A stretch of DNA of 64,000 bases from Acidobacteriota bacterium. GTDB lineage: Bacteria; Acidobacteriota; UBA6911; RPQK01; JAJDTT01. The notes under the pieces are model-generated. The model was not told the DNA's origin. It worked only from the letters and a program-made list of their open reading frames with translations, and made no database searches. The translations under genes were made by a program, and so were the position numbers. How positions within the stretch are numbered: position 1 is the first letter of the stretch; every line of letters starts with the position of its first letter. The stretch spans positions 4,000,001 to 4,064,000 of the forward strand of contig OZ242374.1 in assembly GCA_965209055.1 (NCBI GenBank), in the 5' to 3' direction. Shown one piece after another: positions 1-64,000 of the stretch.

Positions 1-1528
1 AGCCGGTGAGTCCCGAATCCCGCCCATGAGTGTTCCCCGGCTTGCCGATCTCCCGAGGGACTCCCTGGCCGGCAAAGCGCAAACTGAAGAGCACGTTGGG
101 CCGCAAGGTGTAGTAATTCGAGAACCGGTAGCGGAACTGTTTGCCCAGCGTCAAGTGGGTGGTATTGATCTTCTGGTCGTAGGCGGCATTCCCGGGCCAG
201 ACGACGTCCTTCCGGTGCCAGTCCATCCCGAACGAGAATTTGTAGTTGTCGGTAAACTTGTGGTCCGTCTTCAGGGTCAGCTTGTCGATGTCCTGCTCGC
301 CCTTGTCCAGGGGGCCGACATGGTTGTTCACCGTGCCGGGCCGGTTGGGCATCGGGACGCTGTCCTGAAACGCGGCCGAAATGGAGCTGATCCGGTCGCG
401 GGGGATGACGTTGCCTGGGAACGGATCCCGAATGAATCCTCCATGTCCGTCCGGCCGGGTGGTGGCCGGATCGTAGATCTGGCCCTGCATGATGGGTCTT
501 CCCAGGACATCGGTCCCGATCTGACCACCCAGGAACTCGCTGAAGTCCCCACCCCGCATCAACGCCGTGGGAACGGTCGAGGTCTGGCCGCCGGCCGTCC
601 GCCGCTCGCGGTATCCGGTATAGCTGGCCAGAAAGAAGTGCCTGTCCTGGATGATCTTCCCGCCGACGACGGCTCCGAACTCGTTCTGCCGGTGCGGGTT
701 GACGTCTGCCGCGAACCACTGGCGGGCGTCCAGGACGTCATTCCGGAAGTACTCGAAAAGGCTGCCGTGGAACTCGTTGGTTCCCGATTTCATGACCATT
801 TCCACGCTCGAGCCCATGTTCCAGCCGTGCTCGGCGTTGACGTTGGCCACCGTTCGAAACTCGCTGATGACCTCGGGAATCAGCCCCGAATCCTCCCTCA
901 TGCCGAAGTTGTTGGCGGGACTGGAGTAGATCCCGTCGATGTTGGTGCTCATGACCCCCACGACCCCGTGGATGTAGCCCCGGTCGGTGGTGTCGGTCTC
1001 CTTGCCATAGGGATCGTAAGAGAAACCGGGCAACGTCCGAGTGAAGGACAGACTGTGCCGGGCCCCCTGGTTGACCGCCATGGGGAGTTCCTCGATCTCC
1101 TCGACCACCCGGGTGAGGCCTGCGCTGGAGGATTGGTTGTCGACGGCCAGGGCCTGACTTTCCACCGTCACGGTGTCGACCACTTCTCCAATGGGCATGG
1201 TGATGTCGAGCGTTATGGCCAAGCCGGAAACCACGCGGACGCCCACTTGTTCGATGGTCTTGAATCCAGGGAGACTCGCGCTGATCGTATAGGACCCGAT
1301 GGGCAGGCCTGGAAAAGAGTAGTCTCCCGCTTCGCTGCTGATGGTCGCGGTCTCGAGGCCGGTCGCTTCATCGCGGGCCGTCACGTCGACGCCCGGAATG
1401 CGCGCCCCGGTCTCGTCGGCGATGGCCCCCGCAATCCTGCCGAAGTTGTCCTGGGCCATGACCGGGAGGGATACCAGCAGAAGAATCAGCGGCAGGATGA
1501 TCCTGACTGAAGAGAGATAAGGCTGCAT
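1..1528 (-). CDS. TonB-dependent receptor, N-terminal part (carboxypeptidase-regulatory-like domain); runs off the left edge of the window
   Basis: Not in the ORF track. Read manually: RBS AAGGAGG then ATG at 1528 gives MQPYLSSVRIILPLILLLVSLPVMAQDNFGRIAGAIADETGARIPGVDVTARD...GDYSFPGLPIGSYTISASLPGFK, a signal peptide plus the typical Acidobacteria TBDR N-terminus. The + ORF 26..1510 is its antisense shadow. Confidence 0.85.
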   Translation of the reverse strand, partial: MQPYLSSVRIILPLILLLVSLPVMAQDNFGRIAGAIADETGARIPGVDVTARDEATGLETATISSEAGDYSFPGLPIGSYTISASLPGFKTIEQVGVRVVSGLAITLDITMPIGEVVDTVTVESQALAVDNQSSSAGLTRVVEEIEELPMAVNQGARHSLSFTRTLPGFSYDPYGKETDTTDRGYIHGVVGVMSTNIDGIYSSPANNFGMREDSGLIPEVISEFRTVANVNAEHGWNMGSSVEMVMKSGTNEFHGSLFEYFRNDVLDARQWFAADVNPHRQNEFGAVVGGKIIQDRHFFLASYTGYRERRTAGGQTSTVPTALMRGGDFSEFLGGQIGTDVLGRPIMQGQIYDPATTRPDGHGGFIRDPFPGNVIPRDRISSISAAFQDSVPMPNRPGTVNNHVGPLDKGEQDIDKLTLKTDHKFTDNYKFSFGMDWHRKDVVWPGNAAYDQKINTTHLTLGKQFRYRFSNYYTLRPNVLFSLRFAGQGVPREIGKPGNTHGRDSGLTG

Positions 1529-1813
1529 TGTCGCGTCCTCCTTAGGGACGGAAGTGGAGTAGGTGGAAAGTGGATTCCACAAGATGTTGCGGACGCTACC
1601 TGATTCCGTCAAAAAAAGTCAAGCACAAATCGTGTCCGCACTTTCTCAAACTTATTGGACGTTTACATGAGCAGTTGATGCACATCGGCGGGATGGTCTC
1701 AACTCTGCTGTACAACATCCATGCCACGGCCTTGCGAGAATCTGCCGGACTGCGGTCGCAATCACGTAGAATCGGGAATCAGGCGTCTCTTTAACCTGAC
1801 TGGGGGTAAGGCG

Positions 1814-3844
1814 GTGAAGCTTTACGGGCCGGATCGGCCTCTCGGGGAGAGATTCAAGGCAGGCGCGGTCTTTCCGCTCTTGATGGGGGCGTTGTTCAGC
1901 TCGATCTGGATGGGGTGCACACAACCCGACTCTCTTCAGACAGCCCCGCCGCCTCCCGAGTCAAGCGTAGAAGACTCGCTGAAAACTTATGCGCCCCGGC
2001 CGGCCGGCAGCTTGACCTTCCACCGGGACATCGCTCCCCTGGTGTTCGAGAACTGCGCGCCCTGTCACCGGCCCGGGGGATCGGGTCCGTTCAACCTGCT
2101 CGGCTACGACGACATCAGCCGCCGGCGAAATCAGATCGTCACCGTCACGCAGAGCCGTTACATGCCGCCCTGGCAACCCGAGCCGGGATACGGGGAGTTC
2201 ATCGGCGAGCGCCGCCTGAATGCGGATCAGGTCGGGATGTTGTCCCAGTGGGTGGCCGAGGGGGCGATCGAAGGAAATCCGGAAGATGCCCCGGAGGTGC
2301 CGGAATGGCCGTCCGGCTGGCATCTGGGTGAGCCGGACCTGGTTCTCACCATGCCTCGGCCCTATACCTTGGCGGCTGATGGTCCGGACGTCTTCCGGAT
2401 GTTCGTGATACCGGTTCCCTTGAAGTCAAGCCGTTTCGTCCGTGCCTTGGAAATACGCCCCGGCAACTCCAAGGTGGTGCATCATGCGGTGGGACTGGTC
2501 GACACGACCCGGCGCTGCCGGAACCTGGACGCGGAGGATCCCGTTCCCGGCTTCGAAGGCATGAGGTCCACCGAGTTCGCTCGCGCCCCCGACGGCAACT
2601 TTTTGGGGTGGACGCCCGGCAAGATTCCGACGGAGAGCGCCGGAGGGAGGACCTGGCGGCTGAAGAAGGGGACAGACCTGGTCATGGAACTGCACATGAT
2701 GCCCTCCGGCAAACCGGAACCGATTCAGCCCAGCGTGGGGCTCTATTTCAGTGACGAGGCCCCGGCCAAGTCCTCCTTCATCATCGGGCTGGGATCCCGG
2801 ACCATCGACATTGCCCCGGGGGAGAAGGAGTATTGGATCGAGGACAGTTATGTCCTGCCGGTGGCCGTGGAGCTTCTGGGCGTTTACCCGCATGCCCACT
2901 ATCTGGGGAAACGGATGCGCGCCTTTGCACAGCTTCCCGACGGCAGCAGGCGGTGGCTCGTCTACATCAAGGAGTGGGACTTCAATTGGCAGGACGAATA
3001 CGTCTACCGTGAGCCGATTTCTCTGCCGCAGGGAACCCGTCTGACCATGCAGTACAGTTACGACAACTCTGCGGAAAACATTCGCAATCCCCACAACCCG
3101 CCGCGGCGGGTGGTCTACGGCCCCAATTCCAGCGATGAGATGGGGGACCTGTGGCTCCAGGTATCGGCGGAAAACAGAAATGACCTGCTGACCCTGCAGA
3201 TCGACTACCGCGCCAAGGAGCGTGACCGGTTCATTGCCGGCTACCGGCACGCCTTGCAGATCAAGCCGGGGGATGCCCGGACGCACGACCACCTGGGACA
3301 GGTGCTTCAGGCGCGGGGAAGGGTTGAGGATGCCATCGGCCACTATCGTCAAGCGCTGAAACTCCGTCCGGGTTATGCGGAGACCCACAGCAATCTGGCG
3401 ACCGCCCTGGCGCAGCAGGGTCATACCGAGGAGGCGATCGGCCACTACGGGCAAGCCCTCAAAATCAAGCCGGACCTGCTCGAAGCCCACTACAACCTGG
3501 GCGGAGCCCTGCTGGCCATGGGCCGCACCGGCCAAGCCATCGCCTCCCTGCGGCGAGCCATCCGGATCGAGCCGGAGTTTGCCAGGGCGCACAACAACTT
3601 GGGCATCGCCTTCGCTCAGCAGGAGGATTTGGCCCAGGCGCTGTTCCACTTTGAGCGGGCGGTGAGGATCGATTCGGACTTTGCGGAGGCCCGCAACAAT
3701 CTTGGCAATGCGCTTCTCGCGACCGGGGATTTCAGCCGTGCCGTGTTCGAATACCGGCGCGCCCTTCAGATCGACCCCAGCTATGCGGATGCCGAGCGCA
3801 ACCTGAAGCTGGCGCAGGAACTGCTGCTGACTTCCCCCAATTGA
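1814..3844 (+). CDS. Cytochrome c / copper type II monooxygenase-like / TPR fusion protein, probably exported
   Basis: CAPCH heme motif, then VVHHAV, ELH, PHAHYLG and DEMG (PHM/DBM-type Cu ligand pattern), followed by several TPRs (AHYNLG, AHNNLG, ARNNLG). Start uncertain (1721, 1814 or about 1883). Confidence 0.75.
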   Translation: MKLYGPDRPLGERFKAGAVFPLLMGALFSSIWMGCTQPDSLQTAPPPPESSVEDSLKTYAPRPAGSLTFHRDIAPLVFENCAPCHRPGGSGPFNLLGYDDISRRRNQIVTVTQSRYMPPWQPEPGYGEFIGERRLNADQVGMLSQWVAEGAIEGNPEDAPEVPEWPSGWHLGEPDLVLTMPRPYTLAADGPDVFRMFVIPVPLKSSRFVRALEIRPGNSKVVHHAVGLVDTTRRCRNLDAEDPVPGFEGMRSTEFARAPDGNFLGWTPGKIPTESAGGRTWRLKKGTDLVMELHMMPSGKPEPIQPSVGLYFSDEAPAKSSFIIGLGSRTIDIAPGEKEYWIEDSYVLPVAVELLGVYPHAHYLGKRMRAFAQLPDGSRRWLVYIKEWDFNWQDEYVYREPISLPQGTRLTMQYSYDNSAENIRNPHNPPRRVVYGPNSSDEMGDLWLQVSAENRNDLLTLQIDYRAKERDRFIAGYRHALQIKPGDARTHDHLGQVLQARGRVEDAIGHYRQALKLRPGYAETHSNLATALAQQGHTEEAIGHYGQALKIKPDLLEAHYNLGGALLAMGRTGQAIASLRRAIRIEPEFARAHNNLGIAFAQQEDLAQALFHFERAVRIDSDFAEARNNLGNALLATGDFSRAVFEYRRALQIDPSYADAERNLKLAQELLLTSPN

Positions 3845-3903
3845 GGGGGTTCGGGTATCCGGTTCTCCACTACGGAATGTGTTCGTAGTGGGATGAGAAA
3901 AGC

Positions 3904-5718
3904 ATGGGCGCTCTCCGAGGGGGTTTCCGGGTCATCCTGATCATCGACGCCCTGCTATCCGTATGTCTTGCCCAGAATCCTCAGCAGGCCGCCGCTCCGG
4001 GGCAGCAAGAAGGAGATTCGACGGCCACCGAAATATTTGTGGATGCCACGCGGGAAGCGGGGATCGATTTCGTCCACTTCAATGGGATGTCGGGAGAACG
4101 CTACCTGTGCGAAATGATGGGACCCGGCGGAGCCTTGTTCGACTATGACAACGACGGCGACCTCGACCTCTACCTGGTCCAGGGCCGCATGCTCGGACCG
4201 GGAAAGACGCTGTCCGATGCCATCTTCCCTCCACCCGATTCCGGACCGTTGATCGACAGGCTCTTCCGAAACGACCTGCGGAAGAACCGGAGCGGCGAAC
4301 GACGATTGCACTTCACCGATGTGACGGAGCAAAGCGGGATCCAGTCCCCGGGCTACGGGATGGGCGTGGCGGCGGGAGACTTCAACAATGACGGATGGAC
4401 CGACCTGTACGTGACCAATTTCGGGCCCAACCAGATGTTTCGGAACAACGGGGACGGGACCTTTACCGATGTGACCGCGGCCACCGGCACGAATGACCCG
4501 CGCTGGAGTGTCAGCGCGGCGTTCGTGGACTACGACCGGGATGGCTGGCTCGACCTTTACGTGGGCAACTACGTCGACTTCAGCTTCTCGAACCACAAGC
4601 GCTGCTTTTCTTTCTCCGACGCGGGCGGCGGCAGCGCACTTGAGTATTGCGACCCCAGCCAATACCAACCGTTGCCGGAGAGCCTGTTCCGCAATCGGGG
4701 GGATGGGACCTTTGAAGATGCCTCCCACAAGGCAACAATTGCGCGGGAATCGAATGGCGCCTTGGGCGTGAGTACGGCCGACTTCAATGGGGACGGCTGG
4801 ATCGACATCTACGTCGCCAATGACAAGCGGCCCAATCACCTCTGGATCAATCAAAAAGACGGCAGTTTCCGGAACGAGGCTTTGCTGAACGGATGCGCCG
4901 TCAGCGGGGAGGGTTTTTCCGAGTCCAGCATGGGTGTTGACGCCGGCGACTTTGACAGTGACGGAGACGAAGATCTCTTCATGACGCACATGTCGCTCAA
5001 CGAGAAGAACACCCTCTATGTCAACCAAGGGAAGGCGTCGTTCAAGGATGCCTCCTACCCGAGCGGGCTGGCCCTTCCCAGCATTCCATTCACCGGATTC
5101 GGAACGGCATTCCTGGACTACGACAATGATGGCCGGCTGGACCTTCTGGCCGTCAATGGACACGTCAAGAATGTCGAGGCGCTGGCGCGGGCCAAGGACC
5201 CCTACCCCTTGCATCAGACCAATCAACTCTTCAGGAATCTGGGGCAGGGAAGATTTCAGGAAGTGACCCGAACTGCCGGGGCCGTGTTCAGGCTGTCGGA
5301 AGTGAGCCGCGGAGCGGCGTTCGGGGATGTGGACAACGACGGAGACACGGACGTTCTGGTCCTCAACAACAGCGGGCGGGCGCGGCTGCTGGCCAATCAA
5401 TCCGGAAGCGTCAACCACTGGATAGGACTGAGGCTTGCCGGCCGGCCGCAGGGCCGGGACATGTTGGGCGCGAGAGTCGCGGTCCTGCTACCCGAGGGCC
5501 GAACCCTGTGGCGCCGGGTCCGCTCGGACGGGAGCTACGCCTCCGCCAATGACCCCAGGGTGCTGGTCGGGCTGGGCCGGGCGGATCGAGTCGAGGCGGT
5601 GCGCGTCTACTGGCCCGACGGACGGGCGGAAGAATGGAAAGAACTGCCGATCAAGACGTATTCAATGTTGGTGCAAGGCGCAGGGACCCGGTTCTCCGTG
5701 CCGCCCCAGCGTCGATAG
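3904..5718 (+). CDS. CRTAC1-family protein (FG-GAP/VCBS repeats plus ASPIC/UnbV domain)
   Basis: Repeated DYDNDGxLDL / DFNxDG motifs, C-terminal GSYASAN...VxWPDG, signal-like N-terminus. Confidence 0.9.
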   Translation: MGALRGGFRVILIIDALLSVCLAQNPQQAAAPGQQEGDSTATEIFVDATREAGIDFVHFNGMSGERYLCEMMGPGGALFDYDNDGDLDLYLVQGRMLGPGKTLSDAIFPPPDSGPLIDRLFRNDLRKNRSGERRLHFTDVTEQSGIQSPGYGMGVAAGDFNNDGWTDLYVTNFGPNQMFRNNGDGTFTDVTAATGTNDPRWSVSAAFVDYDRDGWLDLYVGNYVDFSFSNHKRCFSFSDAGGGSALEYCDPSQYQPLPESLFRNRGDGTFEDASHKATIARESNGALGVSTADFNGDGWIDIYVANDKRPNHLWINQKDGSFRNEALLNGCAVSGEGFSESSMGVDAGDFDSDGDEDLFMTHMSLNEKNTLYVNQGKASFKDASYPSGLALPSIPFTGFGTAFLDYDNDGRLDLLAVNGHVKNVEALARAKDPYPLHQTNQLFRNLGQGRFQEVTRTAGAVFRLSEVSRGAAFGDVDNDGDTDVLVLNNSGRARLLANQSGSVNHWIGLRLAGRPQGRDMLGARVAVLLPEGRTLWRRVRSDGSYASANDPRVLVGLGRADRVEAVRVYWPDGRAEEWKELPIKTYSMLVQGAGTRFSVPPQRR

Positions 5719-5788
5719 AGACCGGCTCAAGCGGACCGGCCCGATTCTCGGAACGTCTGCCGCAACCGGATCGTCGGTCCGACCGGGT

Positions 5789-6946
5789 TCACTGTGGCGT
5801 TCCCTGCAGGAAGCTTCCGGCATCGCGCTGCTTCTTATCGCGTTCCTGCGTGTCCAGTCTCTGAAACAGCTCCAGCTCTTTTCGAGCCTCTTCCGTCCGT
5901 CCCAGCGTCTTGTAGATCTGAGCCAACTGATAGTGGGGCTGGGGCTGGTTCGGATCCAGGGCGATGGCTCTCTGCAACGCCGCCACGCCGTCCTGTAGCC
6001 GTCCCTTGGCCACGTAGGCCGAGGACAAGGCGACGTAAGCATCGGGAATCTGATTATCGACGCGGGTCACCGCCTCCAGATGCTGGATCGCTTCGTCGAA
6101 CTTCTGGCGGTAGTTCTTGATGATTCCCAGCTCCAGATTGACGATGGGATGGTGGGGATCGATCTTCAACTCCTTTTCCAGCACCGGCTCCGCCTTGTCG
6201 TACTGTCCCAAACCGAAGTAGAGATCACCCAGCGCGAAGTTGACCCCGGGCGCGTTGGGATTCAGGGCGACGGCTTTCTCGTATTCTTCGATGGCCTGGT
6301 TCAGACGCCCTTGGGTGGCGTAAGCCTCCGCCAGCAATTGGTGGGTGCGGAAGGACTCCGGATCGATCTCCTCGATCCGCGAGAAGACCTGCTGGAACTT
6401 GTCGTAGGCGCTTCTGGTCCGGTTCAAGTAAGCCTGGGCCAAAGTCTGAAGTGCCTCCAGCTCCTGGGGATGTTTCTTGGTGACCTCCTCCAGGTGCTCG
6501 ATACTCTCGTCAAGCCGTTGCAGAGCCAGGAAAGAGACCCCCAGGTAGACCTGCGCCTTGATGTTTTCGGGATTCCGGGAAATCGCCTGTTGGAATGCCC
6601 CGATCGCCTTCTGATAGTCATACAGGCTGTAGTGGGCGAGTCCCAGAAAGAAGTGGGCGTCGGGCAGCTTGGGTTCGAGTCTCAGCGCCTTCTCGATCGA
6701 GGCGACCGCTTCCGTGAATCTTCCCTGAAACTGATGGATCAGCCCCAACTTGGCATGGAGAGGCGCGAACTCGGGTTGGATCGCCAACGCTGCCCGGTAG
6801 GCCTGTTCGGCTGCGCTCCAGTCGCCGTTCTGCTCGGCGCGAGCGGCATTCTGGAGCTGTTCCTGAACCGCTGGAGGCAGTTGGACGGGTGTCCCGGCCG
6901 CCTGCATCCCCACCAATGTCAGAAGCAACAAACTATGAATTGCCAT
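5789..6946 (-). CDS. Tetratricopeptide repeat protein, secreted
   Basis: Signal peptide MAIHSLLLLTLVG and many TPR consensus repeats; start moved to ATG 6946. Confidence 0.85.
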   Translation of the reverse strand: MAIHSLLLLTLVGMQAAGTPVQLPPAVQEQLQNAARAEQNGDWSAAEQAYRAALAIQPEFAPLHAKLGLIHQFQGRFTEAVASIEKALRLEPKLPDAHFFLGLAHYSLYDYQKAIGAFQQAISRNPENIKAQVYLGVSFLALQRLDESIEHLEEVTKKHPQELEALQTLAQAYLNRTRSAYDKFQQVFSRIEEIDPESFRTHQLLAEAYATQGRLNQAIEEYEKAVALNPNAPGVNFALGDLYFGLGQYDKAEPVLEKELKIDPHHPIVNLELGIIKNYRQKFDEAIQHLEAVTRVDNQIPDAYVALSSAYVAKGRLQDGVAALQRAIALDPNQPQPHYQLAQIYKTLGRTEEARKELELFQRLDTQERDKKQRDAGSFLQGTPQ

Positions 6947-6963
6947 CACACAGCTACTACAGC

Positions 6964-9435
6964 CTACGGCTCCGTTACATTCAATTCGGAACCGGCTGGT
7001 ATGGGTCCAGGAAGCACTTGTTGCTGACCTGACGGCCATAGCACCTCGACCTGATCGACACGACCGGCATCGCCGAGCCCGAAGTAGAGCGGCCAGCGAC
7101 TCTGTGAGAGGTATCCGGACTGGCCGTCCCGCACCCTGGTGTAGGTGGCCGAACCCGCGCGGACCGTGACCCGGGCGCCGAGCCCGTCGCGGTTCGAGCG
7201 GGTCCCGGTGAGATTGACTTTGAGGAAATGAATCCGCTTCCGATCAGCCAGGTCGCTGACCAGGACCATGGGTTCGGAATTGAAATCGTTGGTCACGATG
7301 TCAAGGTCCCCGTCGTCATCCAGGTCGAAAATCACCGAGGAACGTGAGCCTATGGCACCCCAGGCCACGACACGGGTGACTTTGGCGCCCCGGGCCCGGA
7401 CCTTTTTGACCAGTTCGTGGTCCTTGTCGGCGCCGAGCACGTCCAGTTCGAACCAGGGGATGAGGGTCCGGCCGCCGCGCCTGGGTTCCACTCCCAAAAT
7501 GAATTCGCTGTCCACGAATCTCCGTCCGCGGTCATTCAGCAGCAGACTGTTGATTCCGTAACGATAGCCGTAGTTCATGCAGGACGTGATGAAGGCGTCA
7601 TCGAATCCGTCGGCGTTCAGGTCCCCCACGCTCAGTCCCCAGGGCCAGTAGTTCTCGGCATTGAATCGATCCGACATTTCCTTGTAGGCGCCATCTCCCT
7701 GTTTGCGGAAGAAGGCGTTTCCCCAGACGTGATTCCCGTCGGTGGCCAACATCTGCTTCTCGGCGATCTCCTCGGGGAAGGGGATCTTTTCCTTCTCGCT
7801 GAACGGATCGAGATGCTTCCACATGTCCGTGTGCATGTCGGTCAGATAGAGGTCCAGGTGACCGTCGTTCTCGAAGTCGAAGACCTTGATCCCCATGGTT
7901 CCCCACGGCGTGGCGGGAAACAGCCGGCGGCTCTTCTTCACGAATCGCCGGCCTTCCACATTCTCGTAGTACTGATCGTGGCCCTGCATGTTGGCCAGAT
8001 AGAGGTCAGGCCACCCATCGTTGTTGGCATCCAGCGGACTGGCGTCGCCCGACCAACTCGTATCCTGCAGACCCGCCTGGACGGTGACGTCGACGAACCG
8101 GTTTCCTCCCTGGTTCCGGTAGAGGATGCTGGGCTCCGAGAGCGCGTCATTCAGGTGGCGGTTGAAGGCATCCGGCGTGGAACGAAAGTAGGTATAGGTG
8201 GCGCGATCGGTTCCCGTAAAGGAGTCATGGACGACCGTCCTGATTTCGTCCGTCGTATAAATGCCGACATTCACCAGGAAGAGGTCCAGGCGGCCGTCGC
8301 GGTCGTAGTCGAAGAAGACCGCCGCCGAGGAATGGCCTTTGTACCCGAGGCCGGACTCGACGCTGATGTCCTTGAAGACTCCCTTCCCGTTGTTCTCGAA
8401 CAACACGTTGCCCCCGCGAACGGTGGTGACGTACAGGTCCGCATCGCCGTCATTGTCGATATCGGCAAAAGACGCGGTCACGCCGATTCGCTCTTTGACA
8501 CCGACCCCCGCCCGCTCCGTGATGTTCTCGAACCTGCCGCCGCCCAGGTTCTTCCAGAGTTCATTGCTGCCGGCCTGGCTCACGAAGTAGATGTCATGCC
8601 GGCCGTCGCCATCGACATCGGCAATGGCGAGTCCGTTGCCATGGTCGTAATGGGCGAAAACAAAGGACCTTCCAGCATCGTCGACGATCCGGTTGCGAAA
8701 AGTGATGCCCGACTCCCCGACCCGGTCCTCAAACGAAAAATCGTGGAGGACCTGCATGCCGCCGGCGCTTTCAAGCTGGGCCTGCCGGCGTTCTTCCAAC
8801 CACGGGAATTCCTGCCACAGGAGACGTTCCTGCAGCGTTGTCAGGACATCCCTCTTCAGGGCCTCTCTCCGGCCGGCTGCGTTGCCGTCGTAGAACCCTC
8901 GGACATGCCCTTGCGGATCGACCAGCATCCATTTCCCGCCGGACTCAAGCGCCGGCCCGGCGAACCCCGCGTCTACTTGCCCGAGTGTGTCCCGGGGACC
9001 GGTCAGGAAGCTCCACTGCGCGCCGTCGACCCCGGCCGCATTTGCGTAACTCCGAAGGACTTCCGGCGAGTCGTGCTCCGGATCGGCCGTAAAGGTGACC
9101 AGACGAATGTCGCCCCAGCCCGGCCGTCTCTTGAGTTCCCCTTGGAGCTTCGCCAGCGCGGCGGTTTGCGACGCCGCCTGCGGATCGCGGGTGCGAATGA
9201 AATCCGCGATCCATGCTTTGCCCAGCAGTTGGTGGGTCCCAAAGGTCCGGGAGAGGTGATCGGTCAAGGAGAACTCGGGCAAACGGCGCAGTACGGGAGG
9301 TTGATGGTCTTGCGGGCGGGTTCTCTCGTCGGCCTCCCGGCGCAGGTTCGGCGCGGCGGCCGGAGCCGCCGCCAGACCGAGCCAAACCACTGCCAATATG
9401 CCGCCCGCCCTCCTTGCCGAATTTGGTGGGGCCAT
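6964..9435 (-). CDS. SCO-like (thioredoxin fold) domain fused to CRTAC1/ASPIC-UnbV protein
   Basis: LPEFSLTDH...DPEHDSPEVLRSYA...WSFLTG...LVDPQGHVRGFY (SCO-like), then FG-GAP repeats and SGYLSQ...VLWPSG; probable start MAPPNS at 9435. Confidence 0.8.
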   Translation of the reverse strand: MAPPNSARRAGGILAVVWLGLAAAPAAAPNLRREADERTRPQDHQPPVLRRLPEFSLTDHLSRTFGTHQLLGKAWIADFIRTRDPQAASQTAALAKLQGELKRRPGWGDIRLVTFTADPEHDSPEVLRSYANAAGVDGAQWSFLTGPRDTLGQVDAGFAGPALESGGKWMLVDPQGHVRGFYDGNAAGRREALKRDVLTTLQERLLWQEFPWLEERRQAQLESAGGMQVLHDFSFEDRVGESGITFRNRIVDDAGRSFVFAHYDHGNGLAIADVDGDGRHDIYFVSQAGSNELWKNLGGGRFENITERAGVGVKERIGVTASFADIDNDGDADLYVTTVRGGNVLFENNGKGVFKDISVESGLGYKGHSSAAVFFDYDRDGRLDLFLVNVGIYTTDEIRTVVHDSFTGTDRATYTYFRSTPDAFNRHLNDALSEPSILYRNQGGNRFVDVTVQAGLQDTSWSGDASPLDANNDGWPDLYLANMQGHDQYYENVEGRRFVKKSRRLFPATPWGTMGIKVFDFENDGHLDLYLTDMHTDMWKHLDPFSEKEKIPFPEEIAEKQMLATDGNHVWGNAFFRKQGDGAYKEMSDRFNAENYWPWGLSVGDLNADGFDDAFITSCMNYGYRYGINSLLLNDRGRRFVDSEFILGVEPRRGGRTLIPWFELDVLGADKDHELVKKVRARGAKVTRVVAWGAIGSRSSVIFDLDDDGDLDIVTNDFNSEPMVLVSDLADRKRIHFLKVNLTGTRSNRDGLGARVTVRAGSATYTRVRDGQSGYLSQSRWPLYFGLGDAGRVDQVEVLWPSGQQQVLPGPIPAGSELNVTEP

Positions 9436-9600
9436 CGTTTCAGCTACGGGGGTTCGGAGTACCACCCCGTGAAGGGGATAGGATCTTCTTTTTTCGGGAG
9501 CCTGGCAAGGCCAACTCCTGCGCGGCGGAGCTTGGTCAATAGCACCTGGACAGCCGTCACCCATAAGCCTCTCTGTTCCCTCCGGTGGTATTCTTCTAAG

Positions 9601-9690
9601 AAAAAGGGGGGGCGATTTCCAATCGCCCAGTCTTCGTTGCCAGGTTTGTCGCACCGGAGATCGGCGGTTAGGAAACCGCCGCTCCTTTTT
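9601..9690. repeat. REP/REPIN-like composite palindrome, copy 1
   Basis: Hairpins GGGCGATTTCCAATCGCCC and GGCGGTTAGGAAACCGCC inside an outer AAAAAGG...CCTTTTT repeat; close copy at 54444. Confidence 0.75.
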
Positions 9691-9735
9691 CGACCGGGCG
9701 TCCGCCGGACTGGGCCGGTGGGGGAGCTTCTGAGA

Positions 9736-11463
9736 ATGTTTCGGTTCTTCGCAAACGGCAGGGGAGCCTTACCAGTGCCGGCCAGGCTGACCCTGGCTCT
9801 GGTTTTCCTGGGTGTGGCCGGTGTCCATGCCGCAGGCGTACCGGCCGGGCTTCAGGATCCCGGCGCCAGAGATTTGACCCCCGTTCCTCATCCCGACCTC
9901 AATGCCGTCGAGCGGATGATTCGGGAGCAACTTCAAGCGGAGCGTTCCAAGTTGGCGGCGATGGTCTCGGCGGTCGAAGTTCCCGATTCGGCTCGGGCTG
10001 ATGCTTTCGGTGGGCTGGGAAGGCTCTACCACGCCTATGATTTCACCGAGGCCGCCCGCGCCTGCTACCGGAATGCGTTGGTCCTGAAGCCGAAGGATTT
10101 TCGCTGGGCCTATCTGCTGGGCCGCCTGTTGGAGAGCCAGGGGGACCTGCAGCAAGCTGTCGAGCAATACCGGCGCGCCGCCGGCATCGAACCCGAAGAT
10201 CTTCCGACACTGCTGCATCTGGCCCAAGCGCAACTGAACCTGAATCGCCCGGACCTGGCCGAACCGCTCTTCAAGGAGGCCATCTCCCGCGACCCGTATC
10301 CGTCGTCAGCCTCGGCGTTGGCGGGGCTGGGCAAGATTGCTCTCTCTCGAAACGATCCTGAGGAGGCCATCGAGTACTTCGAATCCGCCGTCTCGATGCA
10401 ACCGGACGCCAGCAGCATCCACTATCCACTGGCCATGGCCTACCGGCAGATCGGGGATCTGGAGAAAGCGCGGGAACATCTCAGGAAACGCGGGACCAAG
10501 ACCCCGGAATATCCGGATCCGCTGATGGAAGAGCTCCGTAAAGTCAGAACGGGCAAGCAGTTTTTTTGGAGTCAGGGCACAGTGGCGCTGAGCGAAGGAC
10601 GCTTCGCCGAGGCCGCCGAGGCTTTCCGCCAAATGGTGGCGGCCGATCCTCAGGAGCCGATCGCCCACATGGACCTGGGGACGGCGCTGCTTCAAATGGG
10701 AGACGTGGGCGGAGCCATGGCCAAGTACCAGGAATCGCACAGGCTCTCGCCGGGCAATCCCCGGCTTCACTACAATCTGGGGTTGGTTTACACCCTGCGG
10801 AAGGCCTATCCGAAGGCGCTCGAGCATTATCGGAACGCCGTCGAACTGGATCCCGGATTCGAGAACGCCCATTTCAATGCGGCGAATCTATTGATGAGAC
10901 TGGGGGACATGGCGCAGGCCGGGCAGCACTACGGCCGAGTCAATGAACTGAATCCCAGCCACGCGTTTGCCCGATTCATGCAGGCAATGACGTTGGTGAA
11001 GCTGGGCCGTTTTCAGGCCGCGCGAACGCTTCTCGAATCAAGCCACAAGGCTCTGCCGGAGGACATCGATATCGCCCATGCTCTGGCGCGCCTGCTGGCA
11101 GCTTCGCCCCAAAGCACGGTCAACGACGGACGGCTGGCTCTGAAGCTCCTGCAGGATGTCTTCAAGTCCCAGGACGAAGTGGCTTTCGAGCAATTCGAGA
11201 CACTGGCTATGGCTCTGGCAATGAGCGGCCAATTCAATAGAGCTTTGCAGGTCCAGCAGGGAATGATGAACGAAGTCACGCAATCCGGCCGCGCGGATCT
11301 GGCTGCCTTGCTTCAGGAGAATCTGGTTCTTTATCGGAGTGGCCAGCCCTGCCGTAAACCGTGGAGGGCCGACGACCCGATTTTTTCGCCCGTCCCGGGA
11401 GATCTGGCGCCGCTGAAGTCAGCAGGGGAAGGGGCCAATCCATCTCCAGCCCTGACGAATTGA
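9736..11463 (+). CDS. Tetratricopeptide repeat protein, secreted
   Basis: Only the 3' part of track ORF 7417..11463 is real: ATG 9736, hydrophobic leader, multiple TPRs. Confidence 0.85.
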   Translation: MFRFFANGRGALPVPARLTLALVFLGVAGVHAAGVPAGLQDPGARDLTPVPHPDLNAVERMIREQLQAERSKLAAMVSAVEVPDSARADAFGGLGRLYHAYDFTEAARACYRNALVLKPKDFRWAYLLGRLLESQGDLQQAVEQYRRAAGIEPEDLPTLLHLAQAQLNLNRPDLAEPLFKEAISRDPYPSSASALAGLGKIALSRNDPEEAIEYFESAVSMQPDASSIHYPLAMAYRQIGDLEKAREHLRKRGTKTPEYPDPLMEELRKVRTGKQFFWSQGTVALSEGRFAEAAEAFRQMVAADPQEPIAHMDLGTALLQMGDVGGAMAKYQESHRLSPGNPRLHYNLGLVYTLRKAYPKALEHYRNAVELDPGFENAHFNAANLLMRLGDMAQAGQHYGRVNELNPSHAFARFMQAMTLVKLGRFQAARTLLESSHKALPEDIDIAHALARLLAASPQSTVNDGRLALKLLQDVFKSQDEVAFEQFETLAMALAMSGQFNRALQVQQGMMNEVTQSGRADLAALLQENLVLYRSGQPCRKPWRADDPIFSPVPGDLAPLKSAGEGANPSPALTN

Positions 11464-11484
11464 CATTTTCGCGCCGGGTCGCCT

Positions 11485-13086
11485 CTACGATCCCGTCTCC
11501 ACCGCCGTAAATCGAACCAGCGTGAGGGAAAACGGCGGGCACGACAAGGTCCACTCTCCACCCTGTCCGCCAACGCTCGCCGCCGCAGGCCTGACTCGAT
11601 CCGGCGCCTGAAAGTCATTGAATTCCAACGGTCCGGAGGCGGTCAGTACGGTCGCCGCAGGCTGCAGCCGCCGGGCGCCCTCAAGGTTCAATCGGACGGT
11701 CTGCTCGCGGCTCAGGTGGGGGTTGACGACGGAGACGACGAACTGGCTCGAATCACTGTTCGCGGAAGCCATGATGTCCAGATCGGGCAGCGAGCGCGTC
11801 CTGCCCTCGTCCACAAATCCGAAGCCGCCGATCGTTGCGTCCACCCCGACGACATCCATGTTCATATGGTGTTTGAGCAGGTCAAAGACATGGAAGGTGG
11901 GAGTTCGAACCAGCTTGGGACCCTGGGTCTTAATGACGTTATGAATGATGTTGATGGATTCGGTCAGATGGGCCAGGCGCAGACGTTTCGCCCTGCGCAT
12001 GAACCCGTGCAGCATGCGTGCCGCCATGAGTGCGTCGCGCATGGTGTCCGGCTGCATCCAGTCCTTTCCTGAAATCTCCACCGGAAAGGATTGAACGGGA
12101 TCGATCTCCTTGTGCCAGGAGCCCCACTCGTCGAGCATGATGCCGATGTCCTTGCGGTCCCCGATCCAGCGGTCGATCGATTTGGCCGCGAGATCAATCA
12201 CTTCCTGACACCGCTCGACATCGGCCAGCAGGGTGTAGGTGTCGGCGGCTTGGCTTTCGGCGGCAAGAGCCGGCTTCAGGTAGCACTGAACCGAAATCAG
12301 GTCGAACAACTCGAGGCGGTCACGGAGTGCTTTCAGCAGCCTGTCGACCCAGTCGGTGTCCGGTTCCCCGTTGATGATGATCTTGGCGTCCGTGGCATAC
12401 TGACGCATGTAGAAACCGTAGCGGCGCACCTGGATGGCGTAGAGTTCGGGCGTCCAGTGATAGCTGGTCTCATTGCCGATGGTCCAGTACTTGACGCCGT
12501 AGGGTTCGGGGTGGCCGTTCTTCCGCCGCAATTCAGCATACTGGGTGTCGTGAGTGCCATTGGCGTATTCCATCCAGGACACGATCTCGCTGGGGTCTCC
12601 CATCCCGATATTGGTCTGGATGACCGGTTCGGCGCCGATGGCGGCGCACCACCGCAGGAACTCGTCGGTTCCAAAGGAATTGGGTTCAACCTCCTGCCAG
12701 AAGTTCATGATGCGGGGCCGTTGAGATCGAGGGCCGATCCCGTCCTTCCAGCGGTAGGTGTCGGCAATGGTCCCCCCCGGCCAGCGAAACGCGGGAGCGC
12801 GGAGTTGGCGATAGGCTTCGATGGTGTCGAGCCGCAAGCCGCCGTCATTGGGGATACTGGAGTCCTCGCCCACCCAGATGCCGTCGTAAATGGTCGTGCC
12901 GATCATCTCCACCATGTGACCGAAGATCCCGGGAGCGACTGTTCCCCGGCGCTCTGAGGGATTCAGCTTCACTGTGTACTCGGCCCCGGATTCGCGGGCG
13001 CCTGGAGGATTGGAGCCCTGCGCTTGGATGGCGGTGGCCGGTCCGGCGGCCGCCGCGAGAATCAGAGGAAGAAACATTCTCTTCAT
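11485..13086 (-). CDS. Alpha-L-arabinofuranosidase, GH51
   Basis: RWPGG, FGTDEF, WTIGNE (acid/base) and DEWG (nucleophile) motifs; signal peptide MKRMFLPLILAAAA. Confidence 0.88.
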   Translation of the reverse strand: MKRMFLPLILAAAAGPATAIQAQGSNPPGARESGAEYTVKLNPSERRGTVAPGIFGHMVEMIGTTIYDGIWVGEDSSIPNDGGLRLDTIEAYRQLRAPAFRWPGGTIADTYRWKDGIGPRSQRPRIMNFWQEVEPNSFGTDEFLRWCAAIGAEPVIQTNIGMGDPSEIVSWMEYANGTHDTQYAELRRKNGHPEPYGVKYWTIGNETSYHWTPELYAIQVRRYGFYMRQYATDAKIIINGEPDTDWVDRLLKALRDRLELFDLISVQCYLKPALAAESQAADTYTLLADVERCQEVIDLAAKSIDRWIGDRKDIGIMLDEWGSWHKEIDPVQSFPVEISGKDWMQPDTMRDALMAARMLHGFMRRAKRLRLAHLTESINIIHNVIKTQGPKLVRTPTFHVFDLLKHHMNMDVVGVDATIGGFGFVDEGRTRSLPDLDIMASANSDSSQFVVSVVNPHLSREQTVRLNLEGARRLQPAATVLTASGPLEFNDFQAPDRVRPAAASVGGQGGEWTLSCPPFSLTLVRFTAVETGS

Positions 13087-13226
13087 TGCTGCTGCCCGCC
13101 TTCCAATTCTCGTGCGTTCCACTCCGGCATATTGCACAATTATTGCGCCCCTTGGTGACCAGCCCGAATTTCTCACCAGGTCGCTAGGAGTATGATTAAA
13201 AAGAACGGAATTGTACGCTTTTGGAC

Positions 13227-13255
13227 TTGACACCTTCCAGGCACTCAGGTAGTAT
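13227..13255 (+). promoter_or_regulatory. Sigma70-type promoter of the IS1595 transposase
   Basis: TTGACA-17 bp-TAGTAT, followed by GGAGG RBS and ATG at 13273. Confidence 0.65.
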
Positions 13256-13272
13256 GTGCATGGAGGTTGTCA

Positions 13273-14157
13273 ATGAACATCATCACGCTATTCTACTCCT
13301 TCAAGACGCAGGAACAAGCGGTCGAATACCTGGAGAAAGTCCGGTGGAACGGCCAGCCGACCTGCCCCTACTGCGACAGCGTGGCCTGCGGGACACACGC
13401 CAGTTCTGACCGCGCCATGCGCCGCTGGCAGTGCCGCGATTGCAAAAGCACCTTCTCCGTCACCGTGGGAACAATCTTCCACGGCACTCACAAGCCGCTC
13501 CGAGACTGGTTCCTCGTCCTGGGCCTGATGCTCAACGCGAAGAAGTCCGCCAGCGCGTGCCAGATTTCCCGCGACCTGGGCATCCGCCGACCCACGGTCT
13601 GGAGCATGATGCACCGAATTCGCGTTGCCATGGACAGCGAACTGGAACGCTCGCTGCTCTATGGGATCGTCGAAGCCGACGAAACCTATGTCGGAGGAAA
13701 GCCCCGGCCCGGCAACAACCGGAAGCCGATCCGCAAGGCCAAGCGTGGCCGCGGTACACAGAAAACCGCCGTGATCGGGATGGTGGAGCGCGGCGGCAAG
13801 GTCATTGCCAAGCCCACGGACCGCCTCACGTCCAACGCGATCTCCAAGTTCGTCGGGGCCTACTTGGACCATGACGCCTCGCTGCTCATCACGGACGAGT
13901 TCAAGGGATACAAGGCGGTCCGGGAAACGGTCCGGTCCGCCGTCATCAATCACTCTCGCCAGTTCGTGGACGGGCTCACGCATACGAACACGATTGAAGG
14001 GTTCTGGTCCCTGGTCAAGAGAGCGTGGTACGGGACACATCACCACTACTCGAACAAGTACATGCCGCTCTATCTGGCGGAGTCCTGCTTCAAGTACAAC
14101 GTCCGCAAGATGGATCACGCCTTCGGCTACGCCTGCAAGGTGCTCGTGGGCGCATGA
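13273..14157 (+). CDS. IS1595-family (ISXO2-like) DDE transposase
   Basis: Zn ribbon CPYC...CRDC; GIVEADETYVGG; LITDE; INHS; HTNTIEGFWSLVKR. Confidence 0.95.
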   Translation: MNIITLFYSFKTQEQAVEYLEKVRWNGQPTCPYCDSVACGTHASSDRAMRRWQCRDCKSTFSVTVGTIFHGTHKPLRDWFLVLGLMLNAKKSASACQISRDLGIRRPTVWSMMHRIRVAMDSELERSLLYGIVEADETYVGGKPRPGNNRKPIRKAKRGRGTQKTAVIGMVERGGKVIAKPTDRLTSNAISKFVGAYLDHDASLLITDEFKGYKAVRETVRSAVINHSRQFVDGLTHTNTIEGFWSLVKRAWYGTHHHYSNKYMPLYLAESCFKYNVRKMDHAFGYACKVLVGA

Positions 14158-15623
14158 ACCGCCTCTACTACGGCGACAATCTCACGATCATGCGTGAGAT
14201 GCCGCTCCGGTCTGTCGATCTCATCTATTTGGATCCGCCCTTCAACTCGAAGCGGAACTACAACCTCATGTATCGGACCATGACGGGAAAGCCCGTCCCG
14301 GAGTCCGTCGAGGCGTTCTGCGACACCTGGGAGATGGACCCGGAGAAGGAGCAAGCGGCCCGCCAGATGCCCGTCCTGATGCGGGAACACGGCGTAGATG
14401 ACTACTACGTCGAGTTCTGGCGGCTCTGGATGCAAGCTCTTCGGTACACGCAGCCCCACCTGCTGGCCTACCTGATTTACATGGTGGAGCGGCTGCTTCA
14501 AATGAAGGTGCTTCTCAAATCCACCGGTTCGATTTTTCTGCATTGCGATCCCACGGTGAGCCACTACATCAAAGTGATGATGGACGGCGTATTCGGCCAC
14601 CGGAATTTCCGAAACGAGATCATCTGGCACTACGGGCAACGGACGGCCATTTCTAGGCGCCGATTCAGTCGGAAGCATGACGTGATCCTGTTCTACTCGA
14701 AAAGCCCGAAAACCGTTCTCAATCCGATAACTCAGACGTGGAAGAAGGAGGAATTTCTGGCACGTCGCCACGATGTCAAAACGGACGAGGACGGGAGAGA
14801 GTTCATTTGGACGGATGGTGGAGCAAAAGGAGTCCGCTACAAGCGGATGGTCGATGACGTGATTGCCAAGGGCAAGCCCCTCGATTCAGTCTGGGATATT
14901 CCGATCCTGAATTCAGCCGCGAAAGAGCGCCTGGGCTATCCGACCCAGAAGCCTAGCCGACTTCTCAAGCGGATCATCAAGGCGAGTTCCAATTCGGAGG
15001 ACGTGGTATTCGACCCCTTTTGCGGATGCGGAACGACCATCTATTCGGCCCACGAGCTGGGCCGGTCCTGGATCGGCTGCGACATTGCCATTCTGGCGGT
15101 CCGTCTGGTGGCCGACACTTTGGACGCTCGCTATGGGTTGCGGGATGATCGCCACTACCAGGTCACCGGAATTCCGGCCAGCTATGACCAGGCCGTGGAC
15201 TTGTTCAAGCGCGACCCGTTCCAGTTCGAGCACTGGGCCGTGGAGCGAGTGGGAGGGTTCCCGAATCAGAAGCAGGTGGCGGACAAGGGCATCGACGGCC
15301 GCATCTACTTCGACGCGCCGGACGGCTTGGAGTCCATGGTGCTGTCCGTGAAGGGCGGTCATATCAAGCCCATGGACATTCGGGAGCTGCGCGGCGTCGT
15401 GGAGCGGGACGAGGCACTGATGGCGGGATACATCTGCAACCGGGAGCCGTCCAAGGCCATGCTGCGCGAGGCGGCAATGGCCGGGATGGTCCAAGTCGGA
15501 GAGCACCAATACCCGCACGTCCAGATTCTCACCACGCGGGAGATGGTCAAGGGCAAGACGTTCGAGACGCCAACGCGGATCACGTCGAAGGTCAGGAAGG
15601 GACAGGGCGCGTTCCGGTGGTAG
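14154..15623 (+). CDS. Beta-class amino (N6mA/N4mC) DNA methyltransferase with C-terminal Mrr-like domain
   Basis: DLIYLDPPFNS (motif IV) precedes GYPTQKP and DPFCGCGTT (motif I); C-terminal FQFEHWA...DKGIDG...SVKGG; ATGA overlap with the transposase stop. Confidence 0.9.
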   Translation: MNRLYYGDNLTIMREMPLRSVDLIYLDPPFNSKRNYNLMYRTMTGKPVPESVEAFCDTWEMDPEKEQAARQMPVLMREHGVDDYYVEFWRLWMQALRYTQPHLLAYLIYMVERLLQMKVLLKSTGSIFLHCDPTVSHYIKVMMDGVFGHRNFRNEIIWHYGQRTAISRRRFSRKHDVILFYSKSPKTVLNPITQTWKKEEFLARRHDVKTDEDGREFIWTDGGAKGVRYKRMVDDVIAKGKPLDSVWDIPILNSAAKERLGYPTQKPSRLLKRIIKASSNSEDVVFDPFCGCGTTIYSAHELGRSWIGCDIAILAVRLVADTLDARYGLRDDRHYQVTGIPASYDQAVDLFKRDPFQFEHWAVERVGGFPNQKQVADKGIDGRIYFDAPDGLESMVLSVKGGHIKPMDIRELRGVVERDEALMAGYICNREPSKAMLREAAMAGMVQVGEHQYPHVQILTTREMVKGKTFETPTRITSKVRKGQGAFRW

Positions 15624-15739
15624 GAGCCCCTTTAGTCCAAAAGCGTACAATTCCGAAAAAGAATCTGTTTTCGAGCAATTTAACGAATTCCCCCAAGGTT
15701 TCTCCGCGACAGACTGCGCTGGGCGCGCGCTCGCTGGTC

Positions 15740-15821
15740 TTTTCGCCCTCAGCGCGCACGTGCTCCCTCAAACGTAGTCACTACTACGTTCTCGGTCGCG
15801 AGCACGCGCTGAGGGCGAAAA
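15740..15821. repeat. Long nested palindrome, intergenic
   Basis: TTTTCGCCCTCAGCGCG pairs with CGCGCTGAGGGCGAAAA; inner AACGTAGT pairs with ACTACGTT. Confidence 0.7.
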
Positions 15822-15860
15822 TCCTGCGCGGTCGTCACGCCCCCTGGTGAAAAATGCGGG

Positions 15861-16217
15861 CTAGAAACGGTTCCGGACCAGACGGTAGGCTGCCAGGACC
15901 AAAGTGATTCCCGCCACGTCCGCCAGCAGGTCTCCAGCGGAGGCGACCCGGCTGGGAACGAAGGACTGATGGATCTCGTCGGTCACCGCAAAGAGCGTTC
16001 CCAGTATCCCGAGCCACACGAGTTGGCGTGTCCGGATTTTCCGCCGCAGTCCTGCGCTTCTTCCCCAGACCAGGGTCAGAGTCAAAAACGCATACTCGAT
16101 GAGATGCAGCAGAGGGTTCAGACCCAATCCGGCTCCGGGCAGACGGCTCTGATGAGAAAGGAAGACGATCAGGCCGATGGTGACGAGAGCCGGAATCCAG
16201 TGCAGGACGGTCCCCAC
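15861..16217 (-). CDS. VanZ-family membrane protein
   Basis: LHLIEYAFL and DEIHQSFVPSR...DLLAD motifs. Confidence 0.85.
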   Translation of the reverse strand: MGTVLHWIPALVTIGLIVFLSHQSRLPGAGLGLNPLLHLIEYAFLTLTLVWGRSAGLRRKIRTRQLVWLGILGTLFAVTDEIHQSFVPSRVASAGDLLADVAGITLVLAAYRLVRNRF

Positions 16218-16230
16218 GTCGCCACCGTCG

Positions 16231-16401
16231 CTACCACGGAATCAGCTGCATCAGCCACACGGCCGCCAACGATCCCAGAACCAGATAGGCCGTCAGGGAG
16301 AGGAAATACCGGACCCGGTCGCCCGTATCCTCCTTGTTGATCAAGGCGAAGACCGCGCCGATGCTCAACGCCAGAATGACCAGCCCGGCAAGGTGGTTCA
16401 T
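16231..16401 (-). CDS. Small two-helix membrane protein (56 aa)
   Basis: Below the track cutoff: MNHLAGLVILALSIGAVFALINKEDTGDRVRYFLSLTAYLVLGSLAAVWLMQLIPW; ATGA overlap with the upstream stop; fills the operon gap exactly. Confidence 0.7.
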   Translation of the reverse strand: MNHLAGLVILALSIGAVFALINKEDTGDRVRYFLSLTAYLVLGSLAAVWLMQLIPW

Positions 16402-16760
16402 CGCCGATTCCCCGCCGCGATGTCGTAGCTGTCCAGCACCACCAGCATGTTGAGCAACCCTGCCGTGTAGAGGAAGGTATTGCCGTATTCATAGCCGAAA
16501 GAATGGATGTTGCCCGCTCCCCAACCGGCCCATTTCCCGAAGAGGTAGGGAAATCCGATGCTCAGATCGGCGATGAATTTGAGCTTGCCGAAGAACCCTG
16601 GCCCCAAGCCGAAAAGGCGGCCGTCCATGGAGAGTCCGAAGACGAACAATACCATGACGACTGCGAAGAAAAGCAGGCCCCTTGCCCACCGCCCTTGGAG
16701 CAGGTGGCCCGATCCCGGAATCAGCCAGGCGGCCAGACAGAGGGCAATCTTCGTAGGCAC
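16398..16760 (-). CDS. DUF6677-like membrane protein
   Basis: AWLIPGSGH...YEYGNTFLYTAGLLNMLVVLD pattern. Confidence 0.75.
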   Translation of the reverse strand: MPTKIALCLAAWLIPGSGHLLQGRWARGLLFFAVVMVLFVFGLSMDGRLFGLGPGFFGKLKFIADLSIGFPYLFGKWAGWGAGNIHSFGYEYGNTFLYTAGLLNMLVVLDSYDIAAGNRR

Positions 16761-16896
16761 GCCTGAAGAATAGAAAGAGTCGTCCTGGAGTTCAAGCCGC
16801 CGGATTCAGGCTGTCTGCCCGCCCGGATAGAATGACGGAGACAAGACGCAGAACTTTCACCACGGACTGTTAGAATCCCCCGGTCGAGCGACGGCT

Positions 16897-17712
16897 ATGG
16901 AAGATCTGTTCGGATTTCGCGAGTGGCATCCGGTTCTGCAGGCCTTGGGTGCGACTGGATTCACCTGGTTCATGACCGCTCTCGGGGCGGCCCTCGTCTT
17001 TGCCGCCAAGGACCTGAACCGCAAGGTCCTGGATGGCATGTTGGGATTCGCGGCGGGGGTGATGATCGCCGCCAGCTATTGGTCCCTACTGGCCCCGGCC
17101 ATCGAAATGTCGGAGGGAGGGACCCTGCCGGAATGGTTTCCCGCAGCCACCGGATTTCTGATCGGCGCCTCGTTCCTGTGGTGCGTCGACAAGGTGATGC
17201 CCCACCTTCACCTGGGATTTCCAAAATCCGAGTCGGAGGGGATCAAGACCACTTGGCACCGGACGAGCCTGTTGATACTGGCCATTACCATCCACAATAT
17301 TCCGGAGGGCTTGGCCGTCGGGGTGGCGTTCGGATCCCTGGGCGTCGATTCGGCCATGACGCTGGGGTCGGCGGTGGCGCTCGCCATCGGAATCGGACTG
17401 CAAAACCTGCCGGAGGGGGTGGCTGTGGCCATGCCGTTGCGCCGGGAGAAGGTCTCCCGCTTGAAGTGTTTCTGGTACGGTCAACTTTCGGCCGTGGTGG
17501 AGCCGGTGGCCGGCGTCCTGGGGGCCGTCCTGGTCTCTCTTTCGCGGCCGTTGCTGCCCTATGCCTTCGGTTTCGCCGCGGGAGCCATGATTTTCGTCGT
17601 GGTGGAGGAGGTGGTCCCCGAGTCCCAGCGGGCAGGCGACACGGATCTGGCCACCATGGGCGCCATCTTCGGATTCACCGTGATGATGATTCTGGACGTG
17701 GCCCTGGGCTGA
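16897..17712 (+). CDS. ZIP-family zinc/metal transporter (ZupT/GufA-like)
   Basis: GFAAGVM, AITIHNIPEGLAVG and QNLPEG motifs. Confidence 0.92.
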   Translation: MEDLFGFREWHPVLQALGATGFTWFMTALGAALVFAAKDLNRKVLDGMLGFAAGVMIAASYWSLLAPAIEMSEGGTLPEWFPAATGFLIGASFLWCVDKVMPHLHLGFPKSESEGIKTTWHRTSLLILAITIHNIPEGLAVGVAFGSLGVDSAMTLGSAVALAIGIGLQNLPEGVAVAMPLRREKVSRLKCFWYGQLSAVVEPVAGVLGAVLVSLSRPLLPYAFGFAAGAMIFVVVEEVVPESQRAGDTDLATMGAIFGFTVMMILDVALG

Positions 17713-17833
17713 ATGGACGGTCCGCATCGACGGCGGACCCGGCCCGGGAAGGGCCGGAAGCGGCGCCGCACGAGGTTATGGTTTTTCGCCCGGCTCGGAA
17801 TCGCCCTCCCTCTGAATCCCGGTCTGGAGGAAT

Positions 17834-18835
17834 ATGGCGCGAAGACGTTCCACTCTGATCCTGGGAATCGGTCTGCTCCAGACATGGTTGGTGGTGGGCA
17901 GTCTGGGATTTTCCTGGATCGAGGGCTGGTCGCTGCTGGACAGTGTCTACATGACCGTCATCACCATCTCCACGGTGGGATACGGAGAGGTGGAGCCGCT
18001 TTCGGCCTATGGAAAGGCGTTCGCCACCTTCCTGATCGTGGCGGGTCTGGGGACGGCGATCTATACCTTTACCGCCCTGGGCCAGACGTTGCTGGAAGGA
18101 GAGTTGGCGGAAGCATTGGGGAGACGGCGCATGAAAAGCGATCTGGGCAAGCTCGAAGACCACTTCATCGTCTGCGGCCACGGGCGGGTGGGCCGCACCG
18201 TGGCGATCGAGCTGGGCCGCCGCAATCTGCCCTTCTGCGTGATCGAGGCCGACCCGGCCGCAGAGGAGGATCTGAGACGGCTCCGCTATGGGCATGTGAT
18301 CGGCGACGCCACTGAAGATCGAAATCTACTCCTCGCCGGGTTGGCCCGGGCCAAGGCGGTGTTCGCCCTGCTGCCGTCGGATGCCGACAACCTGTACCTG
18401 ACTCTGACGGCCAAGGGTCTCAATCCATCGGTGGTGGCCGTGGCCCGGGCCTCCGGCAAGAGTGCGGAGACGAAGCTGGAAAGGGCCGGAGCCGATCATG
18501 TGGTGTCGCCGTACGAGCTGGTGGGACTGAGGCTGCTTCACAAGGTCCTGAGTCCGGCGCTGGTGGAGTTCATGGACCTGGTGATCCGTCGGGAACGCCT
18601 GCAACTCGTCATGGAGGAGATTCAAATCGCTTCGGACTCGGAGGTGGCGGGACGCTCCATCGAAGAGTCCAGGATCCGGAGCGGGTACGGTCTGATCATC
18701 GTTGCCGTCAAACGCTCCCGGTCTCCCGTGGTCTTCAACCCCGATGACGCCGTGAAGATCGGAGCCGGAGACGTGCTGGTGGTGCTGGGCCCGGAGGACC
18801 GGGTCCGAGAGTTGGCCCGAGCCAAGCGCGGGTGA
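17834..18835 (+). CDS. Potassium channel with RCK (TrkA-N/TrkA-C) domains
   Basis: TISTVGYGE selectivity filter, VCGHGRVG Rossmann motif, TrkA-C tail. Confidence 0.92.
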   Translation: MARRRSTLILGIGLLQTWLVVGSLGFSWIEGWSLLDSVYMTVITISTVGYGEVEPLSAYGKAFATFLIVAGLGTAIYTFTALGQTLLEGELAEALGRRRMKSDLGKLEDHFIVCGHGRVGRTVAIELGRRNLPFCVIEADPAAEEDLRRLRYGHVIGDATEDRNLLLAGLARAKAVFALLPSDADNLYLTLTAKGLNPSVVAVARASGKSAETKLERAGADHVVSPYELVGLRLLHKVLSPALVEFMDLVIRRERLQLVMEEIQIASDSEVAGRSIEESRIRSGYGLIIVAVKRSRSPVVFNPDDAVKIGAGDVLVVLGPEDRVRELARAKRG

Positions 18836-19067
18836 CGGCGGCTGGTCCTGACACCTGCCGGCGCCGGCGTGGCCGCCGTATCTGGCATTTGGCAGGGGAT
18901 TCGTGTAAAGTAAAGCGGTCTTCGCGAGCGCGTCTGAAAGGAAGGACGGGTAGATTTGGCGCCGGTGGGAGTGTTCCCGCCAGCCATTTCTTTATTCGGA
19001 TACGAGTTTCGACCCTGGCGGAGTTCACGAGCGACTCGTCCGGGTCCGCCCCCAACTCGAGGAGAGA

Positions 19068-20855
19068 ATGGATATGAGTTCGGGACAGTTCGATTTTGCC
19101 TTGGCCATCGGTGGCGCTGCCGGTCAGGGAATTGCGACGCCGGGAAACATCCTGGCTCGAATCTTCGTGCGGCGCGGCGTTCACCTGCACGCATACAATG
19201 CCTACCAGTCCATCATTCGCGGTGGGCACATTTTTCTTACGATTCGGCTCAAGGACGGCTATCCATCGACTCACGGCGACAAGCTGGATCTCCTGGTCTG
19301 CCTGAATCAGGACACCATGAACCGGCATCTTGGTTTGCTGGGCCCGGGTGCTTGCGCCATCTACAACAGCGACGCCATCACGCCCGGGGACGCCGCCGAT
19401 GGAGTCCAGTTGTGCCCCATGCCGGTCGTGGACCTGACCAGCGGCAATCGGAACCGGCTGGTCCAGAACACCGTCGCCCTGGGTGTGATGGTGTCCCTGC
19501 TGCGATTGGACTTCGATGTGCTGGCTGGCGCGTTGAAGCTCCAGTTCGGGCGTAAGGGGCAGGCCGTGGTGGACGAAAATGTCACGGTAGCGGAAGCCGG
19601 ATACAAGTTCGCCGAAATCAACTTCGATCCTTTTCCCGTCCAAGTCCCGGTGGGACCGAAACCGCTTGCGGTCTGGACCGGCAACGATGCCCTGGCCATG
19701 GGCGGAGCCGCCGGCGGCTGCAAGTTCTATTGCGCTTATCCCATGAGCCCGTCGACCGGCGTGCTCCACTGGATGGCCAGGAATGCCCCGGAATTGGGGA
19801 TCATGGTGCGTCAGGTCGAGGATGAGATCGGAGTCGCCAACATGGCGATCGGTGCGGCGCATGCCGGAGCCCGGAGCATGTGCGCCACCTCGGGTGGCGG
19901 ATTCGCGCTCATGACCGAAGCCATCGGCGCAGCCGCCATGATGGAGATCCCGGTGGTCTTCATCGACGTGCAGCGGGCGGGTCCGTCCACCGGAGTCCCC
20001 ACGAAGACGGAACAGGGGGACTTGTGGCAGATGCTGGGGGCGAGCCAGGGAGACTTCCAGCGTTTCATCGTTGCCCCTAAGAACGCGCTTGACGCCTTCA
20101 ACACGGTTCCCGAGGTCTTCAATTTGACCGATCGATATCAGTGCCCGGGCATCGTGCTTTCCGATCTGTTGATTTCGGAGGGGACCTTCAGCGTCGATCC
20201 GGACGACATCGATTTTCAACCTGTGATCGACCGGGGCCAATTGATTACCGAGCACTCCGCGACCGACGGCTACAAACGCTACCTGGACACCGACAGTGGG
20301 GTGTCTCCGCGGGCCATCCCCGGGCTGGAGGGATACGTCCATGTCGTGGCCACCGACGAGCATGACGAGGACGGAGTGCTGATCAGCGACGAGTTCACGA
20401 ATCCCCACAAACGCCGTCAGATGGTGGAGAAACGAGCCCGAAAGTTCGACAGGGTGCTGGAGGACATCGAGGCGCCCCGGTTGGAAGGCGCGGCGGAAGC
20501 TGAGGCCACGCTGGTCGGTTGGGGATCCACCTATGGCGTGATCCAGGAGGCCATCGAACAGCTCGAGGAGCAGGGGGTTCAGATCAACCATCTGCCCATC
20601 AAGTGGATCGTCCCGTTGCACGGCGACGCCATCCTGGAGGCTCTGGCAGGGGCCAAAAGGACCATCATTGTCGAGAACAACCACTCGGGACAGTTTGCCC
20701 GGTACCTCCGAGGCGAGACCGGTTTCGTGGCGGATGGCCACATCCGAAAGTATGACGGCGAACCCTTCATGCCCCACCACATCGTGGAAGCGGTGCTGGA
20801 GCAGTTGAGGGGCAAAACGAACCACTCCGTTCCTTACCAGGAGATCATGGTATAG
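19068..20855 (+). CDS. korA: 2-oxoacid:ferredoxin oxidoreductase alpha subunit
   Basis: GGAAGQG, YPMSPST, EDEIG, ATSGGGFALM and RAGPSTGVPT motifs. Confidence 0.9.
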   Translation: MDMSSGQFDFALAIGGAAGQGIATPGNILARIFVRRGVHLHAYNAYQSIIRGGHIFLTIRLKDGYPSTHGDKLDLLVCLNQDTMNRHLGLLGPGACAIYNSDAITPGDAADGVQLCPMPVVDLTSGNRNRLVQNTVALGVMVSLLRLDFDVLAGALKLQFGRKGQAVVDENVTVAEAGYKFAEINFDPFPVQVPVGPKPLAVWTGNDALAMGGAAGGCKFYCAYPMSPSTGVLHWMARNAPELGIMVRQVEDEIGVANMAIGAAHAGARSMCATSGGGFALMTEAIGAAAMMEIPVVFIDVQRAGPSTGVPTKTEQGDLWQMLGASQGDFQRFIVAPKNALDAFNTVPEVFNLTDRYQCPGIVLSDLLISEGTFSVDPDDIDFQPVIDRGQLITEHSATDGYKRYLDTDSGVSPRAIPGLEGYVHVVATDEHDEDGVLISDEFTNPHKRRQMVEKRARKFDRVLEDIEAPRLEGAAEAEATLVGWGSTYGVIQEAIEQLEEQGVQINHLPIKWIVPLHGDAILEALAGAKRTIIVENNHSGQFARYLRGETGFVADGHIRKYDGEPFMPHHIVEAVLEQLRGKTNHSVPYQEIMV

Positions 20856-20910
20856 GAGAAGCAAAACAGGTCGGTTCCGGTCAGCGGCCGACACAGGAAA
20901 GGGAAGTATC

Positions 20911-21813
20911 ATGAGTATGGCTGTCACTCAACAAGCATCGGTCAAGCCCTTGAAGGCAAAGGATTTCAAGGGAAAGGTCGAACCGGACTGGTGCGCCGGA
21001 TGCGGAGATTTCGGCGTCCTGCGGACGCTGCAAAGGGCCTGCGCCGAGTTGGGTCTCCAACCTCATGAGATCCTCACGGTCAGCGGGATCGGATGTTCTT
21101 CGAATCTGCCGGGGTACTTCAACGGCTACGGAATGCACACCCTGCACGGCCGGGCGCTGGCGGTGGCCACGGGCGCGCAAATGGCCAATCACGAGTTGAC
21201 GGTCGTGGCGACCGGCGGAGACGGAGACGGCTACGGAATCGGCGGCAACCACTTCACCCATACGGCCCGCCGCAACGTGGACATGACCTACCTGGTCATG
21301 AACAATCAGATTTATGGTCTGACCACCGGGCAGGTTTCTCCGACCAGCGAAGAGGGAATGAAGACCAAGAGCACTCCCTACGGCAGTGTCGAGATGCCGG
21401 TGAACCCCATTACTTCAGCCATCATGAACGGCGCCACCTATGTGGCTCGCGGGTTCAGCGGACAGGCGCTTCACCTGGTGAATCTTATCAAGCAAGCCAT
21501 CCTGCACAAAGGGTTTGCCTTGGTGGACGTCTTCAGTCCCTGCGTCACCTTCAACCACGACAACGACTACAAGTTCTTCAAGCCCCGGGTCAGGAAGCTG
21601 GAGGACATCGAGCACGACACCACCGACTGGAAGGCCGCCTGCGAGAAGGCGATGGTCTGGGGTGACGACATCTACATCGGCTGCTTCTTCCAGAAGTTGG
21701 CCCCTTCCCTCCACAACCTGGAAGGGGTTCTGGACGAAGGCGGACCCCTGGCGCACCGGGAACTGGGCGTCACCAACGAGCAGGCGCAACGCATCATCAA
21801 GCGGATGATGTAG
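20911..21813 (+). CDS. korB: 2-oxoacid:ferredoxin oxidoreductase beta subunit
   Basis: WCAGCGD, SGIGCS, GDGD...NN TPP-binding motif, SPCVTFN. Confidence 0.92.
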   Translation: MSMAVTQQASVKPLKAKDFKGKVEPDWCAGCGDFGVLRTLQRACAELGLQPHEILTVSGIGCSSNLPGYFNGYGMHTLHGRALAVATGAQMANHELTVVATGGDGDGYGIGGNHFTHTARRNVDMTYLVMNNQIYGLTTGQVSPTSEEGMKTKSTPYGSVEMPVNPITSAIMNGATYVARGFSGQALHLVNLIKQAILHKGFALVDVFSPCVTFNHDNDYKFFKPRVRKLEDIEHDTTDWKAACEKAMVWGDDIYIGCFFQKLAPSLHNLEGVLDEGGPLAHRELGVTNEQAQRIIKRMM

Positions 21814-22186
21814 TCTTGACCGACCGTGTCGTCACGGCGCCGCGGAATCGCTGTAAGGCTCGACCGGAAACCGGAGTCGCGACTATCCGGGGGCGTTTGC
21901 ATCTTAACTACTTGCCGTCGGGTGGGACCTTAAGAGGCTGGGGACGCTTCGATCGGATGTTGATGGAACGGTATTCCCGGGGCATCGGACGCCGGGAATA
22001 CCGGTTCCAACTACCGTAACCGGGGAGACCGTGAAACGGTTTTCCCCGCAGCGGGCCGCCGGAGGCTTCAGCCATGAAGCGGGCGATTCTGGCCGACCCA
22101 TCTCTCTATCCTCAAGCCCGAACCTGGGACCGAAACTCCAAAAATCCGGCGCTCTCCATTATCATTCAGGCATTCGACGTCCCTCA

Positions 22187-23596
22187 ATGCCTTCCGGACT
22201 GAGGGTAGGAATCGTCGGCGGAGGACTCTCCGGACTGGCGGCGGCCTACTACCTGAGCCGAGCAAGCTCCGCTGAAGGACTGGACCTGGAGATTACGCTC
22301 CTGGAGAAGGCGCCTCGCCTGGGTGGAGTCGTCCGCTCGAGACGCGTTGGCGACTTCCTCCTGGAAGACGGCCCCGAAGCCTTTGTTTCCTACAAGCCGG
22401 CGGCTCAGGACCTGGCCCATGAACTGGGCCTCGGCGCCGACCTTCTGGGGTCCAGGGATGACCGGCGCAAGGTCTACGTCCTGGGGCCGGAAGGTCTGAA
22501 CCCGCTTCCGGAAGGCATGGTCTTTCTCGCCCCGGTTCGGAGGCGAGCCTTCTGGTCCTCGGCCACATTGAGTCCGGCGGGCAAGCTGCGAGCCCTTCTG
22601 GAACCGTGGATCCCACGTTCCCGGATGGACACCAGTGTCCAGAAATTCTTCCATCGGCGCCTGGGCCGGGAGTTCACCCGCCGGGTCGCGGAACCTCTGG
22701 TTTCAGCCATCTACGGAGGCAACATCCGTCATTTGAGCATGGAAAGCGCTCTGCCTCTCCTCTACCGGTTGGAGCAGACCCAGGGAAGCCTCCGGAAAGG
22801 ATTCCTTCGCCGGCCCCTCGAGAGTTCATCCCAGCCGCTCCCCCTCTTCCTGACCCTGCGCAACGGGATGCAGCAGTTGACGGATGCCCTCGGAAAGCGC
22901 CTCCCAGGAGTCCGGATCCGCACCGGAGTCGCCGGGTTGCGCCTGACCGCCGTTGCCAGGAGCAGGTATCGACTGCAAGGAGACGGGTTCGACGGGGTCC
23001 AGGACGGGGTCATCCTGTCGACTCCGGCGCCGGCGGCCTCAAGGCTCCTCGCCGGTTTGACCGCGGAAGACAGCTCTCCCCTGAGCCGGGTTCCCTATAC
23101 GTCGACCCGGATCGTCTATCTGGCCTACAGGCGATCCGAGTTCTCGCATCCCCTGAACGGATTCGGCTTCGTCGCGTCCGAGGGGGCGGACACGGTGCTG
23201 GATGCCTGCACCTGGGTCAGCAGCAAGTTCGATGAGCGGTGTCCCCCGGACTCGGTTCTGCTTCGATGTGCCGTCCACGACGGGCGCCGGCGCCGGACGG
23301 GGATGAGCGAGGATGAGAGTGTGGCCCGGACGCACCAGGAACTCCGGCGGATTCTGAAGATCTCCTGTTCCCCCACCCTGAGCTACGTCTGGGACCATGG
23401 CCCGGTCATGCCCCAACCCGTCGTCGGACACGCCAGGAGGATGGAAGCAATCCGCGCTACCCTGAACAAATTCCCGGGGATCTACCTGACCGGCGCCTTC
23501 ATCGGTGGAGTCGGAATCCCCGACTGCATCGAGACTTCCCGGAAGGTCGCGGAAGAGGTTGCCGTACGCGCTCGCCAGCGCATGCACGGTGACTAG
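22187..23596 (+). CDS. hemY: HemY-type protoporphyrinogen/coproporphyrinogen oxidase
   Basis: IVGGGLSGLAAA FAD motif, RLGG, EDGPEAF and GVGIPDCI; probable start ATG 22187. Confidence 0.85.
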   Translation: MPSGLRVGIVGGGLSGLAAAYYLSRASSAEGLDLEITLLEKAPRLGGVVRSRRVGDFLLEDGPEAFVSYKPAAQDLAHELGLGADLLGSRDDRRKVYVLGPEGLNPLPEGMVFLAPVRRRAFWSSATLSPAGKLRALLEPWIPRSRMDTSVQKFFHRRLGREFTRRVAEPLVSAIYGGNIRHLSMESALPLLYRLEQTQGSLRKGFLRRPLESSSQPLPLFLTLRNGMQQLTDALGKRLPGVRIRTGVAGLRLTAVARSRYRLQGDGFDGVQDGVILSTPAPAASRLLAGLTAEDSSPLSRVPYTSTRIVYLAYRRSEFSHPLNGFGFVASEGADTVLDACTWVSSKFDERCPPDSVLLRCAVHDGRRRRTGMSEDESVARTHQELRRILKISCSPTLSYVWDHGPVMPQPVVGHARRMEAIRATLNKFPGIYLTGAFIGGVGIPDCIETSRKVAEEVAVRARQRMHGD

Positions 23597-24495
23597 TCCA
23601 CGTCACGGGCGCAGCGGAAACCCAGATTTGTCAGGCCCGAATCGGGGGCGGTCTTCTGACGCGCGGCCACGCGGTAGCCTTGGCAGTAGTTGACGCTGCA
23701 CATCCAGGAGCCTCCCCGGATCACCCGCTCGGAACCCTTCGCGGGACCCGCCGGATTTCGGGCGCCGCCGGAATGGCGGTAGTAGTCGTTCCGGTACCAG
23801 TCCCGGGTCCATTCCCACACGTTGCCGCCCATGTCGTAGAGCCCGTAGCCATTGGCGGGGAAGGAGCCGACGGGCGCCGTGGTGCGGAACCCGTCCAGCA
23901 CCTGGTGCCGGACGGGAAACACGCCCTGCCACAGGTTGGCCATGTGCCGGTCGTCAGGATTCAGGTCGGCGCCCCAGGGAAAGGGACCCTGATCCAGACC
24001 CCCGCGGGCTGCCCATTCCCATTCCGCTTCGGTGGGCAGCCGCTTTCCAACCCACTGGGCGTAGGCAACGGCGTCGTTCCATGAGACGTGGACCACCGGG
24101 TGGTCCAGCCGATCTTCGATAGAGGAATCGGGACCCGTGGGATGTCTCCAGGAGGCCCCCGTCACCGGGTTCCAGGCTTCCTCTTCTTCGGAAAACACGC
24201 CCGACCAACCAAAGGTCTCCGCCTCGGTTCTGTGGTCGGTCTCGGTGACGAAGTCGCGAAACTGGCGATTGGTGACCTCGTAGCGATCCAACCAGAAGGA
24301 GCTGACGCTGACCCGGTGCGGAGGGCCCTCGAAGGGAAATCCCTGATCCGTCCCCATGAGAAAGGTGCCTTGGGGAATTTGCACCATCTCTTCAGGCGGT
24401 GGTTGGGGCACGGTCCGGCAGGAGGAGAAAGCCATGCAGACGAGTGACCCCAAGACGACGAACTGATCGACCGGACGGTTGAAGGCTTTCGTCAC
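23593..24495 (-). CDS. Formylglycine-generating enzyme (SUMF1/FGE-sulfatase) family lipoprotein
   Basis: RLPTEAEWEWAARGG, NGYGLYDMGGNVWEW, RGGSWMCSVNYC and NLGFRC motifs. Confidence 0.9.
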   Translation of the reverse strand: MTKAFNRPVDQFVVLGSLVCMAFSSCRTVPQPPPEEMVQIPQGTFLMGTDQGFPFEGPPHRVSVSSFWLDRYEVTNRQFRDFVTETDHRTEAETFGWSGVFSEEEEAWNPVTGASWRHPTGPDSSIEDRLDHPVVHVSWNDAVAYAQWVGKRLPTEAEWEWAARGGLDQGPFPWGADLNPDDRHMANLWQGVFPVRHQVLDGFRTTAPVGSFPANGYGLYDMGGNVWEWTRDWYRNDYYRHSGGARNPAGPAKGSERVIRGGSWMCSVNYCQGYRVAARQKTAPDSGLTNLGFRCARDVD

Positions 24496-24501
24496 GAGTG
24501 G

Positions 24502-26298
24502 TTATGCCGGGGCTCCGGTGGTCCTTCGCCGGGTAAACAGACCCAGCAGACCTGCGGAGAAGAGGGTCACCAGACAGGAACTGGGAAGCACCCACATCCA
24601 CGACACGGCCTTGACCTTGACCAAAAGGCGATTCCCCGCAATCTCGATGGAATCGTCGGGCCGGATCTGGGATTGGGAAACGAGCTCATCATTGATCCGG
24701 GTCCCGGCCAGGCTCTCCAACTGCCAGCCGTCCTCGGTTCGCCGGACGACGGCATGTCGTTCGGCCACCCCTACGCCGGTCAGGACGAACTCATTCTCGC
24801 CCGAATCCGATCCGATGGCGTTGTCCCGGTCCCTGGATGGTTCCCAGCGCATGGTCTCCGCCTGACCGGGCGCGTCCACGTAGATGAAGATGTCCGGGTG
24901 GGTTTGTATCCAGGTGGCGAGGGAGAGGTAAAAGCCGACGGCCATGCCCAGAAACCCCGACGCGATCATCATGGGGCCGGTGCAGCGGAAGCGCAGGAAG
25001 GCAGCGAAGAACATGCCTCCCAGAGCACCGGTGATGTAGCTGCTGATTCGAACGGTGAGATCGAAGAGATTGCCCCGGGTCTCTTCGGGAATCGTGTTGA
25101 GATAGAGGCAGAAGCCGACCGCGAACAGGCCGGCCAGAATAGTGATCGTCCGGGCCAGCTTCAGCTCGGCGGCCGCGTCGAGGGCCTTCTTGCGAAGACG
25201 GCGGAAGAAGTCGACCGTCAACACCGTGGCTACCCCGTGCATCCCCGAGTCCAGGCTCGACATGGCGGCCGAGAACAGCGCCGCCACCACCAGGCCGGCC
25301 AGTCCCCGAGGCATGCCGTGGGCGATGAAATGGGGAAAGGCCTGGTCGGGCGTGCCGGGAAGTTGTCCCAGGTAGAAGGAGTAGAGGGCCATGCCGGTGA
25401 GCCCCAGGGAGAGGGCAATGGTCATGTCGGCGCCGAGATTGGACGCGAAGGAGCGCCGGGCGCCCTGGACCGAGCCGGTAGTGAGGTACCGTTGGATGGC
25501 TACCTGATCCGAGCCGGCGGTGCAGGTCCACCAGAACATGGCGTAGATGGCCATGCCCAGGAGGCTGACCCGGACATAGGGGTCGAAGGCAAAGAAGGGT
25601 TGCGGCTCCCGTTCCGCCTGCATCACGTCGTTGAACCAGGTGGCGGGGCCGGTCCCGGTCTCGAAGAAGACGAATCCCACGGTAAACGCCAGGCCGGCGA
25701 AGAGGATGGCGAACTGGGCAACGTCGGTCCAGATCACCGCCCGCATTCCGCCCATGGTGGTATAGACGATGGCGATGGAGCCGATTCCCACCACCACCCA
25801 GATAAAGGGCAGGCCGGTCATCCGGACCATGGCGAAGGATGCGGTGTAGACGATCATCCCCATCCAGAACAGCCGATTGAGCATGAACAGGATCGACGCG
25901 AAGAGCCGGGCGCCGAGACCGTATTGCGTCTCCAGGTATTCATAGGCGCTGGTGAAACGCTTGCGCATGAAGAACGGGATCAGGACCAGAGTGACCAACG
26001 CCAGGGTGAAGGGAATGTGCATCTGTCCCCCCCAGATGCCCAGACCGTTCTTGATGATTTCGCCGGGACTGGAGAGGTAGCTGACCGTGGACAGGAGGGT
26101 GGCGAACATGCTCACGCCCACCACGAACCAAGGCATGCTCCGGCCCGCCATGAAGTACTCTTCCGTCGATTTCTGCCTCTTGCTGAAGTAGTAACCGGCG
26201 ATCAGCATCACGATGAAATAGAGGACGACGGCCCCGTAGTCGATGGATTGGAGGCCATCGAACAGGTCTGGTCTGCCCTGGTCGAGGGCTAGCAACAT
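24502..26298 (-). CDS. Sodium:solute symporter (SSS) with FHA-like insertion before the last TM helix
   Basis: EYFMAGRSMPW, AYEYLE, GGMRAVIWTD, DQVAIQRY and AAMSSLDS motifs. Confidence 0.9.
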   Translation of the reverse strand: MLLALDQGRPDLFDGLQSIDYGAVVLYFIVMLIAGYYFSKRQKSTEEYFMAGRSMPWFVVGVSMFATLLSTVSYLSSPGEIIKNGLGIWGGQMHIPFTLALVTLVLIPFFMRKRFTSAYEYLETQYGLGARLFASILFMLNRLFWMGMIVYTASFAMVRMTGLPFIWVVVGIGSIAIVYTTMGGMRAVIWTDVAQFAILFAGLAFTVGFVFFETGTGPATWFNDVMQAEREPQPFFAFDPYVRVSLLGMAIYAMFWWTCTAGSDQVAIQRYLTTGSVQGARRSFASNLGADMTIALSLGLTGMALYSFYLGQLPGTPDQAFPHFIAHGMPRGLAGLVVAALFSAAMSSLDSGMHGVATVLTVDFFRRLRKKALDAAAELKLARTITILAGLFAVGFCLYLNTIPEETRGNLFDLTVRISSYITGALGGMFFAAFLRFRCTGPMMIASGFLGMAVGFYLSLATWIQTHPDIFIYVDAPGQAETMRWEPSRDRDNAIGSDSGENEFVLTGVGVAERHAVVRRTEDGWQLESLAGTRINDELVSQSQIRPDDSIEIAGNRLLVKVKAVSWMWVLPSSCLVTLFSAGLLGLFTRRRTTGAPA

Positions 26299-26400
26299 GT
26301 GTTCACTCCTGTTCTCGCAGTGATGGAAGGTCGATTCGATGCCGGCCGGGTCCGCGCGGGGCCAAGAACTTCCCTTCGCGTTCCCAAATGCCCGGCGGGG

Positions 26401-27480
26401 CTATTTCGCTGCCCTGTAGATCGGCTCACCGAGCCCGTGGTCGTAATCCTGGTAGTGGGCGGCCAGGACATCGTGTCCGAAGTCCCCGTTCCAGTCTCGC
26501 CAGACCGTGTGGCTGTGGTTGGCCCGGTTCTGGGTGTTGGCGTATTCGATGAGAAAATCGGGCGTCTGGACCCGGTAGTAGACCCCTTCTCCGGGCTGGG
26601 TCCCTCCGGCCCAGGCGAAGTGGACTTTCGCCCTGGGCGTCCCGTCGAAGCGAGCCATTCTCCCCTTGGTAATGGCGGTGGATCCGTTGGCGGCGTACTC
26701 GTGCACCAGGCTCCTCAGCGCCTGGTACTGCTCATCGGTGAGCTCCGCGGCCGCCAGCCCGGGAGGCTCGTTGACCAACCGCGCCCGCTTATCGACGAAG
26801 CTCAGGATGTCCCTGTAGGCGACGTGTTGCACGACCGCCAGGTCGCGTTGTCCGGACTCCAGGCTCTGCAGCAACTGCTTGGCCTTGTCCTCTTCCGCGC
26901 CCAGCACCCTCAGGCCCTTGTCGGCTCCCCCGCGGACTTCGTGGGGATTGGCGCCGAGGAAGGCCGGAGTGGCGGAGACCAGCTTGCCGTCCCGGATGGT
27001 GAAGTTCAGGGAAAGATGGTGCCCTTCCAACCGCCAGCCCCAGGTCCCGGAAGCCGACGGCTTGCCGAAAACGGTGTAGTAGTAAGCTTCCCGGTCACGG
27101 TTTCCTGAAGTGTCGTTCTCCAGGATCCGGAGGATTTCCTCCAGTTGGATCACCCCCTGAACCTTGGAGAAGCCCTGCTCGCTCATCCCGGCCCGAAGCA
27201 GGTTGTGGGCCAGCTTCTCCTGCTTTTCGTCCATGTACTTGTAGCCGATGCCGGGCCGGGCGTAGCCGTAGGACCGCTGGTAGCCGCTGTCGGGAAAGTA
27301 GTGCCACTCCACCCGTTTCGCGCCGTCGAAGGAATACTGGGTCACGGCCTTCTGCATGGCGGAGAGGGAATCCAGGAAACGACTGGCTTCTCTGATCATG
27401 GCTTCACCATCCCCAGACGCACCGGAGGACGCAACCAGGGAGGCGGCGCCCAGCAACAGGACCAAGAGTCGAAGTCTCAT
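26401..27480 (-). CDS. DUF3500 domain protein, secreted
   Basis: WGWRLEGHHLSLN, YYRVQ and NHSHTVWRD motifs; signal peptide from ATG 27480. Confidence 0.88.
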   Translation of the reverse strand: MRLRLLVLLLGAASLVASSGASGDGEAMIREASRFLDSLSAMQKAVTQYSFDGAKRVEWHYFPDSGYQRSYGYARPGIGYKYMDEKQEKLAHNLLRAGMSEQGFSKVQGVIQLEEILRILENDTSGNRDREAYYYTVFGKPSASGTWGWRLEGHHLSLNFTIRDGKLVSATPAFLGANPHEVRGGADKGLRVLGAEEDKAKQLLQSLESGQRDLAVVQHVAYRDILSFVDKRARLVNEPPGLAAAELTDEQYQALRSLVHEYAANGSTAITKGRMARFDGTPRAKVHFAWAGGTQPGEGVYYRVQTPDFLIEYANTQNRANHSHTVWRDWNGDFGHDVLAAHYQDYDHGLGEPIYRAAK

Positions 27481-27656
27481 CAGATCGCTCCATATGGTTC
27501 GAAGTGGTTCGCCGCCCCAGGGCCCCGGGTCGGGGGCGACCGGCGGTCGATTATATCCGGCGGATGAGGTTCCCGCCACCGGAGGACGGCCGGCGGCCGG
27601 CTTCCTTCCGGTTCGGTCTGGCCAGGTGACGCAATGCCGAAGGAACAGGGGACGAC

Positions 27657-28742
27657 TCAGGACTCAACGAATTGCGGAGGATCGATCCCGAACTTCCGGC
27701 TGGTCTCCTCGATCCAGGGGAGCACCGCGGGAGACACGGGTATGCCGTGGCGGACCCGGTGTTCGTAGGTCCGGTGCTCCAGCTCCCCGGGGATCAGGAC
27801 CTGGTCTTGACCGGCTACGGTAGGGGTCCGGTGCAGGGTATCGATCAAGTCATCCATCATGGCCTTGAACTGAGCCGCCGGCTGGAACGCGGAAACGTCG
27901 ATGGCCGCCACCCAGTGGTAATTCTCTCCGGCCACGATGCGGGGGCCGATGTTGCCGCCGGCCAGCACGCCGCAGAGAATCTCCACGATCAGTCCCAGCC
28001 CGTAGCCTTTGTGGCCGCCGTGGAGGAGACCTGCCCCGCCCAGTGGCAGGTGCGATCCGGACTGGAGACCGACGGTGGCATCCGTCAAGGGATCTCCTTG
28101 CTCGTCCACCATCCAACCTTCGGGCATCTTCTTCCTGGCCAGGTGGGAGAGATAGACCTTGCCTCCGGAGACCACGGTGGTGGCCATGTCCAGCTCGAAA
28201 GGGGGATGTTTCCCGGCAGGCGCCGCCATGCTCATGGGATTGGTGCCCAGACGCGCCTTGCGGCCGAAGGTGGGGACGGCGGCCGGCATGGTGCTGGTCA
28301 TGGTGAGGCCGATCATGTCCTGGGCCACGGCCATGAGGGGATAGTAGGCGCACATTCCCAGGTGCGTGCTCCGGGTCACCGAGACCATGCCGATGCCGTG
28401 GGTGCGAGCCCGTCCGATGGCCAGCTCCATGGCTTCCCAGGCCGCCACCTGGCCGAAGCCCCAGTCGCCGTCCAGCAGCAGAGCGGCGCCCTGGTCCCGG
28501 AGGATCTTCAGGTTCGGCTTCAGGTTGATCTCCTGCAGGTTGGGCTTGACCTGGTCGATGCGGTCCAGGTAGGGCTGGACACAGACGAAGACCCCGTGCG
28601 TGTCGACCCCTCTCAGGTCGGCCTTGATCATGACCTCGGTGACCCGCTCCGCATCCCGGGGCGGAGTCCCCTTGGCCAGGAGTATCTGCTCGGTCCAGCG
28701 GCGGAGGGGTCCGGCGTGGACGTAGGTTTCAGATGGGGTCAT
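27657..28742 (-). CDS. Ldh2-family (malate/lactate/ureidoglycolate) oxidoreductase
   Basis: DLRGVDTHG, STHLG, LGTNP, LDMATT and GHKGYGL motifs. Confidence 0.9.
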   Translation of the reverse strand: MTPSETYVHAGPLRRWTEQILLAKGTPPRDAERVTEVMIKADLRGVDTHGVFVCVQPYLDRIDQVKPNLQEINLKPNLKILRDQGAALLLDGDWGFGQVAAWEAMELAIGRARTHGIGMVSVTRSTHLGMCAYYPLMAVAQDMIGLTMTSTMPAAVPTFGRKARLGTNPMSMAAPAGKHPPFELDMATTVVSGGKVYLSHLARKKMPEGWMVDEQGDPLTDATVGLQSGSHLPLGGAGLLHGGHKGYGLGLIVEILCGVLAGGNIGPRIVAGENYHWVAAIDVSAFQPAAQFKAMMDDLIDTLHRTPTVAGQDQVLIPGELEHRTYEHRVRHGIPVSPAVLPWIEETSRKFGIDPPQFVES

Positions 28743-28791
28743 GGTCCTGCCTTTTGCTTCTTCGACACTGTCGGCATCTTGGTCCCCCGGA

Positions 28792-29703
28792 CTATGCGTT
28801 GGGCCACTGTCTCATGTCCAGAAGCCGCCGAGGAACCTCGATGACGGCTCGGTCGATCTCCTCCATGGTCTCCCTGCTCAACTCCCCTTGACCGATCCAA
28901 GCCAAGTTGTCCTCCAATTGTGCAAGGGTCTCAAGACCGGCCAGCACGCCGAGGACGCCGGGAAGGGATGCGACATAGCGAAGCGCCAGGGAGGCCAGGC
29001 CCTGGTCTCCCGCGATGCGGGCCAGCCGGCGGCGGACGGGATGCAGATCCTGAAGAAAGTCGGGCAGGTCGTCATCGGACAGTCCCAGAACGCCCTGCAG
29101 ATAGACGCTGCGGACAAACACCGAGATGCCCTGCCGCTCCGCCCGGACCGGGATCTCGCATTTCAGGAAACGCCGGTCCAGGACATTCAGGGGAACCTGG
29201 ATCGCTTCGATTCCCTCCAGGGACAGGGCCTCCAGCGCCTGTTCCGGTTCGTAGACCGAAACTCCCACGTGTTCGACGTAACCCTTCTCCTTCAGGGCCA
29301 GTGCGGCGTCCAGATAGGGCAGATCGTCGTAGCGGTGAAAAAGGCAGAGGGGCAACCGGTCCAGTCCCAGGTTTCGAAGCGCCCGGACGATCCCCCTTTC
29401 CAGAAACCGGTCGGGATGCTCGTCCCCGGATTGATGGACCCAGGGGAACTTGGTGATCACGAAGGCCCGGTCCCGCAATCCCAGGTCCTTCAGGGCCCGG
29501 CCCAGGACCATCTCCGACTCACCGTAGAGGGCCGCCGTGTCCAGGGCGTTCACGCCCCCCTCGAAGGCCCGTTCCAGGATCTTCAAGACAGCGCGGTAGG
29601 ACGGCTGACCCACCTGGTTGGCGATGCCGTAGTCGTAGCCGAACTGGGCGGTTCCCAGCACCAGTTGTGAAATCGTGTGTCCGTGAAACTTTACTGTCTT
29701 CAT
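28792..29703 (-). CDS. Aldo/keto reductase
   Basis: LGTAQFG, DTAALYGESE, GVSVY and RSVYLQG motifs; start MKTVKF at 29703. Confidence 0.88.
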   Translation of the reverse strand: MKTVKFHGHTISQLVLGTAQFGYDYGIANQVGQPSYRAVLKILERAFEGGVNALDTAALYGESEMVLGRALKDLGLRDRAFVITKFPWVHQSGDEHPDRFLERGIVRALRNLGLDRLPLCLFHRYDDLPYLDAALALKEKGYVEHVGVSVYEPEQALEALSLEGIEAIQVPLNVLDRRFLKCEIPVRAERQGISVFVRSVYLQGVLGLSDDDLPDFLQDLHPVRRRLARIAGDQGLASLALRYVASLPGVLGVLAGLETLAQLEDNLAWIGQGELSRETMEEIDRAVIEVPRRLLDMRQWPNA

Positions 29704-29717
29704 GGCGCCGCGTGCAG

Positions 29718-31208
29718 TCACCCCTCCTTGTGCTGGGTCTGAATGGTCAAGCCTTGCAGTCTCCCGGGGGGAATTCGAGTCGTCGCGAGGCTCAACAGGT
29801 AACCCGTAACCAAAGTGACGACACTGCCCAGCGGGGCGTACCAGAGGAAGCTCATGGAGGTCCACTGGGCGGCCGCCACCACGGCGGCAACCCCGCAAAC
29901 GGCGCCGATCAAGACTCCGGGGGCCGTCGTCCGGGTCGAGAGCATGCCCAGCAGGAAGATGCCCAGCAGGCTCCCGGTGAAGAATCCGGCCAGGGTTTTG
30001 GAGGCGTTCAGAATGCCGGAGAAAAATGAGTCGACAAATAGGGCGCATACGGTGGCCACAGCGCCCCAGAAGACGGTGAAGAGGCGGGACACGTGCAGAT
30101 TAGTCCTCTCGTCGGCCTCGGCCCGAAAATAGCGCTGGTAGAGATCCTTCATCGTGGAGGTGGAGAGGGAGTTGATGGCGGAGTCGATGGTGGACATGGC
30201 GGCTGCGAACATGGCCGCGATGAAGACTCCCGAGATCCCTGCCGGGAGTTCGTGGACGACGAAATGGGGCAGGACGGCGTCACCCTTCAGTCCCTCGGCC
30301 AAGCGGGCCGGAAACTGCTGGTAGAAGACGTAGAGGGCGCCCCCGACGAAGAGGAGCAGTAGGGCGGCGGGGACGACCATGAATGCGTTCAGGATCATGG
30401 AATTGCGGCCCGCCCGGAGCGTCGGCGTGGTCAGGTACCGCTGCAGCGTGATCTGATCCGCTCCGTACATGGACAGATGAATGAAGAAACCGTTGATCAG
30501 TACCGCCACGAGTGTCACTTCCGCCCAACTGTTCCAACTGAGCTCGACGTGGAAGGGGCCTCCCTGGGAGGCCACCGCAACGATTTCTCCCAGGCCGCCG
30601 TCGACCCGGAGGATCAGGACGGCCGTCACGAGAATGAGTCCACCGAACAGGACAGCCGCCTGAACCACATCGGTCCAGATGACCGCCTTCATCCCGCCCA
30701 GGAGGGTGTAGAGCGTCGCCAGACCGCCGATAAGCAATATGGTCCAGCGTAGCTCCATTCCGGTCACGGTGGAGAGGACCAGAGAGGGTGCGTAGATGAC
30801 GACGGCCAGGTAGGTTCCCCTCAGGAAGAGGAAGAGCAGGCAGGATGCGAGCCGGACCGAGGGATCGAATCGGCGTTCCAGATACTCATAGGCGGTGAAG
30901 ACCCGGAGCCGGTGGTAGAAGGGCAGGAAAACCCAGATGACGATGGGGGTGACGATGGGAATGGTCACGAGGGTCAGTCCCAGGGTCAGGTCGTTCTCGT
31001 AGACCCAGCCGGGGCTGCCCAGCAGGCTGATGGCGGAGAACAGGGTAGCGAAGATGGAAACCCCCACCGCCACCCAGGGCATACGCCGGCCGGCCAGGAA
31101 GTAGTCTTCGGTGTTGTGCTGTCCCCGGAAGAAGAAGGACCCCATCCCCACGACCAGGACGATGTAGAAGATGAGGACGGCGTGGTCGAGAGCTGTGAAT
31201 CCCTGCAA
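29718..31208 (-). CDS. Sodium:solute symporter (SSS)
   Basis: DYFLAGRRMPW, TAYEYLERRF, GGMKAVIWTD and AAAMST motifs. Confidence 0.92.
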   Translation of the reverse strand: MQGFTALDHAVLIFYIVLVVGMGSFFFRGQHNTEDYFLAGRRMPWVAVGVSIFATLFSAISLLGSPGWVYENDLTLGLTLVTIPIVTPIVIWVFLPFYHRLRVFTAYEYLERRFDPSVRLASCLLFLFLRGTYLAVVIYAPSLVLSTVTGMELRWTILLIGGLATLYTLLGGMKAVIWTDVVQAAVLFGGLILVTAVLILRVDGGLGEIVAVASQGGPFHVELSWNSWAEVTLVAVLINGFFIHLSMYGADQITLQRYLTTPTLRAGRNSMILNAFMVVPAALLLLFVGGALYVFYQQFPARLAEGLKGDAVLPHFVVHELPAGISGVFIAAMFAAAMSTIDSAINSLSTSTMKDLYQRYFRAEADERTNLHVSRLFTVFWGAVATVCALFVDSFFSGILNASKTLAGFFTGSLLGIFLLGMLSTRTTAPGVLIGAVCGVAAVVAAAQWTSMSFLWYAPLGSVVTLVTGYLLSLATTRIPPGRLQGLTIQTQHKEG

Positions 31209-32169
31209 TCGGACCTCAAGTCTGCGGTTCCTGATCCCGGCGGCTCAAGGCTTCCGGATTCCGGAGCCGCAGGCGAATATTCAACGACACCGTAACCCCG
31301 GACCGCAGGAACGAAGCCGAACATAAAGAGCGTCCCGTAGGGTGTCAAGATTGGAGGAACCAATGAGATCTTCGCGTAATGTTGGCGAGTGCTTCGGTGA
31401 CTTCGAGCAGACGGGCCGCGGGTCCACAGGTTGGGGTTCCACGGCAATGGGTGATCAAGCGTTCCCAATTGCCGCTCCCTTGCTCTATTGGCAAGGAGAC
31501 GGAGGTCACATAGGTATTCCCATTTGCAAGTGCGTCTGGTCAGCGGTAGATTAAGTGAAGATAGTCGCTGGCAGCGTGCTGTCGGCTCAAGGGCTGCTCT
31601 TCGGAGCGGCCCTTGCTATTTCTGGCTGTTCCTATGCGAACCAGAGTCTACTCATTTGTCCTGGGCGTTGGCAGGTTGCACCGAAGTTGGAGAATGTTGC
31701 GAGTCACTTCCGGCACATCCGCCCGGCGATGTTGAAAGCCGCGCAGTTTTCCAACCCGCTTCCAAGCACGATGATTTCAAAGCCGCCTAATTGGTAACGC
31801 GCTAACTACGGGAATGCCATCGTGAGCCAACCTCTCCTCAGAGTTCCGTGATGCCTTCATAGATGAAGGATGACTCAAAGATGCTTGTTCAGAGCCGTCA
31901 CAAGGGTGTTTTGTCATGCCATGTCTCCGGCAGCTTGAATGGGAACCCTGCTGTTCTTCCGCTGTGGCCGGACAATGGTGTGGTTGTGCGGCCGACCAGT
32001 GCGGCATACCCGACGGAAATGGCCTCAACTTCAGACTCTCTCTTTTTGGTCTGGTTCCGGTCGTCCTTCTACGGTATCGCTTCTTGACCCGTTGCCGGGC
32101 CTGTGGTTGCCTCAGGGCCTATTTACTTGACTAGCCAAGACGTCACACATTTGTTCGACAATTCCCTCC

Positions 32170-33351
32170 ATGAAAGCTCGCGCCACTATCCAGTGCAGAG
32201 CGAAGCTGTCCAAGGGCGGACTCCGGCGATTGGACTGGGCGAGGTCGGTCCTGAATCGCCTGTACAATGCTGCCTTGGAGGAACGCAAGACGGCCTGGGA
32301 ATCCGAGCAACGCGGCGTGACCCTGTACGATCAGATGAAGGGGTTGACGTCCCGGAGGAAGGACGATCCGGACGGGCTCGGGTCCGTGGCGGTCAGAGCG
32401 GAGCGCGGGATGTTGATACGGTTGGACCGGGCCTTCAAGGCGTTCTTCCGTCGCTGCAAGGCGGGGGAGAAGCCGGGGTATCCTCGGTTCCGGCCCATTG
32501 CGAGGATGGAGACCATCGACATCGTCGACCCGATGGCGACTATGGTAAAGAAGCGGGCTCGGGGCTACGCGATCCGGCCCAAGGGTTTCCCGACGATCCG
32601 GATATTTCCGTCCCGGGCGTTGCCGGCCGGATGCCCGTTGAAGGCGCTGCGGATCGTCCGCAAGCCGAGCCGAGTGTATGTGGACTTGACCTACGAGGTG
32701 GAGAAGCAGCTGCTACCGAAGTGCGGGTCTCCGGTGGGGATCGACCTGGGAGTCCGCAAGCAGGCGGTGCTGTCAACGGGTGAGAGGATCAACCGGAATC
32801 GGCGGGACTGGGCGGAGGTCCGAAAGCAGCAGCGAAAGGTGTCCCGGTGCCAGCGCCGGTCGAACCGGCGCCGGAAGCGAGTTCGACGGTTGGCGGCGAT
32901 TCGGTTCCGGGAGAGAGTCCGAAGCCGGAACGCGTGTCATCAGGCCACGACCCGGATCGTCCGTGAGCATGGACTGATCGCAGTGGAGAAACTGAACGTC
33001 CAAGGGATGACTAAGAAGGGCCTGAACAAGAAGGGTCTGAATCGGGAGATCCTCACCCAATCCTGGGGCATCTTCCGCAACCAGCTCCAGTACAAGGCAG
33101 AGTGGGCCGGTCGGGAGTTTGTGGAAGTCAACGCTGCATTCACGTCGCAGGACTGCCACCGGTGTGGCGCCAGGAACCAACCAGGGAGGAGCGAGATGTA
33201 TCGCTGCGTCTCCTGTGGACTCAAAATGGATCGCGACCACAACGCCGCGATCAACCTTCTCAGGGCTGGGGTTTCCGCCCTGGGCGCCGGAACGTGGGCC
33301 GATGGGCCGAGCGTGGCGCCGGAACTGTGTACTGGAAGGCCCAGTGGCTAG
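32170..33351 (+). CDS. tnpB: TnpB RNA-guided endonuclease
   Basis: LYNAALEER; AFKAFF...GYPRFR; RuvC GIDLG, AVEKL and DRDHNAAINL; Zn finger CHRC...CVSC. Confidence 0.95.
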   Translation: MKARATIQCRAKLSKGGLRRLDWARSVLNRLYNAALEERKTAWESEQRGVTLYDQMKGLTSRRKDDPDGLGSVAVRAERGMLIRLDRAFKAFFRRCKAGEKPGYPRFRPIARMETIDIVDPMATMVKKRARGYAIRPKGFPTIRIFPSRALPAGCPLKALRIVRKPSRVYVDLTYEVEKQLLPKCGSPVGIDLGVRKQAVLSTGERINRNRRDWAEVRKQQRKVSRCQRRSNRRRKRVRRLAAIRFRERVRSRNACHQATTRIVREHGLIAVEKLNVQGMTKKGLNKKGLNREILTQSWGIFRNQLQYKAEWAGREFVEVNAAFTSQDCHRCGARNQPGRSEMYRCVSCGLKMDRDHNAAINLLRAGVSALGAGTWADGPSVAPELCTGRPSG

Positions 33352-33368
33352 CCAAGTATATAAGCCCC
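33261..33368 (+). ncRNA. Putative omegaRNA/reRNA scaffold overlapping the tnpB 3' end
   Basis: Three consecutive hairpins (CAGGGC/GCCCTG, GGCGCC/GGCGCC, ACTGG/CCAGT) at the position expected for TnpB guide-RNA scaffolds; boundaries approximate. Confidence 0.55.
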
Positions 33369-33413
33369 ATTGACTCGCAAGCCGCCCGCCGAAGCTGGGA
33401 AGGAGGGAATGGA

Positions 33414-34427
33414 TTGATCGGTCCCCTGGATTCTCGAACCCCTCTGGAATCTGCATCTCCCGGACGTTCCGTCGATTCCGACGTGACTTGGGACTATCTG
33501 AACGCGGTCCAGTACCGGAGGCGACTGGCCACCGGCATGCCCCCCTTGATCATCTCCTGCGCCACCACCGGCGGCCATCAGAAGGCAGAGAATCCGGGCG
33601 TGCCCGTCACCGCGGGAGAACAGGCCGGGACCGCGCCGCAAGTGGCCGCTGCCGGGGCCCAGATCATTCACATCCACGGACGCGACCCCGAAGATCCCAC
33701 CCGGGAGACCGACCGGGCCGAGCGGTACCTGGAGATCAACGCCCGGATCCGGGCCCAGGACCCGGAAATTATCATCGACAACACGCAGGCAGTCGCACCC
33801 ATCGAGTCCACGGACGACGAATTGGGGGGGACGGTCTTCCGTTACGAATCGCTTCCGTTGGAGGCCCGTCCCGAGATCATGGCCCTCAATCCGGGTCCCA
33901 TGACCTTTCGGGGCGGAGGAGATTCTCCCAGCGTGGTCCTGGCGACCACCTTCGATCACACCGAACGGGCGGCGCACGCGCTCCGGGAGCGGGGAATCAA
34001 GCCTCAGGTGTTCCTTTACCATCCGGGTCACCTGGATCTGCTGGAGTATCTGATCACCCGCGACGCGTTGGACGAGCCCTACTTCGTCCAACTGGTCTTC
34101 GGGCAGCAGAGCGGAATCCCGACGAGTCCCGACAACATCCTCTCCATGGTGCGGAACCTTCCTCCGGGTTGCGTCTTCCAGACCTGCGCCCTGGGATTGG
34201 AGGCGGTCCAGGTCAATACGCTGGCCATCCTGCTGGGTGGACACGTCCGCACCGGCATGGAGGACTGCATCGAGTATCAGCGGGATGAACCGGCCCGCGA
34301 CAACGCCCAACTGGTCCGGCGCGTGGCCCGAATCGCCCGCGACCTGGGACGCCGGGTGGCCACGATTCAGGAGGCCCGGAAAATGTTGGGACTGGGGCCG
34401 CCCAGCCAATACCCTTCGGCAACCTGA
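33414..34427 (+). CDS. Beta-keto acid cleavage enzyme (BKACE/DUF849, 3-keto-5-aminohexanoate cleavage family)
   Basis: PLIISCATTG, IIHIHGR and GGHVRTGMED motifs; TTG start after GGAGG inferred. Confidence 0.88.
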   Translation: MIGPLDSRTPLESASPGRSVDSDVTWDYLNAVQYRRRLATGMPPLIISCATTGGHQKAENPGVPVTAGEQAGTAPQVAAAGAQIIHIHGRDPEDPTRETDRAERYLEINARIRAQDPEIIIDNTQAVAPIESTDDELGGTVFRYESLPLEARPEIMALNPGPMTFRGGGDSPSVVLATTFDHTERAAHALRERGIKPQVFLYHPGHLDLLEYLITRDALDEPYFVQLVFGQQSGIPTSPDNILSMVRNLPPGCVFQTCALGLEAVQVNTLAILLGGHVRTGMEDCIEYQRDEPARDNAQLVRRVARIARDLGRRVATIQEARKMLGLGPPSQYPSAT

Positions 34428-34441
34428 GGGAGGTGGGTTTC

Positions 34442-35668
34442 ATGTCCGACTCTTTTCTGATCCGGAACGCACGGATCGTCGACGTCGCCGGCGGGTCTAT
34501 CGAAGTGGAGCGGTCGGTCCTGGTTCGGGGGGATCGCATCGAGGCGGTGGGCCGGTTTCCAGGGTGGAGCGGGGCATCGACGGATGCCGAAAACCGGTAT
34601 CTGTGTCCCGGCCTCATCGACTGCCACGTCCACTTCTTCTTGGATGCGGGGCCCGATCCCAGAGGATCGTACATCCGCAGCGATGATGAGGAGCGGATGT
34701 CCACGGCGGAGAAGAATGCGCGGTTGGCCATCGAGGCCGGCATCACCACCATGCGCGATTGCGCCGCACCGGGACACCTCATGGTCCGGTTCCAGCGCCA
34801 GGTGGATGCGGGCGAAGTTCCGGGCCCCCACATCATCAGTTGCGGGTACGCGCTCATGCGCCCCAAGGGGCACTGTCATTTCCTGGGCGGCGAGGTGGCC
34901 ACGGTCCGGGAATTGAGTGAAAGAATCGAGTGGAATCTGAGCCACGGGGCCGGATTCGTGAAGCTCATGGCCTCCGGCGGCGGCTTGACGCCCGGTACGA
35001 TCCCGCACGAAGCTGACCTGCCTGTGGAGATCATGAAAGCTGCCGTCCGGGAGGCTCACGCCAACGGCGTCCTTATCACGGCGCATTGCCATGCCACCGA
35101 CAGCATCCGGCGGGGAATCGAGGTGGGGTTGGACATGATCGAGCACGTCAGCTACGTGGAGGCGCCCGGGCGCTACCGGTACGACGAGGAGTTGACGCAC
35201 CAGATCCGGGACGCCGGCATCATCGTCAGTCCGACGGTCTACTCGGCGCTTCAGACGGCGCGGCAATTCCGCGCGGCGGGGGCGGCCCACAACCCCGGAG
35301 ACGTGGCTGCGGTCGTGCGCCTGGAGGGGCGGTTGGTCAACACGGGGCACTTTCACCGGCTGGGGATGAAGATCATCGGTGGCACCGACTGCGGGGCCAC
35401 CAACACTCCGTTCGACAGCCTGGTGGATGAGCTGGAGAGCTACACCGAGGCCGGCCTCACCCGGCATGAGGCCCTCCGCACGGTCACCGACATGGGCGCC
35501 GCCTACCTCGGGCTCTCTCGAGTGGGCCGGATCCAACCCGGTCATCGCGCCGACCTGACGTTGCTGGACGGAAATCCCCTGGAGGACCTGGAAGTGCTGC
35601 GGCGGCCTCTCCAGGTCTACAAGTCGGGGATCCTCGTCCACGAGCAAAACGGCGGGGACCCGGCCTGA
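34442..35668 (+). CDS. Amidohydrolase family protein
   Basis: PGLIDCHVH, VKLMASGG, AHCH, IEH and GTDCG motifs. Confidence 0.9.
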   Translation: MSDSFLIRNARIVDVAGGSIEVERSVLVRGDRIEAVGRFPGWSGASTDAENRYLCPGLIDCHVHFFLDAGPDPRGSYIRSDDEERMSTAEKNARLAIEAGITTMRDCAAPGHLMVRFQRQVDAGEVPGPHIISCGYALMRPKGHCHFLGGEVATVRELSERIEWNLSHGAGFVKLMASGGGLTPGTIPHEADLPVEIMKAAVREAHANGVLITAHCHATDSIRRGIEVGLDMIEHVSYVEAPGRYRYDEELTHQIRDAGIIVSPTVYSALQTARQFRAAGAAHNPGDVAAVVRLEGRLVNTGHFHRLGMKIIGGTDCGATNTPFDSLVDELESYTEAGLTRHEALRTVTDMGAAYLGLSRVGRIQPGHRADLTLLDGNPLEDLEVLRRPLQVYKSGILVHEQNGGDPA

Positions 35669-36738
35669 TGGCCGGATCCGGCAGCTCCACGCTCCACGTC
35701 GTCGAGCTCACGGGAGACAGCCGTCAGCGGGGGCTTCAGCACGGCCGGCAGTTGAGAGATCCGATCCAGGCGGCGGTGGACTTTTATCGTCACTTCTTCA
35801 AGGAACACCTGGGGATGACCGCCGAGGGCATGGCCCGGCGCGCCTCGGCGTTCGTCGAACCGACGGCGCAACTCAATCCGCTCCTGATGGAGGAATACGA
35901 AGGCATAGCCGAAGGGTCCGGCCAGCGGCTGGAGGATGTCCTGGCCCTGACGGCGCGCTACGAGATCACCTTCGAGCAGGTGGCCCTGGGGGACTGCTCC
36001 AATCTCTTCGTAGGACCGGAGCGCTCGCAAGACGGTCACACGCTACTGGGGCAGAGCTGGGACTGGCGGCCCGAGGTCATGGATTTCCGCGCCGTCCTGA
36101 TCTCTCGGTGCGACGACCAGCCGGATCACGTCATGGTGACCGAGTGCGGTCAGCCGGGGAAGTACGGCTTCAACCAGGACGGCCTCGGCGTCGTTTCCGC
36201 CGGTCTGCGTTGCCGAGAGAAGGCGGCCACGGGCCGGCAGCTCTTCACCGTGCTGGGAAGAACGATCCTGGCTCAGACTGGGTTCGACGCGGCGTGCGAG
36301 GTGCTGGAGGAGAATGCGCCGCTGGCGACGGTGAACGTCCTGGTGGCCGACGATCAGGGCAGGGCAGCGGATTTCGAGGCGACGGCAGGAGAGATCTGCC
36401 GCCACGATCTGGGACGGGACGAGGTCTACTGGCACACGAATCACTGCCGGCACGTCCTGGAACCCAATCACTTCGAGAACAGCCGGGTTCGGGGTCTACG
36501 CTGGGAAAGACTCACCACCGCGCAGGGACCAGTGGAACCCTTGACAGTGCAGAATTGGCTGGCCGATCGGAGCGACGGAGGAAACTCCATCAGCCAGCAT
36601 GCCGACCCGGACAAGGCCCACACCGCCAGTTGGCTCCAGACCCTCTGCGCCATCGCCATGGACCTGAACCAGCGCCAACTCTGGGTCAGCGACGGCCCGG
36701 CGTCGTTGAGTTCCTACCTAAAGATCGGTCTGGACTGA
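35668..36738 (+). CDS. C45-family autoproteolytic Ntn acyltransferase/hydrolase
   Basis: RGLQHG, GDCS (nucleophile Cys), GQSWDW and HTNH motifs. Confidence 0.88.
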   Translation: MAGSGSSTLHVVELTGDSRQRGLQHGRQLRDPIQAAVDFYRHFFKEHLGMTAEGMARRASAFVEPTAQLNPLLMEEYEGIAEGSGQRLEDVLALTARYEITFEQVALGDCSNLFVGPERSQDGHTLLGQSWDWRPEVMDFRAVLISRCDDQPDHVMVTECGQPGKYGFNQDGLGVVSAGLRCREKAATGRQLFTVLGRTILAQTGFDAACEVLEENAPLATVNVLVADDQGRAADFEATAGEICRHDLGRDEVYWHTNHCRHVLEPNHFENSRVRGLRWERLTTAQGPVEPLTVQNWLADRSDGGNSISQHADPDKAHTASWLQTLCAIAMDLNQRQLWVSDGPASLSSYLKIGLD

Positions 36739-36813
36739 GACCGGACTGTGACCCGGATAGTCAGAAGCTGAGGAAGACGTGAGGTAGATCTCGCGAATGT
36801 TTCTACCTTCATT

Positions 36814-37200
36814 TTACACGGCGATTTTCAGGCCCGTGTGCCGCGCCAGTACGCCGAAATCGGAATCATTATTGAGAACGGGCACACCGGCCCGAATTGC
36901 GATCGCCCCAATCAAGCAATCAATCAACCGGCGCACGGTCTCTCCTTTCAGGCGACAGATCCGGTACAGCGTGGCCGCATCATCGTAGTGAGTTGGTTCA
37001 GTCGGCAAGACGGTTGCCCGCGCCAACAGGCGACGGAGATCGTTCAGGTGTCTTTCGTTGCGGGCGCCGGCAAGTACTTCCATGCGGATGGCATCACAGA
37101 TGGCTATCTCTTCCTCGAGTAATGCGTCGACACGATTGCAGGTCGCCGAGCCCGTGTCGCGCAGGTACTCGATCCAGGCAGAGGTATCGACAAGTGTCAT
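36814..37200 (-). CDS. vapC: VapC PIN-domain toxin
   Basis: LVDTSAWIEYLR, EVLAGAR, DCLIGA and DSDF motifs. Confidence 0.92.
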   Translation of the reverse strand: MTLVDTSAWIEYLRDTGSATCNRVDALLEEEIAICDAIRMEVLAGARNERHLNDLRRLLARATVLPTEPTHYDDAATLYRICRLKGETVRRLIDCLIGAIAIRAGVPVLNNDSDFGVLARHTGLKIAV

Positions 37201-37400
37201 TGCGAGCGTCCGGCGCGCATCTCATCGAGGTCGCCTTCCCAACCAGATCCACGAAGACGCCGGGCCTCCTCCACGCTCAGGGGTTCCGCAGCAAGGGATC
37301 GGAGCGCAAAATTGATGGCCTCACGCTTTGTCCTCAAGTGGTAACGGCGCATGACTTCTGCACACGACACGTCGTCGATGTCTACGTTTGTGCGTGTCAT
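37197..37400 (-). CDS. vapB: VapB antitoxin
   Basis: MTRTNVDIDD...TKREAINFALR...GWEGDLDEMR; ATGA overlap with vapC. Confidence 0.9.
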   Translation of the reverse strand: MTRTNVDIDDVSCAEVMRRYHLRTKREAINFALRSLAAEPLSVEEARRLRGSGWEGDLDEMRAGRSQ

Positions 37401-37637
37401 ACACCTATAATACACAATTAGTCCATGCCGTCGATGGACGTCCTTGATCAATCGGATCCAGACGCCTTGCTCGACGATTTTGGACCTGAACCTGCGTCAG
37501 GTCCCGGAGTGCGATGGACCCGCCTCAATGAATTCCTACCGGTAGTTCCGGTCAATATGTGGTGTGCGGCGAACTCCCACGATTGGCCCGTTAGATTCTT
37601 GGTCGATGTCCGCCGATTGCTGGAACTACACGCGGAA

Positions 37638-37655
37638 TCACGTTAAAATACGTGA
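37638..37655 (+). promoter_or_regulatory. Operator palindrome around the -10 box of the Xre-RES operon
   Basis: TCACGT-TAAAAT-ACGTGA, 19 bp upstream of the antitoxin ATG. Confidence 0.55.
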
Positions 37656-37674
37656 CAAATAATGAGGTGCTTGA

Positions 37675-38025
37675 ATGTTATTCCAGAATTTCGTGGAAGA
37701 ACAGGTGTTTTCTCCGAATCTCATCGCGGCCGAACTCCGCACGACCAAGACCGAAATCGCGGGAACCTTGGGCCTCGGAAAGGACGCGTTTTCCCGTAGA
37801 TCGCGGATCCGCGCACGAAAAACGCAGGTTCGTTTGCGTCAGATGCTGGAGATTCTGAATCGGGTCGAGGTGGAGACCGGTTCGGCTCTCGCCGCTTATG
37901 CCTGGTTCAGGGCCGAACCGTTGCCGGGCTTCGGTGGCGCCACGCCGGATCTGTTGCTGCGGGAAGGCAAGGCCGACCATGTCCATGCCTATCTGGACCG
38001 GATCATGGCAGGTGGTTATGCCTGA
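37675..38025 (+). CDS. Xre/MbcA/ParS-type antitoxin
   Basis: HTH-like N-terminus; AYAWFRAEPLPGFGGATP...YLDRIMAGGYA. Confidence 0.85.
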   Translation: MLFQNFVEEQVFSPNLIAAELRTTKTEIAGTLGLGKDAFSRRSRIRARKTQVRLRQMLEILNRVEVETGSALAAYAWFRAEPLPGFGGATPDLLLREGKADHVHAYLDRIMAGGYA

Positions 38026-38037
38026 TTCGATCCCGTC

Positions 38038-38550
38038 GTGATGCGGTTCCGGGGAGTGGTTTACCGGGCGCACAACCCCGAATGGGCCTGGAAACCTCTC
38101 TCCGGCGAAGGCGCGCGCCGCCACGGCGGACGGTTTAACCGGCGCGGCGTTCCCGCGCTCTATACGTCTCTTTCCCCCCTGACGGCCATACGGGAGGCGC
38201 AACCGTTGGGCCGGCGCATGCAGCCTCTGACGCTTTGTGCCTACGACGTCGATTTGGAGCCGGTATTCGATTCACGGGATGGGGCCGTAAGGGCCGCACT
38301 TCAGGTAGACGATCACGAACTTGATTGCCGCTCGTGGGCGGCTCAAATGCTCGACGGCTCGGTGCCGGCCTCACAGGCTCTGGCTGATCGCCTGGTTTCA
38401 GATGGCTATGTTGGGATGCTGGTCAGGAGCTTTGCCGTGGCAGCCGGGCCCGGGGATATCAATCTTGTGGTTTGGAAATGGGGCTCCCAACGGCCGTGCC
38501 GTGTCGATCTGATCGACGATGAAAGTCGTCTTTCGACCAGCTCCCGATGA
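38038..38550 (+). CDS. RES-domain toxin
   Basis: YRAHNP, GGRFN, ALYTS, AIRE and VRS motifs. Confidence 0.9.
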   Translation: MMRFRGVVYRAHNPEWAWKPLSGEGARRHGGRFNRRGVPALYTSLSPLTAIREAQPLGRRMQPLTLCAYDVDLEPVFDSRDGAVRAALQVDDHELDCRSWAAQMLDGSVPASQALADRLVSDGYVGMLVRSFAVAAGPGDINLVVWKWGSQRPCRVDLIDDESRLSTSSR

Positions 38551-38571
38551 AGAGCTTGGAGTCGGGAAAGG

Positions 38572-38844
38572 TCATGGTCCATTGAGACGGGGGACCGTGG
38601 ACTTCGCGATCATCCGTTTGTGTTCTGGCCAATCGGGCTCTTGATACCCCTTTTCACGGCTTTCGCACTCGGCATTGAACCGTCGCAGGTCCGCAAGCGT
38701 GAATGGTGCTGAACCCGTTGCCGCTACGAGCTTCTGCTCTGCGGCTTCTCTTAGCCAAGCGCTTAGGGACTTCTTCTCCCGTTGCGCTTGACGTTGATAG
38801 CGAGCCTTGTCCAACTCCGTCACGACAAAATCGATTCGTGCCAT
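38572..38844 (-). CDS. Orphan RHH/CopG-type antitoxin
   Basis: MARIDFVVTELDKARYQRQAQREKKSLSAWLREAAE...EPDWPEHKRMI. Confidence 0.7.
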   Translation of the reverse strand: MARIDFVVTELDKARYQRQAQREKKSLSAWLREAAEQKLVAATGSAPFTLADLRRFNAECESREKGYQEPDWPEHKRMIAKSTVPRLNGP

Positions 38845-38991
38845 GGTGTTCCCGGTAGCACCCAATATACGCCACAGACGCGTCATGGTTTCAGAACTGA
38901 TGGTGGCTTCTGAATCTGACATCCGGAAGTTATTCCTCAGTCGATGATCTGAACCGGCCCCGGTACACAAGGTAAAAGGGGGTCGGAAAGC

Positions 38992-39000
38992 TGTTATACT
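38992..39000 (+). promoter_or_regulatory. Extended -10 element upstream of the PSD1/DUF1501 operon
   Basis: TGtTATACT about 30 bp upstream of ATG 39032. Confidence 0.45.
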
Positions 39001-39031
39001 CCCTCCTCAAGGGGTTCGGAACACGATCAGA

Positions 39032-42000
39032 ATGAGTTGGTTACAGGTAGGGAACCCGTCGCGTTGCGGCGAGGCCGGCAGTTATAGGCCTAGGCGACGA
39101 TCTAGCGGAGTCTTTAGTCTGCCGGCGTTGGTCTTGGCGGTCAGCATTTCAAACCTTCTGGCCATTCAGGAAGAGTCTGCGCCCGATTTCGAGACCCACA
39201 TTTTTCCCCTCTTCGAAGCTCACTGCCTGTCCTGCCATGGGGCGTCGCAACCGCAGGGCGAACTGGACCTGACGACCCATGAGACCACTCTGGAGGGCGG
39301 GAAAACCGGTCCCGCGCTGGTTCCCGGTTCACCGTTGGAGAGCTTGCTGCTGGAGAAGCTCCACTCCGGAGCGATGCCGATGGGAGCCGCCAGGCTGAGT
39401 GACGACCAGATTAACCTGGTCCGTCGCTGGATCGAAGACGGTGCCCGCCGCGCGGAAGCGGAGGCCGAGGCTGTTGCTGTAGCGGCTTCAAACGTGGTCG
39501 CCGGGCCCGAGACCGTGACCACCATCCTCAACGTCAAGTGTCTCCTCTGCCACGGCCGCCGCAACCAGGAGGGGGGCCTCGACCTGCAGACCCGGGCGAG
39601 TCTGCTCAAGGGAGGCGCCTCGGGATCCGCCATCGTCCCTGGAAAACCGGATGAGAGCCTGCTCATTCAACGGATAGAAAACTCCGACATGCCCCCGCTG
39701 AAGGATCAGGCCAGGCTCTCGGTGCGCGCCGTGACCTCGTCGGAGCTGGAACGCCTTCGGGCCTGGATCGCCGCCGGGGCGCCCTACGATGAACGGAAGC
39801 CGGAGCCGGTCGTTGCTACGGAGGACGCCCTCGTCAGCGACTCGGACCGCGATTTCTGGTCGTTTCGCCCGCCGGTTCGGCCTCCGGTCCCGGAAGTTCA
39901 ACATCAGGATCGCGTTCGCAACCCCATCGACGCCTTCCTTTTGGAAAAGCTGGAAGCAGAGGGGTACACCTTCTCGGCCGATGCTCCACCCCTGACCTTG
40001 CTGCGGCGGGCCTACTTCGACGTGACCGGGTTGCCGCCGACGTCCGAAGCCGTCCAAGCCTATGAGGGCACGCCGGAAGCGTACGGGAAGCTGGTGGACG
40101 ACCTCTTGGACTCTCCCGGATACGGCGAACATTGGGGCCGCCGTTGGCTGGATGCCGCCGGCTATTCCGACTCGGAGGGACAGGTGTCGGCCGACGCGAT
40201 CCGTCCCAATGCCTGGCGCTACCGCGATTATGTCATTCGCTCCCTCAACGCCGACAAGCCCTACGACCGCTTCCTGCAGGAGCAGATCGCCGGCGACGAG
40301 CTCTTCGACTACAAGGCGGCGAAAGAACTGACCCCCGAGCAGCGCGATCGGCTGGTGGCGACGGGTTTCATGCGCATGGGTCCGGACGGGACCTACAGCG
40401 TCTCCCAGGCCTTCGTCCCTGAACGTCTGGAGGTCGTGGCCAGCCAGGTAGAGATCCTCAGTTCCTCGGTGATGGGGATCACCATGGCCTGCGCGCGCTG
40501 TCACGATCACAAGTACGATCCCATTCCACAGCGCGACTACTATCGATTCAGCGCCATCCTGCGCTCCGCTTTCGATCCCTACGATTGGCTCTCTCCCAGC
40601 GAGACTCCCGTCGGCCCGGAGGCGGATTGGAACGACAGCAACATGCGCGTACTGCAGGGAGCGCCTGTGGAGGAGGTCCGGGAAGCCGACGAGACCAACG
40701 CTCCCGTTCTGCGTGAGATCGAGGAAATCGAGCAGGCCTTCGAGGAGAAGGCGAACGTCCTGCGCGAGAAGCTCTTGAAGGAAAAGAGAGCCGCAATCCC
40801 GGATTTGGTTCGGGAAGAGGTGATCGCGGCGGAGAAGACACCGGTTCCGGAACGGACTCCAGTACAGGAATACCTGGTCGAACGCTTTCGGGACCAGTTG
40901 CAAATCCTGCCCGAGGAATTGGAGAAGCGCTTCCCATCCTTCCAGAAGGTGGCCAAGGAGAAGAGGGATGCCGTCCAGGCGGTCAGGAAACGGCTCAAGG
41001 GGAATCCCAGGCTCCGGGCCCTGTTCGACATGGGTGGCCGGCCCACGGCGGTTCACGTCCTGGGCCGGGGACAATACCAGAATCCCCTGGAGCCGGTCGC
41101 TCCGGGCATCCCCTCCGTCCTGGGCGTGGGTCTCGAGCCCTACCGGCTGGAAAAGCCGAAGTGGACGACTGACACGACGGGCCGTCGATTGGCCCTGGCC
41201 AAATGGCTCACGCAATCCCGGCACCCCCTCACCGCCAGGGTTCTGGTCAATCGCATCTGGCAGTACTACTTCGGCTCCGGTCTGGTGAAGACGGTGGGGA
41301 ACTTCGGCCGCACCGGCGCCCCTCCATCGCACCCCGAGCTCCTCGACTGGCTGGCCACGGAATTCGTCCGGAGCGGTTGGAGCATGAAGGCGTTGCACCG
41401 GATGATCCTGACCTCGACCGCCTACCGTCAGAGTTCCCGCCGGAATCCCGGGATCGACGGTGACCCCGACAACCGTCTGCTCTCCTACTTTCCCATGCGC
41501 CGGCTGGATGCCGACGCCGTCCGCGACTCCATTCTGAAGGTGTCCGGGCGGCTGGACCCGACACCGTTCGGTCCTCCCGATTCCATTGAGGAGAAAGCGG
41601 ATGGAGAAGTGGTGGCCAAGGAGTCGAAGCGGGGATATCGGAGAAGCCTCTACCTGATGCAACGGCGCTCGACCCCGGTCACCATGCTGGACACCTTCGA
41701 CGCGCCCCAGTTGCGGCCCAACTGCCTGGTGCGGAACCGTTCCACCGTCTCGTCCCAAGCCCTGCAGTTGATGAACAGCGAGACGGTCCGGACCAGTTCC
41801 CGTTTCATGGCGGGAAGAGTGATCGACCATGTCGGCCGCGACCCGGAGGCGCAGGTGAAGAGAGTCTACCTGGCCGCGCTGGGACGTCCGCCGTCTCCGG
41901 AGGAACTGGATTGGAGCAAGTCGACATTGGCGGACATGACCGAGGAGTGGAAACGGGATCTGGACCAGGACCGTTCCCCCGAGCCTCGGCAGGGCAGGGC

Positions 42001-42070
42001 GCAATGGCTGGCGCTGGGCGCCTTCTGCCATACCCTGTTCAACACCGCAGAATTCCTCTACATCGATTGA
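39032..42070 (+). CDS. Planctomycete cytochrome c / DUF1549 / DUF1553 (PSD1) protein
   Basis: CLSCH, CLLCH, NPIDAF, YGEHWGRRWLD, CARCHDHKYDP, HPLTARV and PSHPELLDWLA motifs. Confidence 0.93.
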   Translation: MSWLQVGNPSRCGEAGSYRPRRRSSGVFSLPALVLAVSISNLLAIQEESAPDFETHIFPLFEAHCLSCHGASQPQGELDLTTHETTLEGGKTGPALVPGSPLESLLLEKLHSGAMPMGAARLSDDQINLVRRWIEDGARRAEAEAEAVAVAASNVVAGPETVTTILNVKCLLCHGRRNQEGGLDLQTRASLLKGGASGSAIVPGKPDESLLIQRIENSDMPPLKDQARLSVRAVTSSELERLRAWIAAGAPYDERKPEPVVATEDALVSDSDRDFWSFRPPVRPPVPEVQHQDRVRNPIDAFLLEKLEAEGYTFSADAPPLTLLRRAYFDVTGLPPTSEAVQAYEGTPEAYGKLVDDLLDSPGYGEHWGRRWLDAAGYSDSEGQVSADAIRPNAWRYRDYVIRSLNADKPYDRFLQEQIAGDELFDYKAAKELTPEQRDRLVATGFMRMGPDGTYSVSQAFVPERLEVVASQVEILSSSVMGITMACARCHDHKYDPIPQRDYYRFSAILRSAFDPYDWLSPSETPVGPEADWNDSNMRVLQGAPVEEVREADETNAPVLREIEEIEQAFEEKANVLREKLLKEKRAAIPDLVREEVIAAEKTPVPERTPVQEYLVERFRDQLQILPEELEKRFPSFQKVAKEKRDAVQAVRKRLKGNPRLRALFDMGGRPTAVHVLGRGQYQNPLEPVAPGIPSVLGVGLEPYRLEKPKWTTDTTGRRLALAKWLTQSRHPLTARVLVNRIWQYYFGSGLVKTVGNFGRTGAPPSHPELLDWLATEFVRSGWSMKALHRMILTSTAYRQSSRRNPGIDGDPDNRLLSYFPMRRLDADAVRDSILKVSGRLDPTPFGPPDSIEEKADGEVVAKESKRGYRRSLYLMQRRSTPVTMLDTFDAPQLRPNCLVRNRSTVSSQALQLMNSETVRTSSRFMAGRVIDHVGRDPEAQVKRVYLAALGRPPSPEELDWSKSTLADMTEEWKRDLDQDRSPEPRQGRAQWLALGAFCHTLFNTAEFLYID

Positions 42071-42081
42071 GGAGCCTGAAG

Positions 42082-43563
42082 ATGGACAACGTGACCGGAA
42101 TGAGAGATGGGACTCCGAACCTGTCAAGCGCAGAGCTGCCGCGGAGAACCTTCTTCTCCCGGGTCGGAGACGGATTGCATGGCACGGCCCTGGCATGGCT
42201 GCTGGGCCGGGACCTGGTGGGCGCCACACCGGCGCCGGACGGAGCCCGGGATCGAATCTACGATTTGCGGCCGCGCCAGCCCCACTTCGAGCCCAAGGCG
42301 ACCTCCGTTATTCAGTTCTTCATGAACGGAGGGCCCAGCCAGGTGGACCTGTTCGATCCCAAACCCGCCTTGGAGCGTTACGCGGGCAAACCGCCGGGAC
42401 GGGATCTGGCCAGCACCATCGAATTCATCAACGAAGCGGGCGGATTCATGCCCTCGCCCTTCAAGTTCAAGCGGCGCGGTCAATCCGGTCTCCAGATGTC
42501 CAACATGATGCCGCATCTGGCCGAGCAGGTGGACGACATCGCCGTGATCCGCTCCATGTTCACCACCCACTTCAACCATGAACCGTCCATCTTCCTGATG
42601 CACAGCGGGCGGCCCTTCTCCAACCGTCCCAGCCTGGGGTCCTGGGTCGTGTACGGACTGGGCAGTGAGAACCAGAACCTGCCGGCCTACGTGGTTCTGG
42701 ACGATCCCAAGGGACTGCCCATCAACCACATCCAGAACTGGCACTCGGGGTGGCTTCCGCCGGTGTACCAGGGAACGCGGGTGCGCGCCAAGGGGACGCC
42801 GATCCTGAACCTGAAGGCGCAGAATGAATATCCCGACCCGGTGAGGGACCTGGCCCGAACACTGCAGGGTCGCCTGGACCGGCGCCATCGGGACCAGCGC
42901 CCGGGAGAGACGGAACTACAAGCGCGAATCACCAACTACGAGTTGGCGGCCCGGATGCAGTTGGCGGCCAGCGACGCCCTGGACCTTACCCAGGAGAGCC
43001 CCAAGACTCGGGAGATGTACGGCATCGGCCAGGAAGAGACCGACTCCTACGGGCGGCGCTGCCTGATGGCGCGGCGCCTGGTGGAACGGGGGGTCCGGCT
43101 GGTCCAGCTCTATATCGAGGGCCAGATCTGGGATACCCACCAGAACCTGGAACAGATGCTCGCGTACGCCTGCGGCAAGACCGACCAACCGGTGGCCGCC
43201 CTGCTGAAGGACCTGAAGCAGCGGGGCCTGCTCGACTCGACGCTTCTGGTCTGGGGCGGGGAATTCGGACGGCTGCCCCTCTCCCAGAGCCGGCAGGGGA
43301 ACCTGGCGGGACGCGACCATGGACCCGCCGGATTCTCCGTCTGGCTGGCCGGAGGCGGAGTCAAGGGCGGCACCGTCCACGGCGCCACCGACGAAATCGG
43401 CTTCCGGGCGGTGGAAAACCGGGTCAGCGTCCACGACCTGCACGCCACCATCCTGCACCAGCTCGGTTTGGACCACCGCCAACTGGTCATGGTCCGCGAA
43501 GGCCGCAGCGAGCGCCTCACCGACGAATTCCCGGCCCGGGTGGTGAAGGAGATCCTGGCGTAG
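42082..43563 (+). CDS. DUF1501 domain protein
   Basis: RRTFF leader; MNGGPSQVDLFDPKP, WDTH, GGEFGRLP, GRDH and DLHATIL motifs. Confidence 0.93.
   Translation: MDNVTGMRDGTPNLSSAELPRRTFFSRVGDGLHGTALAWLLGRDLVGATPAPDGARDRIYDLRPRQPHFEPKATSVIQFFMNGGPSQVDLFDPKPALERYAGKPPGRDLASTIEFINEAGGFMPSPFKFKRRGQSGLQMSNMMPHLAEQVDDIAVIRSMFTTHFNHEPSIFLMHSGRPFSNRPSLGSWVVYGLGSENQNLPAYVVLDDPKGLPINHIQNWHSGWLPPVYQGTRVRAKGTPILNLKAQNEYPDPVRDLARTLQGRLDRRHRDQRPGETELQARITNYELAARMQLAASDALDLTQESPKTREMYGIGQEETDSYGRRCLMARRLVERGVRLVQLYIEGQIWDTHQNLEQMLAYACGKTDQPVAALLKDLKQRGLLDSTLLVWGGEFGRLPLSQSRQGNLAGRDHGPAGFSVWLAGGGVKGGTVHGATDEIGFRAVENRVSVHDLHATILHQLGLDHRQLVMVREGRSERLTDEFPARVVKEILA
43107..43136 (+). repeat. 30-bp direct repeat, copy 1 (inside the DUF1501 gene)
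   Basis: GCTCTATATCGAGGGCCAGATCTGGGATAC; 29/30 identical to 44779-44808. Confidence 0.85.
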
Positions 43564-43603
43564 AGTCGCCTGCAGCGACTGCTTCCGCACTCGGCGGAGT
43601 GGC

Positions 43604-43645
43604 TTGAACTTGTCTCCTTACTGTTTTACAGTTCTAGTAAGGAGA
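43604..43645 (+). promoter_or_regulatory. Promoter plus operator of the AbrB-PIN operon
   Basis: TTGAAC-17 bp-TACAGT, overlapped by the 10-bp inverted repeat TCTCCTTACT / AGTAAGGAGA, whose right arm is the RBS. Confidence 0.65.
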
Positions 43646-43653
43646 TCGGTGCT

Positions 43654-43896
43654 ATGGTCGTCAAGATCACTTCGAAGCGACAAGTTACTTTTCCAAAGCG
43701 GGTGCTGGAGGTCATGGGCGTGGGTCCGGGTGACCAGCTTGAACTGAACGAAGGGCCTGACGGTTTCACGATACGCCCGAGACGCGTCGACTATTCTCGC
43801 CTGGGGACATTACGCAACAGGATCCCGTCGGGACATCCGCCGTTCGATATCGAGAGCTTCAGGAATCAGGCGTATGACCCGGCGTTTCGGGATTGA
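43654..43896 (+). CDS. AbrB/MazE/SpoVT-family antitoxin
   Basis: KITSKRQVTFPK...GVGPGDQL motif. Confidence 0.9.
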   Translation: MVVKITSKRQVTFPKRVLEVMGVGPGDQLELNEGPDGFTIRPRRVDYSRLGTLRNRIPSGHPPFDIESFRNQAYDPAFRD

Positions 43897-44269
43897 TACC
43901 TCGATCCTGGTCCGTCTCCTTACCGGACATCCGGAATCGGACTTTGAGTATTGCGTGAGCCGGCTGCGCCGTATGCTCAAACAAGGCTGTGAAATCTTCG
44001 CATCGAATCAGGTCATCGGGGAGGCGTATATTGCCGTGCAACACCACTACGGGGTGTCCAAGGCCGAGGCCCGCGCGGCGATGCTTGATGTACTGAGTAG
44101 TGGACTGGTCGGCCCCGAGAACGGTCGATCCGTCGTGGCAGCGCTCGAGGCGTCGGGTGGTCCTGGGCTGTTCGATCGGTTGATCGCAGATGATTACGCT
44201 CGAGCCGGTCTAGAGGTCCTTAGCTTGGACCGTAAGATGACAGGGCTGGACCAGGTCCGTCTACTGTAG
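43874..44269 (+). CDS. PIN-domain toxin (VapC-like)
   Basis: GIDTSILVRLL, E, FDRLI and SLDRK motifs. Confidence 0.88.
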   Translation: MTRRFGIDTSILVRLLTGHPESDFEYCVSRLRRMLKQGCEIFASNQVIGEAYIAVQHHYGVSKAEARAAMLDVLSSGLVGPENGRSVVAALEASGGPGLFDRLIADDYARAGLEVLSLDRKMTGLDQVRLL

Positions 44270-44348
44270 ATGGGAGCCGTGCCTCCCGGACGACAGGAAC
44301 CTGCAAGAGTGAACCCGCTGAGACGTATCCGCAGCCGAATCTTGCCCC

Positions 44349-44573
44349 ATGGTTCCATTAGATCATAGTGAGCGGGTCTATGACGTCGGACCCGTGGTGG
44401 ACGCCCTGGACCGCGCATACCATGGGGACCGGGAGGCTATCGTTGGATTTCTGAACCGGCCACACCCTCTCCTGGATGGTGAGACGCCTTTCGACATGAC
44501 GCGATCCAGTTCGGCCGGTGCGGCAGTAGTATTGAAACTCATCCGTCGCGCCGAGGCCGGATTTGCTCTCTGA
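44349..44573 (+). pseudogene. Xre/MbcA/ParS antitoxin, 5'-truncated remnant
   Basis: SERVY...FLNRPHPLLDGETP...IRRAEAG C-terminal domain; no recognizable N-terminal HTH. Confidence 0.7.
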
Positions 44574-44584
44574 TGCATCCGTGA

Positions 44585-44741
44585 GTGCTGCCGGAAACGA
44601 TGCGGGCGTACCGGATCGGCGACCCTTCGGGACAGTTCTCGGTGTGGAGCACGGATGGCGCCAAGCGACGGCCGGAAGATGGCATGAGGCAGGCGCGAAA
44701 GTCATCTATGCGTCGGAGAACTATTCGACGGCGATGCTGGA
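44585..44741 (+). pseudogene. RES toxin remnant, frameshifted and truncated
   Basis: RAYRIGDP...STDGAK in one frame and GRWHEAGAKVIYASENYSTAMLE in another; similarity stops near 44741. Confidence 0.75.
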
Positions 44742-44778
44742 AACGACGGAAGAAACGGGGACAGTCACATTCTCGCGC

Positions 44779-44808
44779 GCTCTATATCGAGGGCCAGATT
44801 TGGGATAC
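44779..44808 (+). repeat. 30-bp direct repeat, copy 2 (ectopic DUF1501 fragment)
   Basis: GCTCTATATCGAGGGCCAGATTTGGGATAC. Confidence 0.85.
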
Positions 44809-44815
44809 GTGCATC

Positions 44816-45742
44816 TCAAGCCACGGCTTGGAACCGTTCGAACCGCTGGGCGAGGCGGTCTCTATCCGGTCGATCCTGGATCCGTCTCGGCAGGTTAATG
44901 GTTCCGCCATTAAGTCCCTTTAAGGCTTCCAGGACCGGGCCGTCCTTCAGGTCGAGCAGTCGGTCGGAGACATGCAGTTGGTAATCCGGGTCGATGCCGA
45001 TCAGATGTGCATCAAAGGCGGCATGATGGATTTTAGATAGCGGGATGCCGTTCGGAATCACGGGCTGTCCCAGGTGCTCGTCCTTGTCCGAGATGATATG
45101 CGCGGCGTCCAATAGCAGGGGTTCGGACAACCCCGAAAATGCGCATCTGTCGTTATAGGCACTGATAACGGCTTCCCGAAACGATACTTGGTGCAGGCGG
45201 TGTTTGACAGTCCGCAGAGCATACCGTCGTTCCAGAGTAGTTTCCGGTGGTTCCAATGATTCTTGTTCGGGGATTCCGAATGAAACGCTGGCGTTCAATG
45301 CATCGGGGTCCCAACCGGAGATAAATGCCGGCACGATGGCCTGATAGCGGCCGGGAGCTATTCCGAGAAAATAGATTACGGGTATCCGGTTCTCGAATGC
45401 TTCCCGTAGCCAGCGATTGTCCGCAGCCTCAGGATTCCGTCCCATGAAAGCGTAGTCGATGGTCTCGTCTCCTTCGTAGATCTGGCGGTGAACCTGCCGT
45501 TGATCGTCGTACCAGACCCGGCCGCCAGGCTTCGGAAAAACGGTCCTGATTGAAAGCAGGAACCGCATCTGCCTGGGCTTGAAAATTCCCCGTTGCGGAT
45601 TGACCAATGGAATCCGTTTGTTCTCGAAAACCAGACCGGGCTTCAACTCTTTAGCGGTCAGTTGACCGTGGACCTCTTGCAGTCTTCGAACATGTTCGAA
45701 GGCCGCTATGCGAATCGCGATGTCACGGTCACTTTGGGCCAT
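44816..45742 (-). CDS. HNH endonuclease with putative SRA-like N-terminal domain
   Basis: RLHQVSFR...CAFSG...LDAAHII...NGIPLSKIHHAAFD; N-terminal GIFKP...YDD...ADNRWL. Confidence 0.85.
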   Translation of the reverse strand: MAQSDRDIAIRIAAFEHVRRLQEVHGQLTAKELKPGLVFENKRIPLVNPQRGIFKPRQMRFLLSIRTVFPKPGGRVWYDDQRQVHRQIYEGDETIDYAFMGRNPEAADNRWLREAFENRIPVIYFLGIAPGRYQAIVPAFISGWDPDALNASVSFGIPEQESLEPPETTLERRYALRTVKHRLHQVSFREAVISAYNDRCAFSGLSEPLLLDAAHIISDKDEHLGQPVIPNGIPLSKIHHAAFDAHLIGIDPDYQLHVSDRLLDLKDGPVLEALKGLNGGTINLPRRIQDRPDRDRLAQRFERFQAVA

Positions 45743-45753
45743 ATTGATCCCGC

Positions 45754-46674
45754 TCAACCTCTGAAACAGTGGTCGTTGTGCCATGCCAAGGCCCGGGAGG
45801 CGGGGCGTAGCTCCGGTTTCTGTGGGACTGCAATCCTTTTTCCATGAAGTGCGTAGTAATCCCTGCCGTTCTCGAACTCTTCCCGAATGCGGCGGCTGAC
45901 TTCGAAGTGGAGATCAGGAGAGACCGTAACGTAACCCCTGTCGAATAGCCGGTGAATGTCACTGCGAAGCAGCAGTCCGTTGGGTGGCTCGTGCTTGCCG
46001 CCGTCGCGATAGGGTCGAATATGGGCGGCATCCAACGCGGGCAAAGTCCGTTCCCGTGTAACTGCACATCGGCGCGCATAAATTTCGGTCACGACCACGC
46101 GAAATGCCCCTTGGCCGAGCCGCGGCTGAATAATCTGGGGGTTGCCGTATCGTGAGCCTGGCTCCGCGATTCCACCTGGCGTTAGTTTGTTCAGCCGTTC
46201 ATTGATGTCGTTCCAAAGCTGGAGGCCCTCACTATCGGCAGTGTTGTAGGTTTTTAGGGCTACGATGTTGGGGGACCAGCTCTTCGGCGCCGGAATCCAA
46301 TCGGATTCGTCGAAAAAGAAGGGTTGGGTCAGAATACGGCAACCGATGTCAAAGTCACTGTGACCATCGGTCACCGTTCTTCGATACTTGGCAATGCGAA
46401 ACCGCATTTGCCGCGCGGAACGCGCCCCGTTAGCTTCCCCAAATGCTTCCCAAGCAAGTGAGCATGGGAGTGTGCTGGCGTACGCGAAAATCCCACCGCC
46501 GACAATTACGTTTCTGGGGGCATGTAACTTGAAGAGGAAGAACTCGCCTTGTTGGAGGGCTCGAAAATTCTTGGGTGAGGGGGACCAGAAATTGACTTCC
46601 GGAAGATCAGGTTTTCGGCGGAGCATCTCGAACCAATCGTCGTCAGTAACAGCGACAACGAGTTTGATGCCCAT
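45754..46674 (-). CDS. HNH endonuclease with putative EVE/PUA-like N-terminal domain
   Basis: RLGQGAFR...CAVT...LDAAHIRPY...NGLLLRSDIHRLFD; N-terminal VTDDDWF...NFW...FLFK...GGG. Confidence 0.88.
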   Translation of the reverse strand: MGIKLVVAVTDDDWFEMLRRKPDLPEVNFWSPSPKNFRALQQGEFFLFKLHAPRNVIVGGGIFAYASTLPCSLAWEAFGEANGARSARQMRFRIAKYRRTVTDGHSDFDIGCRILTQPFFFDESDWIPAPKSWSPNIVALKTYNTADSEGLQLWNDINERLNKLTPGGIAEPGSRYGNPQIIQPRLGQGAFRVVVTEIYARRCAVTRERTLPALDAAHIRPYRDGGKHEPPNGLLLRSDIHRLFDRGYVTVSPDLHFEVSRRIREEFENGRDYYALHGKRIAVPQKPELRPASRALAWHNDHCFRG

Positions 46675-46862
46675 TAGAGTCTATCTCTGTCCCATAAGTT
46701 GCACACGAGCAAATCCAGCATAACTTTCTAACAATTTAGTAAATTAACGGATATGGACGCAAGTGTATGTTCGTAATATCCAGTTTCGGGTTATGGTAAT
46801 GTTTGCCTCATATTAGGCCGAGATGTTCATTGTCCGGGATTCGGAAACGTGGATAAAAACAC

Positions 46863-49388
46863 TCACCGGCTGGCGGCAACCAACATCGGATGGTCCAAAG
46901 TATCCCCATTGGCCTGGAATCCGTGTCCGTCAGTATCCACGTAAATTGGATTCGTGAACGCCACCGGGTGCATCTTTGACTCGGGGCTCCGGCCCCAGCC
47001 TTTCTCCAGATTGGAGTTCTCGCCGGTGGCCACCACGATCAGGTGGGTGTCCCGCTCCAGTTCCACCTGGATCTCTTCGTCGAAGTTCACGACTCCATTC
47101 CGAAACATGCCGGGATGAGAATTACGCGTGTAGTTGTACCGTGGGTCCTGGCGGCTGTTGACCAGAACCTGGACCCGGTCGACGTCCAGCCAGTTGGGCG
47201 TCTGGACTCGGACCTTCAGGACCACCGACCCCTCTGAGATCACGCTGGACCCGATGGGCAGCCCATCCCCGGTCTCGACGTGCAGGAAGGGCCCGTTGGT
47301 GATCATCATGCGTCCCGCCTTGGAGTTGGCGATGACCTCCGCCGTATCGATCTTCCCTGGATCGTCGGTCGAACTGGGCACGTAGGTCCTCCAATTTCCC
47401 ACGCCGTTTCCGCCGAAGACCCGGTGGGCGTCGCTCACGGCGACGCACCACATGTGGCGTCCCTGGTTCAGCATCTGGAGCCAGCCGAAGGTCCGGTTCT
47501 CCCGTTGGGCGATCCCGCGCCGGTTCCGCACCGGATATGTGGGGTTCGGGTTCAGGATCTCGGCGCTCCAGACCTCGGCCGCGTCGATGAGTTCTTCGAA
47601 ACCGACGAATCCTCCATCGCCCATGCCGTCTCGGTCCCGGTCATTGAAGACGTAACCCACTGTCGGGTGATTGGCCTGGACCCAGCGGTCGGGTCCGCCG
47701 CCGAAGATATTGCGCAGGACGATGGCGTTGAGGCGGGGGTCATACTGCCAGATCGGCGCACCGCCGTCCTGCGTCAGCGGCGAGTACTTGAGGGGAAACG
47801 AGTTGAAGTGCTGGCCCTGACCCGTGAGCTCGATGCCGGGCACGGTTCGCAGCAAATCGGACAGACCCAGCTCGTCGATGTAAGGCTGCCAGTCGTAGAT
47901 GCGGTTGTGCTCCGTGGTCGGGATGAACTCCAGTTGTTCGGCGGCGAAGTTGATGATCCGGTCGTAGGTGTTGCAGTGGTTGTCGCCGCTGGGGGAGGAG
48001 TGGGAGTGGTAGTCGGTGCTGATCCAGCCGGTGGTGTCCACGGATCGTTCAAGAGTGGCCTCCACCGCCACGGTCTCCCCTGCGGCGACGGCGACCCGGC
48101 GTTCCACCAGGTTGAACTCGGGCCCCCGCGTGATACGGATCAGGTAGTCGCCCGCAGGAACCTGCTGGGTGAAAGCTCCGTCGTGGGAGTGGTACTGGTG
48201 ATCGCAGCCATGGGCCCGATAGTCCGTGCCGAAGTTGGGCGTTTCGGTCCCGTCGACACCCAGAAACTGGACCTTGGCCGGGGACGGATTGCCCCGGGAA
48301 TCCCGGACCCGGAAGCTTATAGCCGAGGCCACCGGCGGGGACAGGTCTAGATTGGCGGTCTTTCCCGCCGATACCTGGAGGTTCAATTCCTGATCGGGCC
48401 GTCCCAGGTCGGTGAAACGGATCGAATGATTCCCTGGAGGAAGCGGGAATGAAAACCGTCCTTCCGCATTGGGATAGAGGGGGAGATCGGTTCCACCGAC
48501 GTTGAACAGCAGAGAGGATCGAATGGCCGGCTTCCCACTCTGGTCCACGGCGCTCCCCGTCACAGTCCCGGTCGGGCTCAGGACGGACGCAACCTGACCG
48601 TAGGCGGCCAGGGGGCTGTCCGCCACCGCCAGTGCAATCCCGAACTTTTTCTTTTCCCCAGGCCCCAACTCGACCTCTGCATCCAAGCTGGACAGCCCCT
48701 CCCTCTTCAGAGGCGCCCAGGCGTAGGATCGCTTGTCGAACGGATCGATGCTGTCGGCGACTCGAATCGCGCCGGCTTCCCACGTTTTTGAGAACTGAGC
48801 GAGGCGCTCGTATGCCGGTGGTGATTTCCAGACCGGTTGCGGCTGAATCTTCCGGGCCTCGCCGGACTGATTGTGAAACGTCGAAAGGATCTCGACATGC
48901 TGCCACTCCGGCGCCAACCGGTAGACGTGGCGCTGGTAGAGTCCGTCCCCGCTGGCCGCCGTGCGGACGGTTTCGATCTCGGCCCGGCCGCTGCTGCCGT
49001 CACTCACGATCCGGACGTAGCTGACGGGACCGGAAAGGTGTCCGGGCCGGAACGAGGTGATCTGGTCGTTGCCGGCGCCGGCCAGATCCAGGTCGAACAG
49101 AGTCCCCGGAATAATTTTGTACCGGTCATGCATCATGTTGGCCCGGCGTTCGGGCAGGTTTCCCCCAATGAGGGCGTGGATGCGATCGTTCCGAAGCACG
49201 AAGTCGCCGATGATGCCGTCCGCTTCCTTGCCGGCCGGCAGAAGATCCGTATTGTGTCGTCCGATCTCGACGGCTTCGGCTCCTCCTTTCTGGGCGACGA
49301 GAATGGCTGCCAACCACACGGCCATGCCGGCAACGAAGAGCAGCGGGATTCGGGGAAGACGCGAAAGTATCGAGGAGTTTGTAGACAT
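46863..49388 (-). CDS. CehA/McbA-family PHP metallohydrolase, secreted
   Basis: DYHSHS, TTEHN, GIE, NHP, SDAH and FTNPIYVD motifs. Confidence 0.85.
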   Translation of the reverse strand: MSTNSSILSRLPRIPLLFVAGMAVWLAAILVAQKGGAEAVEIGRHNTDLLPAGKEADGIIGDFVLRNDRIHALIGGNLPERRANMMHDRYKIIPGTLFDLDLAGAGNDQITSFRPGHLSGPVSYVRIVSDGSSGRAEIETVRTAASGDGLYQRHVYRLAPEWQHVEILSTFHNQSGEARKIQPQPVWKSPPAYERLAQFSKTWEAGAIRVADSIDPFDKRSYAWAPLKREGLSSLDAEVELGPGEKKKFGIALAVADSPLAAYGQVASVLSPTGTVTGSAVDQSGKPAIRSSLLFNVGGTDLPLYPNAEGRFSFPLPPGNHSIRFTDLGRPDQELNLQVSAGKTANLDLSPPVASAISFRVRDSRGNPSPAKVQFLGVDGTETPNFGTDYRAHGCDHQYHSHDGAFTQQVPAGDYLIRITRGPEFNLVERRVAVAAGETVAVEATLERSVDTTGWISTDYHSHSSPSGDNHCNTYDRIINFAAEQLEFIPTTEHNRIYDWQPYIDELGLSDLLRTVPGIELTGQGQHFNSFPLKYSPLTQDGGAPIWQYDPRLNAIVLRNIFGGGPDRWVQANHPTVGYVFNDRDRDGMGDGGFVGFEELIDAAEVWSAEILNPNPTYPVRNRRGIAQRENRTFGWLQMLNQGRHMWCVAVSDAHRVFGGNGVGNWRTYVPSSTDDPGKIDTAEVIANSKAGRMMITNGPFLHVETGDGLPIGSSVISEGSVVLKVRVQTPNWLDVDRVQVLVNSRQDPRYNYTRNSHPGMFRNGVVNFDEEIQVELERDTHLIVVATGENSNLEKGWGRSPESKMHPVAFTNPIYVDTDGHGFQANGDTLDHPMLVAASR

Positions 49389-49514
49389 GACGCCAATTAT
49401 CCGGCGTTTGGCGTCAGAATCAAGTATGGAGAACGTCAAACAGTTGAGAATATTGCAGTTGTGACGATTGGAGAATGGCCGCCCCGGATGTGGTAGCCTG
49501 TGCCGGTTTCAAAT

Positions 49515-51158
49515 ATGTCCGTATTTCGTCCTGATTCCCCGATAAAGCGCCGGAGTTTCCTGAAAAGGGCCATGGCTGGGTATCTCCTGGCGCCCGGAAT
49601 CCCGGTTCTCGCCGAGTCTCCGCTGACACTGTCCCGCGAGCATGTCAAGGCGGTTCACCGCAAGCGCCGGATCGTCATGATGCAGGACGCCTACGGCGAC
49701 GGCCACGGAGCGACTCCTTTTGGGGGCGATTTCGCCTCCTGGCTCCGCTACCGGTTCTCCTATCTGGACGAGCTGGAGACCCAGATCGACGCCATCTGGT
49801 GGGACATGGCCGCCCTGGCCGTCTATCCCAACCAGGGATTTCCGGCGGACGTCCAGGCGCGTTACGATGCCTTGGCCGGCGCAGGGACCGACCCTCTGAA
49901 GGCGTTGGTGGACGGTACCCACAGCCGGGGGCTGGAGGCCTTCTTCAACCACCGGATCAGCGAGGTGGAGCTGGACGGCAAGACCTTCCGGCTGAAGTCC
50001 GAGAACCCAGAATGGGTGATTCCCACCTGGTGGCCCCACGGCATGTGGAATCTGGCGGCCCCGGGACTGCAGGACTTCAAGCTCAGGAATTTGCGCTATC
50101 TGGCGGAGAATTACGACTTCGACGGCCTTCAGATCGACTTTGCCCGGCACACGCCCGTTCTTCCCCCCGGGCGGCAATGGGAGCTGCGGGAACGGGTCAC
50201 GGACTTCATCCGCCGGGTCCGGCTCATGCTCCTGGGTGTCGCGAAAAAACGCGGTCGTCCCTTCCTCCTGGCGGTGAGAGTGCCCAAGAGCGTCGAAGGC
50301 GCCAAGGCGGACGGCTTCGACCTGGAAACGTGGGCTCGGGGCCGCCTGGTGGACATCTTCACCATCGGAACCCGCTCGCAGGAGGTGGACGTGGCCTCCT
50401 TCCTGTCCATTGCGAAGGGCCGGGACATCAAGGTCCAGCCCTGCTGGGACGACCACCACGCTTCGGATGCCTACCAGTGGCAGCCCATCGAGTTCCTGCG
50501 CGGCGTGTACAGCAACTGGTGGCGCCAGGGCGCCGACAGCGTGGTCACCTGGAACTGGAGCAACGCGACGCGGAACACTTGCGTGCGTATGGGCATCCGT
50601 CCGGGTCCCGGCTCCCACGGCCAGGGGTATCGGGAGCTGGGAAGCCTGGAGAGCATGCGCCTTCGGGACAAGATCTTCGCCCTGGACCGGCGCGGGGCCT
50701 TTCCCTGGGCGGAAGGTTTCTTCAGCCGGAACGCCGACGCCCGCTTGCCGCTGCGCTTGAAGGAGGGAGGACAACCGGTCCGCCTGGATCTCAGGATCGA
50801 AGAGGCCGTGGCGGCCGCGTCTGATCGCGTCGACTCCCTCAAGCTCCGGATCGTGCTTTTCGGCGCCGGACCGGAGACGATGGTCCGGGCCCGTTTCAAC
50901 GGCGGCGCCCTGACTCCGGTCCTCAGGGATGCCGAGTGGAAGGATGTCCAGATTTTCTCGCCCCGTCCCCAACCCAATTCGGGGAGGGCGGCAAGGCAAC
51001 GCGTCGACCCGGACCAGAGGCTGCTCAGGATCGAATACGAACTCGATCCCAGCACCTGCAGGGTCGGCCTCAACACCACCGAGTTGGCCCTTTCGACTGA
51101 AGGGGCAGGCGAGGTGGTCAAACTGGAGAAGGTGGAGGTCCACCTCAACTATTCATGA
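49515..51158 (+). CDS. Tat-exported glycoside hydrolase-like (GHL10/DUF187-type TIM barrel) protein
   Basis: RRSFLK leader; YDFDGLQIDFARH, LAVRVP and GFDLETW motifs. Confidence 0.7.
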   Translation: MSVFRPDSPIKRRSFLKRAMAGYLLAPGIPVLAESPLTLSREHVKAVHRKRRIVMMQDAYGDGHGATPFGGDFASWLRYRFSYLDELETQIDAIWWDMAALAVYPNQGFPADVQARYDALAGAGTDPLKALVDGTHSRGLEAFFNHRISEVELDGKTFRLKSENPEWVIPTWWPHGMWNLAAPGLQDFKLRNLRYLAENYDFDGLQIDFARHTPVLPPGRQWELRERVTDFIRRVRLMLLGVAKKRGRPFLLAVRVPKSVEGAKADGFDLETWARGRLVDIFTIGTRSQEVDVASFLSIAKGRDIKVQPCWDDHHASDAYQWQPIEFLRGVYSNWWRQGADSVVTWNWSNATRNTCVRMGIRPGPGSHGQGYRELGSLESMRLRDKIFALDRRGAFPWAEGFFSRNADARLPLRLKEGGQPVRLDLRIEEAVAAASDRVDSLKLRIVLFGAGPETMVRARFNGGALTPVLRDAEWKDVQIFSPRPQPNSGRAARQRVDPDQRLLRIEYELDPSTCRVGLNTTELALSTEGAGEVVKLEKVEVHLNYS

Positions 51159-52030
51159 AAATCAGAATTGCGACTTGCCAATTTCCCGTGACCAGCGACA
51201 TCCGGAGCAACCTGGGCTATGTGAAAAGACAGATGAAGGCGGCCCGCGACAAGGGAGCCGACCTGGCCCATTTTTCCGAGTGCTGCCTCGGCGGCTATGC
51301 CGGTGTCGACCTGCCTTCTCTTGAGGGTTACGACTGGGACCTGCTCCAGCGTTCAGCTCGGGAAGTGACCGAACTGGCCCGGGAATTGGGTCTGTGGGTG
51401 ATCCTTGGGTCGAACCATCGCCTGAGCGGCGGTCATCTTCCGCACAACAGCCTCTACCTCATCGATCCCCAGGGGAGGGTCGTGGACCGTTACGACAAGC
51501 GGTTCTGCACCGGTTCCAGGACCCAGGTCCAGGATGACCTGAGCCACTACAGTCCGGGCAACCGGTTCGTGGTCTTTGAAGTCAACAGTGTCCGTTGCGG
51601 CATCCAGATCTGCCATGACTTCCGCTATCCGGAGCTTTACCGGGAGTACAAACGGCGGGAGGTTCAGCTGATGTTCCACTCCTACCATAACGGCGGAATG
51701 ACGCTGGAGCACAAGCGGAAATATCACGACGTCTGGAAGGTGCTGGTGCTTGCCACCATGCAGACTTACGCCGCCAGCAACTACATGTGGATCAGTGTCA
51801 ACAATACGACGCGCCGCCACAGCAGCGGCTCGAGCTTCGTTGTGCAGCCGGACGGTCTGATCGCCGCACGGTTGCCGCTGCACCGAGCCGGAGTCCTGAT
51901 ATCGACCATCGATACCGAGGCGCCCTTTTACGACGCGTCGAAGGAATGGCGACCCCGGGCGATGCGTGGCGTGTTCCACAGCGGCACGCCGGTGGACGAT
52001 CTCCGGTCCAAAGACCGGACCTGCCTATGA
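51155..52030 (+). CDS. Carbon-nitrogen hydrolase (nitrilase) family protein
   Basis: Catalytic triad contexts FSE, YDK and QICHDFRYPE. Confidence 0.9.
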   Translation: MKIRIATCQFPVTSDIRSNLGYVKRQMKAARDKGADLAHFSECCLGGYAGVDLPSLEGYDWDLLQRSAREVTELARELGLWVILGSNHRLSGGHLPHNSLYLIDPQGRVVDRYDKRFCTGSRTQVQDDLSHYSPGNRFVVFEVNSVRCGIQICHDFRYPELYREYKRREVQLMFHSYHNGGMTLEHKRKYHDVWKVLVLATMQTYAASNYMWISVNNTTRRHSSGSSFVVQPDGLIAARLPLHRAGVLISTIDTEAPFYDASKEWRPRAMRGVFHSGTPVDDLRSKDRTCL

Positions 52031-52128
52031 CCGGTTCCGTTGGTTTGTGACAGACAACGGAAACGCGGGCGTCTCACTCGAACTCCCGTTGGATTCAGCA
52101 CCCAGGTTTTCTCAGCGGATTTTTGGAG

Positions 52129-52326
52129 TCAGACTTTCCTCGCGCTTCCGGCAGCTTTGAGGATGGCGTTTGCCGTGTGGCGGCTCTTCAAGTTTCGAGG
52201 AATCACCGGAATTTTGCCGTTTTTCAGACGTTTCCATTTTTCGTGGGAACCCTTTGCGTTTTTCCAGTACGCGAAACCCCGTTTTGATATTTCTCTGGTT
52301 ACGGAATTGTAGAGACTGCCAGGCAA
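52129..52326 (-). CDS. hicA: HicA-family toxin
   Basis: AKGSHEKW...VIP...HTANAILKAAG. Confidence 0.85.
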   Translation of the reverse strand: MPGSLYNSVTREISKRGFAYWKNAKGSHEKWKRLKNGKIPVIPRNLKSRHTANAILKAAGSARKV

Positions 52327-52327
52327 G

Positions 52328-52582
52328 CTATGCGGTCGCCCTTCCCATATCTGGATGCTGCCACAGAATTGCTGGGATCAAGTCCTTGAAAGAATGCTCA
52401 GCGATCTCTGGAGCAGTCCAGTGGTTCACAATAATCAATTCAGGGGCCACGTCCATCATGATGGTCTCGAACTCCTCTAGATCGGCTGCCTCGATATGTA
52501 AGCCTTCTATATCGCTTCGGGAGTAGAAGACCTCTGCTTCGGCATCCCAAACAGCTTGCACTCTAAAGACCCGCTTCATCAT
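52328..52582 (-). CDS. DUF1902 / HicB-like antitoxin
   Basis: VQAVWDAEAEVFY...SDIEGLHIEA...APELI. Confidence 0.8.
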   Translation of the reverse strand: MMKRVFRVQAVWDAEAEVFYSRSDIEGLHIEAADLEEFETIMMDVAPELIIVNHWTAPEIAEHSFKDLIPAILWQHPDMGRATA

Positions 52583-52770
52583 TCGCTCTCCTGTTCGAAG
52601 AATCTAACCGAAGTCTACCACCACTTTTCGTCAGGAATGTTGTTCGGTGGCATGAGTTAACGATCCCAGGCCGCTTGCCGCCAAGAGTCGTAGCGAAGGC
52701 ATCATTCCCCAGATGGAAAAATGGCGATGGTACTCACCACATCTTCTTGGACTCCTTCGGATTTGCTCCG

Positions 52771-54408
52771 TCACCCATACCGGATCCAGACTCTCAATTC
52801 CTCCAGCGTCAGCAGTTCGGAAGGGTCTCCGGCGTCAGGAGGCTGAACCGTCACGAGGAAGGAATTCTCGCCGTACCGCAGGTCGCGGGTCTCCCAACCG
52901 GACCAGCCCGGCTGGTCCGCGCCTGCGGCGCGCGGACGGGGTTGGCCCTCTCCATTGACCCGCCAAGTGACACGGTCATCCGCGGTGGAGTCGGCCCACC
53001 GCGTCTCGACCTGGACGCTGCTGGCCCGTTCCGGCCGGTCGGCGATCTTCAACTTCAGTTCGAATCGGGCGGACCCCGCCTGGGTGGCGAAGGAGAGGGG
53101 CAGTTGTCCCGGCCAGAGGCTCTCGTTCATGTACCCGACCCGCTTCCGGTCCAGGTCGATCTGGTACATCTTGTCCAGGCCCGCCAGGACCTCCGGCTCA
53201 CCGATCTCATGGAGGGAGTCGAACCGGGCGGGGTCGAGGAAGTTGAAGGCGTGCAGGCCGTCCACCCCTTCGTCCCAGAGCCTGTAGGCGGCCCCCCGGA
53301 TCGCCTCCACGTGATCGAAGACGAACTTCCAACTCAGGCCGCCGTAAACCGGGATGCCGTGGTTCCGGCCCATTCGGATCCATTCCTGCACCGGAAAGGA
53401 GTAGGGGAGGGAACCGAAACCGGCGATCAGGAAGTCCACCCAGCCGCGGGCCACCCACTCCTCCACGTCCAGTCCCACCGCGAGGGCCAGATCGGGGGAG
53501 TCGGGGACTCTCATGGACAGGAGAATGGGCCGTCCCCTTTGTTTCCCGCGCTGCTCCAGGACCTGGTGGATGCGTTGGATGAGGTCGGTCATCACCGGCA
53601 GGTGGCGCCGCTCCTGTCCGTAGCGGAAGAGCAGGGGATGCCGGCACCAGTCCAGCTCGATCCCCTCCAGGTCGTAGCGCCGGCAGGCTTCCCGGACCAC
53701 GCCCAGGAAATGGTCCCGCACCTCGGGGCGGGCGTAGTCGTATGCGGGCCAGGAGAAGGAGATGGGGCCCAGCGAACTGTTGCGAAAACGGTCAATGGTG
53801 CGCCTGCCGCCGTTGCCCCAATACTCCAGCAGCGCGTCGTGAGGATGATCTGCGGATTCACCGTTGATCCAGGGCAGGAACGTTTCCTGGAACCGCTCGG
53901 GACTGATGCGGGACTGGAGGAGATGGGGGTTCTCCAGTTTGAGCGGAGTCCAATACTGGATCCCCGAGTAAACGGCGCAATGGACGTCGTTCATGCGGAT
54001 GGAGAAGAAAAACTCCATGTTGTTGTCGTGGGCGAACGTCACGGCGGGCTGGACCGGATCGGGGCCCAGGGCCTGGATGTTTTTGCGGGGCAATTCCCAA
54101 TGAGGGATGGTGGCCAAGCCGCAGTGGGCCAGTCCGTTGACGTGGGTCCCCTTGAGATGGTTCATGCGCAGGGCGAGATAGTCGTCGACAGAATCGAACC
54201 GTTTCGGCCAGTGAGGGCGCCGTCCCAGATCCTGGGCTATCCCCGCCAGGTCGTCGGCGTCGTTGTTCCAGATGATCCGTTTCTTGCGGCTGCTTTGCTT
54301 GGATTGCTCTTTGCCCGGGGAGCAGCCGGATCCAGCGAGGGCGGGCAGCAGCGTCGTGGCGGTGGTAGCCGCCGCCGTGTTTTTGAGGAATCGTCTTCGG
54401 TTCTGCAT
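52771..54408 (-). CDS. Tat-exported GHL10-like lipoprotein
   Basis: RRRFLK...AGSGC leader; RIIWNNDA, SIRMNDVH, YDLEGIELDWCRH and GLDVEEW motifs. Confidence 0.7.
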   Translation of the reverse strand: MQNRRRFLKNTAAATTATTLLPALAGSGCSPGKEQSKQSSRKKRIIWNNDADDLAGIAQDLGRRPHWPKRFDSVDDYLALRMNHLKGTHVNGLAHCGLATIPHWELPRKNIQALGPDPVQPAVTFAHDNNMEFFFSIRMNDVHCAVYSGIQYWTPLKLENPHLLQSRISPERFQETFLPWINGESADHPHDALLEYWGNGGRRTIDRFRNSSLGPISFSWPAYDYARPEVRDHFLGVVREACRRYDLEGIELDWCRHPLLFRYGQERRHLPVMTDLIQRIHQVLEQRGKQRGRPILLSMRVPDSPDLALAVGLDVEEWVARGWVDFLIAGFGSLPYSFPVQEWIRMGRNHGIPVYGGLSWKFVFDHVEAIRGAAYRLWDEGVDGLHAFNFLDPARFDSLHEIGEPEVLAGLDKMYQIDLDRKRVGYMNESLWPGQLPLSFATQAGSARFELKLKIADRPERASSVQVETRWADSTADDRVTWRVNGEGQPRPRAAGADQPGWSGWETRDLRYGENSFLVTVQPPDAGDPSELLTLEELRVWIRYG

Positions 54409-54443
54409 GGTCCCTCCTGGCGGACGGGCGACTGTCTTGTCGC

Positions 54444-54548
54444 AGGAGGGGCGATTTCTAATCGCCCAATCTTCGTTGCTGAATTGGCATTGTGAAGATC
54501 GGCGGTTGGAAACCGCCGCTCCTTCGGCGGCAAGAAAGCCGCCGCTCC
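54444..54548. repeat. REP/REPIN-like composite palindrome, copy 2 (with an extra half unit)
   Basis: GGGCGATTTCTAATCGCCC...GGCGGTTGGAAACCGCCGCTCC plus GGCGGCAAGAAAGCCGCCGCTCC. Confidence 0.75.
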
Positions 54549-54552
54549 CGGA

Positions 54553-55950
54553 TCACTCGCTGATGCAATAAAGAGCGTCCTGGCTGCGCAGAAAGAGCTG
54601 GTTGTCAACGATGACCGGCGACGAGATGAAGAAGTGGTCCGGCATGGAGTTGACCGCCTCGACGTTGTATTCCTCACCCATTTTGAGAACGATGACGTCA
54701 CCCTGTTCGCTGGCCAGGTAGAGCCGGCCCCCGGACCCCACCGGCGAGGCCTTGAACTGGTAGGGATTGGGCAGGCGCTGCTGGTGGTAGAAGGGTTTGC
54801 CCGTGTCGGCGTCGAAGCAGCTGATGAGTCCCCGGTCCGTCAGCACGTAGAGCTTCCCGTCGGCATAAACGGGACAGGCGGTGTAGGCGTTCCCCCGTTG
54901 GTTGGTCCAGAGGACCGCGTCCGTATCGGTCAGGTCACCCGTTCGGTCCAGTCGAATGGCCAGCATGTTGGGACTGCGGTGCCCCGTCATCACGATCACC
55001 GTGTCCCGGTGGCGGACCGGTATGGGGACCGGGTTCAGTCCCAGCCCGCCGCATTCCCAGATCAGGTCGCCGTTGGCGATGTCGTAGCTGCGGACCCGGT
55101 TGTCTCCGGTCACAATGACCTGGGTTTTTCCCGAGTGCTCCGTGACCAGCGGAGTGGTCCAGGTGCTCCGCTCGTCCCGGTCGCGGCGCCACAGTTCTAT
55201 CCCCGTATTTTTGTCCAGAGCCATGATGAAGGACTGGCCTTCATGGTCGAAGTTGAGAATCAGAGTATCGCCGTGAAGGACCGGCGCCGTCCCCTCACCG
55301 AAACCGTTGCGCATTCTCATTTTCACGCCGAAGTTCTTTTTCCAGGCCAGATTCCCGTCCAGGTCGTAGACGAAGAGGCCCCGGGAGCCGAAGAAGGCGT
55401 AGAGGTGGCGGCCGTCGGTGGCAGCGGAATTGGAGGCGAAGCTGCCGTAACGCCGGTGGTAGCCCTCGTGAGGCGTCTCTTTGGTTGCTGTCTGCCGCCA
55501 CAGGATCTTTCCCGTCTCCTTGTCCAGGCACAGGACCTCGAACTTGTGCTCCACCAGGGTCATTTGCATGCGGCGCCGGAATCGTTCCCGCAAGCGCCGC
55601 CGTTCCGGGTCGGGCCTGCCCTCGCCTCCTCTCTCCGCTCGCGGCCGCCGGGGAGGCCGATTCGGACCGCGTCCCGTTGCGTCGGGGATGGGGGACGTGG
55701 GGATGGCGGTGGTCAGGTAGATCCGGTCTTTCCAGATGATGGGTGTGGAATGCCCCTTCCCGGGGATGGGAGTCATCCACTTGACGTTTTTGGTGGTGCC
55801 CCACCGGACCGGCGCTCCCGTGCGGGCCATGCCGGTGTTGTCGGGACCGCGCCAGTTGGGCCATTGGTCATCGAAATCGGCCGGGGGCGGAGACGCGGCG
55901 GCCAGCGACAAGCCCAGGATACCGGCAAAGATCAAAGATGTTCTTTTCAT
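54553..55950 (-). CDS. PQQ-binding-like beta-propeller repeat protein, secreted
   Basis: WPNWRGP, GHSTPIIW, repeated G-x-x-x-W blades, SSPVI. Confidence 0.88.
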   Translation of the reverse strand: MKRTSLIFAGILGLSLAAASPPPADFDDQWPNWRGPDNTGMARTGAPVRWGTTKNVKWMTPIPGKGHSTPIIWKDRIYLTTAIPTSPIPDATGRGPNRPPRRPRAERGGEGRPDPERRRLRERFRRRMQMTLVEHKFEVLCLDKETGKILWRQTATKETPHEGYHRRYGSFASNSAATDGRHLYAFFGSRGLFVYDLDGNLAWKKNFGVKMRMRNGFGEGTAPVLHGDTLILNFDHEGQSFIMALDKNTGIELWRRDRDERSTWTTPLVTEHSGKTQVIVTGDNRVRSYDIANGDLIWECGGLGLNPVPIPVRHRDTVIVMTGHRSPNMLAIRLDRTGDLTDTDAVLWTNQRGNAYTACPVYADGKLYVLTDRGLISCFDADTGKPFYHQQRLPNPYQFKASPVGSGGRLYLASEQGDVIVLKMGEEYNVEAVNSMPDHFFISSPVIVDNQLFLRSQDALYCISE

Positions 55951-56141
55951 GAATTCTCCCTCCCAGCATCGTCAGGCTTGGTACCGGTTCCAAGAGACGG
56001 CGGGTCTGTTCGCGACAATAGCAGTCCCTGGCGAAAGTCGCCACGCCGGTCCCGCGGTTTTGGCGACCCGTATAATTCGGGCTGCTACAATACGGCGCTG
56101 CGATTGCAACGATTGAGGATTGGAACCGAGGAGAACTCGAA

Positions 56142-57575
56142 ATGAATCAGATCTACACCCTGTTCACCGTCATGACTCTCTCTCTGGCCACCGCCATCGC
56201 CGGCGTCATCGACATCGGCTCGCGCCGGGAGCTGTTCGTGGACCAGCACATGATCCACGAGATCACGGGCGACGCCCGCCTTCAATTGCATCGGCCCGAG
56301 CCACAGGAAGTGGTCCTCGTGACGGGCGAGCCCTGGGAGGGGAACACCAGCGCCTACTACACCATCTTCCAGGACGGCGATCTGTACCGCATGTACTACC
56401 GCGGATCGAACTGGGATGTGGAGGCCAGGAAGGCCACTCATCCGGAGGTGACCTGTTATGCCGAGAGCCGTGACGGGATCAATTGGACCAAGCCCAATCT
56501 GGGGATTGTGGAGTACGAAGGATCGAAACAGAACAACATCATCCTGGACGGGATCGGCACCCATTGTTTCGTTGCCTTCAAGGACGGCAATCCCGACGCT
56601 CCGCCGGAGGCGCGTTACAAGGGGATCTCCCGGGGCCGTCCTCTGGGAAAGAAGGGACTCTACGTCTACCAGTCTCCCGACGGCATCCATTGGAAACTGA
56701 TCCGGAACGAGCCGGTCATCACCGAAGGGGCATTCGATTCTCAGAATCTGGCTTTCTGGGATCCCCGAATCGGCAAGTACCGCGAGTACCACCGCATCTT
56801 CGTCAACCGGGTACGCGCCATCATGACCGGCACCTCCGACGACTTCGTCAACTGGACCGACCCAGTGCTCCTGAAATACCCGGGCGCGCCCAACCAGCAC
56901 CTCTACACCAACGCCATCCAGGCCTATCACCGGGCGCCCCACATCCTCATCGGATTTCCCACGCGCTATCTGCCTGACGAGGGGCAGCGGGTGGAGCCCA
57001 TCTTCATGGCCAGCCGCGACGGGCTCACCTTCCACCGTTGGAACGACCCGGTAATTCCCGAAACCGCGCCCAAGGACCGCGCGGGGAACCGCAGCAACTA
57101 CATGACTTGGGGCCTCCTGGAACTGCCGGACCGCCCCGGCGAGATGTCGGTGTACGCCTCCGAGGCGTACTACGAAGGGCCGGACACGCGGCTGCGGCGT
57201 TTCAGCTTTCGCAGCGACGGTTTCGTGTCGGCCAGCGGCGGCCCCGGAGGCGGGGATCTGGTCACCCACGCGCTCAAGTTCTCGGGCAGCCGTCTCGAGG
57301 TGAATTTCCGGGCCCGCCCTGGAGGTCAGCTTCGGGTGGAGTTTCAGGACCAGGAGGGCGCTCCGATACCGGGCTATTCCCTGGTCGATTGCCCGGCCCT
57401 GACCGGCGATTCAACCCGGATCATCGTCAACTGGAAGCAGTGTCCCTGCAGCCAGGAAACCCCCGGCGAAGAAGAGACGATCCAGCCCGACGTGGGATCC
57501 CTGGCCGGACAGACGATCCGGATCCGGTTCCGCTTGGAAAACGCGGACCTCTACTCCTTCCGCTTCAGCGATTGA
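56142..57575 (+). CDS. Secreted five-bladed beta-propeller glycoside hydrolase-like protein
   Basis: RELFVD; Asp-box-like AESRDGINW, SPDGIHW, TSDDFVNW and SRDGLTF; RSDGFVS; LYSFRF. Confidence 0.7.
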   Translation: MNQIYTLFTVMTLSLATAIAGVIDIGSRRELFVDQHMIHEITGDARLQLHRPEPQEVVLVTGEPWEGNTSAYYTIFQDGDLYRMYYRGSNWDVEARKATHPEVTCYAESRDGINWTKPNLGIVEYEGSKQNNIILDGIGTHCFVAFKDGNPDAPPEARYKGISRGRPLGKKGLYVYQSPDGIHWKLIRNEPVITEGAFDSQNLAFWDPRIGKYREYHRIFVNRVRAIMTGTSDDFVNWTDPVLLKYPGAPNQHLYTNAIQAYHRAPHILIGFPTRYLPDEGQRVEPIFMASRDGLTFHRWNDPVIPETAPKDRAGNRSNYMTWGLLELPDRPGEMSVYASEAYYEGPDTRLRRFSFRSDGFVSASGGPGGGDLVTHALKFSGSRLEVNFRARPGGQLRVEFQDQEGAPIPGYSLVDCPALTGDSTRIIVNWKQCPCSQETPGEEETIQPDVGSLAGQTIRIRFRLENADLYSFRFSD

Positions 57576-57630
57576 GGGTTCAAGGATGCCAGCGAGCGCA
57601 GGGGCGGCCCTCGTGGCCGCCCTTTGCCGT

Positions 57631-58578
57631 TCAGGCCGATCGGTCGGTGTGCAGCAGGTCGACCAACTGAAGAAAAAGGCGATCGCGGCGCGACTGCCGC
57701 TCCTCGATCCGTTCGGGAGTGTATTCGTAGATTCCCCGTCCGCTCTTGACTCCATAGTGCCCTTCCTGCACCAGGCGGCCCACGGCGGGCGGCAGCTTCC
57801 GGCTTGACGCGATCTCCTTCAGCAGGTGGCCGAAGACGTGCCCGGTGATGTCGAGGCCGGCGAAGTCCGCGATCTCGAAGGGTCCGGCTGCGGCCAGGCG
57901 GAGTCCGATGCTGGCGCTCACCGCCTGGTCGACCTGTTCCGGGGTGGCGACGCCCTGTTCCACCAGATCCCAGATCTCCCGGAAGACGGCGGCCTGAATC
58001 CGGTTGACCAGGAACCCGGGAACTTCCTTGTGAAGCCGGATCGCCAGCTTGCCGTTCCGCTCCAGCAGGTCCATGGTCCTCCCAACGGTTTCCTCATCGG
58101 TCTCGCGGCCGGGCACGACTTCCACCAGGGGGATGATGTGGGGCGGATTGAACCAGTGGGTGACCAGCGTCCGTTGGGGATGCCGGAGACTGCGGGCCAT
58201 CTCGGTCATGGGAAAGGTGGAGGTGTTGCTGGCCAGGACCGTCTCCTGGGAAACGAGATCCTCCAGCCGTTTGAACAGATCCTTCTTCGTGGGAAGATCT
58301 TCCCGGATCGCCTCCACGACGAAATCGGCTCCCTGGACGGATGGTTCCAACTCGGAGACAACCTCGATCCGGCCGAGCACCACCTCCGGATCCAGTCCCG
58401 GGGGGAGCCCCAGCCGGGCCTTCTGTTCCATGTTGCCGCGGATCCGGTCCTTCAGCGTGTCCCGCGCCCGGGCTGCGGAATCGTAGCAGCGGACGCGATG
58501 GCCGGTTGAGGCGAAGATCTGGGCGATCCCGTGCCCCATGGTTCCCAGGCCCAGTACGGCGATACGTTCGGAAGCCAT
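57631..58578 (-). CDS. 3-hydroxyacyl-CoA dehydrogenase family protein
   Basis: GLGTMGHGIA, VEAIRE, ASNTS, HWFNPP and PGFLVNR motifs. Confidence 0.92.
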   Translation of the reverse strand: MASERIAVLGLGTMGHGIAQIFASTGHRVRCYDSAARARDTLKDRIRGNMEQKARLGLPPGLDPEVVLGRIEVVSELEPSVQGADFVVEAIREDLPTKKDLFKRLEDLVSQETVLASNTSTFPMTEMARSLRHPQRTLVTHWFNPPHIIPLVEVVPGRETDEETVGRTMDLLERNGKLAIRLHKEVPGFLVNRIQAAVFREIWDLVEQGVATPEQVDQAVSASIGLRLAAAGPFEIADFAGLDITGHVFGHLLKEIASSRKLPPAVGRLVQEGHYGVKSGRGIYEYTPERIEERQSRRDRLFLQLVDLLHTDRSA

Positions 58579-58583
58579 GGGAC

Positions 58584-59570
58584 TCAACTCGTTCCGGCGC
58601 CGGACGCGACGGTCGCCCGTCCCATGATCTGACCGATGATGTCCAGGCCGACCTTCTCGCTCCAGGCGTCCATGAGGCGGTGGTAAACAGGTCCGCCGGC
58701 CTTGCCGTCCCCGATGACCGCCCCGTTGATCCGGGTCACCGGAGCAAGGCAATAGGGTGTGGTCAGAAGGAGCGCCTCGTCGGCGTTCATCACGTCGTAG
58801 ACTTGGAAGTCCCGCTGCTCGAAGGGAATGCCCAACTCCCGGCAGAGCTCGGAGACGGTCAGCAGGGTCACTCCCGGCAGGGTGTTGCGAGAGGTAGGAG
58901 CGACGACTGCGCCATCCTGCACGATGGCGAAGTTTGAGCCGCTGGTCTCAGTCACGTTTCCGTCCAGATCCAGCAACAGAGTGATTCCCCGGGGATCCAC
59001 CTGTTGGGTCTCCTGGTCCGCCAGCCACATGTGCATTCGGCTGCGATGTTTGATCTTGGAGTCCACGCATTGAGGAGGGTAGTGGCGGATCGAGGGAGTG
59101 ACCACGTGAGCCCCCTCCGTGAAGAGATGGGTGAAGGCCTCGAACGGAACGGGGAAGGTGTGGATGCATAGGGTGGGCACCATCTGCTTGGGGGTTCCAG
59201 GCAGTGCGGAATAGGAGGCGATCTCCCCGGCCGTCATGAAGTGAACCAGCGATAGTTCCCGGTCGGGAGGAAGGAGCCTCGTGTTGTGGCGGACCAGTTC
59301 CCGGGAGATCTCCTCTGTCCGGTCCCGGCCGAAGGGAGGCTGGATCCGGGTGTACCGGGCTGACCGGTAGAACCGGTCGACGTGATCTTCCAACCGGAAG
59401 GGTTTGTGGTGGAACGTACGCGTCATGTCCGTCACGGTGGCTCCCAGGATGATTCCTGCGTCGAATATGGCAATGGAGGCCTGGGAAGCCGGGACCATTC
59501 GGTCCTTGAGGAAGACCAGCGGTTCCTGGCCGGCGCCGGAGTCCGGAATGAGGGGAATCTGGCTTGACAT
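58584..59570 (-). CDS. Class IV aminotransferase (IlvE/PabC-like)
   Basis: FRLEDHVDRF, KIKHRSR, ETSGSNF and LPGVT motifs. Confidence 0.9.
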   Translation of the reverse strand: MSSQIPLIPDSGAGQEPLVFLKDRMVPASQASIAIFDAGIILGATVTDMTRTFHHKPFRLEDHVDRFYRSARYTRIQPPFGRDRTEEISRELVRHNTRLLPPDRELSLVHFMTAGEIASYSALPGTPKQMVPTLCIHTFPVPFEAFTHLFTEGAHVVTPSIRHYPPQCVDSKIKHRSRMHMWLADQETQQVDPRGITLLLDLDGNVTETSGSNFAIVQDGAVVAPTSRNTLPGVTLLTVSELCRELGIPFEQRDFQVYDVMNADEALLLTTPYCLAPVTRINGAVIGDGKAGGPVYHRLMDAWSEKVGLDIIGQIMGRATVASGAGTS

Positions 59571-59573
59571 GGT

Positions 59574-60563
59574 TTAGAGCTCCGTTCCTATGTGTTGTTC
59601 CTGAATCTCCTGAACGCGAGCGATCGATGACGGGTCAAACTCCAGGCCGGCCGCTTGCAGATTATCCTCCAGCTCGGCGATGGTCATGGCGCCAGGAATG
59701 GTTGTCGCGACCTGGTCCTGGGAGATGCAGTAGCCCAGAGCGGCTTGTGCAGGAGAGCAACCCAGTTTGCGGTGGAGGAAGTGGAAGCGTTCCGAAGCTT
59801 CGACCAGGGACAGATGCCTCTCACGCGGCCAGGTGGATCGAACGTCCGAAGTGGAGTCGAATACCGTATCCTGCGTGAATCGGCCGGTCAGATAGCCGAA
59901 GAAAAAGGGCTCGCGGCAGACGACGCCCACATCCAGTCGTTTGAGTCTGGGGAGGATACGCCGCCGGGCGCTCCAGCTCAGCAGATTGAACCGGAGTTGG
60001 ACGACTTCCACTTCTCCCTCTTCGCAAAGCGGCAGGAAGAAGGATTCGCTCTCCTCGTGGGATGCGGGGAACGAGATCCCGTAGGCGCGAATGATCCCCC
60101 GCCTCTTGAGTTCCTTGAGGGCCGCCAATCCCGAAGGTTGATAGAGGCCGGCTTCGGGGGAGTGCAGCACGTAGACGTCGATGTATTCGGTGCCGAGGCG
60201 CTCCAGGGACTCCTCGTAGTGAGCCATGATGTAGTCGCCCGAGTAGTCGCTGGTATAGCGCTTGTCCTTCAGGAATATTCCCACCTTGGTGGAGACGATG
60301 ACCTCTTCCCGCCGGTTCCGGATGGCCTGTCCCACCAGCCGCTCGGAATGGCCGTCGCCGTACCAGGGGGCCGTGTCCAGGAAGTTGACTCCCTGATCCA
60401 GGGCTTGGCGGAGCATTCGCAACGATTCGGCATCGTCCACCCGGCCGTACCCCGAGATGGTCCCGTCCCGCTCCATGGGCCCCCCGATCCCCCAGCATCC
60501 CAGGCCCACGACCGAAACCTGCATGCCGGTCCTGCCCAGCCGTTTGGTCCTCAGTCGGCTCAT
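59574..60563 (-). CDS. Aldo/keto reductase
   Basis: GLGCWGIGG, DTAPWYGDGHSE, STKVG and SLERLGTEYID motifs. Confidence 0.92.
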   Translation of the reverse strand: MSRLRTKRLGRTGMQVSVVGLGCWGIGGPMERDGTISGYGRVDDAESLRMLRQALDQGVNFLDTAPWYGDGHSERLVGQAIRNRREEVIVSTKVGIFLKDKRYTSDYSGDYIMAHYEESLERLGTEYIDVYVLHSPEAGLYQPSGLAALKELKRRGIIRAYGISFPASHEESESFFLPLCEEGEVEVVQLRFNLLSWSARRRILPRLKRLDVGVVCREPFFFGYLTGRFTQDTVFDSTSDVRSTWPRERHLSLVEASERFHFLHRKLGCSPAQAALGYCISQDQVATTIPGAMTIAELEDNLQAAGLEFDPSSIARVQEIQEQHIGTEL

Positions 60564-60738
60564 GATCCGTAAGTGTAGCAGTCCGGAGCGAAAGTCTCGT
60601 CTCCTGGCGGTGGACACGCGACGGTCTGATCCGGACGCTTCGCGCCGGACCGAATTGAATCGGATGAGCCGCCCAAATAAAATGGGTAACAGCCGTTTGG
60701 GCGGTCGGAACCGGATGACTGTCGGCGGAAAGATCGCG

Positions 60739-62169
60739 ATGAGGACCCGCACACACTTTCCCCTCGGCAGCGCTGAGCGCCCCCTCCGCGTTGCCATCGT
60801 CGGCTCGGGGCCGTCCGGTTTCTACGCCGCCGACGCTCTCTTCAAGCAAAAGGGTGTGCATCTGCGCATCGACATGTTCGAGCGCATGGCCATGCCGTAC
60901 GGGCTGGTTCGTTACGGAGTGGCGCCGGACCACCAGAGCATCAAGCGGGTCATCCGAAGCTACGCGATGACGGCGCGTGACCCTCGGTTCAGGTTCTTCG
61001 GCAACGTTCAGGTGGGGCACGACCTGCCGGTGGAGCAGTTGCGCAAGCACTTCGACCAGGTTGTCTACGCTTTTGGGTGCAGTTCGGACCGGCGGTTGGG
61101 CATCCCGGGGGAGGACCTTCCGGGCAGTCACACGGCGACGGAGTTCGTGGCCTGGTACAACGGGCATCCCGATCACCGCAAGGACCGGTTCGACCTCTCC
61201 GGCAGCCGGGTGGCCGTGGTGGGTGTCGGCAACGTGGCCATGGACGTGACCCGGATTCTGGTCAAGGATCCGGAGGAGCTGGCCTCCACCGACATCGCCC
61301 ACTACGCTCTGGACACCCTGCGCAAGAGCAGAATCAAGGAAGTCCTGGTCCTGGGACGCCGGGGACCGGTCCAGGCCAAGTTCACTCCCAAGGAAATCCA
61401 GGAGATCGGGAGTCTGCCGGACGTGGACGTGATGGTGCGGAAGCGTGACCTGGAGCTGGACGATTATTCTCTGGACGAGATGCGGGCAAAAAAGCCGGCG
61501 CAACGCAACGTGCAGTACATGATGGAGCGGGCCCGGCTGGGGGCCCAAGGGGGGTCGCGCCGCGTCCTCTTGCAGTTTCTTGCTTCGCCGGTAGAGATCC
61601 TCTCCACCAATGGGAGGGTGAGTGCAGTACGGGTCGAGCGAAATCGGCTTCTGGCCGACGAGCAGGGCTGGGTCCGGTCCGTGGGGACGGGAGTCAGCGA
61701 AATCGTCCCCATCGATCTCGTGTTCCGGTCCGTGGGTTACCGCGGTGTGCCCCTTCCGGGAATCCCGTTCGATGATCGTAAAGGGGTCATTCCCAGCGCC
61801 CATGGACGTGTCCTGAACCGCCGCGTTGAAGCGAACGGCACAAGCGAGTACGTCGTGGGTTGGATCAAGCGCGGACCCACCGGGCTCATCGGAACCAACA
61901 AGGGAGATTCGGCGGAAACCGTTCGCAGCATGATGGAGGATGTCCGCGGCAGGGAAGCCCTGCCGCTTTCCGAAGGTGCGGACGAAGCCGTGTCACGCCT
62001 CCTGCTGAAGCAGGGAATTCGGCCGATTCGGTTCTCGGACTGGAGCATCATCGACCGGGAAGAGCAGGAGCGGGGCCGTCGCCGAGGCAAGCTGAGAGAG
62101 AAGATCACCGATCCGACGGAAATCGCCAGTTTGCTGGACGGCCGGCGCCGGCGCGCAGCGGTCGGCTGA
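60739..62169 (+). CDS. Ferredoxin-NADP+ reductase, adrenodoxin reductase/FprA type
   Basis: GSGPSGFY, GLVRYGVAPDH, GVGNVAMD, GRRG and GWIKRGPTGLIGTN motifs. Confidence 0.9.
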   Translation: MRTRTHFPLGSAERPLRVAIVGSGPSGFYAADALFKQKGVHLRIDMFERMAMPYGLVRYGVAPDHQSIKRVIRSYAMTARDPRFRFFGNVQVGHDLPVEQLRKHFDQVVYAFGCSSDRRLGIPGEDLPGSHTATEFVAWYNGHPDHRKDRFDLSGSRVAVVGVGNVAMDVTRILVKDPEELASTDIAHYALDTLRKSRIKEVLVLGRRGPVQAKFTPKEIQEIGSLPDVDVMVRKRDLELDDYSLDEMRAKKPAQRNVQYMMERARLGAQGGSRRVLLQFLASPVEILSTNGRVSAVRVERNRLLADEQGWVRSVGTGVSEIVPIDLVFRSVGYRGVPLPGIPFDDRKGVIPSAHGRVLNRRVEANGTSEYVVGWIKRGPTGLIGTNKGDSAETVRSMMEDVRGREALPLSEGADEAVSRLLLKQGIRPIRFSDWSIIDREEQERGRRRGKLREKITDPTEIASLLDGRRRRAAVG

Positions 62170-62237
62170 AACGCCGGCAGTTCCGAGGCGGATTTCCCAG
62201 CCGAACAGGCGTTCCCGAAAAAAGAGAGGATGAGGAC

Positions 62238-63329
62238 ATGGGAACCATTCGCCGTCGCGAGTTCGGTCAGGTCCTGGCGGCCACCGGGTTGGGGCTCGCG
62301 ACCGGAACTGCCCGTTCCGAGGCCGCCGGCCGGAAGGAAAACCGCATCCCGCTGGGGTTCGACAACTACTCCATTCGGGCGCTGGAATGGAAGGCGCCGC
62401 GCCTGATCGAGTATGCCGCCGAGCTGGGATTGGACTCCTGCCTGCTCTCGGACCTCTACGTCTACGACAGTCACGAAGAGTCCTATCTCGGCGAAATTCG
62501 GGCGCAGGCGGAAGGCGCCGGCATCCAACTTCACGTCGGGACGGGAAGCATCTGTCCCACCTCTTCCAGTTTCAAGACCGATTTCGGCAGCGCGGAGGAA
62601 CATCTGGCGCTCACCATCCGGATCGCCCGGATTCTGGGGTCGCCGGTGGCCCGCTGCTTCCTGGGCAGCCGCCAGGATCGCCTGGGGCCCGAGGGAATCG
62701 AACCCCACATGAAAAGCACCGTCCAGGTGTTTCGGAAACTGCGGGGCCCGGCGCTGGAAGCGGGAGTCCGCATCGCCATCGAGAACCACGCCGGCGACAT
62801 GCAGGCCCGGGAAACGGTCCGGGTCATCGAAGAGGCGGGGACCGATTTCGTGGGCGCGACGGTGGATTCGGGAAACGCCACCTGGAGTCTGGAAGATCCG
62901 GTCCGAAACCTGGAGATCCTGGGTCCCTACGCCGCCTCCAGCGGCATCCGGGATTCCATGGTCTGGGAGGACGAAGCCGGTGCCCGGGTCCAGTGGGCGG
63001 CGATGGGGGACGGCTGCGTCGACCTGGAGGCCTACATGGATCGGTTCGCCCGGCTCTGTCCCGGCGTCCCGATCCAGCTGGAGACCATTTCCGGGGTGCA
63101 GAGATCCGTTCCCTATCTGGAGCGGGACTTCTGGAATCCGTACCCGGCGGCCCTGGCCCAGGATTTCGCCGCCTTCGTGGCCCTGGCCAGGCGGGGCACG
63201 CCGTTGAAGGCGTTTGCGGTTCCTGAGGACGCCGATGCCCAAGAGGCCACTGCCGCTTTCCAGAAGGCGGAGTTGGAGCGCAGCGTGAGATACTGCAAGG
63301 AGGTCCTGGGGCTGGGTTTGAAGTCATAG
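62238..63329 (+). CDS. Tat-exported sugar phosphate isomerase/epimerase (xylose isomerase-like TIM barrel)
   Basis: RRREF leader; IAIENH, DSGN and GDG motifs. Confidence 0.85.
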   Translation: MGTIRRREFGQVLAATGLGLATGTARSEAAGRKENRIPLGFDNYSIRALEWKAPRLIEYAAELGLDSCLLSDLYVYDSHEESYLGEIRAQAEGAGIQLHVGTGSICPTSSSFKTDFGSAEEHLALTIRIARILGSPVARCFLGSRQDRLGPEGIEPHMKSTVQVFRKLRGPALEAGVRIAIENHAGDMQARETVRVIEEAGTDFVGATVDSGNATWSLEDPVRNLEILGPYAASSGIRDSMVWEDEAGARVQWAAMGDGCVDLEAYMDRFARLCPGVPIQLETISGVQRSVPYLERDFWNPYPAALAQDFAAFVALARRGTPLKAFAVPEDADAQEATAAFQKAELERSVRYCKEVLGLGLKS

Positions 63330-63361
63330 CTACGGTCCGTCGAGGAGGTGTGAACCGGAAA

Positions 63362-64000
63362 ATGCAGATCACCAAAGTCGATTCCTACATCGTGGAAAAT
63401 CCCTGGAATCCCTGGTTTTTCGTGCGAGTGGAGACGGATACGGGGGTCGTCGGCGTCGGCGAGGGGATCGGGTACCACTGGTCCCTGGCGTCCCAAGCCT
63501 ATCTGCGCCAGAACGGGGAGCATCTTTTCCTGGGACGGGACCCCCACGACATCGAGAAGATGGTCCTGGACACCCGCCAGATGCTGGGGATCGATCGGGG
63601 CCTGGGGATGGTGGAGAGGAGCGCTCTTTCCGCCGTGGAGCAGGCCTGCTGGGACATTCTGGGGAAGCACTACGGAGTCCCGGTCTACAAGTTGCTGGGC
63701 GGCAAGGTCCGCGACCGGATCCGCGTCTACGCCAACGGCTGGTACAACGACTTCGACGTCCGTGATGCCGGCCAATGGGCGGCCAAGGCCAAAAAACTGG
63801 TGGATCAGGGCTACACGGCGCTCAAGTTCGATCCTTTCGGGGCCGCCTACCGGCGTCTCGAACCGTCCGAGTTCCGCCTGGCCGTGGACATCGTCGCCGC
63901 GGTTCGCGAGGCCACCGGGCCCGACACGGGTTTGATCGTGGAGGCGCACGCCCGGTTCCATCCCGAAGCCGCGATTCAGTTCGGCAAGGCCATGGAGCCG
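63362..64000 (+). CDS. Mandelate racemase/muconate lactonizing enzyme family (galactonate dehydratase-like), partial
   Basis: Read manually: MQITKVDSY...VRVETDTGVVGVGE...SAVEQACWDILGK...LLGG...YANGW...KFDPF...EAH; runs off the right edge. Confidence 0.88.
   Translation, partial: MQITKVDSYIVENPWNPWFFVRVETDTGVVGVGEGIGYHWSLASQAYLRQNGEHLFLGRDPHDIEKMVLDTRQMLGIDRGLGMVERSALSAVEQACWDILGKHYGVPVYKLLGGKVRDRIRVYANGWYNDFDVRDAGQWAAKAKKLVDQGYTALKFDPFGAAYRRLEPSEFRLAVDIVAAVREATGPDTGLIVEAHARFHPEAAIQFGKAMEP

Follow-up and report, generated by a model that had tools for sequence, protein, structure and literature searches.

A tnpB gene between IS1595-type inverted ends as a probable non-autonomous transposon carrying a TnpB/omegaRNA module

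The window analyzed here is a 64,000-nucleotide stretch of the genome of an Acidobacteriota bacterium (contig OZ242374.1). We refer to the genome that holds it as G000 and to its sister genomes as G001-G004. The window contains a unit of 1255 bp (32114-33368) in which one intact tnpB gene lies between 24-nt inverted ends (identical at 20/24 positions), with a degenerate 8-bp repeat outside them (Table 1). The repeat search reported the ends as a 23-nt pair (32115-32137 and 33345-33367, 87%, 20/23), which was the top match among the 25 inverted pairs listed for the region, and adding the tip base gave the element span. The two 8-bp direct repeats agree at 6 of 8 positions. Between the tnpB stop codon and the right end of the element there are 17 nt. 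Genes neighboring the unit encode a sodium:solute symporter, a BKACE enzyme and an amidohydrolase; no transposase gene is present among these neighbors and no recombinase gene was found in the flanks. The whole genome G000 has two tnpB genes only, and a search for Y1 TnpA in it returned just two weak PF01797 matches (30.8 and 23.6 bits, in ORFs of 307 and 394 aa). These results bear out what the original prediction had read from the window, namely a lone tnpB with all three RuvC acidic residues filling a 1255-bp unit, inverted ends matching at 20/23, a degenerate 8-bp direct repeat and no tnpA or serine recombinase nearby. It had also cautioned that a 6/8 repeat is weak evidence by itself. We agree: in a single copy such repeats are suggestive, and it is the empty sites and the other copies that decide.

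Table 1. Features of the tnpB unit and its immediate flanks, in window positions
Feature	Position	Strand	Remarks
Left copy of the 8-bp target-site duplication	32106..32113	.	GTTGCCTC, mutated from RTTGACTC
Left terminal inverted repeat	32114..32137	+	AGGGCCTATTTACTTGACTAGCCA, IS1595-type tip; 20/24 vs right end
tnpB	32170..33351	+	393 aa; RuvC D192/E273/D356 and CxxC..CxxC zinc finger intact
Predicted omegaRNA scaffold	33223..33368	+	RNAalifold covariation; exact 5' and 3' ends assumed
Right terminal inverted repeat	33345..33368	+	TGGCTAGCCAAGTATATAAGCCCC; overlaps tnpB stop codon; 20/24 vs left end
Right copy of the 8-bp target-site duplication	33369..33376	.	ATTGACTC
Presumed omegaRNA guide template (duplication and right flank)	33369..33388	+	Presumed; length assumed

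The product of tnpB matches the Pfam families OrfB_IS605 (63 bits) and Cas12f1-like_TNB (88 bits; accessions PF01385 and PF07282), as well as the NCBIfam model guided_TnpB (NF040570) with 206.6 bits against a cut-off of 100. In a phmmer comparison with ISDra2 TnpB (8exa; E 2e-30), the GIDLG, AVEKL and DRDHNAA motifs align opposite ISDra2's own, whose catalytic residues we take to be D191/E278/D361. The three catalytic residues of the window protein and its two CxxC pairs recur without change in 8 relatives. Across 11 pairs of intact copies, dN/dS ranges from 0.14 to 0.30 (0.16-0.30 for the window gene compared with other copies), and it is 0.37 for the pair L017-L036, which involves a broken ORF. 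Purifying selection acts on the gene in subfamilies that are diverged and multi-copy, and TnpB looks like a functional nuclease. We also considered a TldR-like regulator and discarded this reading, since TnpB keeps its catalytic residues and belongs to a mobile, multi-copy element.

We examined 33 copies of the cassette from five genomes of one genus: the window copy, a second copy in G000 (L002) and 31 loci from four MAGs (of 78 loci). Alignment of homolog flanks, a check proposed at the outset, showed that conservation ends at the inverted ends and that exact 8-bp duplications lie outside them. The terminal inverted repeats are ~24-26 nt long and have the tip GGGG(A/C)TTATA. Both tips were resolved by script in 26 of the 33 copies, and 23 of these 26 have a variable 8-bp duplication (8/8 in 19, 7/8 in 3 and 6/8 in 1, the window copy; none in the other 3). 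Inspection by eye found perfect 8-mers in L037 and L039 as well, giving 21 perfect duplications among the 33 copies. Three to four copies have both tips and no duplication (L020, L033 and L034/L044), and 4 of the 33 are truncated or unresolved. The insertion sites of the examined copies are all different. TnpB is multi-copy, with up to 16 matches in one genome, and G003 contains at least 6 cassettes. Some pairs of copies are near-identical (dS 0.04-0.07) and 19 duplications are still 8/8, which points to recent movement of cassettes in the main subfamily. The window copy itself looks old, with 3-4 mismatches between its ends and a duplication decayed to 6/8, and it may no longer be mobile. We note that all cassettes come from one genus, and features that they have in common by descent, such as the gene order and the position of the RNA, are not independent observations.

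The history of the insertion can be read from the sister genomes. The two flanks of the window copy are contiguous in all four of them, where the left and right flank matches overlap by exactly 8 bp. These empty sites read ...CCTGTG[A/G]TTGACTCGCAG..., with the 8-mer in single copy, and contain neither arm of the inverted repeat and no palindrome. Given the overlap of exactly 8 bp, the repeat around the unit arose as a genuine target-site duplication and has mutated since. The second copy in G000 has ends that match at 18/24 and a perfect AAACGAAA duplication, and at its empty site in G003 the flanks overlap by 8 bp. Empty alleles, which had likewise been proposed as a check, are therefore present for both copies in G000. 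For L002, we also observed adjacent flanks in G001, with an overlap that is not clean, and flank matches ~660 bp apart in G002.

A conserved structured RNA covers the last ~130 nt of tnpB and the right inverted repeat, and abuts the flanking DNA. RNAalifold applied to 16 copies gave 39 pairs, of which 17 show compensatory changes. In this alignment the paired cells make up 96.6%; with slid partners the share was 34-50%, and 0 of 500 shuffles reached 96.6%. The predicted scaffold consists of helices at 33223-33260, 33261-33282, 33283-33320 (which contains an inner hairpin) and 33326-33362; the pairing of the last one reaches into the right inverted repeat. This position recalls other TnpB elements, in which the scaffold is described as ending at the transposon boundary (PMC10711439). 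We also found a 257-bp MITE that has the same ends and a perfect duplication and retains just the omegaRNA region, with compensatory changes. An Rfam scan of 31900-33600 returned only a chance match to ybhL (22.9 bits, cut-off 50), which means that no curated omegaRNA family matched and is not evidence against the RNA. Relatives at 85-95% identity were present in the contigs of four metatranscriptome runs. In the size-fractionated run X24, a 50-nt contig at 33286-33334 has a depth of 7775, against at most 133 across the rest of the gene; contig depths sum over organisms and cannot rank the parts of a gene, uncovered parts carry no meaning, and we take the peak as no more than a hint of an RNA signal.

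We then compared the cassettes with elements that encode an IS1595 transposase. Among 33 scanned loci with such a transposase, 19 have resolved inverted ends of the GGGGATTATATAC type (GGCGATTATTCAC in L108), and the duplication is 8/8 in 18 of these 19 elements. G000 contains five further IS1595-transposase elements of 2.45-7.5 kb with 8-bp duplications; its elements L004, L005 and L008 (3.1-7.5 kb) were located by a genome-wide scan for the tip motif. The transposases match PF12762 and NF033547, with NCBIfam IS1595 scores of 160-190 bits (cut-off 75). The ends of the main cassette subfamily agree with those of a 1762-bp IS1595 at 24/26 positions on the left and 19/26 on the right, and this IS1595 is intact, multi-copy and present in the same two genomes as the main subfamily. 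For the window copy, the closest ends in G000 belong to a 4.8-kb IS1595 transposon (G000 1716560-1721358; 17/24 on the left and 19/24 on the right). The IS1595 at 13206 in the window, already noted as having different ends, indeed carries ends of another sequence (CGGAATTGTACGC...). The search for IS1595 transposases with matching ends that the original prediction called for was thus successful within the same genomes, at 24/26 for the main subfamily and 17-19/24 for the window copy. The window unit itself encodes no IS1595 transposase. A tblastn search with 3 transposases detected none in the flanks of 188 TnpB loci (78, 30 and 80), and none of the 188 loci contained an element that combines tnpB with an IS1595 transposase. 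With no IS1595 transposase in the unit or in the flanks of TnpB loci, the cassette is at most a non-autonomous member of IS1595.

We consider it very probable that the unit at 32114-33368 is a non-autonomous IS1595-type transposon whose only cargo is a TnpB/omegaRNA module. An IS1595-family transposase encoded elsewhere in the genome most likely moves the cassette in trans, as the original prediction had proposed. Homolog ends, empty alleles and IS1595 elements with matching ends all support this proposal at the level of sequence, and its trans component relies on the ends and the duplication length that the cassettes and the IS1595 elements have in common. The unit inserted into an intergenic site, where a staggered cut left the 8-bp duplication. 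The IS1595 DDE transposase, made elsewhere, would bind the cassette ends and move the cassette. Transcription through the right end would then yield an omegaRNA whose guide consists of the 8-bp duplication followed by the right flank. The TnpB-RNA complex could recognize and cut the unoccupied allele (left flank, one 8-mer, right flank), after which recombination with an occupied copy would bring the cassette back or spread it.

The flanks of the cassettes carry a one-sided signature. A G occupies position -1, left of the duplication, in 22 of the 23 script-scored cassettes, and it does so on the left side only. In transposase-bearing IS1595 elements, G is found at this position in 9/24 cases on the left side and in 16/48 when both ends are counted (Fisher p = 3e-5 and 4e-7, respectively), and the G content of the genome is 31%. 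Along with the preceding G, an A at the first base of the duplication is seen in the TnpB orientation only. The duplication is otherwise variable; the constraint concerns only the preceding G and the first one or two bases. The signature may be a TAM or part of one; in the mechanism outlined above, the near-invariant G and the A at the first base would act as such. Typical TnpB TAMs are 4-5 nt long. A TAM of one to two bases would be unusually short for TnpB, which weakens this reading, and the signature could have another cause.

Tentatively, we suggest that the cassettes are hyperparasites of IS1595, which would combine a borrowed, TnpB-free DDE transposase with RNA-guided homing, a self-programmed guide and TAM-filtered retention. 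With the omegaRNA joined to the right inverted repeat, the 8-bp duplication and flank of any new insertion would become the guide with which the nuclease is programmed. Only insertions that have a minimal TAM on their left (a G, in most cases GG, followed by an A-W start) would be retained or driven, and the flank signature would be one-sided for this reason.

It is rather unlikely that TnpB is instead passive cargo with no working link to the DDE cycle, in which case movement would depend only on the transposase and the nuclease would have some other role or no role. Ends of the same type do flank assorted cargo in G000, including a methylase, several ORFs without a Pfam match, a complete restriction-modification pair (D12 methylase and NotI-like enzyme) and, in a transposase-less cassette whose ends match the right end of the tnpB unit at 19/24, a trypsin-like peptidase as the only gene. 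Cargo capture and cargo-only derivatives are therefore common in this genome. The OMEGA module has also been argued to add little to cut-and-paste DDE elements, and the benefit of a homing nuclease is described as less obvious there because DDE excision already leaves a double-strand break (PMC13565253). However, a covarying omegaRNA scaffold is fused to the right inverted repeat, which implies that the transcript must read into the flank, and even the 257-bp MITE retains the RNA part. Passive carriage is also at odds with the purifying selection on TnpB and with a G|A signature that is specific to one orientation and is not seen in the transposase-bearing elements.

We regard it as improbable that a non-IS1595 transposase sharing the tip and the 8-bp stagger moves the cassette, or that the family is a fossil that is no longer moved. 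The main subfamily shares 24/26 end bases with an intact, multi-copy IS1595 in the same two genomes, and its near-identical copies and perfect duplications point to recent movement. In favor of this alternative, the window copy is decayed and its exact end subfamily has no perfectly matching transposase element (no IS1595 element with this exact end was found in G001 or G002), and in G003 many cassettes coexist with a single IS1595 match that has an internal stop.

An ordinary solo tnpB of the IS200/IS605 (IS1341-type) or IS607 type sitting in a pre-existing palindrome, with the ends and the repeat being host sequence, is scarcely credible: although a TnpB on its own is typical of IS1341-type elements (PMC13565253) and the window copy shows a repeat of only 6/8 and ends of 20/24, all four sister empty sites hold one copy of the 8-mer without a palindrome, the same ends accompany the gene at >20 different sites with perfect 8-bp duplications, IS200/IS605 and IS607 are described as yielding neither inverted ends nor duplications (PMC13565253, PMC6188088), and the genome contains no convincing Y1 transposase and, in the flanks of the unit, no recombinase gene of the IS607 kind.

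TnpB within DDE transposons with inverted ends, including solo copies mobilized in trans, has been described previously (Altae-Tran 2023, PNAS, PMC10691335). The arrangement is thus less new than the original prediction claimed in presenting it as a candidate new element. IS1595 is not mentioned as a TnpB partner in the main text of PMC10691335 (0 mentions) and is absent from the list of DDE partners named in PMC13565253 (IS630, ISL2 and IS1031), and none of the papers that our search found treats a TnpB-IS1595 link by title or abstract. Like the TnpBs of the DDE-associated branches DDE-1 to DDE-6 as defined in PMC10691335, the window TnpB is enclosed by the symmetrical inverted terminal repeats of a transposon, and its distance of 17 nt falls within the <250 bp between the TnpB 3' end and the transposon end that is used for these branches. 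Solo TnpBs of these branches are reported there to have almost the same ends as elements with a transposase, which points to movement in trans, and the same holds for our cassettes. Some members of these branches have a DDE transposase gene beside tnpB; at the 188 TnpB loci here none was adjacent. Unlike the DDE branches, the partner here is IS1595, the helper IS carries no TnpB and the cassette duplication is 8 bp long and variable.

The cassette also resembles IS1341-type members of IS200/IS605, such as ISDra2, in having a TnpB of ~390 aa with a RuvC D-E-D triad and a zinc finger, an omegaRNA scaffold that overlaps the tnpB 3' end and stops at the right boundary, and mostly copies without a transposase. 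IS200/IS605 elements are described as having asymmetric (subterminal) hairpin ends, making no duplication and being inserted by Y1 TnpA 3' of a fixed 4-5-nt target (PMC13565253). The cassette differs from them in its conserved 24-26-nt inverted ends and its 8-bp duplication, in a genome that lacks a convincing Y1 TnpA. Cargo as such is familiar from IS1595, for which ISfinder has the subgroups 'ISNwi1 + passenger' and 'ISPna2 + passenger'. Like these passenger-gene elements, of which the examples in G000 measure 2.45-7.5 kb, the cassette has inverted ends, an 8-bp duplication and cargo between the ends; unlike them, it has no transposase (lost or never present), and its cargo is an RNA-guided nuclease with the RNA fused to one end. 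A further parallel is Fanzor, a group of eukaryotic TnpB homologs whose host elements are cut-and-paste DDE transposons that also have inverted ends and a duplication; in Fanzor, too, the guide-RNA scaffold spans the end repeat and the duplication (PMC10711439, PMC13565253). According to the same sources, Fanzor elements occur in eukaryotes or viruses, and their duplications are usually short, of fixed sequence (TA, TTAA) and part of the TAM. In contrast, the cassette is bacterial and its 8-bp duplication is variable.

TnpB is the ancestor of Cas12, and its benefit to IS605/IS607 elements is seen in their restoration once they have been excised without a scar. The cassettes bear on whether and how TnpB helps cut-and-paste DDE transposons. 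The pairing of TnpB with IS1595-type ends is rare in bacteria, and PMC13565253 describes prokaryotic examples of TnpB in DDE transposons in general as rare. One genus here offers a clean case, with >20 independent exact-8-bp insertions, empty alleles and a candidate helper IS with nearly identical ends, and in addition a MITE reduced to the RNA region, a putative omegaRNA joined to the repeat that the transposase would bind and a one-sided signature that predicts a TAM. If the cassettes are indeed hyperparasites, they would be a bacterial counterpart of the Fanzor-bearing DDE transposons and a natural system in which to study how a guide-RNA nuclease serves a transposon that generates duplications. 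More speculatively, a compact nuclease of 385-393 aa with a possibly very short TAM may be of interest for genome editing. The analysis also shows that IS1595-type ends in these bacteria serve as a shuttle for cargo-only cassettes in general, with restriction-modification genes and a peptidase among the cargo.

Outside the genus, a metagenome scan with the TnpB alignment yielded no close relative (best 43-46% identity), and no inverted ends were seen for TnpB relatives at <=40% identity. The end-repeat scan covered 20 of the 80 metagenome loci kept. Nothing convincing for inverted ends was found in the remaining 15 scanned loci, while L176/L177 have an IS1595-like tip (GGGAATGATATACC) with no visible duplication and L178/L182 have a different end, accompanied by a 6-7-bp repeat.

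The tnpB gene in the window stands alone and encodes a TnpB that matches the Pfam OrfB_IS605 and Cas12f1-like_TNB domains and scores 206.6 bits against the NCBIfam guided_TnpB profile (cut-off 100). The best natural relative with a solved structure is ISDra2 TnpB (E 2e-30), and the AI-designed nuclease 9yyg tops the solved-structure ranking (E 3.8e-39). The window protein has the triad D192, E273 and D356, as read from the aligned GIDLG, AVEKL and DRDHNAA motifs, and two CxxC pairs. The cassette (coordinates in the table) is bordered by a direct repeat, GTTGCCTC / ATTGACTC, that matches at 6 of 8 positions. Lone gene, triad, unit length, inverted ends and repeat all agree base for base with the original prediction. 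Around the cassette lie genes for a sodium:solute symporter, a BKACE enzyme (starting 42 nt past the right end of the cassette) and an amidohydrolase.

Coordinates of the cassette and of IS1595-related elements in the window and its genome (G000)
Feature	Location	Description
tnpB	window 32170-33351 (+)	393-aa TnpB
Inverted pair	window 32115-32137 / 33345-33367	20/23; best matched of 25 listed inverted pairs in the region
Whole unit, including tip base	window 32114-33368	1255 bp
Window IS1595	window 13206-15655	2450 bp; perfect 22-nt inverted ends CGGAATTGTACGC...; duplication AAAAAGAA
Its transposase	window 13267-14157	
Its N6/N4 DNA methylase-like passenger	window 14025-15623	532 aa
Identical twin of window IS1595	G000 4403285-4405734	duplication AAAACCTT
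L121	G000 1716560-1721358	IS1595 transposon, 4.8 kb
L122	G000 2732331-2739795	IS1595 transposon, 7.5 kb
L123	G000 6041919-6045037	IS1595 transposon, 3.1 kb; transposase, D12 adenine methylase, NotI-like restriction endonuclease
L124	G000 6066994-6068365	1372-bp cassette without transposase; IS1595-type ends; perfect duplication ATTCGATA
L125 (101-357)	G000 4815243-4815499	257-bp MITE; cassette-type ends; perfect duplication TACCCTTT

In each of the four sister genomes the flanks of the window cassette adjoin, and their left and right matches overlap by exactly 8 bp. The empty site reads ...GGGCCTGTG[A/G]TTGACTCGCAGACC... and contains neither arm of the inverted repeat. The imperfect repeat was therefore once a perfect RTTGACTC duplication, the left copy of which mutated later. 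With no repeat arm and an 8-bp overlap, the empty sites rule out an IS605-type insertion into a palindrome. Within its family the window copy is probably old, and it may be unable to move. G000, a single 6.08-Mb contig, contains exactly two tnpB genes. The second cassette (L002) shares 76% nucleotide identity with the first; its ends differ from those in the window yet are inverted (GGGAATTATAAAG... / ...CTTTGTAATTCCC, 18/24), with a perfect duplication, AAACGAAA, immediately outside them. Its site is likewise empty in the sister genome G003, again with an 8-bp overlap.

A scan of the genome collection yielded 78 loci, 31 of which are close copies from four MAGs in the same Acidobacteriota genus. 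We examined 33 copies, and both tips were resolved by script in 26. As anticipated in the original prediction, exact 8-bp duplications lie outside the ends in 19 of these 26; a further three match at 7/8 and one, the window copy, at 6/8, and the duplication is absent in three (L020, L033 and L034). Among the seven copies that the script left unresolved, L037 and L039 have perfect 8-mers by eye and a degenerate left tip, L040, L045 and L053 retain the right end alone, L027 is degenerate, and L044 and L034 are one locus. Each examined copy occupies a different insertion site. Two cassettes from different genomes (L018 and L019) share an identical duplication, ATAAAATA, in unrelated flanks, which is either a coincidence or a preferred target word.

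We located transposases using the profile of the IS1595 DDE domain (PF12762), which matched seven places in G000 and 9, 17, 1 and 1 in the sister genomes. From 33 scanned IS1595 loci we delimited 19 elements of 1.5-2.0 kb with inverted ends of the GGGGATTATATAC type (GGCGATTATTCAC in L108), 18 of them with perfect 8-bp duplications. The commonest, an IS of 1762 bp, encodes a transposase of 335 aa and has inverted ends matching at 26/26. The search for cassette-like ends succeeded here: the commonest cassette subfamily, which occurs in the same two genomes, matches the end of this IS at 24/26 positions on the left and 19/26 on the right. The ends of the window cassette are closest to those of L121 and L124 (17-19 of 24). 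The flanks of the 188 TnpB loci contain no IS1595 transposase. Given the shared ends and the lack of adjacent transposases, the cassette is a cargo-only derivative within a family of cargo-carrying IS1595 transposons, reliant on a transposase made elsewhere. Shared ends, 8-bp duplications and empty sites together support the originally proposed movement in trans, and an IS1595 transposase encoded elsewhere very probably mobilises the cassette. G003 (the genome of L027-L029, L031 and L038) has at least six cassettes and one IS1595 DDE match, which has an internal stop; its cassettes may be stranded.

A tip scan of G000 recovered the elements L121-L125, all with perfect 8-bp duplications. No Pfam family matches the passenger ORFs of L121 and L122 (538, 434, 407 and 186 aa). 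With its methylase and endonuclease bounded by IS1595 ends, L123 is thus a mobile restriction-modification system. The sole gene of L124 encodes a 322-aa trypsin-like peptidase, making this element a second kind of cargo-only cassette. The IS1595 at 13206 has ends unlike those of the cassette, as previously noted.

Judged from its sequence, the nuclease module looks alive. Across 11 pairs of intact tnpB copies, dN/dS is 0.14-0.30. The last ~130 nt of tnpB and the right end share a fold with 39 pairs, the predicted guide-RNA scaffold (omegaRNA); compensatory changes affect 17 of the pairs. Paired cells amount to 96.6%, against 34-50% with slid partners; the slid controls have 2-6 pairs changed on both sides, and none of 500 shuffles matched the observed pairing. 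In the last helix (33326-33362), sequence just 3' of the stop codon pairs with the inner right inverted repeat, so that a single stretch of DNA encodes the scaffold and forms the transposase-binding end. In the MITE L125 the omegaRNA region is kept, with compensatory changes of its own, and tnpB is absent; the element may thus be an RNA-only derivative. RNA-library contigs include relatives of the element and, as contigs, are blind to levels and ends. A 50-nt contig at window 33286-33334, over predicted omegaRNA helices, reaches a depth of 7775 in run X24, a size-fractionated metatranscriptome, and the rest of tnpB ≤133; this is only a hint, because contig depths add up across organisms and are no basis for ranking the parts of a gene.

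The insertion sites carry a one-sided signature, scored in TnpB orientation on 23 cassettes. In 22 of them a G precedes the duplication (the next base outward is G in 14), and the duplication starts with A in 22, followed by A or T; L037, L039 and L125 agree. Transposase-bearing IS1595 elements, oriented by the transposase gene, have G at -1 in 9/24 and the complementary C on the other side in 7/24; versus cassettes, Fisher p is 3e-5 for the left side and 4e-7 for both ends pooled (16/48). These frequencies are at background level (genome 31% G). The way in which the two ends differ varies among subfamilies, across which the signature persists, so asymmetry of the ends is an unlikely cause. 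The signature is most simply read as a requirement for a TAM, the motif beside the target, in the left flank of the unoccupied site. In eukaryotic elements, the guide RNAs of Fanzor extend across both end repeat and duplication (Yoon et al. 2023, PMC10711439). More tentatively, and with somewhat less than even confidence, we suggest that the omegaRNA guide would comprise the duplication plus the right flank, that TnpB would cleave the unoccupied allele beside a G-type TAM, and that recombination would then home or retain the cassette.

Six DDE-transposase-associated TnpB branches, all with inverted terminal repeats, have been described (Altae-Tran et al. 2023, PMC10691335). The text of that paper, as distinct from its supplements, which possibly list further DDE families, names IS630 and has no occurrence of IS1595. 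A 2026 review (PMC13565253) gives ISL2, IS630 and IS1031 as TnpB partners and calls such associations rare. Our literature searches found no link between TnpB and IS1595. Compared with the described branches, IS1595 is a new partner family and the helper itself carries no TnpB. The insertion record is also unusually complete.

At a threshold of E ≤ 1e-40, the cassette TnpB is present in G000 and in 5/8 other genomes of the genus, and in none of the six sister-genus genomes or 26 genomes of the order's other families that were searched. No inverted ends were seen around relatives at ≤40% identity. Those at 43-46% (L043, L178, L182; L176/L177; SAR202-like and metagenome contigs) are likewise lone genes flanked by inverted ends; in one type the tip is IS1595-like, GGGAATGATATACC, and no duplication is visible, and another has GAGACGATTTCAC... 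ends with a 6-7-bp repeat.
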